From: Candidatus Eiseniibacteriota bacterium
GTDB lineage: Bacteria; Eisenbacteria; RBG-16-71-46; JABDJR01
NCBI GenBank assembly: GCA_963783375.1
Contig: CAWANH010000028.1
Coordinates: 160,001 to 224,000 of the forward strand
Direction: 5' to 3'
Length of the DNA stretch: 64,000 nucleotides
Position 1 is the stretch's first letter. The number at the start of each line of letters is the position of its first letter. The notes beneath the pieces are model-generated. The model was given only the letters and a program-made list of their open reading frames with translations, made no database searches and had not been told where the DNA came from. The translations under genes and the position numbers were made by a program. Shown here one piece after another: positions 1 through 64,000 of this stretch.

Positions 1-352
1 GGACACCGAGCCCGGCGGTACGGAAGTAGCCCTCGATGACGAACCGGGCGGCTTCCTCCTGATCCTCGAATACCAGCACCCGCCCCCAGTATCCCTCGAT
101 CAGGCCGAGGAGCGCCTCGAACCCAGGAGCTTGGGCCGACTGGATCCAGGACTCGATCCCGTCCGACTCCAGGACCTTCTGCACGGTGGCCGCCGCCAAC
201 TCATCCGGTGCCAGGTAGACGATCCTCGCCTGCAGGACCCGGTCCTGTCCGGGCTCCTCTTCGACCGCGATCCGGGGCGCCACCTTGACCCCGCATTCCG
301 GGCAAAAGTCCACACCGCTCGCGCCCATCCCGCAGTTCGGGCAGATGTCCAT
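1..352 (-). CDS. Zinc-ribbon / DUF2007-like small protein (3' end runs off the window)
   Basis: Hand translation from ATG 352, with GGAGGT RBS at 361-366: MDICPNCG..DFCPECG..IVYLAPDELAAATVQKVLESDGIESWIQ..RVLVFEDQEEAARFVIE. Two CxxC pairs followed by a DUF2007-like segment. Not in the ORF track. Confidence 0.7.
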   Translation of the reverse strand, partial: MDICPNCGMGASGVDFCPECGVKVAPRIAVEEEPGQDRVLQARIVYLAPDELAAATVQKVLESDGIESWIQSAQAPGFEALLGLIEGYWGRVLVFEDQEEAARFVIEGYFRTAGLGV

Positions 353-438
353 GCCGTCGCACCTCCGAAACGCCGACTCCAGCCGCCGTTCAGCCCGATA
401 TCCTAGCACACCGACCCTCGGTCGGAGCCCCACGAATA

Positions 439-470
439 GGACGCCCCCCGCCTTCCGGCGAGGGGCGTCC
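439..470 (-). terminator. Stem-loop downstream of the OmpA-domain gene
   Basis: GGACGCCCC..GGGGCGTCC inverted repeat ~30 bp after the stop codon. Confidence 0.5.
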
Positions 471-502
471 AAGGAGGTTCCGATGTTCCGCAGTTCGCGA
501 CG

Positions 503-2134
503 CTACTTCTCGACCACCACGAACTGGATACGGCGATTCCGGGCACGCCCGAGATCCGTATCGTTGCTGTCGATAGGCTGCGATTCGCCGAAGCCGCGGG
601 TATCCAAGCGGCTGGCATCGATGCCCTTCTTCACCAGGTACTGCTTCACGGCCTCGGCCCGCTTCTGCGAGAGGGTCATGTTGTACTGGTCGCTCCCGAT
701 GTTGTCGGTGTGACCCTGGATCTCCACCCGGATCTCCGGGTGCTCGTTCATGATCCGAACCACGTCGTCAAGAACCGGGATCGGATCAGCGCCGCTGATT
801 TCGGCCGTCCCGAACTTGAAGTTGATGTGGGCCAGGGGGAAGTAGATCGGAGCATCGTCCGGGCACCCGTCCGTATCCTCGTATCCGTTGAAGGTCTCGG
901 CCTCGTTCGGACACTTGTCGTCCTTGTCCAGGATGCCGTCCCCGTCGTTGTCGAGATCGGGGCAGCCGTCCTGATCCTCGTACCCGTCGAAGTCCTCGGG
1001 CTGGTTCGGGCACTGGTCGTTCACGTCCAGGATGCCGTCACCGTCGTTGTCGAAGTCCGGGCAGCCGTCGGTGTCCTGATAGCCGTCGAAGTCCTCGGGC
1101 TGGTCGGGGCACTGATCGTCCGCGTCGGCGATGCCGTCGTGGTCCCGGTCCCTCACCCCGCCGGCCGCCCGGTACATGTCCCGGTGCTCGCCGAAATCGA
1201 GGGTGACCGAGAACCGATGGTTCTCGTTCAGGAAGCTCTGGGGCTCGACCACGTAGGCGTAGTCGAAACGGAAGAACTTCACTCCGAGGCCGATGCCTCC
1301 GGCGAAGCTTCCGTCATCCACGCCCAGGCGCAGGGCGCCGGAGAAATCCTCGCTGAACGGCATCCAGTACTCGCCGCCTCCGTGGAAGCGGTAGTTCTCA
1401 TCGTCACGAGTCTTCTCCACGTCCGCACCGAGGGTGAGGCCGTCCACCGGCGCCACCGAAGCTCCGAAGCGGAGGTTGGAAGGAATGTCGTTGACGTTGC
1501 CGTTCTTCTGGTCCCCGACCGATGTGAACAGATCCTGGACCATGATGCCCAGCCGGATGTACTCGGTGACCGCGAACTGCGCGCCCATATCGAGTCCCAG
1601 GCCGTTCACGCTGCCTTCGTTGCTGCCGTTACTGGTGGTTCCGAGATCCTGGGTCACCAGCTTGCCGCTGATGCCCAGATTCAACGGACCGGTCATGGTC
1701 GCCGCCGACAGCATGAGGGCGTTCTCGGAGAAGTTGAACTGGCTGCCCGAGGACCCGTCCAGACGGGTCTCGGTCAGGTTGTCGGTGCTCGCGTTGATCC
1801 ATGTGAATCCCAACGCGAACTTGTCGAAGCCGTAGGCCAGCCCGACGTAGTTGTGGTTACGATCGAAGGTCATTCCACCGGTCATCATCCCGGTGGCGCT
1901 GAACCCTCGGAGAAGGGACAGGCCTGCGGGGTTCCAGTAGCCGGCCGAAACATCGTTCGCGGTCGCGCTACCAACACCGCCCATCCCGAAGTACCTGGCT
2001 CCTACGCCCGCGCGCAGAAAAGCCGCCCCGTGGTTGCTCTGCTGATCCGCGGCGAAGACCGCCGTCGGGGCCGCAGCCGCGAGGAGCAGGCTCACCAACG
2101 CAAGGGCCCACGCGCCTCGGTTCCTACGAAACAT
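503..2134 (-). CDS. PorV/PorQ(UPF0164)-like outer-membrane barrel fused to TSP3-like Ca-binding repeats and an OmpA peptidoglycan-binding domain
   Basis: Signal peptide after MFRRNRG (AAGGAGGT RBS). GAAFLRAGVGARYFGMGG..ANDVSAGYWNPAGL is the PorV/FadL-type N-terminal motif; FDYAY..HRFSV ends the barrel. Three ~33-aa DxDGIxDxxDxCP repeats. C-terminal VEIQGHTDNIGSDQYNMTLSQKRAEAV..GRARNRR. Confidence 0.85.
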   Translation of the reverse strand: MFRRNRGAWALALVSLLLAAAAPTAVFAADQQSNHGAAFLRAGVGARYFGMGGVGSATANDVSAGYWNPAGLSLLRGFSATGMMTGGMTFDRNHNYVGLAYGFDKFALGFTWINASTDNLTETRLDGSSGSQFNFSENALMLSAATMTGPLNLGISGKLVTQDLGTTSNGSNEGSVNGLGLDMGAQFAVTEYIRLGIMVQDLFTSVGDQKNGNVNDIPSNLRFGASVAPVDGLTLGADVEKTRDDENYRFHGGGEYWMPFSEDFSGALRLGVDDGSFAGGIGLGVKFFRFDYAYVVEPQSFLNENHRFSVTLDFGEHRDMYRAAGGVRDRDHDGIADADDQCPDQPEDFDGYQDTDGCPDFDNDGDGILDVNDQCPNQPEDFDGYEDQDGCPDLDNDGDGILDKDDKCPNEAETFNGYEDTDGCPDDAPIYFPLAHINFKFGTAEISGADPIPVLDDVVRIMNEHPEIRVEIQGHTDNIGSDQYNMTLSQKRAEAVKQYLVKKGIDASRLDTRGFGESQPIDSNDTDLGRARNRRIQFVVVEK

Positions 2135-2197
2135 CACCGTTACCTCCTTGCTCATCCCTGCAGCGCTTCCTCTTTGAGTGCCGCTCAGCAAAGGCGC

Positions 2198-2223
2198 CGG
2201 GGGGCCGGCCTTCCGGCCCCCCG
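2198..2223 (-). terminator. 11-bp perfect stem-loop between the giant gene and the barrel-OmpA gene
   Basis: CGGGGGGCCGG-CCTT-CCGGCCCCCCG with only a weak U tract; partial terminator or mRNA stabiliser. Confidence 0.5.
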
Positions 2224-2230
2224 ACCCTTA

Positions 2231-5200
2231 TTACTTCTCGTTCCAGATCGCGAGCTTCAGGACCCGAGGCTCCTGCCGCGAGCCGTCGTTGACCACGATC
2301 CGGATCAGGTACACACCGTTGGAGAGGTCGCGACCGTCTTCGGTCTGACCGCCCCAGGCGATGTTCACCGGACCGATGCCCTTCGTGCCCTTGAAGATCG
2401 TGGCCACGTAGTCGCCGGCCCAGTCATAGGCCGTGACTTCGACGTCAGCAGGCTTGTTCAGGTTGAACATGATCTGCGCGTCGGTGCCGGTCATCGGGTT
2501 GAAGGGGTTCGGAACCACCTTCGCGCCCAGGACCTGCACCACGTTCCCACCGATCTGGAAGGAGCAGGTGGAGCTGAACTTGTTACCCAGCTTGTCCTGA
2601 CCGGAGATGGTCACGACGTAGGTGCCGGTCATCAGCAGATTCCCACCGTTGGTGATCTTGAAGCTGATGCCGCTGGAGTCGATGTTCATCTCCTCGACCG
2701 TCGGCGTCGAGCCGTCAGGCGCCGTCACCTTGACCGTCGGAGCCGGGTCGGTCTGGACTCCCGAGCCACCGTCGACGAAGCTCGCCGTGAAGGTGTAGCT
2801 GGTCGACTGGATCACCGGGGTCCCGGGCTCCCCGCCGCCGCAGACCACGCCGGGCGACGAAGGCACCACCGTCGGAGCGGTCAGGTCCACCAGGAACCGC
2901 TGCTCCACATACCGACTACCCGCGTTGAACACGTTGTCCATCACCCCGCGGGTGTAGACCACGTACTCCTGACCGGCCGCGTCGAACTTGATGGGCCCGA
3001 AGGCGGCCATCTTGTCCAGAGCCGCCTGCAGCTCGGCGCTGATCGTCGGCTCACCGCCCTGCATGATCAGCCGGTCGCTGTAGAGGACGATCTCCAGAAC
3101 CGCGCCGTCGTGGATCCGATGACCGCCGGTCAACACCGCCAGCGGCACGCTCAGGGTGTCGCCGGGCTGGTAGGTGTCCAACGAGGGCGTGATGTACGGA
3201 GCCAGGGCGTCCGCGGTGCCGGTGTAGATCAGAGTCCGCTCTTCGATGTTGTCGATGTCGGACTGGCTGCCGGTCCCGCAGGTCTGGCAATCGTCGATCA
3301 CCCAGACGTCGTACTTGAACCCACCGTCGCCGGGCAGGATCTCGTCGCAGTCCATGCCGTATGCGCCGTACACCTCACAGAGCTCCTCGGCATTCTCCTG
3401 CTCGCAGTAGTCGGAACCGTTCGACGTGTAGTCGTCGATGCGATCCTCACGGAACAGGAGGCCCGAGCCGCCGTCGTACATCTTCACGGTCAGGATGTTC
3501 TGGTCGAGGTTCGTGTAGCCCGCCGCGAACTTGAGCAGCGGACTGCCGACGAACCCGCCGTGGAACTCGATGTAGGGCGCGGTACGGTCGACGTTGAAGT
3601 CGAACGTGTAGTCGTCGCCCACCGTGTTCCCCTGGTCGTCCTTGAAGACGATCTTGGCGGTGTGAGGCCCTTCCTTCAGCGCGTCGTTGTTGTCGCAGGT
3701 GTGGCGGTACTCCCAGCCGACCGTCTGGTCGTCCTGGCTGGCGTACTCCCAGTCGAACTCCGAGCCCGGATAGAGGAACCAGTCTTCATAGCTGCTGTAG
3801 ACCAGCTTTCCGTCCAGGTAGAACTCGAAGCTGCCGGAGTCGATGCCGCTGCCCGGGCTGCGGAGGATGCCGCGCAGGATCGGGTCCTGATCCGTGTACC
3901 CCGACCAGGCCGGCGAAGCCGAGATCTCGACCGGCGCCGCCTTGTCGGTAGCCACCACCGCCCAGATCGCAGGAGAGATCTGCTTGCTCTTGAAGCGGAT
4001 GGTGTAGCTGGTGGTGTCCTCACCCGAGACGTTCGGCGTCACCACGACGTTGGTGATGTTCTTGCCGTCCCAGGCATGGCCGTCCCAGCGGCGGACCGTG
4101 AGCTTCATCGGGTTGATCGCGCTGCCGTCGGCATGGTGGAGCAGGTTCGACGCCACCGTGACCCACAGCGTGGCCTCGTAGCCCGCGTGGGCATTGACGC
4201 CGTCCGTGACTTCCCAGGTCGACGTGTGGAGCGAGGTCCGGTAGGCCTGCCCGATGGTGTCGATGTAGCGATCCTGCCACGGCGGCGTGGTCGGCATGTC
4301 CGTCGGCTTGATGAGGAGACCGTAGTCGTGGCTGTAGGCACTGGCCGGCACCTCGACCGCGAACGCGTCGTTCGCCCCGTTCCCGTTCACCCCGGCGATG
4401 CCGTTGCTGCCGCGGTTCGGGGTCACCTGGTGGAAGATGATGCTGTTCATCTTCATGTCGGTGTACGGAGCGTGCGTGTCCGAGCTGGTCCGCTGCTTGT
4501 GAGCGGTGGCGTAGACGTCCAGAACCGCGCCCCTCGTCGGGTCGAGCTTGCTGAGGAAGTCAGAGGTCTTGAACATCTGACCCACCCAGGTCTGGGCGTC
4601 GTCCGTCTTCGGATCCATCTCGGGCAGGGCCTCGGCGATGTTGCCGGCGCCGTCCTCGCCCACGATCGCCACGAACGGAGCCACCCAGCCGAAGCCGGTG
4701 TGGACCTCGACCCGCCCGGTCTGGCGGATGTTGCCCGTCACGTAGACCATGGGATCGTCGGTGATGTAGCCGAGCTGCATGTCCACCGGCTCCAGATAGG
4801 TGCGGCCGAAGACATCCTTCATCGGCTGGACGGTGAGGGTCGGGGTGTTCTGGAGGTCGTAGAGACCGCCGAACACGTTCGTGTCGCCGGACAGCGGCTT
4901 GATCCCGCCCTGACCGGGGACCAGACCCATGAGGGTCGCGTCGCCCGGCTTGGCCGGAATCGCGTCGGCGGCGACCGCCCGCAGCTCGTACTGCTTGGTG
5001 TCGTCCAGGTTCGAGGTCACGAACTCGGCGTACCACAGATCCTGCGGCATCAGCCACTCACCGCGCGCGACCATGTCGAGCGTCACGTCGGTGAAGGTCG
5101 AGGTGCCGATCGTGGTCCACGGCTCGCCGTCCACGCCCGCCAGGCGGTACTGGAAGAAGACCGTCGCCGCTTCCTTCTCACCGAAGGTGAGTCCGTACAC

Positions 5201-8200
5201 GCGGTCGATGGTCGACTTCGAGATCGCGCCCTTCAGATGCGGGTTGAACGCCGAGACCTGGGCCAGAGGCACCGCGACGTTGCGCACGGTGACGGTCACG
5301 ATGTTGTGGCTGTCGCCGCAGTTGGCCGCATCGTCGGTGGCCTGGGCCTTGACCTCGTACTGACCCTCGGAGAGGCCGGTGGTGTTCCACCGGACGCCCC
5401 ACAGGCCGAGCGCGTCGTCGTAGCCCGCGGTGCCCAGGAACTGCCAGGCGCCGTAGCTCTGGCCGGGCGTCTCGGTCACACCCTTGGTGACGACCATCGG
5501 GCGGACGAAGAACTGCACCTCGGCCACGCCGGTGGAGTCGTTGACTCCGGCGCCGGGGATGTTGGGCTCGTCGTCATCCGCGGTGGCGTAGACCAGGATC
5601 TGGTCGCCGGCCGACACGTCGGTGATCTGGTTGTTGTCGATCGGATCGATCGTCGTCTCGTGCCCGTTCGGATCGTGTCCCACGATGTGGAAGTGGGTGA
5701 TCTCGAGATCCGGGTCCACGTTGTCCACGATGGTCCGCGCCGCCACGATCGAGGTCTTCGTGTTGCCCGCGACGTCGCTGGCCACGATCCGCCAGTCGAC
5801 GAGGTAGGCGTTGTACCCGAAGAGGTCGAGCACGTCGGCGGTCGAGCTGTACCGCGTCTTGAAGCCGTCGTACATCGTCATGGCCTGGAAGCTGTGCCAG
5901 TTCGAGTCGACGTCCTCATCCGCGGAGTACTTCCACTCCCAGGTCACGCAGTTGTTCCAGGAGTTCTTGTAGTCCACGTCCTTGTCGGCGGTCTGGGCGA
6001 TCAGGTCGGCCACCCGCTGATCGGGATCGCACACCGTGCCCTCACCCGCCACGTTCTCGGGAACGATCACGTTCCCGGCGATCGGACGGATGCCGGTGAA
6101 GGTCGGGCCGGTGCGGTCCACCACGATGTAGATCGCCGGCAGGGTGTTGGTGGTGTGGTTCATGAAGTTCCCGGCGTCATCCTTGGCCTCGGCCACCATC
6201 TGGTAGGTGGCGCCGGAGACCAGCCCTGCGGTGTTCCAGTTGTAGAGCACCCAGGTCTGGATGTTGTCCAGGTCCTTCATATCCACGTCGGCGTCGGCCA
6301 TCTCCCAGGCACCCGTGGTCGGCTTCACCTGGCGGTACCAGAACTTCACGTCCTGGGTGTCGGTGCTGCCGTCCAGGATCCGGGCCCACACCTGGTTCAC
6401 GCCGTTGATCCGCAGCGTGTCAGGGTTCTCGACGAAGCTCGCTTCGCCGGTCGTGCAGGCCGCGCCGGAGAGGTCGCGATCCAGGCCCACGATCGTGGCG
6501 ACCGGGGGCTGGGTGTCGGCGACCGTCAGCTGGGCCTCGCCACCGGTAAGCTCACTGTGAGCCACGACCGATGTGCTGTTGCACACCAGGTCGCTGACCG
6601 CGACCGAGATGTCGTAGGTCATGCCAGGAGAGAGCGGCTTTCCGTCCGGATCCCGGTAACCGTTGGTATCCCAGTGGAACGCGTAGGGCCGGGTCTGGTC
6701 CGGGTTGTCGTTCGTCGGGGCGATGCCCGCCGTGCCCGGAAGCTGGATCCACGATCCGTCAGCGTTCAGGTCGCTGTGCAGCTTGTAGAAGAAGGTCACG
6801 ACCAGGTCGTTGTCCACGAAGTCCGTGGTCGACCCGCCCTTGGCCTCGATCAACACGCCGTCCTTGCTGTTCCGCTCCACGCTGCTGGTGGCCTGCCCGT
6901 TCGCGAGAACGGAGGTCATCGTGGGAGCGGTGTTATCCACCTGCAGGCGGTAGTAGGCGATCTCGCCGGACTCCGCGTTACCCCAGGCGTCGACCGCCCG
7001 GGCGCGGACCCAGACCTCGGTCCCGTCGACGGCCGGGTCGTACCAGACCGGCTTGCCGTCGGCCCCGAGGAGCTTGGTGTCCCAGCTGATCGTCCAGACC
7101 GGACCCTGGTGCGACGCGGCGTCGGTCACCCCGGGCTTCGGCACGAGAACCAGCCCGTCCGGACACCGGTACTCGCACTCACCGTCTCCGATCGGGATCC
7201 AGGCGTCCGCGGCCGGCTGACCGGCTCCGGTCACCCACTGGCCCTCGAAGATCACCCGGCCGCCGTCCATGGAGGCGTCGCCCTGCGGGGTTGCCGCGGC
7301 GAGTTCCACCGTGCGGGCGACCACGCCCACCGTCTTGGCGCCGTTCGGGCTCTGGGCGAGAACCGTCTCGTCGATGCCGTAGCCGTCGACGCTCTGCCCA
7401 CCGAACACGATCGGGGTCAACGGGTAGGTCGAGCACTCGTCGCCCGACACCACCGCCTCGAGCTGGGTGTCATCCGGCGGGGTCACGTCCTGCACCGACA
7501 CGACGTCCTCGGCGAAGTCCCCGCCGCAGTTCCCGGCGAAGTCGCGGACCGCCACATCGATGGTGTAGAGACTGTCCGTGCTCCCGGGCAGGTTGGTCGG
7601 CGTCGTCCAGTCGATCTTCCAGAGGTCGTCCGCGCCGTCCGGGGTGTTGTTGTCGTCCAGGGTGCCGAGCCCGATGACGTGGCTGTCACCGCCGCCGACA
7701 CGGTAGGAGAACTGCACCACCAGGTGGTCGCTGGACTGGTTCTTGATGTCCTGGTTGAGAGGCCACTCGCCGCTCGGGTAGCTGAACCAGAGACCGTCGT
7801 TGATGCTCGCGGCCAACGGCACCACGTCACCACCGGCCACGTGGACGGTGTTGCCCTCGGCGCCGCCCCCGGCCTCGAACTGCCGGTTGCCCGCATAGAT
7901 CCACAGGGGCTCGGGATCCCAGGCGTCGAGCCGCAGCCAGACGCCGGGGCTCGCTTCGTTGGTGTTGCAGGCGTAGTCGGTGGCCCGCACCCGGAATCGG
8001 TAGACCTTGGACGGAAGGTTGCTCCCGGCCGCGGACTGCATGGCGCTCATCAGGGCGTCGACGCTGTCCACGGTGAGCTGCCACTTGCCGTCAGGATTCA
8101 GGTCGTTGCCCTGGGCGTCCCGGTACTCGAATCCGTCGAGCAACTGGGCGCCGCTGAGGCTCCGCCACACCCCGTTCTCGGGGTTGGTCACGTCGTCGTA

Positions 8201-11200
8201 GAACTCCAGGCTCATCGAGTCGATGGCCTCGGTGTCCCCGGCCACGTCGGTGGCGGCGGCGAGGAAGGTGATCTCCCGGCTCAGATCCGGGCAGATCCCC
8301 GTTTCCTTGTCGGCCAGGTCGGCACGGATGACCGGCGGATCGGCCGGCATGTCCTGATCGCCGTCCTGACCGCTCAGGGTCTCGGGTCCGACCATGGTGA
8401 GCATGAAGTCGGGCGCGGTGTGATCCACGACCACCTTCACCACCGGCAGGTCGTCCGGCGTCCCGTCCCGGGGATCGCTGGTGTCCCCCTGGACGTTGCC
8501 GTCGGCGTCCGTCGCGTAGCTCCGGAGGTAGTAGGTCCCCTCGGCCACCGGATCGGTGTCCCAGTCCACGCTCCAGATCGCCTGGATCGGGGCAGGACCG
8601 GTCTGCAGAGCGTTGTCCACCCCGATCGTGGTCCAGGCGCCGGGCGCCCCGTCCACCTCGGGAGCCATCTGCAGCACGACGGTGGCCACGTCCTTGGAGT
8701 TCCACCCGGTCGCCCGTCCCCAGACCTCGACCGTATGGCTCAGGGCCAGGGTCGGATCGAACGGCTTCTTGAAGTTCCCGTCGAACTGCGGGTCCTCCGG
8801 GAAGCACGGCGAGTAGAACCGCGTGATCGCGGACAGCGGTCCGGTCTGGTCGTTGACGATGATGTTCCGGTTGCAGGCCAGCAGCGGATCGTCGCCCTGA
8901 TCGTTCCCGGCCATGTCGACCGCCCGCGCCCGGAGGGTCACGTAGAAGTCGGAGCCGAGCAGCTGACCGAGGAACGAGGTGTCCCACGTGCAGCTCCACC
9001 CGTCGCTTCCGTCGGCGTCCCACGTCGGGTCGTCGCTGTTGAGCGGCGTGCAGTCGATCGTGTTCCAGGACGAGCCGCCGTTCAGGCTGTACTCGAACTG
9101 GACGTAGTCGATGTCCGTGTCGCTGCTCGTGGCCGACATCTGGATGGTGTCGCCCAGGGCCACGATGTAGCCGTCCTGAGGCCAGCTCAGGCACGCCTGC
9201 GGCACCGCCGCGTCCACGGTGATCTCGCTGCAGACCGGCGGCGTCTGGGCCCGCGGGTGGCTGCACGAGTACCCCGTGTTGTAGCAGTCGTCCACCGTGA
9301 CCGCCCGCACCTGGTAGGTGTAGACCGCCTCGGCCGCGTCGTCGGTGACGCCGTCACGGTTGTTGTCGATCCCGTCGGTGAGCGGGTTCATCCAGGACGG
9401 CAGAGTAAAGGTGCCGCCCCAGCCGCCGTCGTAGTTCAGGAACACGGGTCCCGAGTCCTGATTCACGTCGTCGCGGTAGATGGTCCGCCAACGGGTACCC
9501 AGGTCGTCCATGGAGACCTGGACGATCATCGACGTCAGCTTGATCACGTCGGCGGTCGGGGTGCCGGTGTCCGGCGCCTCGACGTTGACCTGGAGCTGGG
9601 AGCCCGGGGCCACCGTGGTCTTGCTGAACCAGATGCTCTTCACCTTCTCCGGGGTCGGATCGTAGGTGACCCAGATCTGCCCCAGCGCACCGCCGAATCC
9701 GTTGCCGGACATCAAGTTGGTGCTGCTGTTCCCCGAGGTGTCGGCCACGGTCACGGTCACCGCGTTCAGGGTGTTCACCCCGAACAGGGCGCCCGGATCG
9801 GTGGTCGAGTAGTACCAGAGCTCGGCCGGAACGGAGATCGCCGACAGCGAGTGCCGCGGGTCGGCGAAGTTCGTGATCTGGTCGTCACCGTAGAGATCCA
9901 CGCTGAACGTGTACGCGTAGGTGCCGTCCAGCGGGAGGGTGGCCATGTAGGTGTAGACGCCGTCCCCGGCGACCTGGTCGCCGTTGGTGCCGTCGTCGTA
10001 CATCGTCGCGTTGGTCACGCTGATCCCGGGGACGCTGATGGTCACGTTCTCGACGGAGTCCGGGTTCACCGCCTTGGTGCTGAAGCCGTTGGCGGCGACG
10101 TCGGCCAGGTCGTCGATGTAGAGCGTGATCGGCATGGTGATCGAGGTGTCGCCGGTCAGCTTCGTGAAGTTGACCGCGGCGCCCTGACCGACCCGCATGG
10201 TGACCGAGTCCCAGTCGGAGCCGTCATCGAAGGCGATGGCGGCATCCGTCACGCCCGCCGCCTGGCCCGCGTCGATCAGGCGGGACGGGGTGACGAAGAA
10301 CTGCTCCTCGATGCCGGAGAGCTTCGACTTGCTGGAGCCGACGTCCCCAACCAGGTCGTTCCCACCCACGCTTTCGCAGAGGGGGTTCCCGGGCAGGTCA
10401 TCGTTCCGGTAGTCGAGGCCCCAGACCGAGAAGATCGGGGCTGCGGTGTCGTTGATCGGCCGCGCGAAGCCCTCGGTCACGCAGTCCTCGCCGCAGGGCG
10501 TGTACCCGTTGTAGGTACGGTAGACCGAAGCCATCAGGTCGTAGTGCGTGGTGGCCGAATAGTTCGGGACCGGCACCAGCCCGCCGCTGTCGGCATCCCA
10601 GGCCACCGAGTACGGGGACACGCTGTCCCCGCTGGCGATCAGGGTGCAGTCGGTGATGTTGTAGTCGAGCTTCACGACGTCGTCGGCGGCCATGGGTCCG
10701 CCGAACTCCAACTCGCCCGCTCCGGTGATGGTGTAGGCCATCTTGTCCCCGGGGGTCAGCGCCGCGAAGTCGGCCGTGGAGTACCACTGCGCCGCCGTGC
10801 CGTTCACCCAGACCGTTTCGCTCCCGTGCTGTCCGGTGGCGCCGTGGGCCCAGATGCTGTAGTCGGCGGTCGCCGTGTAGGGGTAGGCGTTCGAGACGCT
10901 CAGCATCTCGCCCACCACCCGCTCGGCATAGTAGAAGTTCACCGCGATGCCGGTGTTGTCGTTCGGATCGTCCAGCTCCGCCCGAAGGACCACTTCCTCA
11001 CCCGGCGTCAGGCTCGAGACCTCGATCCCGTTCTTGCTGACCGAGGTGATGTGAGCGGTCTGGCTGTTCAGGCTGAACCAGTATGGGTTCTTGAAGATCG
11101 GCGTCGCGTTCCCGTTGATGTCGTAGCCGCGAGGGAAGAACTGGTACACGCCGTCCGAGAGCCCCGAGACGTCCCAGGTGAACTCGTAGGGATAGGTCGT

Positions 11201-14200
11201 GTCGGGCATCACCGGCGTCGGCACGATGGCCCACGCCGTGGTGTCCGACGGGCTGTTCCCCGCGACCTTCCGGTACCAGAGCTCCACGCGTTCGATGGTC
11301 TGGCTGTCCTCGGCGGTGACCAGCATGTAGAGCGTGGTCGGCTCGAGGCAGAACGGGTTGGTCGTGCCGCGCAGCACCGTGTTGGCGTTGAGGGTATCGC
11401 CCTCGGCGGTCACGATGTACACGATGTCGGTCTCGGGACCGGTGTTCTCGCCGAGCACCACGCACGCCTTGCACGCGTTGGGCTCGTCGTCGAAGTTCCC
11501 GTTGCTGTCGTAGGCGACGGCCTTGAAGTTCGTCTGGGTGTCGGTGACGAACGGGATTTCCCCGTAGGGGAACACGCCGGTCCAGTCGGGACCGATGTTG
11601 TCCACCGCGAAGGACGTCCAGTTGTAGCCGCCGTCGGTGCTGTAGAAGAACTTCACGTAGGAGACGTCGCCGGACTCGCTGCCCGGGACCGCGGTGGCCA
11701 CGAAGGTCAGCGAATCCTGGGGAGCCACGTAGGGGCACTCGGGGCTGTAGGAGAGCGGGATCACCGCTCCGCCCGCCGCCGGAATGTACCCGGTCACGCA
11801 GAACTGGGGAGCGTTGACGTCGAAGCAGCACTCCTCGGTCCAGATGACGTCATCCGGCCCGCCCAGCCCGTCGTGGTCGACGTTCCCGAACTCGTCGGTG
11901 GCCACCGCGCGAACCGCGTAGCACCCGTTGAGGCCGGTCACGTCCCAGTTGGTCGACCAGACGTCGACGTTGTTGTCGCCGGATCCGTTGAGGCGGTTGT
12001 CCAGCATGATCCAGTCGGCGGCGTCGAGGCCGTCATCCTCGGTGTCCGCGTAGTACTCATGAGCGGCGAACGCGGTCAGGGTCGCTCCGGTCGCCGGAAC
12101 GATGCCTCCCGCCTCGAACCCGGAAACCGGGGTCTGCCCGCTGTAGGTCGCAGCGCCGGTCTGGTAGATCGGGTCCACCGGGTTGTACCCGTCTCCGTCC
12201 ACGTCGTAGTAGCGGTAGCCGCTCAGGTCGCCGTAGACGGCTCCCGGCAGATCCTCCACGTGGGCGGTACCGGCCCGCAGGACCACATCGCCCTTGGGAT
12301 CGTTCTGGATGCCGATCGTCGTCCAGCTCGCGGCGGGGAGGGGTTTCCCGTCCCCATCGATGTCCGCGGTGTACTGGAACTCGACCCGCTTCACCGCGGT
12401 GTCGTGGATGTACACGTTCGCGAAGAGGGTCTTGAGCGACGGCGTGTCGCCGTCCACGCACGGCTGGACGTAGGCGCGGAGCGCGATGTCGTCCACCGTG
12501 GCGGTGGCCACGCAGGTCATGTTGGCGTTCTGGTTGCCCTCGATGTCGTAGGCCACGGCCCGGAGGTCGTAGGACCCGACCGGAAGCCCATGGGTGTCCC
12601 ACGTGACGGTGGCCACCAGGGTGTCGCCGGTGGTGTGGATGATCGGGTGCTTGATCCCGGTCACGTCCACCAGGACGTCCGGAATGCCGTCACCCGAGGT
12701 ATCCACCGGAACCCCGGTCAGCGACGGAATCAGCTGCCAGGTTCCCGACCCGACCGGACGCATCTGGAACTCGATCCGCACCACGTCGTTGGTGGTGGAA
12801 TCGCCGTCACCGTCGGAGAAGCAGGCGGAAAGGTCCACCGCGCTCTCGACCGGCACGAAGGCGCCGTCCATCGGGTTGTAGTCGCTGCCGATCTGGCAGA
12901 GGCACGACCAGGGGGCCGTGCAGTCCGTGATGATCAGCTGCAGTTCGTAGCAGGACGTGTCCGGAACGTCGGGCGCCGTGAACAGGCTGTCGCAGAGCGC
13001 CTGGGGCTCGATGTTGCCGAACTTGTCCGTGGCGATGGTCCGGAAGTAGACCGTGTCCTGGCGGGCCGGCGGGTTGTTCCCGAGCGGAGCCTCGGAGTAG
13101 GACCACGGCAGGGTGAACGGCGCGCTGTAGTCGCTTCCGATCGTGGACCAGGCCGAGCCGTCCCACATCTGGAAGTCGACGTGATCCACGTCGTTCAGGT
13201 CGCCCGAAACGAGGTCCGCCTCGAGCGTGTACTCCTTCGGTTCGCCGTTGGTGTTGACGTCGCAGACCTGGATTCCGTTGGTCGGGTCCCCGTCCTTGTC
13301 CATCACGTCGTCGAACGGAGGCGGGGGAATCGACACGATCGGTCCGGTGCTGTCGATCTCGAAGCGCAGCGGGACCGCCCAGTTGGCGTTCCCCTGATGC
13401 GCCCAGTCGTAGGCGACCGCACGCACACGGTACTCGGTGCCGTCGGCCAGGTCGTACAGGCTCTTCAGAACCTTCATGTTGAGGTTCCGGCCGTTCTGAA
13501 CCCGGTAGTTGAAGGCGAAGGCCGTACCGTCGTAGTTGGTCGGCACCCACGGCGACAGGCCGTCGGTGTTGAACTGGTGCTGGGCGGAGATGATGTTGGG
13601 CCCGCCCAGGGCCAGGATCGGAGCCGCGAAGGTGTCCGCGCCCGCGGTGGCCGAACCGAAGACGTCCGGCTTGCCGGGGACCGCGTCACCCGAGGCCAGG
13701 GGACCGAAGTTCGCCGGGGCCTTCCCGTTGTTGGGGCGGCTTCCGCCGACGGTGCGGTCGTAGTTGGCGATGTTGTCGGGATCGTTGAATCCCTTCACCA
13801 GGATGTAGGTGTACGCCGGATTGGAGATCACCTGGCCCGCGGCGACGGTGATCCGGACGGCGCTCCCGTCCATGATCCCGTCTTCGTCGTCGTCGTTGGC
13901 GTAGGTGTAGTTCTCGACTTCCTCGGCGTTGTCCACCACCCCGTCGCCGTCGTCGTCGATCCCGTTGGAGGTCGACTCGTCGACGTTGAACCAGATGTAC
14001 TGTCCGTTGATCGGGTTCAGCCGGAAGAACGCGTCACCATCGTTGTCGATGTGATCGGCCTTCCGGAGGGTGGTGTCCATGGCGGCGGCGACCTGGACGT
14101 CCAGGGTGTCGATCCCGCCGTCGTTGTCGTCGTCGTACTCGGCGATGCCGGGCATCCCGTCGCCGTTGGCGTCGCCCGCCGGATCCAACGTCAGCCACGT

Positions 14201-17200
14201 GTAGGTGTCGAGATCGTTGGTGTCCGAGGCGATCTGGAGCCCGACGAAGATCACGTCGTCGTCGCTCAGGGTGGAGTCGGCCAGGTTGAAGAACGAGCCG
14301 ACGTCGCCCGCGGCGAGCTTGTAGACGTGGTCACCGGGCTCGATGATGTTCGCGGCCGCACCGCCGGTGGCGGTGGTCCAGTCCGCTTTCCGCTCCAGAT
14401 AGGAGATCTCGGAAACGGTCGGAGCCTGACTGTCCTCGACTCCCAGGAACCCGTCGTCGTTCACGATCCGGTGCTCGAGGCTGTACGAGGGGCAGTGAGC
14501 TCCGAGCTGGCTCACGAAGTTCGCGCCCTTCCCGCCCGACAGGGCGTTCATGTACGCGGTGAAGGTGGCGTTGTCGCCGTAGACCGAGTTGTCGGCCGCG
14601 TTGCTGCGGACGGCGTTGTCCTCGAAGTGGAGGATGGCCGGCACGTCTTCCAGCACCGCGAAGTTGGTCAGACCGTTCGGGTCGGCGACCAGGTCCGCCG
14701 TCTTGAGCTGGTACTTGAAGTAGTACCAACCGGCCTCGTCCGTATCGTTGGCGTCCAGATTCTGGTCGCCGGCGTCGTACAGGTGCGCGTGGTAGCCGGT
14801 GAGGTTCAGGTCGACGAAGGTCTCACCAGGGGTGTAGACGCCGTCGCCGTTCTCGTCCACGTACGGCTCGGGGAAGTCCATGCGGCCGTTCGCGGTGAAA
14901 GCCGGGAAGTTTCCGGCTCCAGGCTGGGCCACGTCCACCCAGTCATGGTCGTCGTCCACCAGGTTGGCACCCAGGGAGGTGATGAGGATGGAGTCCCCGC
15001 CTGCGGTGGTGACGTACTGGGACAGGTCGGCGTAGCCGTAGAGGAGGTTGTTGATCGCGGTCGCCGTGGTGACGGCCGCGTTGTCGTTGTCCAGGGAGTC
15101 GGCCGGATCGAAGAAGCGCGCCTTCACCCGGAGGGTGTCGTCCCCCGAATAGATCATGGACGCGTTCAAGGGATCGAAGGCCGTATCCAGGGTGGGGTTG
15201 AAGTTGTCGTTGAGGATCCGCGTCATCCCGGCGGATTCCTGCTCGGTGTTACCCACGACCTGGACGCTCACGAAGTAGAGCATGCTGTGCGCCGTGTTCT
15301 CCGGCGCGAGCTCGATCGGCCCGAAGGCCCCGTCCATCCCGAGGGTGTGGTCCACAACACCGGAACCCAGGAGGATGGTCCTCCCGGCGTCCGCATAGAC
15401 CCGCACGAAATTCGCGTTGGGCGGAGCGGAACCGGAGTCACCGCAGGCGTAGTGGACGCCCGGGGTGAGCTCGGCGTGATCCAATCCGAAGATGTGGATC
15501 ATGTCGTCGTCGAGGCCCTCCACGAAATCACGCGGGGCCGGGAGCCCCACGATGATGTTGCCGAGGGACTGGATGTCGGAGACGTTCCCCTCCGCGTCCA
15601 CGGTGACCGCGGCGATGTAGAGCGAGCTGCCGATGGACAGCGTATCGCCCTGGGTGTCCATGTCTCCGGGACCGGCCGGGAACACCGCCACCAGGTTCGG
15701 ATTGGGCTCACCCGGGTTGGGAAGCGCGATCGGCGTGTAGCGACCGGCGTTCAGGTTGTTCTGAACGTAGGAATCCTGGATCCCGTTGTTCTTCCGGGTG
15801 AAGAGAAGGGCGTAGGCCCGATCTTCCTGGCCGTCCAGGTGGAAGTGGTCGAAGAGCGTGTCGTCGTCCACCGAGGCGAAGTCGAAGTAGATGTTCGCCT
15901 GCGAGGGCGGATTGGCGTCCCGGATCCACGCGAAGGACGAGTCCGGGGAGGCGTTCACCCCGTCACCGGTGGACAGGGGGGTGCCGCTCAGGTACACGCG
16001 AGCGCCCTGCGTCCAGTTCCAGTGGGGCGAGTTGGTGTTCCCGATGTTCGCCGTGTTGGGCGAAACCGGGGACCAGCTCACGTGCTGGTTGGTGACGTCG
16101 AGACCGTAGGAGCCAAAGGCCGTGCTGTCCGGGGCCGCGGTGAGCGGCACGTCGAACCAGACGGTGAAGAAGTCCAGGCCGAGGGGAGCGCCGCCATCGT
16201 GGTAGTTGGTCATCACGATGATCGGCGAGGCCTCTACGGTAACCGCCGGGCCGGAAAGCGCCTGGAGGTCCTGGTAGTCGAGCACCTTGGTGGGATCGGC
16301 GATCGTGATCGTCGAGTCCACCGGGTTGGCGCTGAGGCCGGTGAGCACCAGCACGTTGTCGCCGTCGTCCGACGAGATGGCGCCGTAGGTGATGCCGCCG
16401 CCGATCGTGAAGACCCCGGTGTCCAGAGGGGCAAGGACGCCGATCTGGATGTCGTCGTCGAAGACCAGGGTCAGACGCCCGAGGCTGGCGCTGTAGCCGG
16501 CCCGAAGGAGGTGCGGGCCGAGGTTGTCGGTGAACGCCCAGCGCGGCGACATGTTCGGCTGCGCGGGAGTGTTCTGGCCGGCCGCGACGTTGTCACGGAT
16601 CCCCGTGAACACCCCGTTGCCGAACAGCTTGACCTTGGTGATGCCCGAGCGAATCTTGAGCTGGGCCAGGTTGTCCGTGAAGTTGACGTCCACGTACCGG
16701 TTGTTGGCCGCCCAGGTGATCGTGGGATTGGCGCCCGCGGTACCCAGTTCGGGGAAGGTGAAGGCGTTCCGGGCGTTTCCGCCGGTCGCCACCGCGCCCG
16801 CGGTGATCATGTGGGTGAAGTAGACCCGCAACACGTCGGAGGTGTTGCTGCCCAGGCCGGCCGCGGCACCGCCCGCCTGGACCTCGACCCGCGTGATCGC
16901 GGGACCGGTCTTGACCGGGATCCGCGAGGCGTCGTCGAGTTCGTTGCCGAGGTAGGGTGGGATCCGCCGGGGGTTCCGGAGCGCAACCGAGTCGGTGACC
17001 GCGCTCAAAGCCGTGAACCCCGAAGCCGGGAACCCGGTCACCTGCAGTACGTTCGTGTACTTGCCGGTGGTGGGGGCCACGGAGTTCGCCTGGTGATAGG
17101 CGAAGCTCAGACCGCTCTTCAGCGTGTCCGCCCCGCCCGTGCGGTAGAACACCAGGTCGTCGGACTGGAAGGTTGCGGGGTCCACCTCCTTGTCGAAGAC

Positions 17201-17425
17201 CAGCCAGAGCGCGGCGTTGGCCGGCCCGGTCCCAGGCCAGTAAACCGCGTCCACGAGCGCCGGTCCCTCCGACTTCGGCATGCCGTTGGGCTGCTTGGTC
17301 GGCGTGAACGCACCCAGCTTATCGATCGGCGGAACCGGCGCGGCGCCGGTCAGCGTCGCGATACCGATCGCAACCACCGCCGCCACCATGGCCAAAGCCA
17401 CCGTGTACCTTCTCCTCCAGTCCAT
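2231..17425 (-). CDS. Giant (~5064 aa) secreted surface protein: many Ig-like repeats, Asp-rich Ca-binding motifs, C-terminal FlgD-Ig/T9SS-CTD-like domain
   Basis: Start MDWRRRY with AAGGAGG RBS and a signal peptide (alternative GTG ~17536). Recurrent Ig-strand motif YxxRAxAxDxxGN..D(T)TxP; DxDxDG motifs; MYDDGTNGDQVAGDGVYT (choice-of-anchor X-like). C-terminus VVPNPFNP..VEVTAYDWAG..WGGQTEDGRDLSNGVYLIRI. Confidence 0.9.
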   Translation of the reverse strand: MDWRRRYTVALAMVAAVVAIGIATLTGAAPVPPIDKLGAFTPTKQPNGMPKSEGPALVDAVYWPGTGPANAALWLVFDKEVDPATFQSDDLVFYRTGGADTLKSGLSFAYHQANSVAPTTGKYTNVLQVTGFPASGFTALSAVTDSVALRNPRRIPPYLGNELDDASRIPVKTGPAITRVEVQAGGAAAGLGSNTSDVLRVYFTHMITAGAVATGGNARNAFTFPELGTAGANPTITWAANNRYVDVNFTDNLAQLKIRSGITKVKLFGNGVFTGIRDNVAAGQNTPAQPNMSPRWAFTDNLGPHLLRAGYSASLGRLTLVFDDDIQIGVLAPLDTGVFTIGGGITYGAISSDDGDNVLVLTGLSANPVDSTITIADPTKVLDYQDLQALSGPAVTVEASPIIVMTNYHDGGAPLGLDFFTVWFDVPLTAAPDSTAFGSYGLDVTNQHVSWSPVSPNTANIGNTNSPHWNWTQGARVYLSGTPLSTGDGVNASPDSSFAWIRDANPPSQANIYFDFASVDDDTLFDHFHLDGQEDRAYALLFTRKNNGIQDSYVQNNLNAGRYTPIALPNPGEPNPNLVAVFPAGPGDMDTQGDTLSIGSSLYIAAVTVDAEGNVSDIQSLGNIIVGLPAPRDFVEGLDDDMIHIFGLDHAELTPGVHYACGDSGSAPPNANFVRVYADAGRTILLGSGVVDHTLGMDGAFGPIELAPENTAHSMLYFVSVQVVGNTEQESAGMTRILNDNFNPTLDTAFDPLNASMIYSGDDTLRVKARFFDPADSLDNDNAAVTTATAINNLLYGYADLSQYVTTAGGDSILITSLGANLVDDDHDWVDVAQPGAGNFPAFTANGRMDFPEPYVDENGDGVYTPGETFVDLNLTGYHAHLYDAGDQNLDANDTDEAGWYYFKYQLKTADLVADPNGLTNFAVLEDVPAILHFEDNAVRSNAADNSVYGDNATFTAYMNALSGGKGANFVSQLGAHCPSYSLEHRIVNDDGFLGVEDSQAPTVSEISYLERKADWTTATGGAAANIIEPGDHVYKLAAGDVGSFFNLADSTLSDDDVIFVGLQIASDTNDLDTYTWLTLDPAGDANGDGMPGIAEYDDDNDGGIDTLDVQVAAAMDTTLRKADHIDNDGDAFFRLNPINGQYIWFNVDESTSNGIDDDGDGVVDNAEEVENYTYANDDDEDGIMDGSAVRITVAAGQVISNPAYTYILVKGFNDPDNIANYDRTVGGSRPNNGKAPANFGPLASGDAVPGKPDVFGSATAGADTFAAPILALGGPNIISAQHQFNTDGLSPWVPTNYDGTAFAFNYRVQNGRNLNMKVLKSLYDLADGTEYRVRAVAYDWAHQGNANWAVPLRFEIDSTGPIVSIPPPPFDDVMDKDGDPTNGIQVCDVNTNGEPKEYTLEADLVSGDLNDVDHVDFQMWDGSAWSTIGSDYSAPFTLPWSYSEAPLGNNPPARQDTVYFRTIATDKFGNIEPQALCDSLFTAPDVPDTSCYELQLIITDCTAPWSCLCQIGSDYNPMDGAFVPVESAVDLSACFSDGDGDSTTNDVVRIEFQMRPVGSGTWQLIPSLTGVPVDTSGDGIPDVLVDVTGIKHPIIHTTGDTLVATVTWDTHGLPVGSYDLRAVAYDIEGNQNANMTCVATATVDDIALRAYVQPCVDGDTPSLKTLFANVYIHDTAVKRVEFQYTADIDGDGKPLPAASWTTIGIQNDPKGDVVLRAGTAHVEDLPGAVYGDLSGYRYYDVDGDGYNPVDPIYQTGAATYSGQTPVSGFEAGGIVPATGATLTAFAAHEYYADTEDDGLDAADWIMLDNRLNGSGDNNVDVWSTNWDVTGLNGCYAVRAVATDEFGNVDHDGLGGPDDVIWTEECCFDVNAPQFCVTGYIPAAGGAVIPLSYSPECPYVAPQDSLTFVATAVPGSESGDVSYVKFFYSTDGGYNWTSFAVDNIGPDWTGVFPYGEIPFVTDTQTNFKAVAYDSNGNFDDEPNACKACVVLGENTGPETDIVYIVTAEGDTLNANTVLRGTTNPFCLEPTTLYMLVTAEDSQTIERVELWYRKVAGNSPSDTTAWAIVPTPVMPDTTYPYEFTWDVSGLSDGVYQFFPRGYDINGNATPIFKNPYWFSLNSQTAHITSVSKNGIEVSSLTPGEEVVLRAELDDPNDNTGIAVNFYYAERVVGEMLSVSNAYPYTATADYSIWAHGATGQHGSETVWVNGTAAQWYSTADFAALTPGDKMAYTITGAGELEFGGPMAADDVVKLDYNITDCTLIASGDSVSPYSVAWDADSGGLVPVPNYSATTHYDLMASVYRTYNGYTPCGEDCVTEGFARPINDTAAPIFSVWGLDYRNDDLPGNPLCESVGGNDLVGDVGSSKSKLSGIEEQFFVTPSRLIDAGQAAGVTDAAIAFDDGSDWDSVTMRVGQGAAVNFTKLTGDTSITMPITLYIDDLADVAANGFSTKAVNPDSVENVTISVPGISVTNATMYDDGTNGDQVAGDGVYTYMATLPLDGTYAYTFSVDLYGDDQITNFADPRHSLSAISVPAELWYYSTTDPGALFGVNTLNAVTVTVADTSGNSSTNLMSGNGFGGALGQIWVTYDPTPEKVKSIWFSKTTVAPGSQLQVNVEAPDTGTPTADVIKLTSMIVQVSMDDLGTRWRTIYRDDVNQDSGPVFLNYDGGWGGTFTLPSWMNPLTDGIDNNRDGVTDDAAEAVYTYQVRAVTVDDCYNTGYSCSHPRAQTPPVCSEITVDAAVPQACLSWPQDGYIVALGDTIQMSATSSDTDIDYVQFEYSLNGGSSWNTIDCTPLNSDDPTWDADGSDGWSCTWDTSFLGQLLGSDFYVTLRARAVDMAGNDQGDDPLLACNRNIIVNDQTGPLSAITRFYSPCFPEDPQFDGNFKKPFDPTLALSHTVEVWGRATGWNSKDVATVVLQMAPEVDGAPGAWTTIGVDNALQTGPAPIQAIWSVDWDTDPVAEGTYYLRSYATDADGNVQGDTSDPRDGTPDDLPVVKVVVDHTAPDFMLTMVGPETLSGQDGDQDMPADPPVIRADLADKETGICPDLSREITFLAAATDVAGDTEAIDSMSLEFYDDVTNPENGVWRSLSGAQLLDGFEYRDAQGNDLNPDGKWQLTVDSVDALMSAMQSAAGSNLPSKVYRFRVRATDYACNTNEASPGVWLRLDAWDPEPLWIYAGNRQFEAGGGAEGNTVHVAGGDVVPLAASINDGLWFSYPSGEWPLNQDIKNQSSDHLVVQFSYRVGGGDSHVIGLGTLDDNNTPDGADDLWKIDWTTPTNLPGSTDSLYTIDVAVRDFAGNCGGDFAEDVVSVQDVTPPDDTQLEAVVSGDECSTYPLTPIVFGGQSVDGYGIDETVLAQSPNGAKTVGVVARTVELAAATPQGDASMDGGRVIFEGQWVTGAGQPAADAWIPIGDGECEYRCPDGLVLVPKPGVTDAASHQGPVWTISWDTKLLGADGKPVWYDPAVDGTEVWVRARAVDAWGNAESGEIAYYRLQVDNTAPTMTSVLANGQATSSVERNSKDGVLIEAKGGSTTDFVDNDLVVTFFYKLHSDLNADGSWIQLPGTAGIAPTNDNPDQTRPYAFHWDTNGYRDPDGKPLSPGMTYDISVAVSDLVCNSTSVVAHSELTGGEAQLTVADTQPPVATIVGLDRDLSGAACTTGEASFVENPDTLRINGVNQVWARILDGSTDTQDVKFWYRQVKPTTGAWEMADADVDMKDLDNIQTWVLYNWNTAGLVSGATYQMVAEAKDDAGNFMNHTTNTLPAIYIVVDRTGPTFTGIRPIAGNVIVPENVAGEGTVCDPDQRVADLIAQTADKDVDYKNSWNNCVTWEWKYSADEDVDSNWHSFQAMTMYDGFKTRYSSTADVLDLFGYNAYLVDWRIVASDVAGNTKTSIVAARTIVDNVDPDLEITHFHIVGHDPNGHETTIDPIDNNQITDVSAGDQILVYATADDDEPNIPGAGVNDSTGVAEVQFFVRPMVVTKGVTETPGQSYGAWQFLGTAGYDDALGLWGVRWNTTGLSEGQYEVKAQATDDAANCGDSHNIVTVTVRNVAVPLAQVSAFNPHLKGAISKSTIDRVYGLTFGEKEAATVFFQYRLAGVDGEPWTTIGTSTFTDVTLDMVARGEWLMPQDLWYAEFVTSNLDDTKQYELRAVAADAIPAKPGDATLMGLVPGQGGIKPLSGDTNVFGGLYDLQNTPTLTVQPMKDVFGRTYLEPVDMQLGYITDDPMVYVTGNIRQTGRVEVHTGFGWVAPFVAIVGEDGAGNIAEALPEMDPKTDDAQTWVGQMFKTSDFLSKLDPTRGAVLDVYATAHKQRTSSDTHAPYTDMKMNSIIFHQVTPNRGSNGIAGVNGNGANDAFAVEVPASAYSHDYGLLIKPTDMPTTPPWQDRYIDTIGQAYRTSLHTSTWEVTDGVNAHAGYEATLWVTVASNLLHHADGSAINPMKLTVRRWDGHAWDGKNITNVVVTPNVSGEDTTSYTIRFKSKQISPAIWAVVATDKAAPVEISASPAWSGYTDQDPILRGILRSPGSGIDSGSFEFYLDGKLVYSSYEDWFLYPGSEFDWEYASQDDQTVGWEYRHTCDNNDALKEGPHTAKIVFKDDQGNTVGDDYTFDFNVDRTAPYIEFHGGFVGSPLLKFAAGYTNLDQNILTVKMYDGGSGLLFREDRIDDYTSNGSDYCEQENAEELCEVYGAYGMDCDEILPGDGGFKYDVWVIDDCQTCGTGSQSDIDNIEERTLIYTGTADALAPYITPSLDTYQPGDTLSVPLAVLTGGHRIHDGAVLEIVLYSDRLIMQGGEPTISAELQAALDKMAAFGPIKFDAAGQEYVVYTRGVMDNVFNAGSRYVEQRFLVDLTAPTVVPSSPGVVCGGGEPGTPVIQSTSYTFTASFVDGGSGVQTDPAPTVKVTAPDGSTPTVEEMNIDSSGISFKITNGGNLLMTGTYVVTISGQDKLGNKFSSTCSFQIGGNVVQVLGAKVVPNPFNPMTGTDAQIMFNLNKPADVEVTAYDWAGDYVATIFKGTKGIGPVNIAWGGQTEDGRDLSNGVYLIRIVVNDGSRQEPRVLKLAIWNEK

Positions 17426-17917
17426 TCCAGCACCCTCCTTGTTGGACACCTCTCCTCCGTCGTCCAGCCTCTTCCGTCTCCCCGAACCGAGAAGACCTCG
17501 TTTCCTGTTTGAACTCGGTGAATTCGTCGGTTTCACTTGCACCTCCCTGCGGCTGAACGGAGGACGTGACGCAAACATCTCTCGAAAACCCTCGCCTCGT
17601 CGCGTGACAAGCCGTCTGTTACTGCCAAAAACACACAAAGGGATCTACGCATAGCTCTCAGTCCCATCGTCTGGCGCTGTCCGTCCAAGCCAGCCGTCCA
17701 CGATGCCGAAAGTAACGCAGATCCCTGTTAGCCGAGGTGAAACTGCAGTTGTCGCTTACTTCGGTCGTTTCGCGTGAGTGCCGTTACCTTCCGCCCTCAT
17801 GCAACGAAGTGGAAAAGCGAGTGCGCCTTTCCTCGTCGCAGGTGCCGGCCTGACTTCACCTCCTGTAAATCGAGTGACTCCAAAGAGTATTCGTTCCGCT
17901 ACCGGAACACGTGTCGG

Positions 17918-17948
17918 AGAATAAGGCAGCCCCCCGCAGTTGTGTCAA
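17918..17948 (-). promoter_or_regulatory. Putative sigma70 promoter for the giant gene
   Basis: TTGACA-N19-TATTCT on the minus strand; spacer is longer than optimal. Confidence 0.4.
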
Positions 17949-17994
17949 CACAAAAGGCTCCAAGCCGCCGACCGGTTCGGTCGGGTTTGGAGTC
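17947..17994 (-). terminator. Intrinsic terminator-like hairpin inside the long intergenic region
   Basis: GACTCCAAACCCGACCG-AAC-CGGTCGGCGGCTTGGAGCC followed by TTTTGTGTT. Confidence 0.6.
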
Positions 17995-18275
17995 ATCACA
18001 GGCTGGACCTCGCCCAGGCGCCCACAGGGCACACTACGGCCGAGGTGATGGGGTCCGGAGACCTAAGCACAGCCCTCCCTTGTGCAGACAATACGGTTTC
18101 CCCCCCAGGGGAAGAATCTTCCGATTCAGGGTGCCTCTCCTCATCACGACATAGTTCGCGGCTTCGAACTGCATCGTGAGCCTACGTGATCGGCATCCGA
18201 ACCTGGAACTTGAGCCCGACCCTGGGGAGCCGTCAAGGGGGAAAATGAAAAAAACCCAAACCTTGGAGAGCGGGG

Positions 18276-19346
18276 TCAGACGCTGAAACGAATGTTCAGG
18301 ATGTCGCCGTCCTTGACCGCGTACTCCTTGCCCTCCACCGTCAGCTGGTGCCGGGCCTTGGCCTCCGCCACCCCCCCCGCAGCCAGAAGATCTTCCGCAG
18401 CAACGACTTCCGCGCGGATAAACCCTCGCTCCAGGTCGCTGTGGATCTTCCCCGCCGCCGCCTGGGCCCGGGTCCCCCGGGTGATGTTCCAGGCCCGCAC
18501 CTCATCCTCGCCCACGGTGAAGAACGAACAGAGGCCCAAAAGCTCGTAACTCTTTCGGATGACTTGATCGAGCCCCGATTCGGCGATGCCGAGAAGCTCC
18601 ATGAACTCCCGGGCCTCGGCCGGGCCGAGTTCCGCGATTTCCATCTCCGCCTTGCCGCAGATCTCCAGGACCGCCGTCCCCGGACGGGCCTCGACGCTTT
18701 CCGCCAGGCCCGCGCCTCCGGCCCGATCGTCTCCCACGTTGAACACGATGAGCAGCGGCTTGGCGGTGAGAAGCTGATAGCCCCGCAACAGGCGGTTCGC
18801 TTCGGCGTCCAGTTCCAGCTCGCGGAGGGGCGTCCCCTCCTCGAGCGCGGCCAGACAACGCTCGAGCACCGGAAGCTCGTCGGCATCCTGCTTCGCGCCG
18901 ACCTGCTTGGCCTTGCGCACCCGCTCCAGCCTGCCTTCCAATACCGCCATGTCCTTGAGCGCCAGCTCGTCCAGGAACCCGGTCAGGTCGCGGAGCGGAT
19001 CCACCGAATCCCGGGGGTGCGGCACCGCCGGATCCTCGAACGCGCGCACCACCAGCAGGATGAGATCGGAGCTGGTGATCTGCTGGGGGAGCAGCGCCCC
19101 GTCCTTGTCCCGCCCCGAACCCGGCGCCCCGGCCAGGTCCACGAATTCAATACGGGCCGGGGTGAACTTCTTGGGTTTGAACATATCCCGGAGGGCCTCG
19201 AGGCGCGCGTCCGGGACCTCCACGGTCCCCACGTTGATCCCGCCGGCGGCCGAGGCGTAGGCCCCGGTGGCCGCGTGGGCTCGCGCGAGAACATTGAACA
19301 GGGTGGTCTTTCCGCTCTGGGGATAGCCGAGAATGCCGGTCCGCAA
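18276..19346 (-). CDS. ychF: YchF ribosome-binding ATPase (Obg family)
   Basis: GYPQSGKTTLFN, VEVPDARL, FFTVGEDEVRAW, AAGKIHSDLERGFIRAEV. Confidence 0.93.
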   Translation of the reverse strand: MRTGILGYPQSGKTTLFNVLARAHAATGAYASAAGGINVGTVEVPDARLEALRDMFKPKKFTPARIEFVDLAGAPGSGRDKDGALLPQQITSSDLILLVVRAFEDPAVPHPRDSVDPLRDLTGFLDELALKDMAVLEGRLERVRKAKQVGAKQDADELPVLERCLAALEEGTPLRELELDAEANRLLRGYQLLTAKPLLIVFNVGDDRAGGAGLAESVEARPGTAVLEICGKAEMEIAELGPAEAREFMELLGIAESGLDQVIRKSYELLGLCSFFTVGEDEVRAWNITRGTRAQAAAGKIHSDLERGFIRAEVVAAEDLLAAGGVAEAKARHQLTVEGKEYAVKDGDILNIRFSV

Positions 19347-19459
19347 GAAGTCCTACCTCCGTGCCCCGCACCGGCGCAGGTGCTCGCCCCGCCGAGGCCA
19401 CGCTCGGGCCGGTTGCGGGTCCCCCGCCGGACAGGATTGCCCGCGCCGGTCCGAAAAAA

Positions 19460-19535
19460 TGGTGAGCCGTGCTGGGATCGAACCAGCGACCCTCTGCTTA
19501 AAAGGCAGATGCTCTACCAACTGAGCTAACGGCTC
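19460..19535 (-). tRNA. tRNA-Lys(TTT)
   Basis: GAGCCGTTAGCTCAGTTGGTAGAGCATCTGCCTTTTAAGCAGAGGGTCGCTGGTTCGATCCCAGCACGGCTCACCA; 76 nt with encoded CCA. Confidence 0.97.
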
Positions 19536-19658
19536 ACCGAAAAATCCTACCTCCGCCGTCGCCGCGGGCGGCCCCCGGGCCACGCCGCTCGTTCTTCCGA
19601 GGCCCCGACGGGCCCGCCGGCGACCACGCCGAACCGGCCGCGCGCGGCGGGCTCGCCG

Positions 19659-20927
19659 TCAGGGAAGCGCGACGGTCTGCTCCCGGGCCTGGCCCACGGA
19701 GACCATGGCGATCCGCGCCCCGGCGATCTCCTCCACACGGGTGAGAAAGGTCCGCGCGGCCTCGGGGAGATCCCCGGGAGTCCGGGCCGAGCCCAGGGGC
19801 TCGGACCATCCCGGAAGCTCCTCGTACACCGGCTGAGCGCGCTCCAGGGGGCCGATCCGGCCGGGGAACTCCGTGATCAGCTCGTCCCCCACGCGGTAGG
19901 CCACCGCCACCCGCACCACCGGTTGGCCCGAAAGCACGTCGAGCTTGGTCACGACCAGGGAGTCGAGCCCGTTCACCCGGACCGCGTAGCGCAGGGCCAG
20001 CCCGTCCAGCCATCCGCAGCGGCGGGGCCGCCCGGTGGTGGCGCCGAATTCCGCCCCCTGATCGCGCAGGAGCGCCCCCGGCTCGCCGTGAAGCTCGGTG
20101 GGGAACGGTCCAAGGCCGACCCGGGTCGAATAGGCCTTGGTCACCCCGATCACCTCGTCGATCAGGCGCGGCCCCAGGCCGCTCCCGGTGCATGCCCCGC
20201 CCGCCCCGGCGTTGGAGGAGGTGACGAAGGGGTAGGTTCCCAGGTCCACGTCGAGGAGGGTCCCCTGGGCCCCTTCCAGGAGGATCCGGCGGCCCTCGGC
20301 GGCCGCCCGCCCCAGGTAGAGCCCGGTGTCGCTTACCAGGGGCGCGAGGCGCTCCCGATAGGGTCCGAGGGCGGTTTCCACCGCCTCGGGATCCACCGCT
20401 TCATGGGGCAGGGCCGGCACGGTGCGCTCCCGCCAGGTCCGCTGTCGGGTCAGGGAGTCCAGGAAGCGCTCCCGGTCCAGGAACTCCCCCACCGTGGTGC
20501 CGATGCGGGCCATCTTGTCCCGGTAGGCGGGACCGATCCCCCTGAGGGTGGTCCCCACCGCTCCCGGGCCCTTCTCCTCGTGCTCCTCCATCGCCCGGTG
20601 GGCGGGCAGGATGAGGTGGGCGCGCTCGCTCACCCACACCCGTCCCGGCCAGTCCACCCCGCGCCCGGCCAGGGCGTCCAGCTCCCCGAAGAGACCCTCG
20701 AGGTTGATCACCACCCCGTTGCCCAGCAAGCAGACGCGGCCGGGGTGGAGGATCCCCGAGGGCACGAGGTGAAGGACGGTGGTCTGGCCGTTCACCACCA
20801 CGGTGTGCCCGGCGTTGGGGCCGCCCTGGTAGCGCACCACGACGTCGGCCTCGTCGCTCAGGAGATCGACGATCTTGCCCTTGCCTTCATCGCCCCACTG
20901 GGCGCCCAATACGACGCGGACGGACAT
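19659..20927 (-). CDS. purA: Adenylosuccinate synthetase
   Basis: GAQWGDEGKGK, RYQGGPNAGHT, GATTGRPRRCGWLD; start at MSVRVV. Confidence 0.97.
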   Translation of the reverse strand: MSVRVVLGAQWGDEGKGKIVDLLSDEADVVVRYQGGPNAGHTVVVNGQTTVLHLVPSGILHPGRVCLLGNGVVINLEGLFGELDALAGRGVDWPGRVWVSERAHLILPAHRAMEEHEEKGPGAVGTTLRGIGPAYRDKMARIGTTVGEFLDRERFLDSLTRQRTWRERTVPALPHEAVDPEAVETALGPYRERLAPLVSDTGLYLGRAAAEGRRILLEGAQGTLLDVDLGTYPFVTSSNAGAGGACTGSGLGPRLIDEVIGVTKAYSTRVGLGPFPTELHGEPGALLRDQGAEFGATTGRPRRCGWLDGLALRYAVRVNGLDSLVVTKLDVLSGQPVVRVAVAYRVGDELITEFPGRIGPLERAQPVYEELPGWSEPLGSARTPGDLPEAARTFLTRVEEIAGARIAMVSVGQAREQTVALP

Positions 20928-21031
20928 GCCGGATCCTTGATGAGGGTGTGGGAACGGGGACGGTATCCGCACGCGGGCGGGCAAAAAAAAGCCGAGAGCC
21001 CGCGACTCCCTGCCGGAAAAACGCGCGGAGA

Positions 21032-21060
21032 AGGGTATCAGGCAGGGGGGTAGGGGTCAA
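21032..21060 (-). promoter_or_regulatory. Putative sigma70 promoter for purA
   Basis: TTGACC-N17-TACCCT on the minus strand. Confidence 0.45.
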
Positions 21061-21165
21061 CCGCACCCGGGCGACCGCGGCGCCCGCTCCGCCCGGTGAA
21101 TTCCGGGGCGCCACCGCGCCCGAGCCCCGGGAAACCGCCCCCGGACGCCCGCCGTGCCCGACTCC

Positions 21166-22770
21166 TCAGGGGAGCCGCACCCGCTCCGCCCAGTTCACCT
21201 TGGGATGGCGCCGCAGGCTCTCGAGGACGGTGTCGGACATCGGCGAGTCGAGGTTCAACAGGGTGTACGCCTCGCCGATTCCGGGATCGCGCCCCCAGGC
21301 GATGTGGGCGATGTTGACCCCGGCATCGCCGAGGAGGGTTCCGATCGCGCCCACCACGCCGGGCACGTCGGGGTTGGAGAGGATCAGGATGTCGCCGGTG
21401 GCCGGGGCGTCGAGCCCCAGCCCCTCCCAGCGGGCTAGCCGGAGGTTCCCGGCCGCGGTCACCACCCCGGCCACCACCGCCGAGCGGACCGCCCCCTCCA
21501 CCGAGACCTCGATCAGGCCGGCATGGTCCCCGGCTTCCCCGGAGGCCCGATCCTCCACCGTGATGCCGAGTTCAGCGGCGGTGAGGCGGGCGTTCACGTA
21601 GTTGACCCCGCCCCCGCCTCGAACCGTTCCCAGGAGTCCCACCAGGACGGCGGAGACCACCGGGGTGCGGGGAAGCTCGGTGCAGTCGCCGCGGAAGTGC
21701 GCCACGGCCCGGGTGAAGGGCGCACCGGCGATCTGGGCGGCGAGGCTACCCAGCCGCTCGGACAGCTCCAGGTAGGGCCGCACCTGCGCGTAGAGCTCGG
21801 CGCTCAAGGCGGGGAGGTTGACCGCGTTCCGCACCTCGCCCCCCAGGAAGAAGTCGCGCACCTGGCCGGCGACCAGGACCGCCACCTGCTCCTGGGCCTC
21901 CTCGGTGGAGGCGCCCAGATGCGGGGTGGCCACGACCTTGGGGTGCCCGATCAGGGGATTTCCGGTGGGGGGCTCGGCCTCGAACACGTCGAGGGCGGCC
22001 CCGGCCAGCGCCCCCGACTCCAGCGCCGCGTGGAGCGCGGTCTCGTCAACCAGCCCCCCCCGGGCGCAGTTCACCAGCACCGCGGTGGGCTTCATCGCCG
22101 CCAGCTCCGCCTCCCCGATCAGGTGGCGGGTCTCGGCGGTCAGGGGGCTGTGGAGGCTCACCACGTCGGCCCGGGCCAGGAGCTCAGGGAGATCCACCTT
22201 GCGGGCGTCGTGCTCGGCGGCCAAGGGCTCGGTCACGAACGGATCGGCGGCGAGGACCGACATGCCGAAGGACCGGGCCCGCGCTCCCACCTCGCGCCCG
22301 ATGCGGCCGAACCCGACCAGACCCAGGACCTTGCCCTGAAGCTCGCGTCCCAGGTAGCGCTTCCGGCTCCAGTTGCCTTGGGCCAGGTCCCGGTGGGCGG
22401 CGGGAACGTTCCGGAAGAGGGCGAGCATGAGCGCGAGGGTGTGCTCGGTGGCGGCGATGGAGTTCCCGCCCGGGGTGTTCATGACCGCGACCCCGCTCCG
22501 GGTGGCGGCGGGAACGTCGATGTTGTCCACGCCGGTTCCCGCCCGCCCCACCACGCGGAGCCTGGGGGCGGCGGCCAGGACCTCCGCGGTAACCCGGGTC
22601 CCGCTCCGGACCAGGAGGGCGTGGGCCTCGGCCACTTCCCGCAACAGGTCGTCGCCGGCCACCCCTGGACGCACCCGGAGATCGAACGCGGGCTCGGCGG
22701 CCAGAACGGCTAGCCCCTCGGGGGCCAGCGAATCGGTGACCAGGATGACGTATCGCTCGGATCTCTCCAC
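21166..22770 (-). CDS. serA: D-3-phosphoglycerate dehydrogenase (long form with ACT domain)
   Basis: GRAGTGVDNID, NTPGGNSIAATEH, GFGRIG, TPHLGASTEEAQ, and C-terminal DVPGVVGAIGTLLGDAGVNIA; GTG start after AAGGAG. Confidence 0.93.
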   Translation of the reverse strand: MERSERYVILVTDSLAPEGLAVLAAEPAFDLRVRPGVAGDDLLREVAEAHALLVRSGTRVTAEVLAAAPRLRVVGRAGTGVDNIDVPAATRSGVAVMNTPGGNSIAATEHTLALMLALFRNVPAAHRDLAQGNWSRKRYLGRELQGKVLGLVGFGRIGREVGARARSFGMSVLAADPFVTEPLAAEHDARKVDLPELLARADVVSLHSPLTAETRHLIGEAELAAMKPTAVLVNCARGGLVDETALHAALESGALAGAALDVFEAEPPTGNPLIGHPKVVATPHLGASTEEAQEQVAVLVAGQVRDFFLGGEVRNAVNLPALSAELYAQVRPYLELSERLGSLAAQIAGAPFTRAVAHFRGDCTELPRTPVVSAVLVGLLGTVRGGGGVNYVNARLTAAELGITVEDRASGEAGDHAGLIEVSVEGAVRSAVVAGVVTAAGNLRLARWEGLGLDAPATGDILILSNPDVPGVVGAIGTLLGDAGVNIAHIAWGRDPGIGEAYTLLNLDSPMSDTVLESLRRHPKVNWAERVRLP

Positions 22771-22902
22771 GGCGCGACGGACTCCTTCCTCCGGTGGTCG
22801 GCTGAACACCGGCTGCTGGGTTTCAGCGGACGTCCCGACGGCGGGCCATGCGTTTCGGTGGACGGTCCGCCTCCGCGGGCGGGCCGGTCCGTCCGCGCGC
22901 GG

Positions 22903-24081
22903 TCAGGACGAGGCGGCTTCTCCGCCGGTCTCGTCCGAGGCGGCGCGGCGGAGAACGGATTCGGCGGCCTCGACCGCCCCCGAATCCTTCGACCATCCCA
23001 GCTCGACGATCGCATCCGCCAGGGCGGCAACCAGGTCGCGAATGTCCTCGTCCCGGTAGCAACCCATGTGGCCGAGCCGGAAGAGCTTCCCCTTCATCGG
23101 CTCCTGGCCCCCGGCGATTCGCATGCCGTGCTTCTCGCGGAGGAGCTTCACCAGCTCCCCGCCGTCCTTTCCGTCCGGCACGCGAACGGCGGTGAGCCCG
23201 TTCGACGGCTTCTCGGCGAAGAGCTCGAGGCCGAGAGCCCCGACCACCGCCCGACAGGCCTCGGCATGACGGGCGTGGCGGGCGTGCACCGCCTCCAGGC
23301 CCTCCTTCTCGATCAGCCGGATCGACTCCTCCAGGGCGAGCACCAGGGGCACTCCGGGGGTGAAGGGGGTGGAGTTCTTGTTCAGCGAAGCGCGGGCCCG
23401 GGCCAGGTCCAGGTAGAACCGCGGGAGCCCCGCCTTCTTGTTCCGCTCCCACGCCGCCTCGCTCAGGGTCACGAAGGCCAGCCCGGGAGGGAGCATGAGG
23501 CCCTTCTGGGACCCGGTCACCGCCGCCCCCAGGCCCCAGGCGTCGAAGGCCACCGGGTGGATGCCCAGCGAGGTCACCACGTCGGCAAGGACGAGCTTCC
23601 CGCGCTCGCGGGCGGCGGCGGCGATCCCCTCCAGATCGTGGAGCGCGCCGGTCGAGGTCTCGCTGTGGGTCACGCAGAGAACCGACGCCGCGGCCGCCTC
23701 CTTGTCGAGGAAATGCGTCACCTCCCCGGCATCGAACGAGGCGCCCCAGGGGCGGGCCAGTTCCACCGTCTTGAGCCCGTAGGCCCGCGCGATGCCCAGC
23801 CACCGCTCCCCGAACTTCCCCGCGTTCAGGACCGCCACCGTTTCCCCGGGAGAGGCCACGTTCACCAGCGCCGCCTCCAGCCCCGCGCTTCCGCTGGCGG
23901 TGAGGGTGAGCACGGGCTGGCGGGTCCCGAAGATCCGCATGAGCCCGGCGGTGGCGCGGGCCAGTACGGTCTGGAACTCGGAGGTCCGATGGTGCAAGGC
24001 GGGCCGCCCCAGGATCTCCCGCACCGATTCGGGGAGAGGGGTGGGACCCGGTGTGTAGAGGCGCTCCTCTTTGACTGCCAC
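22903..24081 (-). CDS. Class V PLP aminotransferase (alanine-glyoxylate / serine-pyruvate type; probable phosphoserine aminotransferase role next to serA)
   Basis: LYTPGPTP, HHRT, THSETSTG, GSQKGLMLPPGL, FRLGHMG. Confidence 0.9.
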   Translation of the reverse strand: MAVKEERLYTPGPTPLPESVREILGRPALHHRTSEFQTVLARATAGLMRIFGTRQPVLTLTASGSAGLEAALVNVASPGETVAVLNAGKFGERWLGIARAYGLKTVELARPWGASFDAGEVTHFLDKEAAAASVLCVTHSETSTGALHDLEGIAAAARERGKLVLADVVTSLGIHPVAFDAWGLGAAVTGSQKGLMLPPGLAFVTLSEAAWERNKKAGLPRFYLDLARARASLNKNSTPFTPGVPLVLALEESIRLIEKEGLEAVHARHARHAEACRAVVGALGLELFAEKPSNGLTAVRVPDGKDGGELVKLLREKHGMRIAGGQEPMKGKLFRLGHMGCYRDEDIRDLVAALADAIVELGWSKDSGAVEAAESVLRRAASDETGGEAASS

Positions 24082-24301
24082 GGCGTGAAAACCTCCGGAA
24101 GGGGCGCACACCGGCTCGACGATGCCGCTCGACGAAGCGGGCGGGCCGGGGGCCGGCAAGATCAGCCGGAGAGTATACGGAAGCGGGGGGGCTTTGTCTC
24201 GGCGGCTCGCAGCGCGGCCGCACGGGTGCGGGAGCGATGAGGACCCCGGAGGCGCCCGACCCGGTCTCCCCTTGGACGGCGGGACCGGCGGGAGGCAAAG
24301 A

Positions 24302-24338
24302 GCGGGGCCCCGGACCTGGGTAGGGTCCGGGGCCCCGC
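24302..24338 (-). terminator. Terminator of the PEP-CTERM gene
   Basis: 15-bp perfect inverted repeat GCGGGGCCCCGGACC..GGTCCGGGGCCCCGC. Confidence 0.7.
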
Positions 24339-24371
24339 GTCTCGATTCGGCGTGGCTTGCGAAAGCGGAGG

Positions 24372-25064
24372 CTAGATCATCTTCTTCCGGCGACGGGCCG
24401 CGGCGGCTCCGCCACCCAGGAGGCCGAATCCGAGGAGCATGAGGGTGGCCGGCTCGGGAACGGCCAAGGGGCCGTCCACTTCACCGGTGCCCGAGGCGGT
24501 GAACCGGGTCAGGTACCCGTTGCTCGACCCGAAGTTGCCGAAGGTGTTGCTCGAGAACGAGACGTCCACCGGGGTGCCGATGACCAGCCCGTAGGGCAGG
24601 TTCTGTCCGGTGAGGCTGGTGGTCCGGGCCGATCCCCCGATGGTCAGGGCGGTTCCGTTCCAGGTGATCTGGACGGGTTCGCTGAACTGGAGGCCCACGC
24701 CGCCGGTCCCGCCGTTGGTCAGAACGTCGAAGCCGAACACCGGGAACGGCCCCCCGCTCTGGACCACCCCGCCGGCCACCGGGATGTTGGTGACGTTGGG
24801 GATGTACAGGTCGGCAAAGATGTTGGAGTTCAGGATGGGACCGGCGAGGCTCCCGTCCACCAGGAAGCTCATGGCGTCGAGGGCGTCGGCGTTGGCCGTG
24901 CTGCCGCCGCCGGACGCGGTGTTGGCCCCGCCCTGGTCGTAGATGGCGCTGCCGTCGTAGGCGATGTCCAGACCCTGGAACTGGATCTGGAGAATGGAGG
25001 CCGAGGCCACAGCCGGGGCCACCGCCAAGGCGATGAAGATGGTCGTCAGTAGAAGCTTTTTCAT
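24372..25064 (-). CDS. PEP-CTERM sorting-domain protein
   Basis: Signal peptide MKKLLL..; C-terminus AVPEPATLMLLGFGLLGG..RRRKK. Confidence 0.93.
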   Translation of the reverse strand: MKKLLLTTIFIALAVAPAVASASILQIQFQGLDIAYDGSAIYDQGGANTASGGGSTANADALDAMSFLVDGSLAGPILNSNIFADLYIPNVTNIPVAGGVVQSGGPFPVFGFDVLTNGGTGGVGLQFSEPVQITWNGTALTIGGSARTTSLTGQNLPYGLVIGTPVDVSFSSNTFGNFGSSNGYLTRFTASGTGEVDGPLAVPEPATLMLLGFGLLGGGAAAARRRKKMI

Positions 25065-25153
25065 GATTCGAGACTCCTTCGGTGTGCCTGACCGAATCGA
25101 TGTTGAATAAGCACTCCATGGCAATACCATGGAGTGACCCAGCCCCTTGTAAG

Positions 25154-25170
25154 AGCAGGAACCGTGCCCG
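25154..25170 (-). promoter_or_regulatory. sigma54 -24/-12 promoter
   Basis: CGGGCACGGTTCCTGCT (GG-N10-GC) ~90 bp upstream of the PEP-CTERM start; IHF-like AATCATGGATTTA at ~25211. Confidence 0.65.
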
Positions 25171-25278
25171 CCGAAACCTGCGGGCGGGGGTACTGATTTA
25201 AGACTATATTAATCATGGATTTACGGGGCGGTCAAGGCTGCCGCCCGGACCGGCGCCGGCATCCGCCGAACATCAAAC

Positions 25279-25295
25279 TGTTAGTGATTTCGACA
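25279..25295. promoter_or_regulatory. Enhancer-like TGT-N11-ACA site (candidate PrsR/NtrC-family activator box)
   Basis: TGTTAGTGATTTCGACA; related degenerate sites near 25358-25395. Confidence 0.45.
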
Positions 25296-25706
25296 CAGCG
25301 GTGATGTTCGGATAACGCGTTGAAACAAAACAACTTGAAAATCACGAGTCTCAGAGCTGCCGGACTTTCCTGACAGGGTGACAAGTTTTCGTACAATTCA
25401 TTATAAGGCAGCGGGTTACGATGCCAATACCGAGCCGCCGCTCTCTGGATCCGTCAGGAATTCGACGATTCCCGCGACCGGGCTGAGATCCCGTTTCAAG
25501 TCTGGCGGCCGACGGGGCCGGCGGCACGCGTCTCGCCGTCGGAGAGTGGGAGGGGCCCGGCCCGACATACCCACGGAGCCGTGGCGCGTGGTGGAGCAGA
25601 TGACCGCCAGGTCGGGCGAGTCAGCCGGATACCCGGCGCGCGGCCTCGCCGATCGGTCGGCGCGCCCGAATTCAGAGGGGCGCCGGCGCAGGCCGGCCGG
25701 CCGCCC

Positions 25707-28124
25707 TCAATGACGGGTGTAGGGCCGCGACACCGGCGGGGCCGGCACGGTCCGGGGGGACTCCGCCGGCTCGTCGGCTCCGGGCAGGCGGTCGAGCGCA
25801 TGCTCGAGCACCTCGTCCATGTGCTCCACGGGGACGAAGGTAAGGCTCCGCCGGACCGCGGCGGGGATCTCCACCAGGTCCTTCTCGTTGGCCTTGGGGA
25901 TGATGATGGTGACCGCGCCGGCCCGCTTCGCCGCCACCACCTTCTCGGTGAGGCCGCCGATCGGGAGCACGGTCCCGCGGAGGGTGATCTCGCCGGTCAT
26001 CGCCACCTCGGGACGGGTGGGAATGCCGGTCAGGGCGGAGATCAGCGCCACCGCCATGGTGATTCCCGCCGAGGGCCCGTCCTTGGGGATCGCCCCCTCG
26101 GGCACGTGGATATGGATGTCGATGTCCTGGTAGAACCACTTGTCCAGTCCCCAGGCCTCGGCGTTCTTCCGGGCGTAGGTCATGGCCGCCACCCCGGACT
26201 CCCGCATCACGTCCCCCAGCTTCCCGGTCAGGTTCAACGTTCCTTTCCCGGGAACGGTGGTGACCTCGATGGTCATGACATCGCCGCCGGCCTCGGTCCA
26301 GGCCAGGCCGTTGGCCACCCCCACCCGGTACAGCCGTTCCAGGGGGCTCTCCAGGAACCGCGGCGGTCCCAGGTAGCCGGCGAGCTTCTGGGGGGTGACC
26401 TTGATCGGGAGCTTGGAGGAGGCCTCGGCCTTCTTCCGCGCCACCTTGCGGGACACCGCTCCGATCTCACGCTCCAGGTTTCGGACGCCCGCCTCGCGGG
26501 TATAGGCGGAGATGATCGTGTTCAGTGAGGCATCGCTCAGGGTGAGATCGCCCTTCGCCAGCCCGCTGGCCTCCATCTGCTTCGGGACCAGGAAGTTCTT
26601 GGCGATGGCCAGCTTCTCGTCGGCCAGGTAGCCCGGAAGCTCGATGATCTCCATCCGGTCCAGGAGGGGCGGCGGAATGGCCGGCCGGTAGTTGGCGGTG
26701 GTGATGAAGAGCACGTGGGAGAGGTCAAAGTCCACTTCCAGGTAGTGGTCGTTGAAGGAGAAGTTCTGCTCGGGGTCGAGGACCTCCAGGAGCGCCGCCG
26801 CCGGGTCCCCCCGCCAGTCCGAGCCCAGCTTGTCCACCTCGTCGAGCAGGATGAGCGGGTTCACCACCCCGGCCCGTTTCATGGCCTGGATGATCCGGCC
26901 GGGCATGGAGCCGATGTAGGTGCGACGGTGTCCGCGGATCTCCGCCTCGTCCCGCACCCCTCCCAGGGACATGCGCACGAAACGGCGGCCCATGGAGCGG
27001 GCGATGGATTTGCCGAGGGAGGTCTTCCCCACCCCGGGCGGGCCGACCAGACAGAGGATCGGACCCTTGATGCGGCCCGACAGCTTCACCACCGCCAGGT
27101 ACTCCAGGATCCTCTCCTTCACCTTCTTCAAGCCGTGATGGTCCTCGTCCAGGATCTTCCGAACCTCGGCCAGGTCGAGGTTGTCGTCGCTCCGCTTCTT
27201 CCACGGCACCGCCACCAGCCAGTCCAGGTAGGTGCGAAGAACCGTGGCCTCGGGGGACATGAACGACATCTTCCCCAACCGGTCCAGCTCCTTCTCCGCC
27301 TTCTCCCGCACTTCCTTGGGCATCTGCGCCTTCTTGATCAGGCGCTCCAGCTCCTCCAGCTCGCCGGCGAACTCGTTCTGGTAGCCCAGCTCCTTGCGGA
27401 TCGCCTTGAGCTGCTCGTTGAGGTAGAACTCCTTCTGGTTCTTGTGAACCTGGGAGCGCACCTGGCCCTCGATCTTCCGCTCCAGCTTCACGATCTCGAG
27501 CTCGGAGTGGAGGATCTGGCTCAGGTGGTTCAGCCGGTCGTTGACCGACTCCAGCTCCAGGATCTCCTGCTTGGCCGAGACCTTGATCTGGAGGTGGCTG
27601 GCCACGGTGTAGGAGAAGACCACCGGATCGGTGATGTTGTTGACGGTGAGGAGCACCTCGTCGGAGATGCGCCGGTTCAGGTGGACGTACTCGTTGAAGG
27701 CCCCGGCCACCGCGCGCATCAGGGCCTCGAGGTGCGTCCCCTCCTCGGGCTCCTCCTCCAGGATCCCCACCCGGGCCAGGTAGTAGTCGTCGGCGTTCAG
27801 GAAGCGCCGGACCCGGGCCCGGGAGAGCCCCTCGACCAGGACGCGCAGCGTGCCGTCGGGAAGCCGGAAGAGCTGGAGCACCCGCACCACCGTCCCCAGC
27901 CGGTACATGTCCTCCTTCTGGGGATCCACCACGTCGGGCCGCTTCTGGGCGGTGGCGAAGAGGATGCGGTTGCCGGCCACCGCCTCTTCGATGGCGTTGA
28001 CCGAGGGCACGCGGCCCACCAGGAGCGGGACCGTCATGTGGGGAAAGAGCACCACGTCCCGCAGCGGGAGCAGGGGAAGCTTTTCCTCGATGTCGATGAT
28101 CTCGCCGTCGCGTTCGATTCGCAT
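25707..28124 (-). CDS. lon: Lon protease
   Basis: [30 protein letters not shown], and catalytic Lys in GGLTEK. Confidence 0.97.
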
Positions 28125-28262
28125 GGTTCAGGTCCTGTCGTGGTGCGGGTCAGGGAGAGTGCCGTCGGCCCCCATCATACGGCAAGGCCGGAGCCCCGTC
28201 AGGGTCCGGCCCGAAGCCGAGTGGCGGACTCAAGGCGTCCGGCCGGGAGCGAAGCGGAGGGT

Positions 28263-29516
28263 TCAAGCCCCCTTCTTCTTGCTCTCCCGGCTCCAGGTGA
28301 TGATGGGCTGGCCCTTGTTCAGGATCACCTCCGGAGTGATCTCCACGTGGGTGACCCCTTCCTGGGAGGGAATGTCGTACATGATCTCGAGCATGGTCTC
28401 TTCGAGGACGGCCCGGAGGCCCCGCGCCCCCGTCCCCCGCTCACTGGCCAGGCGGGCCACCGCCTTGAGCGCCGCCTCGGTGAAGCTCAGCTCCACCCCT
28501 TCCATCTCGAAGAACTTGCGGTACTGCTTGCTGATGGCGTTCTTGGGCTTGGTGAGGATCTCCACCATGGCGGCCTCGTCGAGGCTGTCGAGGCTGGCCA
28601 CCACCGGTAGCCGGCCCACCAGCTCCGGAATGAGACCGTAGCGGAGCAGGTCCTCGGGCTCGACCTGAGCCAGGATCTCGCCCAGGTTCCGCTCTTCCTT
28701 GCTCTTGATGTTGGCGCCGAATCCCATCTCGCGGCGTCCGATCCGACGCTCCACGATCCGCTCCAGACCCTCGAAGGCTCCACCGCAGATGAAGAGAATG
28801 TCCTTGGTGTTGACCTCGATGTACTTCTGCTGGGGGTGCTTCCGCCCGCCCTGGGGCGGCACGTTGACCACCGTTCCTTCGAGGATCTTGAGCAGCGCCT
28901 GCTGCACCCCTTCCCCGGACACGTCCCGGGTGATGGACGGGTTCTCGCTCTTCCGCGAGATCTTGTCGATCTCGTCGATGTAGGCGATTCCGTGCTCCGC
29001 GTTGACCAGGTTGAAGTCGGCGGCCTGGAGCAACCGCACCAGGATGTTCTCCACGTCCTCGCCCACGTAACCCGCCTCGGTGAGACAGGTGGCGTCCACG
29101 ATGGCGAAGGGGACCTTGAGGATCCGGGAGAGGGTCTGGGCCAAAAGGGTCTTCCCGGTGCCGGTGGGGCCGATGAGGAGGATGTTGGACTTCTCCAGCT
29201 CCACGTCGTCCTTGATCGGGGGGCTGAAGATGCGCTTGTAGTGGTTGTAGACCGCCACCGCCAGTGTCTTCTTGGCGCCGTTCTGACCGATCACGTACTC
29301 GTCGAGGATGCGCTTGATCTCGGCGGGCTTGGGAAGGCCCTCGCGCCCCGCCGGAAGGTCCCGGTCGGCCTCGCCGTCCAGGATGTCGTTGCACAGCTTC
29401 ACGCACTCGCTGCAAATGTAGACCGACGGACCGGATACGAGGCGGCTCACCTCATCCTGTCCGCGTCCGCAAAACGAGCATTTGATCGGGTGTGGTGTGG
29501 ACACTCGCTTCTTCAT
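28263..29516 (-). CDS. clpX: ClpX ATP-binding subunit
   Basis: CSFCG zinc finger, [24 protein letters not shown]. Confidence 0.97.
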
Positions 29517-29569
29517 CCGTTCCTCTTCGGGGTCCTCGGCAACCGACCGTGAGCCCTTTGGTTATCGGA

Positions 29570-30160
29570 CTATCCGGTCGCTCTCTTAGCGATTACCTCA
29601 TCAACAATACCGTATTCCTTGGCCTGATCCGCGGACATGAAGAAGTTGCGGTCCGTGTCCTTCTGGATCCGGTCCAGGTCCTGTCCGGTGTGGTGGACGA
29701 GGATCTGGTTCAGACGATCCCGGATGGTGAGGATCTCCTTGGTGTAGATCTCCACGTCCGACGCCTGCCCCTGGGTTCCCCCCAGGGGTTGGTGGATCAT
29801 GACCCGGGCGTTGGGGAGCATGGAGCGCTTCCCCTCGGCCCCGGCGCAGAGGAGCAGGGCCCCCATGCTCGCCGCCTGGCCCATGCAGGTGGTGGCCACG
29901 TCGGGCTTGATGAACTGCATGGTGTCGTAGATGCCCAGCCCGGCGGTCACCGACCCTCCGGGGCTGTTGATATAGATGTGGATGTCCTTGTCCGGATCCT
30001 CGTGCTCCAGGAAGAGCAGCTGGGCGATCATGAGATTGGCCACGACGTCGTCCACCACGGTGCCCAGGAAGATGATCCGGTCCTTGAGCAGGCGGGAGTA
30101 GATGTCGTAGGCCCGCTCACCCCGGGCGGACTGTTCGATGACGATGGGTACGAGGGACAT
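29570..30160 (-). CDS. clpP: ClpP protease
   Basis: [34 protein letters not shown]. Confidence 0.97.
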
Positions 30161-31461
30161 CAGGCCGTTTCCTCCACTTCGCCGGGGACCGTCTTGGCCA
30201 CGGTCACGTCGGCCTTCTCCGAGAGTCTATCGAGAACTCGCCGCCGGAACAAATCATCCCGCAGGCGTTCCAGGTCGCCTTCCTTCTTGATCCGGGCCTT
30301 GACCTTTTCCACCGGCTGGCCTTCCCGCTCGGCGTAGGACGAAAGCTCCTTGTCGAGGTCCTCCTCGGTGACCTCGATCCCCTCCTGCCGCCCGACCGAT
30401 TCCATGAGGATGTCCATGCGGTACTGGCGCTCCACGTGGCTCCGGTACTGCTCCCGGACCCGCGATTCCTCGTCCGGAGGCATGTTGGGGTTTTCCTTCT
30501 CCACCCGTTCCATGATCCGGTCCAGGGTGGAGTCCACCACTCCCCGGGGAAGCTCGAACGGGTTCAACTCCAGGAGCCGGTTCACCAGATTCGACTCCAT
30601 GTCCTGCATGGAGCGCATGCGCGCTTCGGCCTCGTGGTTCAGGCGAATGCGCGACTTCAGGTCCTCCAGGGTGGCGTCCTCGGTCCCGAGGACCTTCTTG
30701 GCGAAAGCGTCGTCGAGGGCGGGCCAGATCTTCTCCTGCACCTTTCCCACCGTCACGTGGAACCGCCGGGAGGACCCCGCCAGCTTCTCGTCCGGATAGT
30801 CCGCCGGATAGTCCAGGGGGACCTCCTTCATGTCGCCGACCACGGTTCCCATGAGCTCGCGGTTGAACGCTTCCGGCGTCCGCGTGCTCCCCAGCTCCAG
30901 GGATACTTCCACCGGCTCCTGTTCGGGATCGGACTTTCCGGAGGCATCCAATTCCCGGTAGCGCACCACCACCACGTCCCCGCCGTGGGCAGGCCGGTCC
31001 GCCTCCTCCAGGTCCGCGTTCTGGTCCCGGAGGTGATCCAGGGTGCGGTTCAGATCCTCCTCCTGAATGTCGGGTTGATCGCGGGTGAGCTTGAGTCCTT
31101 CGTAGCCCGTAATTTCAACCTGGGGCATGACCTCCACCGTGGCGGTGAAGACCAGGGGCTGGCCGGGGTTGAACTTGAGGTTCGAGATGCGGGGATCGCC
31201 CAGGGGCTTGAGATCGGCATCCTTGAGCGCACCGTCCAGGGCGTCGGGGATTACCCGGCGGAGCACCTCCCCCTCGATGTCGTCGCCCAGGTGCTTGCGG
31301 GCCAGCTCGGCCGGGACCTTGCCCTTGCGGAAGCCGGGGAGCACCAGGCGGCGCCGGTACTCCTCCACCACCCGGTCAAGCTCCCGGTCCACCACCGCGG
31401 ACTCCACCTCGATCTCCAGGACCCGCTTCCAGGCCGGCTCTTCCTTGACGTTCACCTTCAT
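30160..31461 (-). CDS. tig: Trigger factor
   Basis: PGFRKGKVP ribosome-binding motif; canonical tig-clpP-clpX-lon order. Confidence 0.93.
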
Positions 31462-31595
31462 GACGGCTCAGATCTCCTTAAACCAATTTAATTCAAAGGA
31501 TTACAGACTTTTCCGGGGGCGCGGCCGGCGCCTTCCCCCGGCCCCCCGGCGACCCGTCCGAGGCCTCGGCGCCCACCCCCCCGGCGACCCGGACG

Positions 31596-31680
31596 TGGTG
31601 CGAGAGGGGGGACTTGAACCCCCACGGGTTTCCCCACTGGAACCTAAATCCAGCGCGTCTGCCAGTTCCGCCACTCTCGC
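31596..31680 (-). tRNA. tRNA-Leu(TAG)
   Basis: GCGAGAGTGGCGGAACTGGCAGACGCGCTGGATTTAGGTTCCAG..GGTTCAAGTCCCCCCTCTCGCACCA; long variable arm; typical position upstream of tig. Confidence 0.96.
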
Positions 31681-31884
31681 GCGCGGGGGGGCGGGACGGA
31701 GAACGGGCGAGTATACCACGCCCCCGGCGAAGGAGCCCGGGGGGGAGGTCGGCCATTTTGCAGAGGTCCGGAACGCGCCGGGCCCCCCGCTCACGGGGGC
31801 GGGGCGTCGGCGAACCGGGCCCCCCGCCCGCCTGGACCGGCGGGCCGGGCGGGCGTTGTTTCGCTCTCACTTCCCCTCGGGCTC

Positions 31885-32078
31885 CCGCGGCCGCTTCCGG
31901 CCGATGGGGTCCGTTCGATTGCCCCCGGCCCGCGGCAGTCGCTTCCGGCCCCGGGACTCCGTTCGACTAGCCCCGGACCGCGGCAATCGCTTCCGGCCCG
32001 GGGACTCCGCTCGACCAGCCCCGGACCGCGGCGATCGCTTCCGGCCCGGGGACTCCGCTCGACTAGCCCCGGACCGCC
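31885..32078. repeat. ~4 x 48-bp tandem repeat overlapping the 3' end of the leuB-like gene
   Basis: CGCTTCCGG recurs at 31892, 31940, 31988 and 32036; the unit contains the stop-codon segment CTAGCCCCGGACCGC. Confidence 0.85.
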
Positions 32079-33118
32079 GCAGCCAGGATGTCCCCGATCT
32101 GGGAAGTGGAGAGCCCGCAGTTCGCGGTCAGCCCCGGGATCTTCCTGGACCGGAGGTTCTCGGCGATGGCGTTCTCGACCGTCGTCGCGGCCTCGGTTTC
32201 TCCCACGAAATCCAGCAGCATCTGGGCCGAGGCCACCGCGGCCACCGGGTTGGCCACGTTCTTCCCCGCATACTTGGGGGCCGAGCCGTGGATGGGTTCG
32301 AACATGCCGTCCTTGCCGGGGTGGATGTTGCCGCTGGCCGCCGCCCCCATGCCGCCCTGGATCATGGCTCCGAGATCGGTGATGATGTCGCCGAACATGT
32401 TGGGGACCACCACGGTGTCGAACCAGTCGGGGTTCTTGACCAGCCACATGGTGGTGGCGTCCACGTAGGCGTGGTCCTGCTCGATGTCGGGGTACTCGGT
32501 TCCGACCTCGGCGAAGGTGCGGGTCCAGAGGTCGTAGGCCCGGACCGCGTTGGCCTTGTCGACCATGGTCAGCTTCTTCCGCTTCCGGCCGCGGGCGACC
32601 TCGAAGGCGTAGCGGATGATCCGCTCGGTGCCCTTCCGGGTAAGGAGCAGTTCCTGGGTGGCCACCTCGTCCGGGGTTCCCTTCTTGAAGAACCCGTGGG
32701 TGCCCACGTAGAGGTCCTCGGTGTTCTCCCGAAGGATGACCATGTCCACCTTCTCCGGGGTCATGTTCTTCAGGGGGCAGAGGTGCTCGGCGTAAAGCTT
32801 GATGGGCCGGAGGTTCACGTAGAGATCCAGCCCGAACCGGCAACCGGCCACCACCGCCCGCTCCAGGAGCCCGGTCTCCATCCGCGGGTCGCCGATGGCC
32901 CCCAGGAGCACCGCGTCCTGCTGGCGGTACTCGTCCAGGGCGGAGTCCGGCATGAGAACGCCGGTCTCGAGGAAGTGATTCCCGCTCCAGGGATAGTGGG
33001 TGGTCTTGAGGCCGAAGCCGTAACGCTCCCCGGCCGCCTTCAAAACCTTTAGCGCCTCGTCGGTGACTTCGGGGCCGATCCCGTCCCCCGGGATCACAGC
33101 GATGGTGTAGGTCTTCAA
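32063..33118 (-). CDS. leuB: 3-isopropylmalate dehydrogenase-like beta-decarboxylating dehydrogenase
   Basis: IAVIPGDGIGPEV, LYVNLRP, RENTE, NMFGDIITD, FEPIHGSAP. Substrate uncertain (tartrate/D-malate is possible). Confidence 0.75.
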   Translation of the reverse strand: MKTYTIAVIPGDGIGPEVTDEALKVLKAAGERYGFGLKTTHYPWSGNHFLETGVLMPDSALDEYRQQDAVLLGAIGDPRMETGLLERAVVAGCRFGLDLYVNLRPIKLYAEHLCPLKNMTPEKVDMVILRENTEDLYVGTHGFFKKGTPDEVATQELLLTRKGTERIIRYAFEVARGRKRKKLTMVDKANAVRAYDLWTRTFAEVGTEYPDIEQDHAYVDATTMWLVKNPDWFDTVVVPNMFGDIITDLGAMIQGGMGAAASGNIHPGKDGMFEPIHGSAPKYAGKNVANPVAAVASAQMLLDFVGETEAATTVENAIAENLRSRKIPGLTANCGLSTSQIGDILAAAVRG

Positions 33119-33167
33119 GCTCGTCTACCTCGCGCCGGGGACGTTCGGCCCCGGATGGTTTCGCGGT

Positions 33168-33420
33168 TTCAGGGACGCTCCACGATCATGGCGATCCCCT
33201 GCCCGCGTTGATATCGATTTCAGGGACGCTTTACGGTCCCGGCTCACCCTCGATGACGATCTCGGGGAGGCTCCACCATCCCTCGCCCGCCCCGTCGGCG
33301 GGTTCAGGGACGCTCCACCGGCCGCCTGGCCGGCGCGCCGCATGGAGGCTCCACCATCCCTCGCCCGCCCCGGCGGCGGGTTCAGGGACGCTCCACGATC
33401 ATGGCGATCCCCTGCCCGCC
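33168..33420. repeat. Direct repeats copying the thiolase 3' end
   Basis: TTCAGGGACGCTCCACGATCATGGCGATCCCCTGCCCGC at 33168 and at 33381 (the gene end); partial copies at 33219 and 33303. Confidence 0.8.
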
Positions 33421-34596
33421 TCCGATGCAGGCGCTGGCCACGCCGCGCCGGGCCCCCCGGCGCTTCATCTCCATGGTCAGGGTCAATAGAAGCCTGGCCC
33501 CGGTGGCCCCCAGGGGGTGGCCGAGGGCGATGGCGCCTCCGTTCACGTTCACCTTCTCCCGGTCCAGACCCAGCTCCTTCTCCACCGCCAGGTACTGGCC
33601 GGCGAAGGCCTCGTTGATCTCGATCAGGTCGAGGTCCCCGATCGTAAGCTCCGCCTTTTCGAGGGCCCGGCGGATGGCCGGCGCGGGCCCGATCCCCATC
33701 TCGCTCGGCTCCACCCCCACGTAGGCCCAGGACACGATCCGGGCCAGGGGCTCGCCCCCCATCGCCTTCGCGCTCGCCTCGTCGGCCACCACCAGGGCGG
33801 CGGCCCCGTCCACGATCCCGCTGGCGTTCCCGGCGGTGACCATGCCGTCCTTGCTGAAGGCGGGCGGAAGCTGGGCGAGCTGCTCCAGGTCGGTGTGGGT
33901 CCGCATGTGGTCGTCGTCGGCCACCTTCACCGTCTTCCCGCGGCCGGCGGGCGCCTCGACCGGAACGATCTCCTCGGCGAGGATCCCGGCGTCGCGAGCC
34001 CGCGTGGCCTCGGAGTGGCTGCGCAGGGCGTAGAGGTCCTGCTCCTCGCGCGTCACCCCGTATCTGGTCGCCAGCTTCTCCGCGGTCTGGGCCATGTAGA
34101 GCCCGCACTGGGTATCCAGGAGCCCGACCATGAGCGTGTCCTCGAGCTTGCCCTGGCCGAGCTTGAACCCGCGGCGGGCCCCGCGGATCACGTGCGGGGC
34201 CTGGCTCATGTTCTCGGTGCCTCCGGCGAGGATGATCTTCGACTCGCCGAGAAGGATCTGCTCGGCGGAATTGATCACCGCCTGGATGCCGGAGCCGCAG
34301 AGCCGATTCACGGTGAGGGCGGGGACCGGCACCGGCACCCCCGCGCGGAGCCCGATGTGGCGGGCCCCGTAGATCGCGTCCCCCGAGGTCTGCATCACGT
34401 TTCCGAAGATGACCTGGTCGATGCGGTCGGCGGCGACCCCGCTCCGCTCCAGGGCCGCGACCGAGGCGGTGACCGCGAGATCGATGGCCGAGACCCGGCC
34501 GAGCGCGCCCCCGGGCCGGCCGTCCCCGGTCTTCGATCCCTCGTACTCGCACATGGGGGTGCGGGCGCCGTTCACGATGTAGACGGCTTTGGCCAT
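33382..34596 (-). CDS. Thiolase (acetyl-CoA C-acyltransferase)
   Basis: NRLCGSG, NEAFA, GGAIALGHPLGATG, CIGGGQG. Confidence 0.95.
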   Translation of the reverse strand: MAKAVYIVNGARTPMCEYEGSKTGDGRPGGALGRVSAIDLAVTASVAALERSGVAADRIDQVIFGNVMQTSGDAIYGARHIGLRAGVPVPVPALTVNRLCGSGIQAVINSAEQILLGESKIILAGGTENMSQAPHVIRGARRGFKLGQGKLEDTLMVGLLDTQCGLYMAQTAEKLATRYGVTREEQDLYALRSHSEATRARDAGILAEEIVPVEAPAGRGKTVKVADDDHMRTHTDLEQLAQLPPAFSKDGMVTAGNASGIVDGAAALVVADEASAKAMGGEPLARIVSWAYVGVEPSEMGIGPAPAIRRALEKAELTIGDLDLIEINEAFAGQYLAVEKELGLDREKVNVNGGAIALGHPLGATGARLLLTLTMEMKRRGARRGVASACIGGGQGIAMIVERP

Positions 34597-34624
34597 CAAA
34601 TGTCTCCGTTCGCGTTCATCGAGG

Positions 34625-34798
34625 CGCGGTCGGTCATTTCGGTTGTCCCGGTCGTAGCGCTTGTCTCGGTCGTTGCAGTTGAATCGGGCGCTGCGGTTGT
34701 CTCGGTCATTGCGTTCGTATCGGTCGATGCGGTTGTATCCGGCGCCGCGTTCGTATCGGTCGCTGCGGTTGTCTCGGTCGTAGCGGTTGTCTCGATCT
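34625..34798. repeat. Degenerate 18-bp tandem repeat (~9-10 copies)
   Basis: CGGTC-type core with period 18 (34631, 34649, 34667, 34703, 34721, 34757, 34775); consensus ~GCGGTTGTCTCGGTCGTA. Confidence 0.7.
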
Positions 34799-34962
34799 CC
34801 GCGGCGGCCGGGCGCCCCGCCCGCGTCCCGCGTTGGCCGGCGGTCGAACCGTACCGCCCGGCCCGTCAGCCGAGCCCGTCAGCCGAGTCCGTCCCTCGCC
34901 GCCCGGCGGTCGAGCCGTACCGCACGGCCCGTCAGCCGAGCCCGTCCCTCGCCGCCCGGCGG

Positions 34963-35745
34963 TCAGTTCCCCTTGAAATCCGGTTTGCGTTTCTCCAGGA
35001 AGGCGGCCGTCCCTTCCTTCATGTCGTCGGTGGCGGCGGAAAGCCCGAAGAGGTGCGCCTCCCAGCCCAGAGCATCGTCGAGCCCCATCTCCATCCCCCC
35101 GTGGACCGCCTCCATGGAGAACCGGAGCGCGAGGGGCCCCTTCTCCATCAGGGTACCCGCGAGCTTCCGAGCCGCATCCATGAGCTCGGCGGCGGGCACC
35201 ACCTGGTTCACCAATCCCATGGACAGAGCTTCCTCGGCCTTCACCATCCGGCCGGTCAGGATCAGGTCCATGGCGCGCCCCTTCCCCACCAGCCGGGCCA
35301 GGCGCTGGGTGCCCCCGTAGCCGGGGATGATCCCCAGGTTCACCTCGGGCTGACCCAGGCGGGCAGTGTCCGCGGCGACCCTCAGCGTACAGGCCATGGC
35401 AACCTCGCAGCCGCCCCCCAGGGCGAACCCGTTGATTGCGGCGATGATCGGTTTCCCCAAAAGCTCCATCTCCCGGGTCAACCGCTGGCCGCGCCGGGCG
35501 AAGTCTACCGCCTCCACCGTCCCCAGCCGGGCCAGCTCGGCGATGTCGGCGCCGGCGGCGAAGGCCTTCTCCCCGCTCCCGGTCAGGATCACCACCTTGA
35601 CCGCGGGGTCGTGCTTGGCCCGGGACACGGCCTCGGAGAGTTCGCCGACGAGCTGGACGTTGAGGGCGTTCAGGACCTGTGGACGGTTGAGCGTCACCAG
35701 GGCGATGCCGCCTTCGGTTGTGTAGGACAGGGTCTCGAATGCCAT
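34963..35745 (-). CDS. Enoyl-CoA hydratase (crotonase family)
   Basis: MAFETLSY..; KAFAAGADI, GFALGGGCE, GQPEVNLGIIPGYGGTQRL; ATG overlaps the hbd stop. Confidence 0.93.
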   Translation of the reverse strand: MAFETLSYTTEGGIALVTLNRPQVLNALNVQLVGELSEAVSRAKHDPAVKVVILTGSGEKAFAAGADIAELARLGTVEAVDFARRGQRLTREMELLGKPIIAAINGFALGGGCEVAMACTLRVAADTARLGQPEVNLGIIPGYGGTQRLARLVGKGRAMDLILTGRMVKAEEALSMGLVNQVVPAAELMDAARKLAGTLMEKGPLALRFSMEAVHGGMEMGLDDALGWEAHLFGLSAATDDMKEGTAAFLEKRKPDFKGN

Positions 35746-36629
35746 CAGATGAGTCCTTCCGTGGGCCGGGGCGGATCCTGGGAGTAGTCGTAGAACCCCT
35801 TCCCCGATTTCCGCCCGTAGTACCCGGCCAGGACCATGCGCTTGAGCAGGGTCGGCGCGGCGTACTGCGGGCCCTTGAATTCGTCGAACATGATGTTCGC
35901 GATGTAGTAGGTGGTGTCGAGGCCGACGAAGTCGAGGAGCGTGAACGGTCCCATGGGGTGGCCGGTGCCGAGCTTCATCCCCTGGTCGATGTCCTCGATC
36001 GAGGCCACGCCCTTCTCCAGGGCGCGAACCGCGTCGAGGAGGTAGGGAACGAGGAGCAGGTTGACCACGAACCCCGGGCTGTCCTTGACCAGGATGGGCG
36101 ACTTGCCGAGCTTCCGCGCGAAGGCCATCCCGGTTTCCACGGTGTCCGGGGAGGTGCGGACGGTCTTCACCACCTCCACCAGCTTCATGACGGGAACCGG
36201 GTTGAAGAAGTGGAGGCCGAGAAAGCGCTCGGGGCGGCCGGTCATGGCTGCCATCTCGGTGATCGAAAGGCTCGAGGTGTTGCTGGCCAGGACCGTGGTC
36301 TCGGGGCAGGCGCGGTCGAGGACGGTGAAGACCTCGCGCTTGAGATCGATGCTTTCGGTGACCGCTTCGATGACCAGGTCCGATTCGCCCAGGGCTTCCA
36401 GGTCGGTGGTCCCCTGGATGCGGGCGAGGGCGGCGTCCGCGTCCTCGCGGGAGAGCTTGCTCTTGGCCACCGCGCCGTCCAGGAACTTCCGGATCCGGGC
36501 GAGGCCCTTGTCGAGGAGAGCCTGATCGACCTCGCGAACCGTGACCTTGAGGCCGGCCTGGGCCGCGCTCTGAACGATGCCGGCGCCCATGAGTCCGCAC
36601 CCGACCACGCCCACCCGTTTCACTTCCAT
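35745..36629 (-). CDS. hbd: 3-hydroxybutyryl-CoA dehydrogenase
   Basis: GVVGCGLMGAGI, ASNTSS, HFFNPVPVMKLVE, PMGPFTLLDFVGLD. Confidence 0.9.
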   Translation of the reverse strand: MEVKRVGVVGCGLMGAGIVQSAAQAGLKVTVREVDQALLDKGLARIRKFLDGAVAKSKLSREDADAALARIQGTTDLEALGESDLVIEAVTESIDLKREVFTVLDRACPETTVLASNTSSLSITEMAAMTGRPERFLGLHFFNPVPVMKLVEVVKTVRTSPDTVETGMAFARKLGKSPILVKDSPGFVVNLLLVPYLLDAVRALEKGVASIEDIDQGMKLGTGHPMGPFTLLDFVGLDTTYYIANIMFDEFKGPQYAAPTLLKRMVLAGYYGRKSGKGFYDYSQDPPRPTEGLI

Positions 36630-36894
36630 GGGGTTCTCCTTGATCCGGGCGCACTGCCGGCGCGCCGGCGGCGCAATCGTCGGCGACACGCGAGGGCAAT
36701 GCCCGACCGGCGTCTGACTGATTGTGAATAACCGGGGCGGCCGTAGCGAACCGGCGTCGCGCCATCCGGGAGATTCGTCAGAAGGAACGGCTCGGGGAGC
36801 ACCACCGATCCGTCGGGAATCGAGGCCAAAAGGCTAGCACCGGGTTCGATCGCCGACAAGCACGGGTGGGTTCGGGGTGGCGCCACCGTCGCGG

Positions 36895-38589
36895 TCAACC
36901 GACTGATTCGGTCCGGTTGTCGCCCCGTGGAATCGGGCTGGCCCCCGGCGGGGGGACTCCGGTGCGATGGATTGCCGCCGCACCGACCGACGACGCCTCC
37001 CCGGGTTCGCGACGAGGCGTCCTAGGCGACGCCTCCCCGGGTTCGCGACGAGGCGTCCTAGGCGATGCTTCCCCGGGTTCGCGAAGAGGCGTTCTAGGCG
37101 ATGCTTCCCCGGGTACACGATTCGGCGATCCTGGCGATGCCTCCCCGGATTCGCGATGACGCGCCCTGGGCAGTGCTTCCCCGGGTACACATTGAGAGGG
37201 GAGCTCCGCGCACTTCCGTTCGATGTGCGCTTCCGCGCGCTCCCGCGCGCGGTCCCCCATCTCGTGGATGGCGCGGTGGCAGCTCGCGCAGAGGGTCACC
37301 AGGTTTTCCATCGTGTTCGCTCCCCCGGCCGCACGCGGTGACCGGTGGTGCACGGCGAGGAACCGCGAGCTTCCGCACCCCGCAACGCAACAACGGTGAC
37401 CATCCCGCTCCAGGACCGCCCGGCGGAGCGACGGCGGAATCGTCGCCCGGTTCCGCTTCCCGGGGCGATGAACCTGCGCATCACAGAGGACGGCTTCCAG
37501 TTCGGCGGCACGGAGGGACTTCGACCCGCGGCCCGTCACGACAGCGCCCGTGTTGCAGTCCGGGCACTGCTGAACGACGACCTGGTAGGTCCGGAGCGGC
37601 GCTCGCCAGGTCGCCTCGGGTGGGCCGGCCGGAGCTTCGTGGACGCGGATGCCGCCTGCCGCCCTGGGCTCAGGTTCGGCGGCACCGGCGTGACCGGGCC
37701 GCACCCCGGTCCGGGCGGAACATCGCGTTCCAAGGACGCCCGGCCCCCGCCTCGACCTTGCGTCTCCGCTCGTCGGCATTTTGGCGGCCGGCCCGGTTCC
37801 GGGAGTAGATGCGTTTCCAACCGTGGACGGCGTTTCATCAAAGGTGATGGGGCGTTCGCCAGCGGCCACCCGCCCCCGGCCCTGCCCGAGCAGCGCGGCG
37901 AGCCCGGCCACGACCAGGTCTTCCACGGGGCCCTTCCAGCCTTCCTTGCGGAGCCTCTCCACCAGGGCGCCATACTCCGCGTACTGGAGCGCGGGGAAGC
38001 GGAGCCGGACCTCCTCGGGCATCGCGCGAATCAGGTCGGGCACCTCGGGGCCCCGAACCACGACGCCATTGCCGGTCGGCGGGGCGTCGTTCGCCTCGGC
38101 AGGCTTGTGTCCGGGCTCCTCAGTGGCCGCCAGCGAGGTTAGAGCGAGACTCCCCTGATCCCGCCCGGGACCACGAGCCTCCCGCGCCCGCCCCCGGGCG
38201 ATCGCGATCTTCTTCTCCAGCGCGCGGCGGCTCGATCGCTTCGCTTCGCTGACCCAGGCGCGTTCGGTCTCGGGTGTGGCCACCCTCACGACCTCCCTCG
38301 CCTTGGTCCAGGGCATCTCTCCGGCGGCGAGAGATCTGTGAAGGATGGGCAGCTCGGCCAGGGACCCCGCGAGGCGGATGTAGGCGGAGCATCGGCTCCT
38401 GGAAAACCCGTGTTGTTCGGCGGTGTAGGCGTAGATCGAGGTGTAGCCGAGCTCGAGGTAGAGCCTGCGGCGAAGGATGTCGGAGAACCAGAGGACGAGG
38501 TTCTTCCGCGCAGCCTCAGCTTCTGTGAGCGTATGACTGAATCGCTCGTGGGCCCGGCGCGCGGGCAGGTTCGGTTCGAATTTCGGCAT
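36895..38589 (-). CDS. HNH endonuclease (~564 aa) with a helical N-terminal region (DUF222-like architecture) and a repetitive C-terminal tail
   Basis: RATIPPSLRRAVLERDGHRCCVAGC..LAVHH..GGANTMENLVTLCASCHRAIH. N-terminus LYLELGYTSIYAY..LAELP..LAAGEMPWTKAREVVRVATPETERAW; a CPDC knuckle precedes the HNH domain. Confidence 0.88.
   Translation of the reverse strand: MPKFEPNLPARRAHERFSHTLTEAEAARKNLVLWFSDILRRRLYLELGYTSIYAYTAEQHGFSRSRCSAYIRLAGSLAELPILHRSLAAGEMPWTKAREVVRVATPETERAWVSEAKRSSRRALEKKIAIARGRAREARGPGRDQGSLALTSLAATEEPGHKPAEANDAPPTGNGVVVRGPEVPDLIRAMPEEVRLRFPALQYAEYGALVERLRKEGWKGPVEDLVVAGLAALLGQGRGRVAAGERPITFDETPSTVGNASTPGTGPAAKMPTSGDARSRRGPGVLGTRCSARTGVRPGHAGAAEPEPRAAGGIRVHEAPAGPPEATWRAPLRTYQVVVQQCPDCNTGAVVTGRGSKSLRAAELEAVLCDAQVHRPGKRNRATIPPSLRRAVLERDGHRCCVAGCGSSRFLAVHHRSPRAAGGANTMENLVTLCASCHRAIHEMGDRARERAEAHIERKCAELPSQCVPGEALPRARHRESGEASPGSPNRVPGEASPRTPLREPGEASPRTPRREPGEASPRTPRREPGEASSVGAAAIHRTGVPPPGASPIPRGDNRTESVG
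36991..37190. repeat. 6 x 36-bp tandem repeat with a GC(C/T)TCCCCGG core in the HNH 3' end
   Basis: Unit starts at 36991, 37027, 37063, 37099, 37135 and 37171; encodes PGEASPRTPRRE-type 12-mers. Confidence 0.9.
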
Positions 38590-38637
38590 GATGCGACCTT
38601 CCCGGAGTTGGATTGGACGGGGAAAGTCGATACCAGG

Positions 38638-38666
38638 AGTATGCCTGGTAGTCATCGATATGTCAA
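38638..38666 (-). promoter_or_regulatory. sigma70 promoter of the HNH gene
   Basis: TTGACA-N17-CATACT with an upstream A/T-rich tract, inside an AT-rich patch of otherwise GC-rich DNA. Confidence 0.75.
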
Positions 38667-38722
38667 TATAAAAAATTCCAAGGAATGCGTTTTTTATGCG
38701 ACGTCCACGTGAGGCAGGTCGT

Positions 38723-40004
38723 GTGCGTCCCCGGGGAAGCAATGTTCGCAATAAAGACCGCGCAACAAACATCCGCCGCCATTCAGCCATCGATCGACCG
38801 ACCTGGGGGATTGGACACGGCTCACGGACGCGGACCCGCGGGCGCGACGCCACCGACCCCCGTGCGTCCCCGGGGAAGCAATGTTCGCAATAGGGAATCC
38901 AATGCGGTGTGGTGGTCGGGGGGAACGAGAGGGTGGGCGCACGGCGGCTCGGACCCTGGGGCGGCCGACCGGGCCGGCCCTGCCCCCGAGCGAGGCGCGA
39001 ATCTGAAGGCGTGATGGGTGCGAAGCGGGTCCCGTCGCGCCTGAAGAGCGAGCGAAGGATCGTCCGGTGGACGATCCGAGGGAGCGCTGAGCGCCGAGAC
39101 GAGGGGGCACCGGCCCGGAGGCCGCACACGCCGACCCCCGTGCGTCCCCGGGGAAGCAATGTTCGCAATAGGGAATCCAATGCGGTGTGGTGGTCGGGGG
39201 GAACGAGAGGGTGGGCGCACGGCGGCTCGGACCCCGGGGCGGCCGACCGGGCCGGCCCTGCCCCCGAGCGAGGCGCGAATCTGAAGGCGTGATGGGTGCG
39301 AAGCGGGTCCCGTCGCGCCTGAAGAGCGAGCGAAGGATCGTCCGGTGGACGATCCGAGGGAGCGCTGAGCGCCGAGACGAGGGGGCACCGGCCCGGAGGC
39401 CACACACGCCGACCCCCGTGCGTCCCCGGGGAAGCAATGTTCGCAATAGGGAATCCAATGCGGTGTGGTGGTCGGGGGGAACGAGAGGGTGGGCGCACGG
39501 CGGCTCAGACCCCGGGGCGGCCGACCGGGCCGGCCCTGCCCCCGAGCGAGGCGCGAATCTGAAGGCGTGATGGGTGCGAAGCGGGTCCCGTCGCGCCTGA
39601 AGAGCGAGCGAAGGATCGTCCGGTGGACGATCCGAGGGAGCGCTGAGCGCCGAGACGAGGGGGCACCGGCCCGGAGGCCACACACGCCGACCCCCGTGTA
39701 TCCCCGGGGAAGCAATGTTCGCGATAAGGAATTTATCGCGACGTGGTGGTCGGGGGGAACGAGAGGGTGGGCGCACGGCGGCTCGGACCCCGGGGCGGCC
39801 GACCGGGCCGGCCCTGCCCCCGAGCGAGGCGCGAATCTGAAGGCGTGATGGGTGCGAAGCGGGTCCCGTCGCGCCTGAAGAGCGAGCGAAGGATCGTCCG
39901 GTGGACGATCCGAGGGAGCGCTGAGCGCCGAGACGAGGGGGCACCGGCCCGGAGGCCACACACGCCGACCCCCGTGTATCCCCGGGGAAGCAATGTTCGC
40001 AATA
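38723..40004. repeat. Array of 4 near-identical 278-bp units carrying 6 copies of a 31-bp motif GTG(CG/TA)TCCCCGGGGAAGCAATGTTCGC(A/G)ATA
   Basis: Motif starts at 38723, 38862, 39140, 39418, 39696 and 39974 (spacings 139, then 278 x4). Confidence 0.95.
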
Positions 40005-40165
40005 AAGACTCTCGCGGGGGTATCAAGACACGGTGATCGTGCGAGCGTGCGCCCGCCCGCACACCCCCAACGCGAACGGGCGGCCCGCCCAGGAGCCGCC
40101 CGCATCGCTTGTTCCGTCGGGTCACGTCGGAGGCACCCGGCTCCGCCGCCGCCCCCGGCCCCTCC

Positions 40166-40906
40166 CTACCGCATCCGGATGAAGATCCAGTACCCCACCG
40201 CCACCAGGAGCACGCCGACCATGATCGCGGTCAGCTCGGGACCGTACCGGTTCACCACCGGCTGGAAGATCCCGCCCAGGGTGGGAGTGTGGAAGCCGCC
40301 CACCGCGCCCTTGGCGCTACCCCATGCGTCGCCCATGAACCCGCCGACCCGGCCGGAGGAAACCGGCTGTCCCCCGGTGATGCGCTGCCAGGGGACGAAC
40401 ACCACCACCGCCCACACCGCCGCAACGAGCACCGCGAGCCGCACCACGAACTTCACGAACCAGCCCCCGAAGGAGCGGCCGCGAAGCGCCCCGGGAGGCG
40501 CGGAGACCGCCACCGGCCGGGCCTGGGGACGATGGTTCTGCTTGGCCGAGGGCGTGGGCACTCCCTTCAGCCGGTTCAGGAAGAGGTACTGGCGGTGCCA
40601 CTCGCGCTCGAACTCCTCCCGGTCGCGCGGGCTGGGGGGCTCGCTCACCTGGAGGTTGGTGTAGCGGTTCAGGAACTCGCCGAGGCTCCGCTGATGACCG
40701 TGAACTTCCTGGGACGCCCCCGTGGGGGCCCCGGTGGTCACCCCGGCCAGGTTCTCGGCGATCCTCCCCTTCAGCTCCAGGAACCGCCGTTCCTCCTCGG
40801 GGGTCACGTCCTCGGCCCCCATGCGGGTCACCACCAGGGTCCGGTAGTCCACCCACTGGCCGATCAGCTTCTCCAGCCGTTTCTTGTAGTTGCTGTTCGA
40901 GAACAT
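40166..40906 (-). CDS. Hypothetical membrane protein with two C-terminal TM segments
   Basis: MFSNSNY start with GAGG RBS; charged helical N-terminus; hydrophobic segments LAVLVAAVWAVVVFV and IMVGVLLVAVGYWIF. Confidence 0.7.
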   Translation of the reverse strand: MFSNSNYKKRLEKLIGQWVDYRTLVVTRMGAEDVTPEEERRFLELKGRIAENLAGVTTGAPTGASQEVHGHQRSLGEFLNRYTNLQVSEPPSPRDREEFEREWHRQYLFLNRLKGVPTPSAKQNHRPQARPVAVSAPPGALRGRSFGGWFVKFVVRLAVLVAAVWAVVVFVPWQRITGGQPVSSGRVGGFMGDAWGSAKGAVGGFHTPTLGGIFQPVVNRYGPELTAIMVGVLLVAVGYWIFIRMR

Positions 40907-41060
40907 GGCGCTCTTACCTCGTTTCAGCGGGGAAGGGAGAGGTGCCACCGCTCCCGCTCCCCCGTTGGGTTTTCGAAACGCAGGTCCGGCCCCCCTGCCG
41001 GCCCCCGGGTCCGCGCTTCTCGCGGACGCTACCTGGAATCCATGCCCTCCTCGCGTCGTT

Positions 41061-42128
41061 CTACGCCCGCTTCAATCCCCGCATCTTCTCCGAGTCCTGG
41101 ATCCGCGTCACCACGTCCACGTAGTCCACCACCCCCTGCTGGTAGAGCCCCAGGAGGTCGTCGTCCAGGAGCTTCATCCCGTCCCGGTAGTGGGTGGCGA
41201 TGGCGTTGTTGATCTGGTGGATCTTCCCTTCGCGGATCAGGTTCGAGATCGGGGAGTTCACGAACATGGTCTCGCGGGCGCAGATCCGCCCCGGGGCGTC
41301 GGTCCGCCGGAGCAGCGTCTGGGACACCACCACCTTCAGGGTCAGGGAGAGCCGGGTCCGGATCTCCGCCTGGTGCTCCAGGGGGAACACGTCGATGATC
41401 CGGTTGATGGTCTTGGCCGCCGACTGGGTGGACAGGGTGGAAACCACGATGTTTCCGGTCTCCGCCGCGGTCAGCGCCACCTCCATGGTCTCGCGGTCCC
41501 GCATCTCCCCCACGAAGATGATGTGGGGCATCTGCCGGAGCGCCGCCTTGAGCCCCCGCACGTATCCCTTGGTGTCGAACCCGATCTCGCGCTGGTCGAT
41601 CAGGCACGTCTTGTTCTTGAACATGAACTCGATCGGGTCCTCGATGGTGATGACGTGCTTGGGGACCCCGTGCTCCGCGTTCAGGTACTCGATGTACGAG
41701 GCGATGGTGGTGGACTTCCCCGCCCCGGTGGGGCCGGTGATGAGGATGAGCCCGTTGGGCTTGTTCACCATCTCCATGAGCGTCCGGTCCGAGAGCCCGA
41801 TGGACCGGTAGTCCGGAATCTCCAGGGGCACCAGCCGGAGCACCGCGGCCACCGTCCCCCTCTGCTGGTAGACGCTCACCCGGTAGCGGGCCAGGTTGGG
41901 AACGTGGTAGCCCACGTCCAGCTCGCGCTCGTTCTCGAAGATCCGGCGCTGGTCCATGGTGAGGAACTGGTAGACGAGTTCCTGGGACTCCGTCCCGCTC
42001 AGGACCCACTCCGGATCGAGGGGCTCCAGGGCCCCGTGTACGTGGTACGTGATGGGCGCCCCGGCGGAGATGATGACGTCGCTGGCCTGGCGGTCTACCG
42101 ATTCGCGGAGGATCTCCATCACGTCCAT
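41061..42128 (-). CDS. pilT: Type IV pilus retraction ATPase PilT/PilU
   Basis: MDVMEILRES..ASDV; GPTGAGKSTT, ITIEDPIE, VGEMRD, AAETG, ISNLIRE. Confidence 0.85.
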   Translation of the reverse strand: MDVMEILRESVDRQASDVIISAGAPITYHVHGALEPLDPEWVLSGTESQELVYQFLTMDQRRIFENERELDVGYHVPNLARYRVSVYQQRGTVAAVLRLVPLEIPDYRSIGLSDRTLMEMVNKPNGLILITGPTGAGKSTTIASYIEYLNAEHGVPKHVITIEDPIEFMFKNKTCLIDQREIGFDTKGYVRGLKAALRQMPHIIFVGEMRDRETMEVALTAAETGNIVVSTLSTQSAAKTINRIIDVFPLEHQAEIRTRLSLTLKVVVSQTLLRRTDAPGRICARETMFVNSPISNLIREGKIHQINNAIATHYRDGMKLLDDDLLGLYQQGVVDYVDVVTRIQDSEKMRGLKRA

Positions 42129-42133
42129 GGCGA

Positions 42134-43415
42134 TTACCCCTGGTCCTTGATGAGGGTCGGCGTGATCTCGATCACGAGATCGGTCTGGCTGGTCTCGATC
42201 CGGTAGTGCCGGAAGAGATACCCCAGGAGCGGAATGTCGCCCAGGAGCGGGACCTTCTTCACCGTCTCCTTGCTCTCCTCCTGGAGGAGCCCGCCCAGGT
42301 AGAACTTCTGCCCGTCCTGGACCCGCACCACCGAGGTGGCCCGGCGGGTGGAGGTCTCGGGAAGGTCGTTGTCGGGCCCCACGAAGGCGATGATCGTGCT
42401 CACCTCGGGGCTCACCTGGGTGGTGATGAACCCGTCGTCGGAGATCCGGGGGACGATGTTGAGCTTCACCCCCACCTCGACCTTCTCGAGCTGGACGGTC
42501 TGGAAGGCGCCCCCCTGGACCCCGGCCGAGGAGAGGCTGGTGATCACCACCGGCACGGTCTGGCCGATGAAGATCTCCGCCGGCTGGTTGTTCATGGTGG
42601 TGATCTTGGAGTTGGCCAGGAGCTTGGCCTTCCCGTCGGTGATCAGGGCGTCGAGGGTCACCTCGAAGGACTCCACCTGGCGGTAGATGTCGCCGGTCTG
42701 GTCGTACTTGATGAAGGGGAGCTTGCTCGGGACTGGCGTCGTTCTGGGAATCGCCGGGGTTGGTCTCGGTGATCACCTGGGTCCACTTGGTGATCTTCTC
42801 CCAGTCGATCCCCAGCTCCTTCAGGTCGGTGGTGTTCACCTCCACCAGCCGGGCCTCGAACATGACCTGCTCGGGCCGCTCGTCGAGGTCCTGGACGATC
42901 CCGTCCACCTCCTCGATCACCGACTGCGGCGCCTTCACGATCACCCGGTTCCCGGAGACGTAGGCCCGGGCCTCCTTGGAGATCACCTCCAGGGCCTTCA
43001 CCACCTCGTCGGCGTTGGCGTACTGGAGGTCGTAGATCTTGGTGGTGAGTCCGGTCTGCTGGGCGAGACGCTGGGGGTCGGCCACCAGGATCGACCCGCC
43101 CACCCGCTCGTAGCCCAGGCCGGCGGCCCGGACCACCAGGTTCAGCGCCTCGCTGAACGGGGTGTCGTGGAGATGGATGCTGATGGGGCGGCCCTGCACC
43201 TCGGGGGCGGTCACGATGTTGAGACCGCTCCGGTCGGCCAGCACCCGGAGCACCGACACCACCGGGGTGCTGTCCGCGTCGAGGCTGATCAACTGCTGGT
43301 CGCTCATGGCCGCGGTCCCCGGCTGGGCCGGAGCCGGGCCCGGGGTCACCGCAAACGCGACGAGGACCAACCCGAGAACCAGGCATGCCCTCCAGATTCC
43401 TGGTTTCAACGCCAT
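42134..43415 (-). CDS. pilQ: Secretin (PilQ/GspD family), frameshifted near 42740
   Basis: N-terminal part has the STN/N domains and QVMFEARLVEV..LGIDW. A different frame holds the C-terminal secretin domain (GKAKLLANSKITTMNNQPA..KVPLLGDIPLLGYLF..LVIEITP). Confidence 0.8.
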
Positions 43416-43428
43416 CACGTGTGTCTCC

Positions 43429-43905
43429 TCACATGGTAAGGGTGAAATTCTCTCCGTCCTTGGTCACCGTCACGGCGCCGCTTCGGATGGAGACCACGGT
43501 CCATCCCTTGAACGATTCCCCGATGTGGAGGTCGCCCGAGCGCTGACCCTCCACCAGGATGCGTACGGTCGGGTTCACCTGATCGACCAGGATCATGCTC
43601 ACCCTGGGGGCCACGAGCGGGGGCGGCTCCACCGGTCCCCGATGCCGGGGCGCGGGAGGCGCGGGAGGCCAGTGCATGGGATCCCGGCCCGGATCGGGCT
43701 CGGCGGCGACGGCCGCGTCCCGGTCCAGCGCGGACTGGACGAGCGGGGCCTCCCCCGGAGCCGCCATCGTCCGGCTGGTCTCGACGGGCGACAGCACGAG
43801 CCGGGCCGCGGTCCAGGCCCGGAAGACCAGGAAGAGCCCGGTGATGAGGAGGATCAGCACCGCGACGGTGGCCGCCCCCCGCTGGTTCCGTTTCCGGGGG
43901 CTCAC
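43429..43905 (-). CDS. PilP-like pilus assembly protein
   Basis: N-terminal TM segment, GRDPM, Pro-rich linker, IGESFKGWTVVSI..VTVTKDGENFTL; sits just before the secretin. Confidence 0.55.
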   Translation of the reverse strand: MSPRKRNQRGAATVAVLILLITGLFLVFRAWTAARLVLSPVETSRTMAAPGEAPLVQSALDRDAAVAAEPDPGRDPMHWPPAPPAPRHRGPVEPPPLVAPRVSMILVDQVNPTVRILVEGQRSGDLHIGESFKGWTVVSIRSGAVTVTKDGENFTLTM

Positions 43906-44445
43906 GGGGAGGGGTCTCCGCTCAGGCTCAGCACCGAGAGGTTGAGCTTGAGGCTCATGTAGGGGTCGGCCAGACCGGTGTCCAGGGTGAAGGAATCCAC
44001 GAGGATGAGGGGCCGAGTCTCCTCGAGAGCCCTCAGGAACCGGATCTGACGATCGAAATTGCCGTAGACGCCCATGAAATAGGTGGTCCTCGTGAATGGC
44101 GTTCCTGGGAGCCCGATTTTGCATGCTCAGATCCAACAGACTCAGCCTGGCCGACTTCCGGAGGCGCTCCAGGGTGGCCAACGGCTCGGTGTGCCGGTAG
44201 GCCGCCCGCCAGTCCCCGTCCGCGGGAACGCCCTCGTTCACGTAGTCGAGAACCTCCCGGGCCTGGGCTTCCTGATTTCGGGCCGCACGCAGGCTCTTCT
44301 CCGCCGCCTCGCGACGGCCGGCCAGCCGGTCCAGATCTCCCTGGGCGGGCTGGAGCCAGAACAGGTCCACCCCCAGCGCCACCACCAGGAGCCCCAGGGC
44401 CAGGGCCAGCTCGCCGCGGGCGCCTCCCCGCTTCCGGGGGCTCAC
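43902..44445 (-). CDS. PilO-like protein, frameshifted near 44105
   Basis: TM segment plus coiled coil, then GNFDRQIRFLRALEETRPLILVDSFTL in a shifted frame. Confidence 0.6.
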
Positions 44446-45019
44446 TGGCTCCCCCCTGCTTCGGCTCGGCCGCCCGGACGATCACGTGAAAGCTCTGATC
44501 CGACTGGCTCGGGGCGGTGCCCAGGTCCACCTGGGGGAACCGGGCGGTGACCGCCGAACTCTCCCGAAGCGCCTGCATGAACCCCAGGACCGGGGTGAGA
44601 TCGGTCCCCCCGCCACTGATCCGCCCTGCCAGGTTCAACCCGTTCAAGCCGCTCTGTAGCCCCCCGACGCCGGCCTCGATCCTGGTCAGGATCAGGCTCC
44701 GGGGAAGCGCTCCCGAGACCGCCAGGAGCACCCCGGACCAATCCACCCGGGCCACCCGGGCCTGGACCAGGCTCCGGGCCAGGGCCACGTCCGCGGTTTC
44801 CGGCGCCGGCCGGGCCGCCGCCTCCACCTCCTCCACCGCCCGGGTCTCGTTCCGGACCCGTTCCCGAAGCTGGAAACCGGACACGATCAGAAAGCCGATG
44901 AGGAGGACCTCGACCCCCGCGATCACCCCGAACAGGGCCCCGCGGAGAAGGTCCCGGCGGAGACTCCCCGCCCGTTCCTCCCGCTCCGGATACAGGTTGA
45001 CGCGATACCTCACCCGCAC
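44442..45019 (-). CDS. PilN-like protein (probable indel near the 3' end)
   Basis: RVNLYP motif, TM segment, RVDWSGVLLAVSGALPRSLILTRI. Confidence 0.7.
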
Positions 45020-45020
45020 C

Positions 45021-46071
45021 TCACCACCGCGCCAGGCCCACCGCGCTCACCAGACGCACCCGCTCGGTGGGCGCCAGGGGGCCATCCCCGGCCGTCTGGA
45101 GATCCCCGAGCGGGTCCACGGGCACGGCCTCGATTCCCAGGGCGGAGGCGATCCGCTCTCCCAGGCCGCTGATCAGGCTGCCCCCGCCGCACAGGTAGAT
45201 CTTCGAGACCGTGTTGATCCGCTGGCGAAGGCTCAGGAACCGGACGGTCTCCTCGATCTCCCGGATGAGCCCGGCCAGCGATTCCTCCAGCACGGACTGG
45301 ATCTGCCGCCCTTCCTCTCCCTTCAGTTCGGTGAGCATCTGCTCGGCCGTGGTCCGGTCGAAGCTCAGCTCCTTCTCGATCCGCGCGGTCAGGACGTTGC
45401 AGGTGCACTCCAGGTTCCGGACGTAGAGTCCGCGCACCGGGTGCACCGCGGCCAGAACGCTGTTGACCGCCCCGAGATCCAGGACCACCACCGCCGCATC
45501 CGCCTCGGGATCCGGAGGATACGCCTCCAGGACCGCGTTCACCGCGGGGAGCGGATCGGCCTCCACCGCCCCCGGGTCGATCCCCACCGCGTCCAGAATC
45601 TTGAGCGCCCGGTCCCGCCGGGCCCGGGGGGCGGCAACCAGGAGCACTTCCTGACCGCCCGCGCTTCTCCTTGTCCTTCCCGTCCGCCGGGACCGGGGAC
45701 CGGCCCAGGATCTGGAAATCCAGACAGGGATCCTGGAGGCTCTCCAGGGGAAGGTGTTTCTTGGCCTCGAACGGCAGGGCGGCCCGGAGTTCCTCGGGGC
45801 TGAGCGCGGGGAGGGACACCTGGCGCAGGTGGACGTCCCGCCCGCTCACCGAGGTCACGACCCGGCCCAGGCGCCGGGACTTGAGCCCCAGCTCCCGCAT
45901 CAGCTCGGCCAGGGCCCGCGCCCGGCCCTCCACGTTGTCCCCGCCGTTTCCGGCGACCGCCCGGAGCCCCCAGTGGGTGAGGACCGGTCCGTTCCCGTTT
46001 TGCTCCAGGCGGACCAGCTTCACCGTATGGTGCCCCAGGTCGATCCCGGTGGCTGTACGTCGCGACAGCAA
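45021..46071 (-). CDS. pilM: PilM actin-like assembly protein, frameshifted near 45660
   Basis: GIDLGHHTVKLV; VLLVAA, VVLDLGA, IYLCGGGS, AVGLA in the second frame. Confidence 0.8.
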
Positions 46072-46125
46072 GAACCCTCCTTCTTGGCTGCGCCTGAATC
46101 CGAATCGAGCCGTATCCTAACCGGT

Positions 46126-47497
46126 TTACGGGTTGGGCGCTACCTCCCGCCATTCCAGGACCACCATCTCGCCGGTGGTCCCGTCCTGCTTGTACCAGTC
46201 GGGTCCGAAGGGGAGCTTCGCGACGAAACCGTCGTTGTAGTCAAGGGTCGGACCGCCGCGGGTCGTGAGATCCCGGAGGACGATCAGGGCCCCGGTCAGG
46301 GAGAAGTTCCCGTTGATGAGTGGCACGTCCCGGGTCACGTAGAGAAGTGCCGGATTGGCCGCGGTCCCGACGGTGACCTGGGCGGCGTTTTGGTCGAAGT
46401 CGTGGACCACCAGGGCCAGGCCGTTGTCCGGTTCGAAGGTGGCCTTGGTCTTGCAGCCGGAGCGTCCCCCCCGGCCACTTCGTCCAGTTGAGGCGATCAT
46501 CGTCGGTCGCCCCGAAGAAGCGGGTGTTGATGATGGTCGTCTTGATCGACTGACCTCCGGTCATCTGGATCTGGATGTCGGCGATACTGGCCGGGAGGCT
46601 GGCGATGATCGCCCCAAAGTTCACCACCACCGAGGTGTTCCCGGCGACGGTGTCGAGCTTGAACACCCCGTTCACCGGATCGAAGTAGTGGGCCACGTCG
46701 CCGCCCTTGAAGTCGTAGCTGAACACGCGCCGCCCCCGGACGACGATGACGCAGGTCATGGAGTCACCAGGGACGGATTGGATCTCGACGCCGCGTTCCG
46801 GTCGAAGATCTTCGCGTGAAGCGGAGTCCCCGGGCTTCATGAGGCTGTTCCCGACCACGTAGTAGTAGGTCGAGTTGGGGTAGTGGCCGGGCTCGGTGTA
46901 AATCTTGGGGGGATCGAGATGGAATCCCTCGGTGTAGGTTCCACCGCAGTCCAGGTGAACGTCGTTCTTTCCGAAGTCCGCGTCGCCGTTGGCGTGGATG
47001 TGACCGTCAAGGCAGATGTTGCCCTTGGCGTCGATATCGTTCATGACGATCATCTCTTCATTGATGCCGAAGTTGGGCACGGTCACCCAGGTATCGATGG
47101 CCCGCTTCGCGTTCCGGACCGTGCCCTCGGAGTGGACCTTCAGGATGTCCAGCGGAATGCCCTTGATCGTGTAGGTCGGGCTTCCGTTCCAGGTGGCGTC
47201 GGTGACGGTCACCGAATAGACGCCGTTCCCCTCGGCAACATCGGTGAGGGGACCGCGCCAGGCCAGGTCCTTGGCGAACTCGGCCCGCGCCCGCTCCACC
47301 CCGCCGTCGGCCAGGTAGAACGCCTCGGAGGAGTTCTGGCGGTAGAGCGCCCCATGGGTCTCGTAGCCGGCCACCGCGAAGTAGGCAAGACCGACGATGG
47401 TGACGATGAAGATGAAGACGGTGACGGTGAAGAGCGCCAGCCCGCGCTGGTCGCCCAGCCGCCCGAAGTTCCCTAGTGTCATCCGGGTCTTCCTCAT
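46126..47497 (-). CDS. PilX-like minor pilin with a large C-terminal domain (indels, including near 46450)
   Basis: DQRG|LALFTV.. leader, AFYLADGGVERA, C-terminal VVLEWREV. Confidence 0.7.
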
Positions 47498-47527
47498 ATC
47501 GGAGTCCCCCTCGCTTTGAATCCGGCC

Positions 47528-48035
47528 CTACGGGGCGCCGGTGGAATCAACGATCACGTATCGGCGATTGCGGATCGAGGCCTTGCTCTCGACCTTCACC
47601 TTGTCGAATCCCTTGCTCTGGAGTTCCAGGACGATGTTCACGGTGGTGGTATCGGCGTTGATGGTCGAAGGTGAGATCGGTGCAGCGGGTAGTCGGTGAG
47701 CGGGCTGCCGTTCTGGGTCGCCTTGGTCCCGGCCCCCGACCCAGTCGTAGACCGCGAACTGGGTCCCGAAGGTGTCGTAGCAGACCAGCCGGGACGGCGC
47801 GCCCGAGTTGTATCCGAGTCCACCGGGAGCGGCGGACGTCCCGGGCGATCTGCTCGACCGCCCGGGTGGCTTCTCCCTGCATGACCGACCTTGTCGTTCC
47901 CCAGGCGGAACGAGGTGTTGCTCTGGAGGACGATCACCCCCGCGGCCAGGACCACGATGATGGAGATGAAGCTCGCGATCATGAGCTCGATGGTGGTGAA
48001 ACCCGGCCGTACGACGTCCGGCGACGGAATCTCAC
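47528..48035 (-). CDS. PilW-like minor pilin (several indels; ends approximate)
   Basis: GFTTIELMIA N-methylation site; MQGEATRAVEQIARDVRRS. Confidence 0.6.
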
Positions 48036-48526
48036 AGCCGCCTCCCCACTTCCGATGGTCACGGTGACCGAGCGGGACACTTGGGGGCCGGTTGTAGTCC
48101 ACGATCGAAGTTCCAGGAAACGCTGTCACCTTGACGCCGGCCCAGGAACTCATCCACCGTCTTGTCGTAGCTCACGGTGAAAGCCGACCTTGTAGGTCCG
48201 TCCGTCCACAACCAAGGTCGTGTCGTTCGCCGGCGGTACCGTTGTCGCGCCTGGCGGCTGATCAGGTAGGCGAAGTCCCAGCGGCGCAGCTGCTCGATCC
48301 GCTCCTGGGCCACCGCGGTGGCCTTCCGGCGGTCCTCCTCGTAGTCCACCTGGATCCGGCCGCGCACGAAGAACTGCATGAGGCCGTACATGACGATGAT
48401 CACGAGGATCGCGGCCACCATGACCTCGATGAGCGAGAACCCGGACTCACCGGGTCGCGGACCCCGACGGAACCGATGATGGGCGATCGATGCGAGGTGA
48501 TCCATGGTCATATTCATCCGGTGCAA
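48032..48526 (-). CDS. PilV-like minor pilin (indels; ends approximate)
   Basis: ESGFSLIEVMVA..KATAVAQERIEQLR. Confidence 0.65.
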
Positions 48527-48564
48527 AAAGGCAGGAGGGCCGCCCGGCCCGATGCCGGGCGGCC
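48525..48564 (-). terminator. Hairpin after the major pilin gene
   Basis: GGCCGCCCGGC-N5-GCCGGGCGGCC followed by CTCCTGCCTTTTT; consistent with pilin-excess expression. Confidence 0.6.
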
Positions 48565-48574
48565 ACGCCTGACG

Positions 48575-48976
48575 TTACGGAAGCGTCCGGGTCGTGATGG
48601 TCCCAGCTTGATGGATGCTCGGCACGTCGTAGACCACCTCAGCACTGGCCATCTTGTTGGTGCCGGTAGCGGTGATGGTCAGTGCGTGTTCGACGTGTCG
48701 GTCCCGGCGACGGCGTAGGTGAAGTTCTCCGTCGCGCTCAGGTCGACGATCCCGTCGCTGGTGGTCGGTATAGACGCCCTTCTCCTGGGCGTAGGCCTTC
48801 TCGGCGGTGATGATCTCGCCGATCCGGCCGGTGGCCTCGGTCATCCGGGCGTTCTTGATGTACTTCCCGTAGATCGGGATCGCGATGGCGGCGAGGATCC
48901 CAACGATCACCACCACCACCATGAGCTCGATCATGGTGAAGCCCTTCTGGCCATTCTTCTTGCGGAAGCGGTTCAT
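48575..48976 (-). CDS. pilA: Major type IV pilin
   Basis: QKG|[24 protein letters not shown] with GGAGG RBS; the middle appears to contain compensating indels. Confidence 0.85.
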
Positions 48977-49082
48977 CTGCGCAACCTCCCTAGTTCACGG
49001 TTGTACTCTGCTTGCTGCGGTTCCCCACCCCTCCCCAGTTCGTGCCGGGCCCCCTGGCCCGCGCGTCGGAAAAATCGAGTCC

Positions 49083-50327
49083 CTAGTAGTTGTAGCCCCC
49101 CTCCATGATCGCCTGGCCCAGGTAGAAGATCGGAAGGAACATGGTGATCACCACGATCCCCACGATCACCCCCACCAGGACGATCAGGAGCGGCTCGATG
49201 AGGCTGGTGAGCCCCTGCACCGCGGCCTCGACCTGGCGATCGTAGAACTCGGACGACTTCAGGAGCATGGTGTCGAGCTGGCCGCTCTCCTCGCCGGTGG
49301 CCATGAGCTGGAGCACCATCTCCGGCATCTTCCCGGTGGAGCGGAAGGCGGGGGTGAGTTCCTCGCCCCGCGCCACCTGGTCCTTGACCTTGTCCAGGAC
49401 CCGGGTGAGGACCGCGTTTCCGGTCGCCCCCTTGGTGAGCTCCAGGGCGTCCAGGACCGGGAGCCCGCTCTGGAGCAGGATCCCCAGGGTCCGGTTCATC
49501 CGGCTGATCACCGCCTTCCGGATGATGGGGCCGAAGATCGGGGCGGTGAGGAGGAAGTTGTCCTTCACGTAGCGCCCCGACGCGGTCCGGGTCCAGAGCC
49601 AGAAGAGGAGGATCACCCCCAGGGCGATGCCGATCGAGACCAGGGCGTTGTCCCGGATCAGGTGGCTCACGTAGACCACGGCCAGGGTCGGCCCGGGGAG
49701 CTTGGTCCCGAAGTCGGCGTAGATCTGCTCGAAGGTCGGGACGATCTTCAAGAGCAGGAAGAGGCTGATGGCGACGGCGAAGACCAGGACGAAGATCGGG
49801 TAGCTCATGGCCGAGCGGACCTTGGTCTTGATCGCGTCCAGCTTCTCCAGGTAGACCGCGAGTTCCTCCAGGATCTTGTCCAGGGTCCCCGCGCCCTCCC
49901 CCGCCCGCACCATGCTGACGTAGAGCTTGTTGAAGATCCGGGGGTGCATGGCCATGGCGTCGGCCAGGCTGTTCCCCTCCTCCACCGTCTCGGCCACCTT
50001 CCCCGCGGTCTTTCCCAGGGTGCGGTTGTTCTCGTCCTTGGAGAGCCCGCGAAGGCCGCGGACCAGGGGGATGCCGGCCTCGAACAGGGTGGAGAGCTGT
50101 CGGGTGAAGAGCGCCAGATCCCGGGTCCCCACCCCGCCGATCGGCTGGCTCATCCACTCCTTCCACGCGGAGGCGCGCCCCTTGAACAGGGCGTCCTCGG
50201 CCACGTGGAGCACGATCAGCCCGCGGTGGTGGAGTTCGTCCACCACCTGGTCCACGCTGGCTCCCGAGAGGACCCCGGCCTGCTCTTCCCCGGCGTGTGT
50301 CTTGGCTACGTATGCGAAATTTGGCAT
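49083..50327 (-). CDS. pilC: PilC/GspF inner-membrane platform protein
   Basis: FTRQLSTLFEAGIPL, AGEGAGTL, AMSYP, GEESGQL, LIEPLLI. Confidence 0.92.
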   Translation of the reverse strand: MPNFAYVAKTHAGEEQAGVLSGASVDQVVDELHHRGLIVLHVAEDALFKGRASAWKEWMSQPIGGVGTRDLALFTRQLSTLFEAGIPLVRGLRGLSKDENNRTLGKTAGKVAETVEEGNSLADAMAMHPRIFNKLYVSMVRAGEGAGTLDKILEELAVYLEKLDAIKTKVRSAMSYPIFVLVFAVAISLFLLLKIVPTFEQIYADFGTKLPGPTLAVVYVSHLIRDNALVSIGIALGVILLFWLWTRTASGRYVKDNFLLTAPIFGPIIRKAVISRMNRTLGILLQSGLPVLDALELTKGATGNAVLTRVLDKVKDQVARGEELTPAFRSTGKMPEMVLQLMATGEESGQLDTMLLKSSEFYDRQVEAAVQGLTSLIEPLLIVLVGVIVGIVVITMFLPIFYLGQAIMEGGYNY

Positions 50328-50401
50328 AGCGGCTTGGGTCCTATGACCCGCTCCTCATCATGAATCGACGACCGAACCGGTCGGCTGTCGATCCGGTATC
50401 C

Positions 50402-52116
<1,715 letters not shown>

Positions 52117-52347
52117 TTGTACCTTCCCGTTGACAAGAACCCCTCGGAGGAAAACCTGCCGACCGCAGACTACACCTCGAGGGGTTGGTGGCGACAACGC
52201 AAGCCTATGTTAGTGAGGGAAGAACAGGAAATCAATGGGAATGCCCATCGAACCACAAAAAATTCACAAAACACGGCAGAAATCGTCGGTAGATTTTACA
52301 AACTCCGGCAAGTGGTTGTCGGTGTGCGTTCGTGGCATGATGGGGTC

Positions 52348-53178
52348 ATGCGCTTGAACCGCTACCTGGCGGCCAGCGGTGTGGCCAGCCGCCGCCAGGC
52401 CGAGAAACTCATCGAAGCCGGCCGGGTGGTCCTGAACGGGCAGGTGGTGAACGAACTCGCCGCCTTCGTGAACCCGGAGCGCGACCGGGTGGAAGTGGAC
52501 GGAAAGCCGGTCAGCCCTCCGGCCCACCGGGCCTATCTGATTCTCCACAAACCCGTTGGCTTCCTCTCGACCGTCTCCGATCCCCAGGGACGCCCCACCG
52601 TGATGAGCCTCGTCCCTCGAACCCCCCGGATCTTCCCGGTGGGCCGTCTCGATCTGGACACCTCCGGCGCGCTGCTGTTCACCGACGACGGCGACCTGGC
52701 GCATCGCCTCCTCCACCCCCGGTACAAGATCGACAAGGAGTATCGGGTCCGGGTCGAGGGGACCGTCTCCGGGGAGGCGCTGACCGTCCTCCGTCGGGGT
52801 CTCTTGCTCTCCGGAGAGACGCGCCGGACCGCTCCCGCCCGGGTCGACGTGCTGGAGCAGACCGCCCGGCACACCTGGCTGATCATGATCATCCGCGAGG
52901 GGCGGAAGCGCCAGATCCGAAGGATGCTGGATGCGGTGGGCCACCACGTGGTGGAATTGTCCCGGGTCCGGCTCGGTCCCATTACCCTCGGGGATCTCCC
53001 GGCGGGGACGTGGAGGGACCTCACCCGCGATGAGGTGAGCGCGCTTCGGCGGCTGGTGCAGGAAGGTCCGGGATACGCGGGTCGCCGCGACGGCGACGGC
53101 CGCCGCCCGGAGCCCCCCGGCGGATCCGCCCGCCCCGAGGCCTCGGAGACGGGCCCGCAAGACCCCCGGGAACCGTAG
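52348..53178 (+). CDS. rluB: RsuA/RluB-family pseudouridine synthase
   Basis: MRLNRYLAASGVASRRQAE S4 domain; PVGRLDLDTSG; EGRKRQIRRM. Confidence 0.85.
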   Translation: MRLNRYLAASGVASRRQAEKLIEAGRVVLNGQVVNELAAFVNPERDRVEVDGKPVSPPAHRAYLILHKPVGFLSTVSDPQGRPTVMSLVPRTPRIFPVGRLDLDTSGALLFTDDGDLAHRLLHPRYKIDKEYRVRVEGTVSGEALTVLRRGLLLSGETRRTAPARVDVLEQTARHTWLIMIIREGRKRQIRRMLDAVGHHVVELSRVRLGPITLGDLPAGTWRDLTRDEVSALRRLVQEGPGYAGRRDGDGRRPEPPGGSARPEASETGPQDPREP

Positions 53179-53219
53179 CCCCGGGGACCGGCGTCACCTA
53201 ATCGGCAAGGACCCAACCC

Positions 53220-54245
53220 ATGAAACGCACCCTGATCGGATTGCTCCTGGCGGCCTGGATCGCCGCGCCCCTGGTTGGGTGCGGAGGCAGCGGACCCCAG
53301 CCGTCTCCGCCGGACTCCGGGAGCGCCTCCGGCGACGCCTCGACGAGCCCCACTCCCTCCGAGGTCTCGGCCGGGGTCACCGTCCCCATCGCCGCCCCCG
53401 CCAGCTCCGACGTCGACTTCGCCGTTCTGACCTCGTCGGTGGTGGACGGGGTGAGCCAGATGGAGGTGGCCTACCCGAGCGACGGCCTCACCGTCCGCGG
53501 CTTCCTCTTCTTTCCCGACACCGAATCGGTCCACCCCGCGGTGATCTTCAATCACGGGGGGGTGAGCGGGGTGAGCGCGGACGTGAAGCGGCGCGCCCGG
53601 GACCTGGCCCGGCTGGGCTACGTGGTCGTCGCCCCGGCCTATCGCGGCGAGGGGGGAAGCGAGGGGCGGGTCGAGGTGGCGGCGGGCGAGGTGGACGACG
53701 TTCTCGCCGCGGCCTCGATCCTCGCGCACCATCCCCTGGTGGATCCGAAGCGGATCGGGATCACCGGATCGAGCCACGGAGCCCTCATCTCGGTCCTGGC
53801 CGCGGCCCGCGAACCGGAACGGTTCCGTTGCCTGGTGGAGGCCTGCGGGGTCATGGACGTGGCAGGCTGGTACCGCTACCTGGTCGAGAACGGGTTCGAC
53901 GTGAGCGACTCGCTCTCGGTGGCGGTCTACGGAAACGGCCCCGAGGACCGGCCGGAGGCGTTCGAGACCCGGAACGCCATGCGGGTGGTGAAGCGGATCC
54001 ACGTCCCGGTCCTGATCCAGCAGGGGGAGAAGGACAAGACGGTGCCTCCGTGGCAGGCGACCGACTTCCGCGACGCGCTCGTGGCGGCGGGGAACCCCTC
54101 GGTCGCGCTCACCACCTACCCGCTCCTCGGCCACGCGTTCTGGTTCTGGAACGACCCCAAGTATCACTCGCCCCAGGAGCTGGCCCAGGCGTCGATGGCC
54201 TGGCGGGACTTCACCGCGTTCCTGGAGGACCAGCTTCGGCCCTGA
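53220..54245 (+). CDS. Lipoprotein alpha/beta hydrolase (S9 peptidase-like)
   Basis: Lipobox LVGC; NHGG, GSSHGA nucleophile motif, QGEKDKTVP, GHAF. Confidence 0.85.
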   Translation: MKRTLIGLLLAAWIAAPLVGCGGSGPQPSPPDSGSASGDASTSPTPSEVSAGVTVPIAAPASSDVDFAVLTSSVVDGVSQMEVAYPSDGLTVRGFLFFPDTESVHPAVIFNHGGVSGVSADVKRRARDLARLGYVVVAPAYRGEGGSEGRVEVAAGEVDDVLAAASILAHHPLVDPKRIGITGSSHGALISVLAAAREPERFRCLVEACGVMDVAGWYRYLVENGFDVSDSLSVAVYGNGPEDRPEAFETRNAMRVVKRIHVPVLIQQGEKDKTVPPWQATDFRDALVAAGNPSVALTTYPLLGHAFWFWNDPKYHSPQELAQASMAWRDFTAFLEDQLRP

Positions 54246-54329
54246 TCCGGGGATGCCCGCGCGCCTCGGAGCGGGCGACGGCGCCGCCCCCGAGCGCTTC
54301 GGAGCGCACGGGAGCCGCGCCGCCCGGGC

Positions 54330-57300
54330 TCACGGCAGGATCTGGATCTTCCGCGTCCAGGCCTCGGAACCGATCTTCATGCGCACGAAATAGATGCCGC
54401 GCGCGACCCGCCGGCCCGAGGCGTCCATCCCGTCCCAATGCACCTCATGGTGGCCGGGACCCGTGGCCTCGACGCCGAGGGTCCGCACCCGCCGGCCGCG
54501 CACGTCGAACACCTCCACCGTGGCCCGGACCGCCCGGGGGGAGTCGAACCCCAGGCTCAGGGGCCCACGGGTGGGATTCGGATAGGGGTCCCCCACCTGG
54601 AGGAACGGCAGGATCGGGGTCGTGAACCGATCGTAGGGAATCCGCACGGTCAGGAGCGCGGAGCGGGCGCTCTCGTTGCCGGCCACGTCCACCGCGGTGA
54701 CCGCATAGCAGTAGTCACGGCCGGGGATCACCTGGTCGTCGGCGATCGAGGGCAGGGCGAGGAGGTCGCGGTAGAGGACCAGGGGCGTCGTCCCCACGGT
54801 CCCCCGGGCCCGGTAGAGCCGGTAGTGATTCATGTCCGGCTCGGGGGCGGGATCCCAGGAGAGATCGACGCGGCTGGGGTCCGGGACGCCTCGAAGCCCC
54901 TGGATCGCCCCGGGAGGCTGGGTGTCCGGGGGCTCGGGCACCACGATCCGGGCGACGGCCACGTTGCTGATCGGGCTTCGGTTCCCCGCCTCGTCGGTGG
55001 CGGTGAGCGCGAAGGACAGATCCACGCCGGTGGGAAGGCCCTCGATCTGCAGGATCTCCAGGTAACCGGCGCCGTGCGGCGCGGGGACCCCGGCAATCGG
55101 GGTGGCCTGGGGCCAGGTGACCCCGCTCAGCGGCCCCGAACTCCAGCGTACGTCGTAGAGGGCGGCCTGGCCGGAGGAGCCGTCGTCTCCGGGTGCCGAC
55201 CAGCTCAAGACCACCACGTAGGTATCGGCGACCGCGGCGGCGAGATCCTGGACCCGGCCGGGGGCCGCGACGTCCGCGGAGGCGCCCGTCCGTCCGGTGG
55301 CGGGATTCCCGAGGGCGCTCCAGTTTCCGGCGTCGTCCACCGACCGGACACGGAGCACGTAGTCCGAGGCCCCGGAGAGACCGCCCACCAGGACGGTCTC
55401 CGCGGCGCCCGGCGTCCGCGGGACGGCGGTCGGGACGAGCGCCGGCCGCGTCCCAGGATCCGGCCGGGAACGAGGTCCCGGAAAGGATCCGAAGATCGTA
55501 GGCGGTCACCGTCCCCCGCTGGTCGGCGGGCGCGGTGAAGGTCACGGTGAGGGTGTGCTCGGTGCTGTCCACCACCGCCAGATCGCCGACCGGCGCGGGG
55601 CCGCTGGTGTCGGGGGGAACCGGGGTGGTTCCGGTGGCCAGGTTGCTGAGCGCCGAGGGATTCCCGGCGTTGTCGACCGACCGGAGCCGGAAGCTGTAGG
55701 TGGAGCCGGAGACCAGCCCGTTCACCGTGACGGTCTCGGTGGCCCCGGGGGCCTGGGGCGACTCGGTGGCGGCCCCGGGGGAGGTGCTCCAGATCGATGG
55801 GTCGAAGCTCGCCCCGCTCACGTAGCGCAGGTCGTAGATCTTCACCGTCCCCTGGGAGTCGGCGGGGGCGGTGAAGGAGAGGGTGAGCCAGGTCTCCCCC
55901 GCCGCGGCCACCGCCAGGTCGGCCACCGGAGCCGGGCCGGTGACGTCGACCTGGGACGCGGGGGGCGTGTCGGTGGTGAAGCTCACCACATTGCCCATCG
56001 CGCTCAGGTTCGGAACCTCGTCCTGGGACTTGATCGCCACGAAGTAGGTGGTGGACGGAGCGAGCCCGGTGACGGTCATGCTCTGGGCGGTTCCCGCCGT
56101 CGACGGCGTGGGTAGCCCGGACAGCGGCGTCGCGGCGGCCCAGTTGGCCTCGGTCAGGGCCGCCCCCGATCGGCGACCCTCGTAGAGGGCGGCGGTCCCG
56201 CTCGAACCGTCGTCGCCGGGGGCGGTCCAGGCCAGGAAGACCGACGTGGTCTCCGCCCAGACCACGTGCAAGTCGACGATCGCGGCCGGCGGGGTGGTGT
56301 CGCCGGGGGGCGGGCCGTCGGGGGTGATGATGCGGAAGTAGTAGGGACCCAGGGGGGCCTCGTTCCCGGCCTCGTCCACCGCCTTCACCGCGAAGTAGTG
56401 CTGGGTTCCGGGCAGGAGCCCCCCGATGTCCAGGCTGTCCCACATCCCCGGGTAGGAGGGCACGATCGCGTTGGGAATCGGAGTGGCCGCGGCCCATTCC
56501 GCCTCGCTGAAGAACTTGTTCAGGGAGTGACGGATGAGGTAGGAGCTCGCGCGCCCGTTCAACCCGTCGTCCCCGACTGCCATCCATTTGAGCCGGCCGG
56601 AGTTGGGGCCGAGATCAAAGCCCCAGTAGTGCTCGGTGTTGGCGGGGGGAATGACGTCTGGCGGGGGAGGGTCGACGATGCGGGGACCGATGTAGGCGTC
56701 CCACGCCCCGATATTCGGGAGACCGGCCTGGGCGGTCAACGCGGTGGGGTTCGCGTTCACCACCACCGAGGCCGCAGCGTAATCGCGCCGCCAGATGGAC
56801 AGGCCGCCGACCGAGTAGGAATAGGCCGGCCCGTCCGGGTCCCCCAGATGGATGTCGAACTCCGGCTGCCACCAGAGCGACCCGTGCAACCGCCAGTCGT
56901 TGTCGATGCTGTAGTAGCCGTCGCCCAGGAGGGTGCTTCCCAGGGTGAACCGCTTGTGGGCCTGGAAGCGGCCGGTGGTGTCGGGCTCGGTCTTGGTCCC
57001 GCTGGCGTAGGTGTTGATGACCGCCACCTGCCGGGGGGCGGCGCTGAAGTTCGCGAGGTTGGTGAAGTACGAGGTGGTGCTCGCATACATCCACTTGGTC
57101 CAGAGGGCGGCGCTGGGAATGAGGGTGGAGGAATACCCGTTGAAGGGGAAGTTCTCGATGATGGTGCCGTTCAGGGCGGAGTAGTAGTGGTTGGGGCCGT
57201 TCCCCATCACGATGGCCGAGGATCCGAGGCGCGCCCGCACTGCCTGGGTGAGCGCGTCCTCGCCGGACTCCCACCAGGTGTCGAGCTGGGCGCTGGGATC

Positions 57301-57918
57301 GGCCACCCCGTTCCGGTCGCTGTCGATGGGCGAGGAGAGGCCGCCGTTCAGCCAGCTGATGTTCTCCCAGACGTCGTCCAGGAGCACGCCGTCCCACTGG
57401 CCGGTCTGCCAGATCGCCTCGTCCACGAAGCGGGCGAACCAGGTCTCGTAGTTCTCCCCGAGCGAGTTCACCGGGCCGTTGGGGGTCAGGTTGGCGCTCC
57501 ACTTCCCCGGCCAGTCCTCCACGTGGCTCCCGTCCACCGCGTAGAGCCAGAAGTCGCCGTCCTGGATCCCCTGCCAGTGCCGGTGGAGGACGGTGGCGGG
57601 GGGGCGCTCGTAGGCGGCGGCCCCGGTCCCGTTGCTGGCGATGAAGGCAAGGATCTTGATGTCCGGGTTCAGGGCCCGGATCTGGTCCAGTTCCCCGGGA
57701 TTGTCGTAGGGGAAGTCCGCATCGAGAACCAACACGTCGTACTTCGCGATGAGCGGGATTTCGTCCTGGGAGAGGGTGCCGGAGAGGTACCAGCCGAAGA
57801 TCCGGGGATAGCCGGTTCGGGCGTCGGCGGGCCGAGGGGCGAGGGTTCCGTACAGGATCCCCAGGAAGAGTCCGGCAGCGATCAAAGGGGGCAGTCGCCT
57901 GGGCAGAGTTGTGGGCAT
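54330..57918 (-). CDS. Secreted glycoside-hydrolase-like protein with FN3 repeats and a FlgD-Ig/T9SS-CTD-like domain (frameshift near 55435)
   Basis: Signal peptide; WDGVLLDD..GN..NGTIIENF TIM-barrel motifs; WWQPEFDIHLGDP..IWRRDY; about six WTAPGDDG/YxFAVxAVDEAGN repeats; C-terminal PYPNPTRG..VFDVRGRRVRTL..WDGMDASG..GIYFVR. Confidence 0.8.
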
Positions 57919-58333
57919 GGGCCGTTCTTTCCGGTGGTGTCGCTGACTACCGATGAATTTCGAGCCCGTCGCGCCGTCGGCCCCCCTGTCCCGCTCGCCA
58001 GTGGCGAATCCCGGGGGTCCCGGCGGAGGCGCGGGGGATCCATAGCTGGTTTTCGGCGGGATAGCGTGCAGAACGAGGCTTCGGCGGAACGGCCGGTCCG
58101 TCGATGGGAACTTTGCCCCGGCGGGAGGCGCACTCAACGGCCCGTCAGTGCGCGGTCGGTCTGGGATACATGCCGGGGGGTCCGGGCCCTCCTCCGGAGG
58201 ATCGGGGGAGCCGACCCGGCGGAGGCCCCTCGTTGTCGCTGGGCGCCGAGTGGGGATCATAGGGGTTTTCCGGTATCCTGGGGGGGGCCGGATGACGCGG
58301 AATGAGAATCTCTCGCGGTCGGGGGGGGGGAGC

Positions 58334-59800
58334 ATGGCCAAGCCGGTATTCAAAGGACGAGTGATCGCCCACGTGGACATGGACGCGTTCTACGCGTCGA
58401 TCGAGGTCCACGACGACGAGACCCTGCGCGGGTTGCCGGTGGTGGTGGGCGGGCCGGCGGAAAAGCGCGGGGTGGTGGCCGCGGCCTCCTACGAGGCCCG
58501 GAAGTTCGGCGTCCATTCCGCCATGCCGATGGGGCGCGCCCAGTCCCTCTGCCCCGACCTGGTTCGCATCTCTCCCCGCATGGCCCGCTACCGGGACGTG
58601 AGCGTGATGATCATGGGGATCCTCAAGGGCTTCTCACCCCTGGTGGAACCGCTCTCCCTGGACGAGGCCTTCGTGGATCTCACCGGAACCGAACGCGCCT
58701 TGGGCCCGCCCGAGCAGGCCGCCGAGCAGATCCGGGCGGCGATCCGGGCCGAGACCGGCCTCACCGCCTCGGTGGGGATCGCCCCCAACAAGTTCCTGGC
58801 CAAGCTGGCCTCCGACGAACGCAAGCCCGACGGCGTGACCCTGGTCGCCACCGAGACCGCGGTGGAGTTCGTCCAGGGACAGCCGGTGGAGCGGATCTGG
58901 GGGGTGGGCGAGAAGATGGCGGGGAAGCTTCATCGCCTGGGGCTTCACCGCGCGCGGGACATCGCCCAGGCCGAGCCGTCGTTCCTGAAGCGCCACTTCG
59001 GGCTCATGGGATTGCGGCTGTATGAACTGTCGTGGGGCCGGGACGACCGGCCGGTCGTCCCGGAAACCGAGGCCAAGTCGGTGAGCCACGAGGTCACCTT
59101 CGCCAAGAACCAGAAGCACCTGGAGCTCTTGCGGGGGGTGCTGTCCGGGCTCTGCCAGCAGACCGCGCGGCGGCTCCGGCGGGCGCACCTGGTGGGGCGG
59201 ACGGTGAACCTCAAGATCCGCTACGGCGACTTCGCCACCGTGACCCGGCAGGAGGCGCTGGGACACCCCACCGACGACGACGGGGAGATCTATGCGGCGG
59301 CGGGGCGGCTGCTGGAAGTGGAGCGCGCGGTGGATACGCGGCCGGTGCGGCTCCTGGGGGTCGGGGTCACCGGGCTGTTGCGGCAGACGCAGTTGAACCT
59401 GGACCTGTTCGGCGGGCCGGCGGGGGGATCGGCGGGAGGCGCGACCGGAGGCGGCTCAGGGTCGGCGGCGGGAGGCGGAGGCTCGGACGCGGCGAAAGGC
59501 GGAGGTTCCGCGGGCACCGGCGCTTCCGGGGGATGGGGCGGAGCTTCCGGGGGATCGGGCGGCGCATCCGTCCCGTCCCCACCGGGTGACCACACTTCGA
59601 GACCCCGCGTCGCCGGAGACGGCGCGAGGACGACCGGCTACGGCTCTCTGCGCGCCCGAGACACCGCCGACGGCGGCGCCGGTCGCCGAGAGGCCCTCAA
59701 TACCGCGCTCGATCACTTGGCCGACCGCTTCGGGCCGGATGCGGTCCGCCGCGCGCGGTCGCTCCCCGGAGAGAAGCCTGACGAGGACCTGGCGGGGTAG
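58334..59800 (+). CDS. dinB: DNA polymerase IV
   Basis: HVDMDAFYAS, SYEARKFGV, SLDEAFVD, NKFLAKLASD..KPDG, VRLLGVG, QLNLDLF; Gly/Ser-rich insert. Confidence 0.93.
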   Translation: MAKPVFKGRVIAHVDMDAFYASIEVHDDETLRGLPVVVGGPAEKRGVVAAASYEARKFGVHSAMPMGRAQSLCPDLVRISPRMARYRDVSVMIMGILKGFSPLVEPLSLDEAFVDLTGTERALGPPEQAAEQIRAAIRAETGLTASVGIAPNKFLAKLASDERKPDGVTLVATETAVEFVQGQPVERIWGVGEKMAGKLHRLGLHRARDIAQAEPSFLKRHFGLMGLRLYELSWGRDDRPVVPETEAKSVSHEVTFAKNQKHLELLRGVLSGLCQQTARRLRRAHLVGRTVNLKIRYGDFATVTRQEALGHPTDDDGEIYAAAGRLLEVERAVDTRPVRLLGVGVTGLLRQTQLNLDLFGGPAGGSAGGATGGGSGSAAGGGGSDAAKGGGSAGTGASGGWGGASGGSGGASVPSPPGDHTSRPRVAGDGARTTGYGSLRARDTADGGAGRREALNTALDHLADRFGPDAVRRARSLPGEKPDEDLAG

Positions 59801-59856
59801 GGATGCGGCGGCGGTCGCGGTGTTCCCCCGGGTGAACGATCCTTGATGGGAACCCA

Positions 59857-59886
59857 TTATCGCGAACATTGCTTCCCCGGGGGCAC
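59857..59886 (-). repeat. Solo copy of the HNH-associated motif
   Basis: TTATCGCGAACATTGCTTCCCCGGGG is a 26-bp exact reverse complement of part of the motif copy at 39696. Confidence 0.85.
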
Positions 59887-59991
59887 AACTCTCATTGCTA
59901 ACATGTTGCACCTGGGTGCAACTCGGTCGACCGGTCGGAGCCTGATCGGGTGCGCGGCGATCGGGTTTGCCCGCGCCACCCCCAGGCCACT

Positions 59992-61209
59992 CTATTCGTA
60001 CCTCAAGGCCTCGATCGGATTCAGCCGCGCCGCCTTCCGCGCCGGGTAGAACCCGAAGAACACGCCCACCCCGACCGAGAACAACAGCGCCACCACCACG
60101 GTCTGGGGATTGATCACGGTGACCCAGCCGCTCAGCCGCCCCACCACCGTCGAGGCGGCGAAGCCCAGGCCCACCCCCAACGCGCCCCCCAACAGGCACA
60201 TGACCACGCTCTCCACCAGGAACTGGGTGAGCACGTCGGAGCCTCGGGCGCCGATCGCCATGCGTATCCCGATCTCCCGGGTGCGTTCGGTCACCGACAC
60301 CAGCATCATGTTCATGATGCCGATGCCCCCGACCAGGAGCGAGATGCCGGCGATGGAGGCCAGGAGCAGGGTCATGACCCGGGTGGCGCTCTTCTGGGCG
60401 TCGGCGAGCTGGGACTGGTTGCGAACGGTGAAGTCGTCGTCCTCGCCGGCGATCAGGTGGTGGGACTCGCGCATGATCGCCTGGGCTTCGTTCTCGGCGG
60501 CGGGGATGTCCCGGGCGGTGAAGGCGCTGGCCAGGATCTGGGGAATGAACTGGTGCCCGGCCATCCGGGTCTTGACGGTGGTGTAGGGCAGCAGGATCAC
60601 GTCGTCCTGGTCGTTGCCGCTGGCGGTCTGGCCCTTCTCGGTCAGCACGCCGACCACGGTGACCGGCACCCCGCGGATCCGGACCTGCTGGCCCACCGGC
60701 TCCTCGCCGGGGAACAGGTTCTCGGCCACCGTGTGTCCGATCACCGCCACCTTCCGCATGGAGCGGACGTCGTTCTGGTCGAAGAACACCCCCGACGAGG
60801 TGGCCCAGTCCCGGATGGCCTGGTAGTCGGTGTCCACCCCGTAGATGAAGGTCCGCCAGTTTCCGTTCCGGGCGATGGCCACGGTCCGGGTGATGATGAC
60901 CGGCGAAACCGCGGCCAGGAGCGTCCCCTCCCGCTTGAGGTTCACCGCGTCGTCCACGGTCAGGCGGTTGAAGCTCCCGGCGCCTCCGCTCGTCCCCCCC
61001 TGGCTGGTGGAGCCCGGGGTGATCACGATCATGTTGGTGCCGAGGTTTCCGATCTGCTCCTGGATCTTGGACTGGGCCCCGGAGCCGATCGCGATCATCA
61101 CGATCACCGCGCTCACCCCGATGATGATGCCGAGCATGGTGAGGAGGCTCCGCATCTTGTTCCGGGTGATGCTCCTCATGGCCACGCGGATGAGGTTGGA
61201 CGTTTTCAT
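59992..61209 (-). CDS. MacB-like ABC permease
   Basis: RNKMRSLLTMLGIIIG; GGIGIMNMMLVSVTERTREIGIRMAIGA; PARKAARLNPIEALRYE. Confidence 0.93.
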   Translation of the reverse strand: MKTSNLIRVAMRSITRNKMRSLLTMLGIIIGVSAVIVMIAIGSGAQSKIQEQIGNLGTNMIVITPGSTSQGGTSGGAGSFNRLTVDDAVNLKREGTLLAAVSPVIITRTVAIARNGNWRTFIYGVDTDYQAIRDWATSSGVFFDQNDVRSMRKVAVIGHTVAENLFPGEEPVGQQVRIRGVPVTVVGVLTEKGQTASGNDQDDVILLPYTTVKTRMAGHQFIPQILASAFTARDIPAAENEAQAIMRESHHLIAGEDDDFTVRNQSQLADAQKSATRVMTLLLASIAGISLLVGGIGIMNMMLVSVTERTREIGIRMAIGARGSDVLTQFLVESVVMCLLGGALGVGLGFAASTVVGRLSGWVTVINPQTVVVALLFSVGVGVFFGFYPARKAARLNPIEALRYE

Positions 61210-61267
61210 GACGGTTCTCCCTCGGACCGGCGCGACCGACGGCGCCGTCCGCCGGCGCGGACCGGGC

Positions 61268-62098
61268 TCACAGCGCCTCCCCCTCGAGCGCGGGCAGGGC
61301 GGCCAGGTCGTCGGCGGCCCGGCGCGGGTTCGCCATCGGTTCGTCCCGGATCACCAACCCGTCCCGAAGTTCCACCACCCTCCGGGCGTAGCCGGCGATG
61401 TCGTGCTCGTGGGTCACCAGAAGAATGGTGATCCCCTGGTCGTTCAGCTCCTGGAAGAGGGCGAGCACCTCCACCGACGTGCGGGTATCGAGATTCCCGG
61501 TCGGCTCGTCGGCGAAGAGGATGGATGGCTGGGTGACCAGGGCCCGGGCGATCGCCACCCGCTGCTGCTGGCCGCCGGACAGCTCGTTCGGCTCGTGCCT
61601 GGCGCGGTCGGCCAGGTGCACCCGGCTGAGCGCCTCCTGGGCCAGGGCCCGGGCATCCCCGTGGAAGCCGTTCCGCCGGTAGAGGAGGGGCATTTCCACG
61701 TTCTCCAGGGCCGAGGTGCGCGAGAGCAGATTGAACCCCTGGAACACGAAACCGATCTTCCGGTTTCGGATGTCGGCGAGCTGATTCCGGCTCAGCTTCT
61801 CCACCTGCTCCCCGTCCAGGTAGTAGCTTCCATCGCTCGGGTAGTCCAGGCAACCCAGGATGGTCATGAGGGTGGATTTCCCCGAGCCCGAAGCCCCCAT
61901 GATCGCCACCATCTCTCCGCGACGGACGGTGAGGTCGACGCCGCGGAGGGCGTGCACCTCCGCCCCCTTGGTGCGGAAGACCTTGGTGAGCCCGCTGGCC
62001 CGGATCGGGGCCTCGGCGGACGATGCGGACGGCGCGGAAGGGCTGGGCGCCCCGTCGCCGGGCCCCCCCGCCCCCGGCGCGCGATGACCGGATTCCAT
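61268..62098 (-). CDS. ABC ATP-binding protein (LolD/MacB type)
   Basis: [33 protein letters not shown]. Confidence 0.93.
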
Positions 62099-62114
62099 GG
62101 TCACGGCATACCCC

Positions 62115-63413
62115 CTAGAACCCGAACCCGGGACGGCGGGGCCCGCCGCCGCCGCCCCCGCCCCCGAAGGGGGTGGTGGAGGTCGCGGTCTCGGAGGCCT
62201 TCCCGGTCAGGATCCCCGCGATCACCTGCATGCCTTCCTGCAACCGCGGCCCGGTGATCTCGGTGAGCTGGCCGTTGGTGAGGCCGGTCTTGACCCGCAG
62301 GACCGCGAGCTCCCCCTTGTCGTCCACGTAGTAGAGGGCGGCCATGTCCGAGGCGCCGCTCCGGCCCGACCCCGCCGGCATCGCGCCCCGGGCTTCGGCG
62401 CCCGCGCCGCCCCGGGCCGCCCGGCGCGCCGCCCACGCGGTGGAGTCGCCCCCACCCCGGGTCCGGCGCTCCTCCATGCGATTCCTGAGCTCGGCGATCA
62501 TCTCCTCGGTGGGGCGGAAGCGGAGCGCGGCGTTGGAGACGGTGAGCACGTCGCGGGCCTCCCCCACCACGAAGTCCACGGTGGCGGTCATCCCCGGAAG
62601 GAGGATGTGGTCCGGGTTGGCCACGTCCACCACCACGGTGTAGGTGACCACGTTGTCCACGGTGGTGGACTGGAGCCGGACCTGGCGGACGGTGCCGGTG
62701 AAGGTCCGGGTGGGGTAGGCCTGCACGGTGAACCGCGCGGTCTGCCCATCGTGGATCTGGCCGATGTCGCTTTCGTCGACCGCGGCCAGCATCTGCATCT
62801 TGGAAAGATCGTTGGCGATCAGGAAGAGCCGCGGGGCGGAGAGGCTCGCGGCCACGGTCTGCCCTACGTCCACGTCCCGCTCGATCACCGTGCCGGAGAT
62901 GGGGGTGGTGATGGTGGCGTAGGCCAGGTTCCGCCGGGCCCGGTCGAGCCCGATCCTGGCCGACTGCACCCCGGTCCGGGCGGTCTCCACCGCGAACTGC
63001 GCGTTCTTCTGTTCGTTCTGGCTCACCAGCTCGCGGCCGTAGAGCGAGTCCGCCTGCACGAGGTCCCGATTCGCCTGGGAGTAGGCGACGTTGGCCCGGT
63101 CGAGGCTCGCCTCGGCATCGCGGACGGCGATGGCCAGGAGGGTGGTGTCGATCCGGGCGACCACCTGGCCCGCCTTCACCTGGTCATTGAAGTCGGCGTA
63201 GATCCGGGAGATGATGCCGGAGACCTGGGTCCCGACCTCGACGGTCTCCACCGCCTGAAGCGTTCCGGTGCTCGAGATCACCGCCTCCACGTCGCCCTTG
63301 GCCACCGGCACGAGTCGATAGGAGCCGCCGGCCGATGCGCTTCGCCCGTGGAGGATCAGGTACCCTCCAGCGGCGACGACGAGCACGACGACGGCAATGA
63401 TGATGCGTTTCAT
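62115..63413 (-). CDS. MacA-like periplasmic adaptor
   Basis: MKRIII TM segment; VEVGTQVSG..DFNDQVKAGQ; PISGTVI..GQTVAASL; VDESDIG; LLPGMTA. Confidence 0.92.
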   Translation of the reverse strand: MKRIIIAVVVLVVAAGGYLILHGRSASAGGSYRLVPVAKGDVEAVISSTGTLQAVETVEVGTQVSGIISRIYADFNDQVKAGQVVARIDTTLLAIAVRDAEASLDRANVAYSQANRDLVQADSLYGRELVSQNEQKNAQFAVETARTGVQSARIGLDRARRNLAYATITTPISGTVIERDVDVGQTVAASLSAPRLFLIANDLSKMQMLAAVDESDIGQIHDGQTARFTVQAYPTRTFTGTVRQVRLQSTTVDNVVTYTVVVDVANPDHILLPGMTATVDFVVGEARDVLTVSNAALRFRPTEEMIAELRNRMEERRTRGGGDSTAWAARRAARGGAGAEARGAMPAGSGRSGASDMAALYYVDDKGELAVLRVKTGLTNGQLTEITGPRLQEGMQVIAGILTGKASETATSTTPFGGGGGGGGPRRPGFGF

Positions 63414-63663
63414 GATCTGGTCCCCTCCAGGACGCTCGGGTTTCCGGGGGACCGGTGGGGGCGGCGCCTCTCCTCCGGTCCGGTCATCCCACCAAACGCG
63501 GCAGACGGCGGACTCCTGCGGTCTATTTTCCAGTCGCGGCCCCGGTTTGACCGCCCTCCGGGGCTCTCCTAGTATCCCCGGACGGGATCCACGACTCACT
63601 CAACCTTCTGAAAAGATTCGACTTAACATTTGTCCGCAGGATATCGGCGGGACGGGCGTTGGG

Positions 63664-64000
63664 GTGCTTGAGCCGGCGCCGCCCGCCCGGTTGATACCTG
63701 CGCGGGCGGGGGATCCGGCGACGACGGTCGATGACGACCTTCTCATGGAGCGCATCGCGCGCGGCGACGAGGCCGCCTTCCGCGCCCTGGTGGAGCGGTG
63801 GGAGCGGCCGGTGTTCGCGTTCCTGGCCCGGATGCTCGGCTCCCGCGAAGAAGCCCAGGATCTGGCCCAGGAGACCTTTCTCCGGGTATACGGGAGTGCG
63901 GGGCGCTACCGGGGTTCGGGGCGATTCAAGAGCTGGCTCTTCCGGATCGCGGGGAACCAGGCGCGAAGCCGGCTCCGGCGGCGGAAGGTGCTGAGCTGGG
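63664..64000 (+). CDS. ECF sigma-70 factor (3' partial; start uncertain)
   Basis: Hand translation: DDDLLMERIARGDEAAFRALVERW..AQDLAQETFLRV..FKSWLFRIAGN. Confidence 0.88.
   Translation, partial: MLEPAPPARLIPARAGDPATTVDDDLLMERIARGDEAAFRALVERWERPVFAFLARMLGSREEAQDLAQETFLRVYGSAGRYRGSGRFKSWLFRIAGNQARSRLRRRKVLSW

Follow-up and report, generated by a model that had tools for sequence, protein, structure and literature searches.

Free-standing HNH homing endonucleases combine a modular DNA reader with an HNH domain and cut the alleles that do not carry them. HNH genes of the DUF222/13E12 type have been annotated for decades, to our knowledge without the assignment of a target. In the accessible portions of the DUF222/13E12 literature neither a DNA site nor a ParB fold is assigned to these proteins, and related 13E12 genes are described there as bound by LexA (PMC3381160). 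Dispersed repeats accompany a nuclease gene in REP/RAYT (TnpA-REP; PMC8266576), where intergenic palindrome clusters go with an HUH/Y1 enzyme, and in Ssn/NTS-SRM (PMC11893778), where a small GIY-YIG nuclease cutting single-stranded hairpins is flanked by its own repeat, which reaches as many as hundreds of dispersed copies and has its own sequence in each homologue. The reader domains of the ParB family (ParB-parS, Noc-NBS, KorB-OB) have been solved on double-stranded palindromes (PMC7383237, in its accessible part).

The locus considered here lies in a stretch of 64,000 nucleotides (the window) of a bacterial genome and carries a multi-copy gene, P0001, which resembles each of these systems in part. 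With ParB, Noc and KorB (PMC7383237) its family shares the predicted fold of the N-terminal domain, a predicted two-fold dimer, loop-less 16-bp palindromes with a central CG and specificity at the start of the recognition helix; unlike ParB-parS, P0001 has no visible CTPase domain and no adjacent parA, and the family is HNH-fused, multi-copy and provided with sites within its own gene. As in DUF222/13E12 (REP13E12, PF02720), the genes are chromosomal, multi-copy and end in a C-terminal HNH domain, although the protein is shorter and the one LexA box type searched for is not enriched upstream. Like Ssn (PMC11893778), the nuclease gene is flanked by a dispersed repeat peculiar to each homologue, but P0001 joins an HNH domain to a separate ParB-type reader and its sites have no loop. 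With REP/RAYT (PMC8266576) it shares dispersed intergenic palindrome clusters linked to a nuclease gene, while no HUH/Y1 enzyme was found in the genome, the repeat has neither a GTAG foot nor a loop, and sites also lie inside coding sequence. The selfish cut-and-repair spread of homing endonucleases is the logic proposed below, except that genes of the P0001 family bear their own sites. No description of such a gene-palindrome pairing was found in the literature searched (main texts without supplements, few of them from subscription journals).

The nuclease gene and the repeats around it

An earlier note on this DNA had described an HNH gene of ~564 codons with its own TTGACA-N17-CATACT promoter, six motif copies upstream, six more in the opposite orientation at its 3' end and a further copy near 59857. 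The gene, the promoter-like site, the upstream copies and the distant copy are all present:

35745..36629 (-): 3-hydroxybutyryl-CoA dehydrogenase gene (hbd), downstream flank of P0001
36895..38589 (-): DUF222-related ParB-HTH/HNH nuclease gene, P0001, 564 aa
36991..37186 (-): in-frame 36-bp x5.4 minisatellite with six half-matching palindromes, strain-variable
37255..37584 (-): CxxC zinc motif and HNH domain of P0001
37864..38016 (-): middle domain of P0001, residues ~192-242, probably ribbon-helix-helix-like
38176..38520 (-): ParB/Noc/KorB-like DNA-binding domain of P0001, residues ~24-138, predicted fold
38395..38397 (-): codon of recognition-helix position 5 (Ser65), the column covarying with the palindrome
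38582..38635 (-): predicted 5'UTR hairpin over the ribosome-binding site, from a folded 75-mer
38638..38666 (-): sigma-70-type promoter-like site, TTGACA-N17-CATACT
38724..38756 (+): motif copy 1, 18-bp palindrome with one-sided 15-nt tail ATGTTCGCAATAAAG
38853..40004 (+): 278-bp x4.1 tandem array with motif copies 2-6 (38863, 39141, 39419, 39697, 39975)
38962..39122 (+), also 39240-39400, 39518-39678 and 39796-39956: element B, a ~160-bp multi-hairpin MITE-like repeat
40166..40906 (-): unnamed membrane-type gene at the end of the type IV pilus cluster, upstream flank
59855..59887 (-): free-standing motif copy with tail, between convergent genes

The Pfam HNH match covers residues 405-442, and H414/H415, N429, H438 and the zinc cysteines are all intact. 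Neither a GIY-YIG domain (profile search) nor PF02720 (DUF222, at E<=1) was found in P0001 itself, and PADLOC matches, which span the HNH part alone, were rejected as an identity for the system. The promoter-like site is the sole match in the region (shuffles give 0.3) and is also kept in paralogues and many homologues. The 5'UTR hairpin has a predicted energy of -20.1 kcal/mol for the folded 75-mer, a value taken without shuffle control. A database protein 98% identical to P0001 (P0002) has 521 aa and a shorter, different tail.

The palindrome, of which a 10-bp perfect core had been reported, is real and measures 18 bp (TGCTTCCCC·GGGGAAGCA, the dot marking the centre); the window holds 10 occurrences of CCCGGGGAAGCA, where 0.03 would be expected. 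The copies at the 3' end do follow one another at 36-nt spacing, each of them matching by half. In fact, all 12 copies that bracket the gene have one imperfect half, the better half-site pointing away from P0001 on either side, and the 33 perfect 16-mers all lie elsewhere in the genome. The arrays are not sets of separate copies, as had been supposed, but local tandem expansions of non-independent copies: the 278-bp repeat contains five of the six upstream ones and consists for the most part of element B, a second dispersed hairpin repeat, and the 3' minisatellite codes for EPGEASP-type repeats. Public contigs match pieces of the stretch and none crosses either array, so that copy numbers are given as assembled; sequencing runs with a small share of matches were discarded as evidence of habitat. 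Bracketing by inverted arrays is not supported for the family as a whole, tandem repeats being found near 4 of 27 genes and in 1 of 27 far windows. An upstream palindrome copy accompanies 16 of 60 family genes (the in-gene counts of this survey are circular, because sites were defined in-gene).

A predicted ParB-type reader and the palindromes of its homologues

Residues 1-138 of P0001 consist of a single long helix and the DNA-binding domain, with nothing else. In the N-domain model (pLDDT 95), the best 19 Foldseek rows listed are all ParB, Spo0J or Noc (probability 0.66-1.0, E 0.05-0.6), after which the probability falls to 0.06; VIA places first the ParB-parS structure 6s6h (Z 7.8, rmsd 3.4, 101 aligned), then Spo0J (Z 7.4, rmsd 2.8, 91 aligned) and two KorB structures. 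These scores are middling for helical domains, with Z<8 and none with a Foldseek E<=0.001. Among 53 family N-domains, HTH_ParB matches 18 and DUF222 (PF02720, E<=0.05) matches 30, weakly in both cases (best DUF222 E 2e-6); in another set 8/48 homologues match PF02720 at that cut-off. Two profile comparisons with the genome's own ParB fell short of significance (E 0.39 and 0.31), and a sequence search of the PDB found no ParB. On the strength of the models, the N-terminal domain of the family is predicted to be a DNA-binding domain of ParB/Noc/KorB type.

The protein is likewise predicted to act as a dimer. The complex, run on the homologue P0069, scored 0.70 against 0.00 for the best control. 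The mark used is attained by 20 solved pairs out of 30 and by one single chain out of 23; at least 79% of contacts agree between runs, with pLDDT of at least 73. The long helix ahead of the DNA-binding domain would dimerise in this model, and the middle domain, to which fold searches gave no name when it was searched within larger models, would form part of the interface.

The family comprises 1,611 clusters at 50% identity (E<=1e-30), and its genes occur in 22 of 153 genomes, with 1-15 matches per genome, some of them broken. Perfect 16-mers fall just ahead of the CxxC motif at 29 of 86 loci, within one 50-nt bin, and at two further in-frame places (14/85 and 10/83 loci), distal bins holding 0-1 each; moreover, of 141 held-out proteins 66 have a peptide compatible with such a palindrome, and 10 have one in a control window. 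The palindrome differs by clade, and each clade's own palindrome lies in and near the gene, which is the pattern that the earlier note had thought worth seeking; one helix column tracks the palindrome. No site could be assigned in 22 of 102 genes, and several near-identical gene copies in genomes G003 and G013 have none at their ends. Since P0001 is without the usual in-gene site and its paralogue on contig C29 likewise has the motif upstream, the reader of the window motif may be P0001 or another protein.

Position 5 of the recognition helix, where Ser65 of P0001 aligns beside ParB specificity residue 173, ranks first of 251 columns for covariation with the palindrome. Asn at this position pairs with TG in 27 of 28 genes, against 0 of 52, a rule first picked out by eye. 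On a tree from which the reader columns were left out, Asn and TG change 8 and 7 times and 5.5 of 6 independent pairs run in the Asn-TG direction, 0 in the opposite one; the test is borderline (p 0.03-0.06, median 0.06). The rule recurs in held-out proteins (17/19 vs 5/47) and in new DNA loci that overlap them (3/4 vs 0/6), kinship being uncorrected in both. Four other residue-base rules failed the tree test. The automatic site calls L087, L116 and L289 seem doubtful and were kept in the covariation and tree analyses.

The palindrome across genomes and the proposed pair

The palindrome is the commonest repeat of the source genome, with 117 family-type sites in 33 clusters against 1 for a control, and the family is present there in five copies; 104 of the 117 sites lie away from paralogues. 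It both flanks the gene and is dispersed between genes, as in REP/RAYT. A chromosomal parS was rejected as its identity, the genome having a separate true parB, elsewhere from P0001, with three parS sites of its own. Symmetry holds at the centre without exception (39 CC·GG, 5 AC·GT). Profile searches of the source genome covered Y1_Tnp, HNH, HTH_ParB, GIY-YIG and LexA; a RAYT as the source of the palindrome was discarded, no PF01797 (Y1_Tnp) being found in this 97%-complete genome.

A further 41 genomes were compared. All eight that hold 75-296 copies of another clade's palindrome, possibly close kin, carry 7-15 matches to that clade, compared with 0-1 copies in 15 genomes having other clades only and in 15 without the gene. 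The patchiness of the spread weighs against the pairing, with 10 exact copies in G020, 2 in G015 and 1 in G006, and with 6 in G171 and 1 in G180. In genome G001, gene copies share a unit running from the upstream palindrome through to the stop-codon palindromes and end in ragged palindrome clusters; by eye, neither sharp ends nor target duplication was seen among the copies compared. A family gene occupies that site in G001 and G003 as well, so the P0001 gene is not a recent insertion. In G004 a different gene occupies the P0001 site, and among the relatives compared no empty allele with an intact site was found.

The earlier proposal that the protein recognises or spreads the motif holds in part, in that protein family and palindrome form a matched pair, spreading by the nuclease staying conjectural; as an HNH analogue of REP/RAYT, the system keeps the dispersed repeat and the linked nuclease and departs from it in enzyme, foot and loop. 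The observations favour a ParB-type reading of a symmetric double-stranded site over that of a REP-type single-stranded hairpin, and the protein probably binds its own double-stranded 18-bp palindrome. On the whole we lean slightly towards a selfish nuclease-site pair, in which a ParB reader joined to an HNH cutter spreads site and gene by nicks; by analogy, it would work like REP/RAYT or Ssn/NTS, yet be neither. The predicted dimer would dock through its front domain on the palindrome near the gene and at about thirty genomic places, and the HNH domain would occasionally nick beside bound sites; repair could then install further copies of the site, and at times of the entire gene, elsewhere, and also yield local tandem duplications. 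Sites in and before the gene could serve as operators holding the enzyme level down, as could the hairpin across the ribosome-binding site, and a scarce enzyme would let the host survive 100 or more sites. For this part, operators with a hairpin keeping the enzyme scarce and nick-and-repair driving spread and duplication, we put the chances at about even. Somewhat less confidently, these genes might form a large class of self-targeting nucleases as yet undescribed, in which a reader descended from ParB, following a residue-to-base code, steers HNH to a gene-carried 16-18-bp palindrome. Gene and site alike would move by nick-and-repair, which would open a third route to REP-like repeats, give the DUF222/13E12 family a mechanism and provide orthogonal long-site nickases as a natural library.

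Should the pairing hold, each gene would reveal its own binding site and the family would be directly testable. It would account for a common class of intergenic palindromes in RAYT-free genomes. Furthermore, the evolution of ParB/Noc specificity, so far followed on two sites, could be studied in dozens of natural protein-site pairs whose code can be read, and dimeric long-site binders or nickases might be of use in DNA labelling and editing.

Alternative readings

The same binding might serve the host, the protein being a domesticated Noc-like or damage-response binder, its sites retained through selection as operators or landmarks of the chromosome, and HNH active only under stress without spreading them. 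The gene is held at one site in three genomes of the genus, plasmids gave no match and viral contigs no full-length copy (HNH-only matches among those listed), and LexA binds related 13E12 genes (PMC3381160, accessible part). This reading is nevertheless unlikely, considering that the number of sites differs widely between genomes (1 to 296) and their sequence is replaced within a single genus, that genomes hold up to 15 matches with some broken, and that GAAC-N4-GTTC, one LexA box type, which may differ from that of this lineage, is not enriched ahead of the genes (74 genes, 3 hits near and 3 far).

It is rather improbable that the protein recognises the palindrome in hairpin form on a single strand, in the manner of RAYT/REP or SsnA/NTS, HNH cutting single-stranded DNA nearby, perhaps guided by the tail. 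The conserved one-sided 15-nt tail, clusters resembling BIMEs and the adjoining type IV pilus cluster would suit it, whereas the motif has no loop, symmetry passing through the centre with both sides changing together, and a GTAG/GGAG foot is present in 0 of 54 distinct copies. No tail common to the homologues' sites was seen by eye, the family of the predicted reader domain has been solved on double-stranded palindromes (PMC7383237, accessible part), and the tail as a second hairpin was rejected (10/59 copies only).

Still less credible is a palindrome spread by another factor and merely collected by loosely constrained HNH genes, covariation then reflecting shared ancestry. Element B, a separate repeat, does gather at the same places (16 of 24 matches within 600 bp of a motif), half-site and protein distances correlate (r 0.48), and the genome has two GIY-YIG matches; against this, the in-frame position is fixed across divergent genes, one residue and two bases change jointly and repeatedly on the tree without reader columns, and Y1_Tnp was not found in the genome.

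That the array supplies guide or scaffold RNAs, as in IscB/omegaRNA or TIGR-Tas and as the earlier note had envisaged, is very improbable: the predicted folding of the 278-nt unit is more stable than that of shuffled sequences (z -3.9 and -2.2) and the HNH part resembles that of IscB (48 bits, under the 175 cut-off), but the units are 95-100% identical without spacers, the folded part is element B, rejected as a partner RNA because among the loci compared it accompanies the gene in no other genome, Rfam gave no match, and profile and fold searches found no RuvC or Nop domain.

The nuclease gene and its repeats

The association noticed in the window is real: a nuclease is paired with a cognate repeat, and the gene, its sites, their dispersal and the gene-site pairing were all directly observed. 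The open reading frame of the HNH protein, the promoter-like site, the six motif copies upstream, the six at the 3' end and the distant copy, all listed in an earlier note, were each found. The palindromic motif is also present, its unit being corrected to 18 bp, TGCTTCCCC and GGGGAAGCA on either side of the centre, plus a one-sided 15-nt tail. Likewise, the copies described as inverted arrays exist, the arrays proving to be tandem duplications, of a 278-bp unit upstream (x4.1) and of a 36-bp in-frame unit (x5.4). A database protein 98% identical to the window's protein (P0001) has a different tail; the stretch is confirmed in parts by public contigs, neither array being spanned by any. Another dispersed hairpin element, named B, takes up about 160 bp of each 278-bp upstream unit.

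Element B: window 38962-39122 and three more; in the genome, contigs C28, C29, C17 and C22; multi-hairpin repeat of about 160 bp.

This element is closed by terminal inverted arms and shows paired changes, and some copies have their stem extended by 25 nt; its profile gave 24 matches (15 near full length), 16 of which are no further than 600 bp from the palindrome motif. In the pilus cluster (window 41000-47500), several apparent frame breaks (secretin/PilT, PilM) are possibly long-read errors.

The motif supplies the commonest 18-mers of the 4.7-Mb genome (46 copies). Its tailed form occurs in 59 copies in 19 clusters, 18 of these outside ORFs by a crude ORF call, and when every family-type half-site is counted there are 117 sites in 33 clusters (1 in the reversed-genome control), and 104 of the 117 are over 1.6 kb away from a paralogue. 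Across the genomes searched, the tailed motif was found in this one (54) and in G002 (9), and was absent from the other 29, including two same-genus genomes with the gene family. The family has five genes in this genome, of which one is frameshifted; every one of them has related palindromes inside it or next to it.

Frameshifted paralogue: C22, 265-1760; near-identical to the copy on C1, frameshift mid-gene.

The sequence common to these two copies stops at a degenerate half-site past the stop codon. Further frequent palindromes are GCCGAGGCCTCGGC (x47) and TTGGACCGGTCCAA (x7), and three more HNH matches in long frames (C28:884.9k, C26:17.1k, C29:20.1k) may represent another subfamily. No Y1 transposase was found in this genome; its canonical parB and three parS sites are located apart from the window's locus.

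Cognate palindromes across the family

The family is large, with 1,611 representatives at E<=1e-30, and patchily distributed, with members in 22 of 153 genomes from the phylum; the closest named records bear the titles Ca. Eisenbacteria and Krumholzibacteriota. The clade-specific cognate palindromes envisaged in the earlier note were seen in and near homologous genes, their sequence differing by clade. Among 86 loci (identical proteins removed, kin kept), 29 have a perfect 16-bp palindrome within 50 nt ahead of the CxxC motif, mostly at -41 nt; further places are +59 (14/85) and about +325 (10/83), with 0-1 in distal bins. The centre reads CC-GG or AC-GT without exception. The encoded peptides (CTRVH, STRVD, LPRGK, SPRGD) differ by clade along with the palindromes, and the constraint therefore acts on DNA. 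An upstream copy occurs in 16 of 60 genes, non-cognate palindromes scoring 0, and a callable site is absent in 22 of 102 genes; in the window's gene the -41 site is missing, its copies being placed upstream and in the 3' end.

More distant, longer HNH subfamilies (L010, L011, L013, L016, L018, L019) also have in-gene palindromes, some 1-2 bases off canonical parS. At locus L116 (G001), the region upstream of the HNH gene has a short repeat that contains TTACATAATC, occurs six times and bears no relation to the palindrome. At L008 (G015), CGAACATATGTTCG lies 236 nt upstream of the HNH gene and resembles a Gram-positive-type SOS box; such a site is not general across the family.

The predicted reader domain and a proposed residue-base code

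In the predicted structure, disordered linkers connect a helical N-domain to a small middle domain and this to a Zn-HNH domain. The catalytic and zinc residues are invariant across 48 homologues and intact in P0001. The N-domain modelled alone reached pLDDT 95; the best 19 Foldseek matches listed were to ParB, Spo0J and Noc only, and the top four from VIA to ParB-parS, Spo0J and KorB (Z 7.8-6.2), with moderate scores against the ParB family in both cases. None of the sequence and profile comparisons of the N-domain with ParB was significant; one such profile alignment sets GFSRSRC against ParB GKSRTAV and WTKAR against AGHAR. Weak Pfam matches among 53 N-domains were to DUF222 (30) and HTH_ParB (18). 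A homodimer model of the homologue P0069 scored 0.70 against 0.00 for the best control (agreement at least 79%, pLDDT at least 73), a mark reached in calibration by 20 of the 30 solved pairs and by 1 of the 23 single chains; helix 1 and the middle domain form the predicted interface. A ParB fold of the N-domain and a dimer are predicted by modelling.

The palindrome also co-varies with the protein. Among 60 genes under 70% identity, with overall protein distance removed, recognition-helix position 5 came top of 251 columns in half-site covariation, with positions 8 and 9 of that helix at ranks 13 and 45. Position 5 aligns one residue past ParB R173, a specificity residue according to PMC7383237, whose consulted passages do not name position 174. 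Asn at this position accompanies TG at positions 6-5 of the half-site in 27 of 28 genes (the others, 0/52). On a tree built with the reader columns left out, the Asn and TG traits change 8 and 7 times, and 5.5 of 6 independent pairs agree with 0 opposing (p 0.03-0.06); four other residue-base rules failed the tree test. The Asn-TG rule had first been spotted by eye and was therefore tested on held-out data (141 proteins retained from 259), in which a palindrome-compatible peptide occurred in 66 (10 in the control window) and TG was a possible reading for 17 of the 19 proteins with Asn and for 5 of the 47 without it. Ten new DNA loci with a site, a set overlapping the held-out proteins, showed TG in 3 of 4 Asn and 0 of 6 non-Asn cases. 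The protein probably binds the duplex palindrome.

Mechanism, known systems and mobility

The candidate operator sites and a predicted RBS hairpin would allow autoregulation of the nuclease gene, and nicking followed by repair would copy the site, a nick-and-repair route to which we give about an even chance. The host survives 100+ sites, and the enzyme must therefore be under tight restraint. That the protein is a domesticated DNA binder seems unlikely. A single-strand hairpin nuclease, acting on folded palindromes, is rather improbable. Among 41 genomes around G155, which are kin and not independent, all 8 with 75-296 copies of TTGCGCCGGCGCAA have 7-15 cognate-clade matches, the counts are 10, 6 and 1 in three more with strong cognate matches, and 0-1 in each of the other 30; exact cognate palindrome copies in other genomes number just 10, 2 and 1. 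An HNH gene that is a passenger and not the spreader of the palindrome is very improbable, and an RNA-guided nuclease is less likely still.

REP/RAYT (PMC8266576) and Ssn/NTS (PMC11893778) work in a similar way, but their defining enzyme and site features are lacking in the window's system. With ParB, the reader domain is predicted to be common, whereas the CTPase is missing here. The related DUF222/13E12 genes are described as LexA-bound insertion elements (PMC3381160), recombination breakpoints (PMC13157036) and repeats (PMC10589994); in the literature searched, no paper was found that connects these genes with palindromes or with ParB.

At the window's site, G001 and G003 have a family gene 43-56% identical (flanking genes 60-81%) each with a different palindrome; tandem arrays are present there too in G003, and G004 has an unrelated gene. 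Seven G001 copies have promoter and gene in common, counted from a palindrome some 185 nt upstream. Nine copies were examined there, every one finishing at its stop codon in palindromes, and two of the nine have common flanks; G003 and G013 copies have no palindrome ends of this type. The pattern fits slow spread and gene conversion, not classical transposition. At L309 and L320 (G001), an ORF that we take to resemble an IS110-type transposase starts directly past the downstream palindrome after the HNH stop codon, with an identical junction in both.

Follow-up and report, generated by a model that had tools for sequence, protein, structure and literature searches.

The window analysed here is a stretch of 64,000 nucleotides from a Candidatus Eiseniibacteriota bacterium (assembly GCA_963783375.1, contig CAWANH010000028.1, positions 160,001 to 224,000 of the forward strand), and the genome containing it (which we refer to as G000) is 4.73 Mb long and 97% complete. 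It carries a gene for an HNH nuclease, P0001, with a tandem array lying upstream of it (Table 1). The array occupies 38853-40004 and consists, as a preliminary description from the letters alone had reported, of four near-identical tandem units (TRF: period 278, 4.1 copies, 98% matches), each composed of a palindrome with its tail, designated P, a linker, and a foldback element, designated E. Six copies of the array motif follow one another at spacings of 139, 278, 278, 278 and 278 bp; together with a solitary copy elsewhere they make seven matches in the window, against 0.01 expected. Whatever its driver, we are confident that the array is a locally amplified, BIME-like mosaic of two dispersed repeats. 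A type IV pilus/secretion operon occupies 41061-52116 on the reverse strand, its secretin and pilM/N/O-like genes looking frameshift-split, possibly through assembly indels.

Table 1. Features in and around the array (positions in the window)
Feature	Position	Strand	Remark
HNH nuclease gene P0001	36895-38589	-	564 aa; array upstream of gene
36-bp tandem repeat at the HNH 3' end	36991-37186		5.4 copies; made from P-like palindromes
P-type palindrome inside the HNH gene	37171-37191	-	in frame; 86% complementary to the array motif
Sigma-70-like promoter of the HNH gene	38638-38666	-	TTGACA-17-CATACT; similar in paralogs
P copy 0 (palindrome and tail)	38723-38758	+	left boundary of the array
Spacer of the 139-bp interval	38759-38852	+	without homology to the unit
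Unit 1	38853-39130	+	P (38862-38893), tail hairpin (38885-38907), linker, E (38957-39127)
E hairpin 1, unit 1 copy	39008-39041	+	GCGAAGC loop
E hairpin 2, unit 1 copy	39057-39077	+	GGATCGTCC-GGT-GGACGATCC
Unit 2	39131-39408	+	E at 39235-39405
Unit 3	39409-39686	+	E at 39513-39683
Unit 4	39687-39964	+	other P allele; perfect tail hairpin 39719-39741; E at 39791-39961
Terminal P copy	39965-40009	+	right boundary of the array
Solitary P copy	59862-59882	-	between convergent dinB-like and MacB/FtsX-like genes

Thirteen columns vary among the units, ten of them private to unit 4 (unit positions 13-56) and three being singletons, whilst the REP-like hairpin GGATCGTCC is perfect in all four, as first described. 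The most variable patch had been read as a stem in which both arms change together, and this stood in part. The tail patch of unit 4 does pair at nine of nine positions (-11.1 kcal/mol) and that of units 1-3 forms six Watson-Crick pairs and one G-U (-5.4); read directly, two pairs are altered on both sides, with two mismatches and one wobble in units 1-3. The difference is nevertheless best read, from sequence comparison, as two P alleles rather than as repeated compensation inside the array, because the tail hairpin is a feature of the P family (22 of 79 copies pair at seven or more of nine positions) and the right arm of unit 4 is of the family type. Similarly, the first spacing is half a unit as reported, but the interval is not a half-unit by homology, its ungapped identity to the unit past the motif being 32%. 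The same sequence does follow the first and last motifs, yet it does not set them apart: AATAAAG is the ordinary P-family tail, found after 14 of 43 exact motif copies, with AATAAAGAC after 4 of the 43.

The P module is dispersed through the genome. A looser pattern for the 18-bp palindrome and its tail gives 79 matches in 21 clusters or loci of G000, the P 21-mer gives 47, and the commonest form is the loop-less palindrome TGCTTCCCCGGGGAAGCA plus tail, beginning GTGCTT. All 79 lie outside called genes in a genome whose intergenic share is 15%, the calls being those of a simple caller (85% coding) that missed the HNH gene of the window, and convergent intergenic regions are enriched among P regions (9/21 vs. 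242/2032 overall). Copies within clusters are spaced 40-278 bp apart and the other clusters are also tandem, for example at C28:19 kb, where a similar tandem of P and E has a spacing of 270/271 bp. The array itself begins and ends on P, and the earlier proposal of amplification delimited by the motif fits this pattern. The ortholog of the terminal P copy forms the start of contig C325 in the congener G002, and the P cluster at C28:1.545 Mb is missing in G001 and G003. The terminal GTAG/CGTC tag on a stem-loop is absent from P, CGTC occurring only within the arm of one variant. Remnants of HNH genes were not found beside the other P clusters of G000, and one weak match was found among 10 sites of G020 and G003. 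Both dinB-like genes seen (window 59862 and C28:1317489 of G000) have P copies just downstream.

The E module is a foldback of ~170 nt (unit positions about 105-275) with a long terminal stem, a three-way junction and two hairpins, its paired termini being present as terminal helices 1-3. A covariance model, which by construction recovers its own training copies, found 23 matches in G000, 3 in G002, 9 in G003 and none in the other 38 of the 41 genomes searched, and all three E-bearing genomes belong to the genus. One strand folds better than the other, and on the better strand all 16 copies folded have z-scores of -2.5 to -9.5. Across 17 copies, 87% of cells pair, G-U pairs are used and 15 of 58 pairs are altered on both sides; two-sided changes number 48 cells against 17.9 in shuffles, with slid controls far lower, although these counts are inflated because the tested structure was taken from the folds of these related copies themselves. 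RNAalifold itself recovered hairpin 2 alone from the gappy alignment. The selection on single-strand structure suggested at the outset finds support at the level of this dispersed family and not within the array.

P and E occur together in 10 intergenic regions (p about 1e-12 among large regions), whilst 8 of 18 E regions lack P. Regions adjacent to HNH genes carry P in two of eight cases and E in two of eight (p 0.002-0.005), and in G003 E-like matches abut two HNH genes. At C28:105.9 kb a related element, uninterrupted in G002, has an E copy where its interior would be (a single orthologous site, and not an empty one), and the modules therefore recombine. Neither a target duplication nor a cognate transposase was found for E, and we take E to be a passenger that folds in single-stranded DNA and recombines with P. 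Pattern scans of GTDB yielded first no loci and then four, two of them chance matches in coding DNA, and scans of metagenomes yielded 14, of which only L102 and L108 (one sequence) are genuine E. Six metagenome contigs (L101, L104, L105, L107, L113, L114) carry a conserved perfect hairpin between Flp-pilin-like and CpaB-like genes, which is unrelated to E except for its loop.

Beyond the first description of the array, both modules are thus genome-wide and the adjacent HNH gene is a candidate partner. P0001 has a predicted ParB/Noc-like helical N-terminal domain, a disordered linker, a Cys-rich zinc region, the HNH domain and a repeat-derived tail; there are five copies of the gene in G000 and many in relatives, and the catalytic His/Asn and the Cys residues vary little, if at all, among 80 homologs. 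The N-terminal domain is modelled at pLDDT 95, its helical part beginning at residue 10, and the top 15 Foldseek matches listed (ranks 1-18) are all ParB, Spo0J, Noc or KorB, matches that are weak (E above 0.2), as is, by the scale of the tool, the structural alignment to the ParB family (Z 6.6, rmsd 3.3, 91 aligned). HTH_ParB matches 8 of the 80 homologs, and a profile comparison (HHalign) with the host ParB was not significant (probability 0.3). A homodimer of the domain is predicted, with the first helix as its interface; it scores 0.67 against 0.00 for the best control, contacts agree at 97% and pLDDT is 86, and the mark applied was attained by 20 of 30 solved pairs but by just 1 of 23 single chains. 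A ParB-type N-terminal CTPase domain was not found in P0001 (no Pfam match), nor does it match DUF222, to which 9 of 80 homologs show weak matches (E up to 0.01). An identity as IscB/omegaRNA (HEARO) was rejected, NF040563 scoring 48 bits against a cut-off of 175 and over the HNH part only. A tRNA search was also negative.

The HNH gene is common to G001 and G003 at the site of the array and is therefore old there, whilst a different gene stands in its place in G004. The repeats at this orthologous site are not the same: G003 has an unrelated array of two 385-bp copies with a palindrome of its own, and G001 has other short repeats. In the orthologous intergenic region of G001 (L077:3350-3590) at least five copies of an unrelated, short GTTACATAATCG-like motif lie in the array's place. 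P0002, from another assembly, has 521 aa against 564 and a different C-terminal repeat tail, which suggests that the palindrome-derived tails of HNH proteins vary by strain. Longer HNH genes, with frames reaching about 870 aa, form a second subfamily at C26:15.2-17.3 kb, C28:884.9 kb and C29:18.2-20.3 kb of G000, two of its copies being weakly similar to the same N-terminal domain. At C28:766-770 kb (L193) lie parA-parB and three parS-like sites, likely the origin region.

Across the class, HNH genes carry palindromes centred on CCCGGG, CCGCGG or GCCGGC, positioned upstream of the promoter, after the C-terminal domain or, recurrently in many of the genes, in frame shortly before it. When at least eight of nine positions are required to pair, 25 of the 39 HNH loci have a palindrome, compared with 50 of 676 genes taken at random from G000, an enrichment to be read with criteria fixed after inspection of the loci, a control from G000 alone and related genomes that are not independent. 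Six related genomes show the same pairing with palindromes of their own, each scattered in 7-63 copies and found for the most part in the genome whose HNH genes carry it. Among 41 genomes, that of G000 has 33 copies at home, 3 in G002 and none in the 39 others; that of G004 has 63, with 6 in its congener G007 and 1 in each of three others; that of G021 has 10, with 2 in G015; and that of G038 has 19, with 1 in G008. The G013 palindrome (14 copies) also occurs in G000 (9), G001 (6) and G002 (3), and one type is thus common to four of the 41, whilst in a search of five genomes the palindromes of G003 (7 copies) and G020 (10) each have a single copy in G006. Several dispersed copies sit at HNH genes themselves (e.g. 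4 of 7 in G003) and the remainder elsewhere.

Different HNH subfamilies within one genome have different palindromes, and palindrome distance correlates with HNH protein distance (r 0.58). Over 31 of 39 loci, eight having been dropped for want of a palindrome of at least seven pairs, the recognition helix accounted for palindrome differences no better than the remainder of the domain did (partial r -0.04, p 0.76). Recent HNH paralogs are cassettes of 1.4-2.1 kb, 77-99% identical and at different sites, and such near-identical copies at new loci indicate mobility. Their homology ends within 30 nt of a palindrome in 7 of 24 cases against 2.5 expected (p 0.008), and in 0 of 12 in G003 and G013; the test used 12 of 15 pairs, one redundant, one broken and one contig-end pair having been dropped. 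In some lineages, then, the palindrome is where recent HNH copies end. Enzymes of the known repeat systems were not found: G000 lacks a detectable Y1/HUH transposase, Y1_Tnp (PF01797, RAYT) has no match in G000 or in any of seven palindrome-family genomes, with the control detected in 6 of 14 genomes, and no small GIY-YIG gene lies near the P clusters of G000, where the two GIY-YIG matches are frames of 628 and 401 aa away from all clusters.

On balance, we consider it somewhat likely that the neighbouring HNH nuclease has P as its cognate DNA site: its predicted ParB-like dimer would bind the palindrome, and the nicks or cuts made by the enzyme would seed the spread and tandem expansion of the repeats. 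The observations joined in this explanation are the composite unit, the dispersal of P and E, the covariation of E, the multicopy HNH gene and the genome-by-genome match of palindromes; the ParB-like fold and the homodimer are predictions, and binding, cleavage and amplification are the steps we infer. The dimeric N-terminal domain would bind the P palindrome and the HNH domain would nick or cut near it, HNH domains fused to binding domains being capable of acting as site-specific nickases in the available portion of PMC3592412. Repair between P copies could then copy cassettes, spread sites and shuffle modules such as E, and the P-E unit could be expanded in tandem by repair, slippage or unequal exchange between P copies; nick-initiated copying is possible too. 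By analogy, the array would best be understood as BIME-like and as part of a system of the REP/RAYT or Ssn/NTS kind in which an HNH protein plays the part of the enzyme. More broadly, and with our confidence falling slightly short of an even balance, we propose a third class of bacterial enzyme with its own dispersed repeat, after REP/RAYT and Ssn/NTS, in which a widespread mobile cassette encodes a ParB-like-HTH/HNH nuclease that would recognise a lineage-specific, parS-like palindrome, copy itself between sites and breed BIME-like arrays. No description of this HNH-palindrome pairing was found in the literature searched, mainly the main texts of openly readable articles.

Other explanations have to be weighed against this one. 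The array had been suggested to be a multimeric precursor of a structured non-coding RNA, and the unit does fold well on the forward strand (z -3.5) whilst E covaries with use of G-U pairs. However, neither a promoter nor a terminator was found on that strand at the array, the sole promoter found being that of the HNH gene; the genes flanking the array are both on the reverse strand, which folds poorly (z -1.4); E copies in co-directional regions are six sense and four antisense, without transcription bias; an Rfam search gave nothing at the gathering score (best E 0.66), and the unit is not kept at the orthologous site. The absence of a forward-strand promoter and of an orientation bias, and the unrelated repeats at the orthologous site in two congeners, argue for structure at the level of single-stranded DNA over a conserved RNA precursor, which we regard as very improbable. 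It is more improbable still that an assembly error produced the count of four units: four is the number as assembled, no contig from four DNA runs spans the array, and the frameshifted look of the nearby pilus genes means that the assembly probably has indel errors, yet the units carry private variants, the tandem at C28:19 kb has a similar period and the G002 assembly is interrupted precisely at the terminal motif, where a repeat would be expected to break it.

P and E could instead be ordinary repeats of the REP/BIME or MITE kind that owe their spread to host recombination, or to a transposase since lost or not recognised as such, with HNH genes that merely collect or insert at palindromes. 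Tandem REP clusters with flanking DNA are known (available portions of PMC3733652 and PMC3333891), the concentration of P in convergent regions agrees with this and so does the negative recognition-helix test; set against it are the failure to find RAYT in any palindrome-rich genome, the differing palindromes of HNH subfamilies within one genome, the correlated palindrome and protein distances and the recurrence of the in-frame palindrome just before the C-terminal domain in many genes, and we judge it unlikely. A domesticated HNH protein, acting as a Noc-like chromosome organiser or an Ssn-like guard on incoming DNA that binds dispersed palindromes and leaves arrays as by-products, would account for the predicted ParB/Noc-like fold, the conserved catalytic residues and palindromes that resemble parS and NBS as given in the accessible part of PMC7383237. 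It appears improbable given that site positions are not conserved (the C28:1.545 Mb cluster), that near-identical gene copies at new loci indicate mobility and that the host has its own parAB and three parS sites.

Like REP/BIME repeats with their RAYT transposases, the elements described here are short extragenic palindromes in tandem clusters of mosaic make-up, each locus being homogeneous in itself, and, like REPtrons, they involve an enzyme gene flanked by its own repeats and models of local amplification (as far as the available portions of PMC3333891 and PMC3733652 describe both). They differ in that no Y1/HUH transposase was found, the partner being a multicopy HNH nuclease, and in that P is a loop-less 16-18-bp palindrome without the terminal GTAG/CGTC tag. 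To our knowledge, REP-like repeats in RAYT-free genomes have no known driver, and multicopy helical-domain/HNH genes, though common, are unexplained. In the Ssn systems, too, as described in the accessible portion of PMC11893778, the nuclease gene has its palindromic NTS/SRM repeat on its flanks, with copies dispersed and clustered in the same genome and differing between lineages; Ssn itself is a small, single-domain GIY-YIG enzyme cutting single-stranded DNA hairpins. The protein described here is a two-domain HNH with a predicted ParB-like dimer, and its palindrome also lies inside the coding frame. With ParB-parS and Noc-NBS the system has in common a helical domain predicted, on weak matches, to have a similar HTH fold, and similar 16-bp palindromic sites, the G021 site differing from consensus parS only in two central bases (accessible part of PMC7383237). 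Unlike ParB and Noc, the HNH protein lacks the CTPase domain, is fused to HNH and is multicopy, and the host has a separate parAB-parS locus.

Mycobacteria carry the REP13E12/DUF222-HNH family, which, like the genes described here, consists of multicopy genes joining a helical domain to HNH, and for which no cognate dispersed palindrome was found described in the literature; P0001 differs in lacking the DUF222 match. The REP13E12/DUF222-HNH repeats are named in the available part of PMC10589994. E resembles bacterial MITEs and ERIC-type elements in size (70-300 bp), in being non-coding and intergenic, and in its paired ends and strong structure, but it differs from them in its three-way junction, in the failure to find a target duplication or transposase and in nesting into related elements.

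Alone, the array is a BIME-like minisatellite, and its value lies in exposing the pairing of gene and site. Each HNH gene names its own candidate target, which makes cognate and non-cognate pairs directly testable. If the pairing is true, one class of orphan palindromic repeats would have its explanation and the large multicopy family of DUF222-like HNH genes its function, and there would be a natural library of rare-cutting or nicking enzymes specific for 16-18 bp, with the site written in each gene. Apart from P, the 12-bp palindrome CCGAGGCCTCGG has 228 copies in G000, five times as many as the next 12-mer palindrome, 187 of them within called genes; it may belong to the highly iterated palindromes or serve as the site of a methyltransferase.
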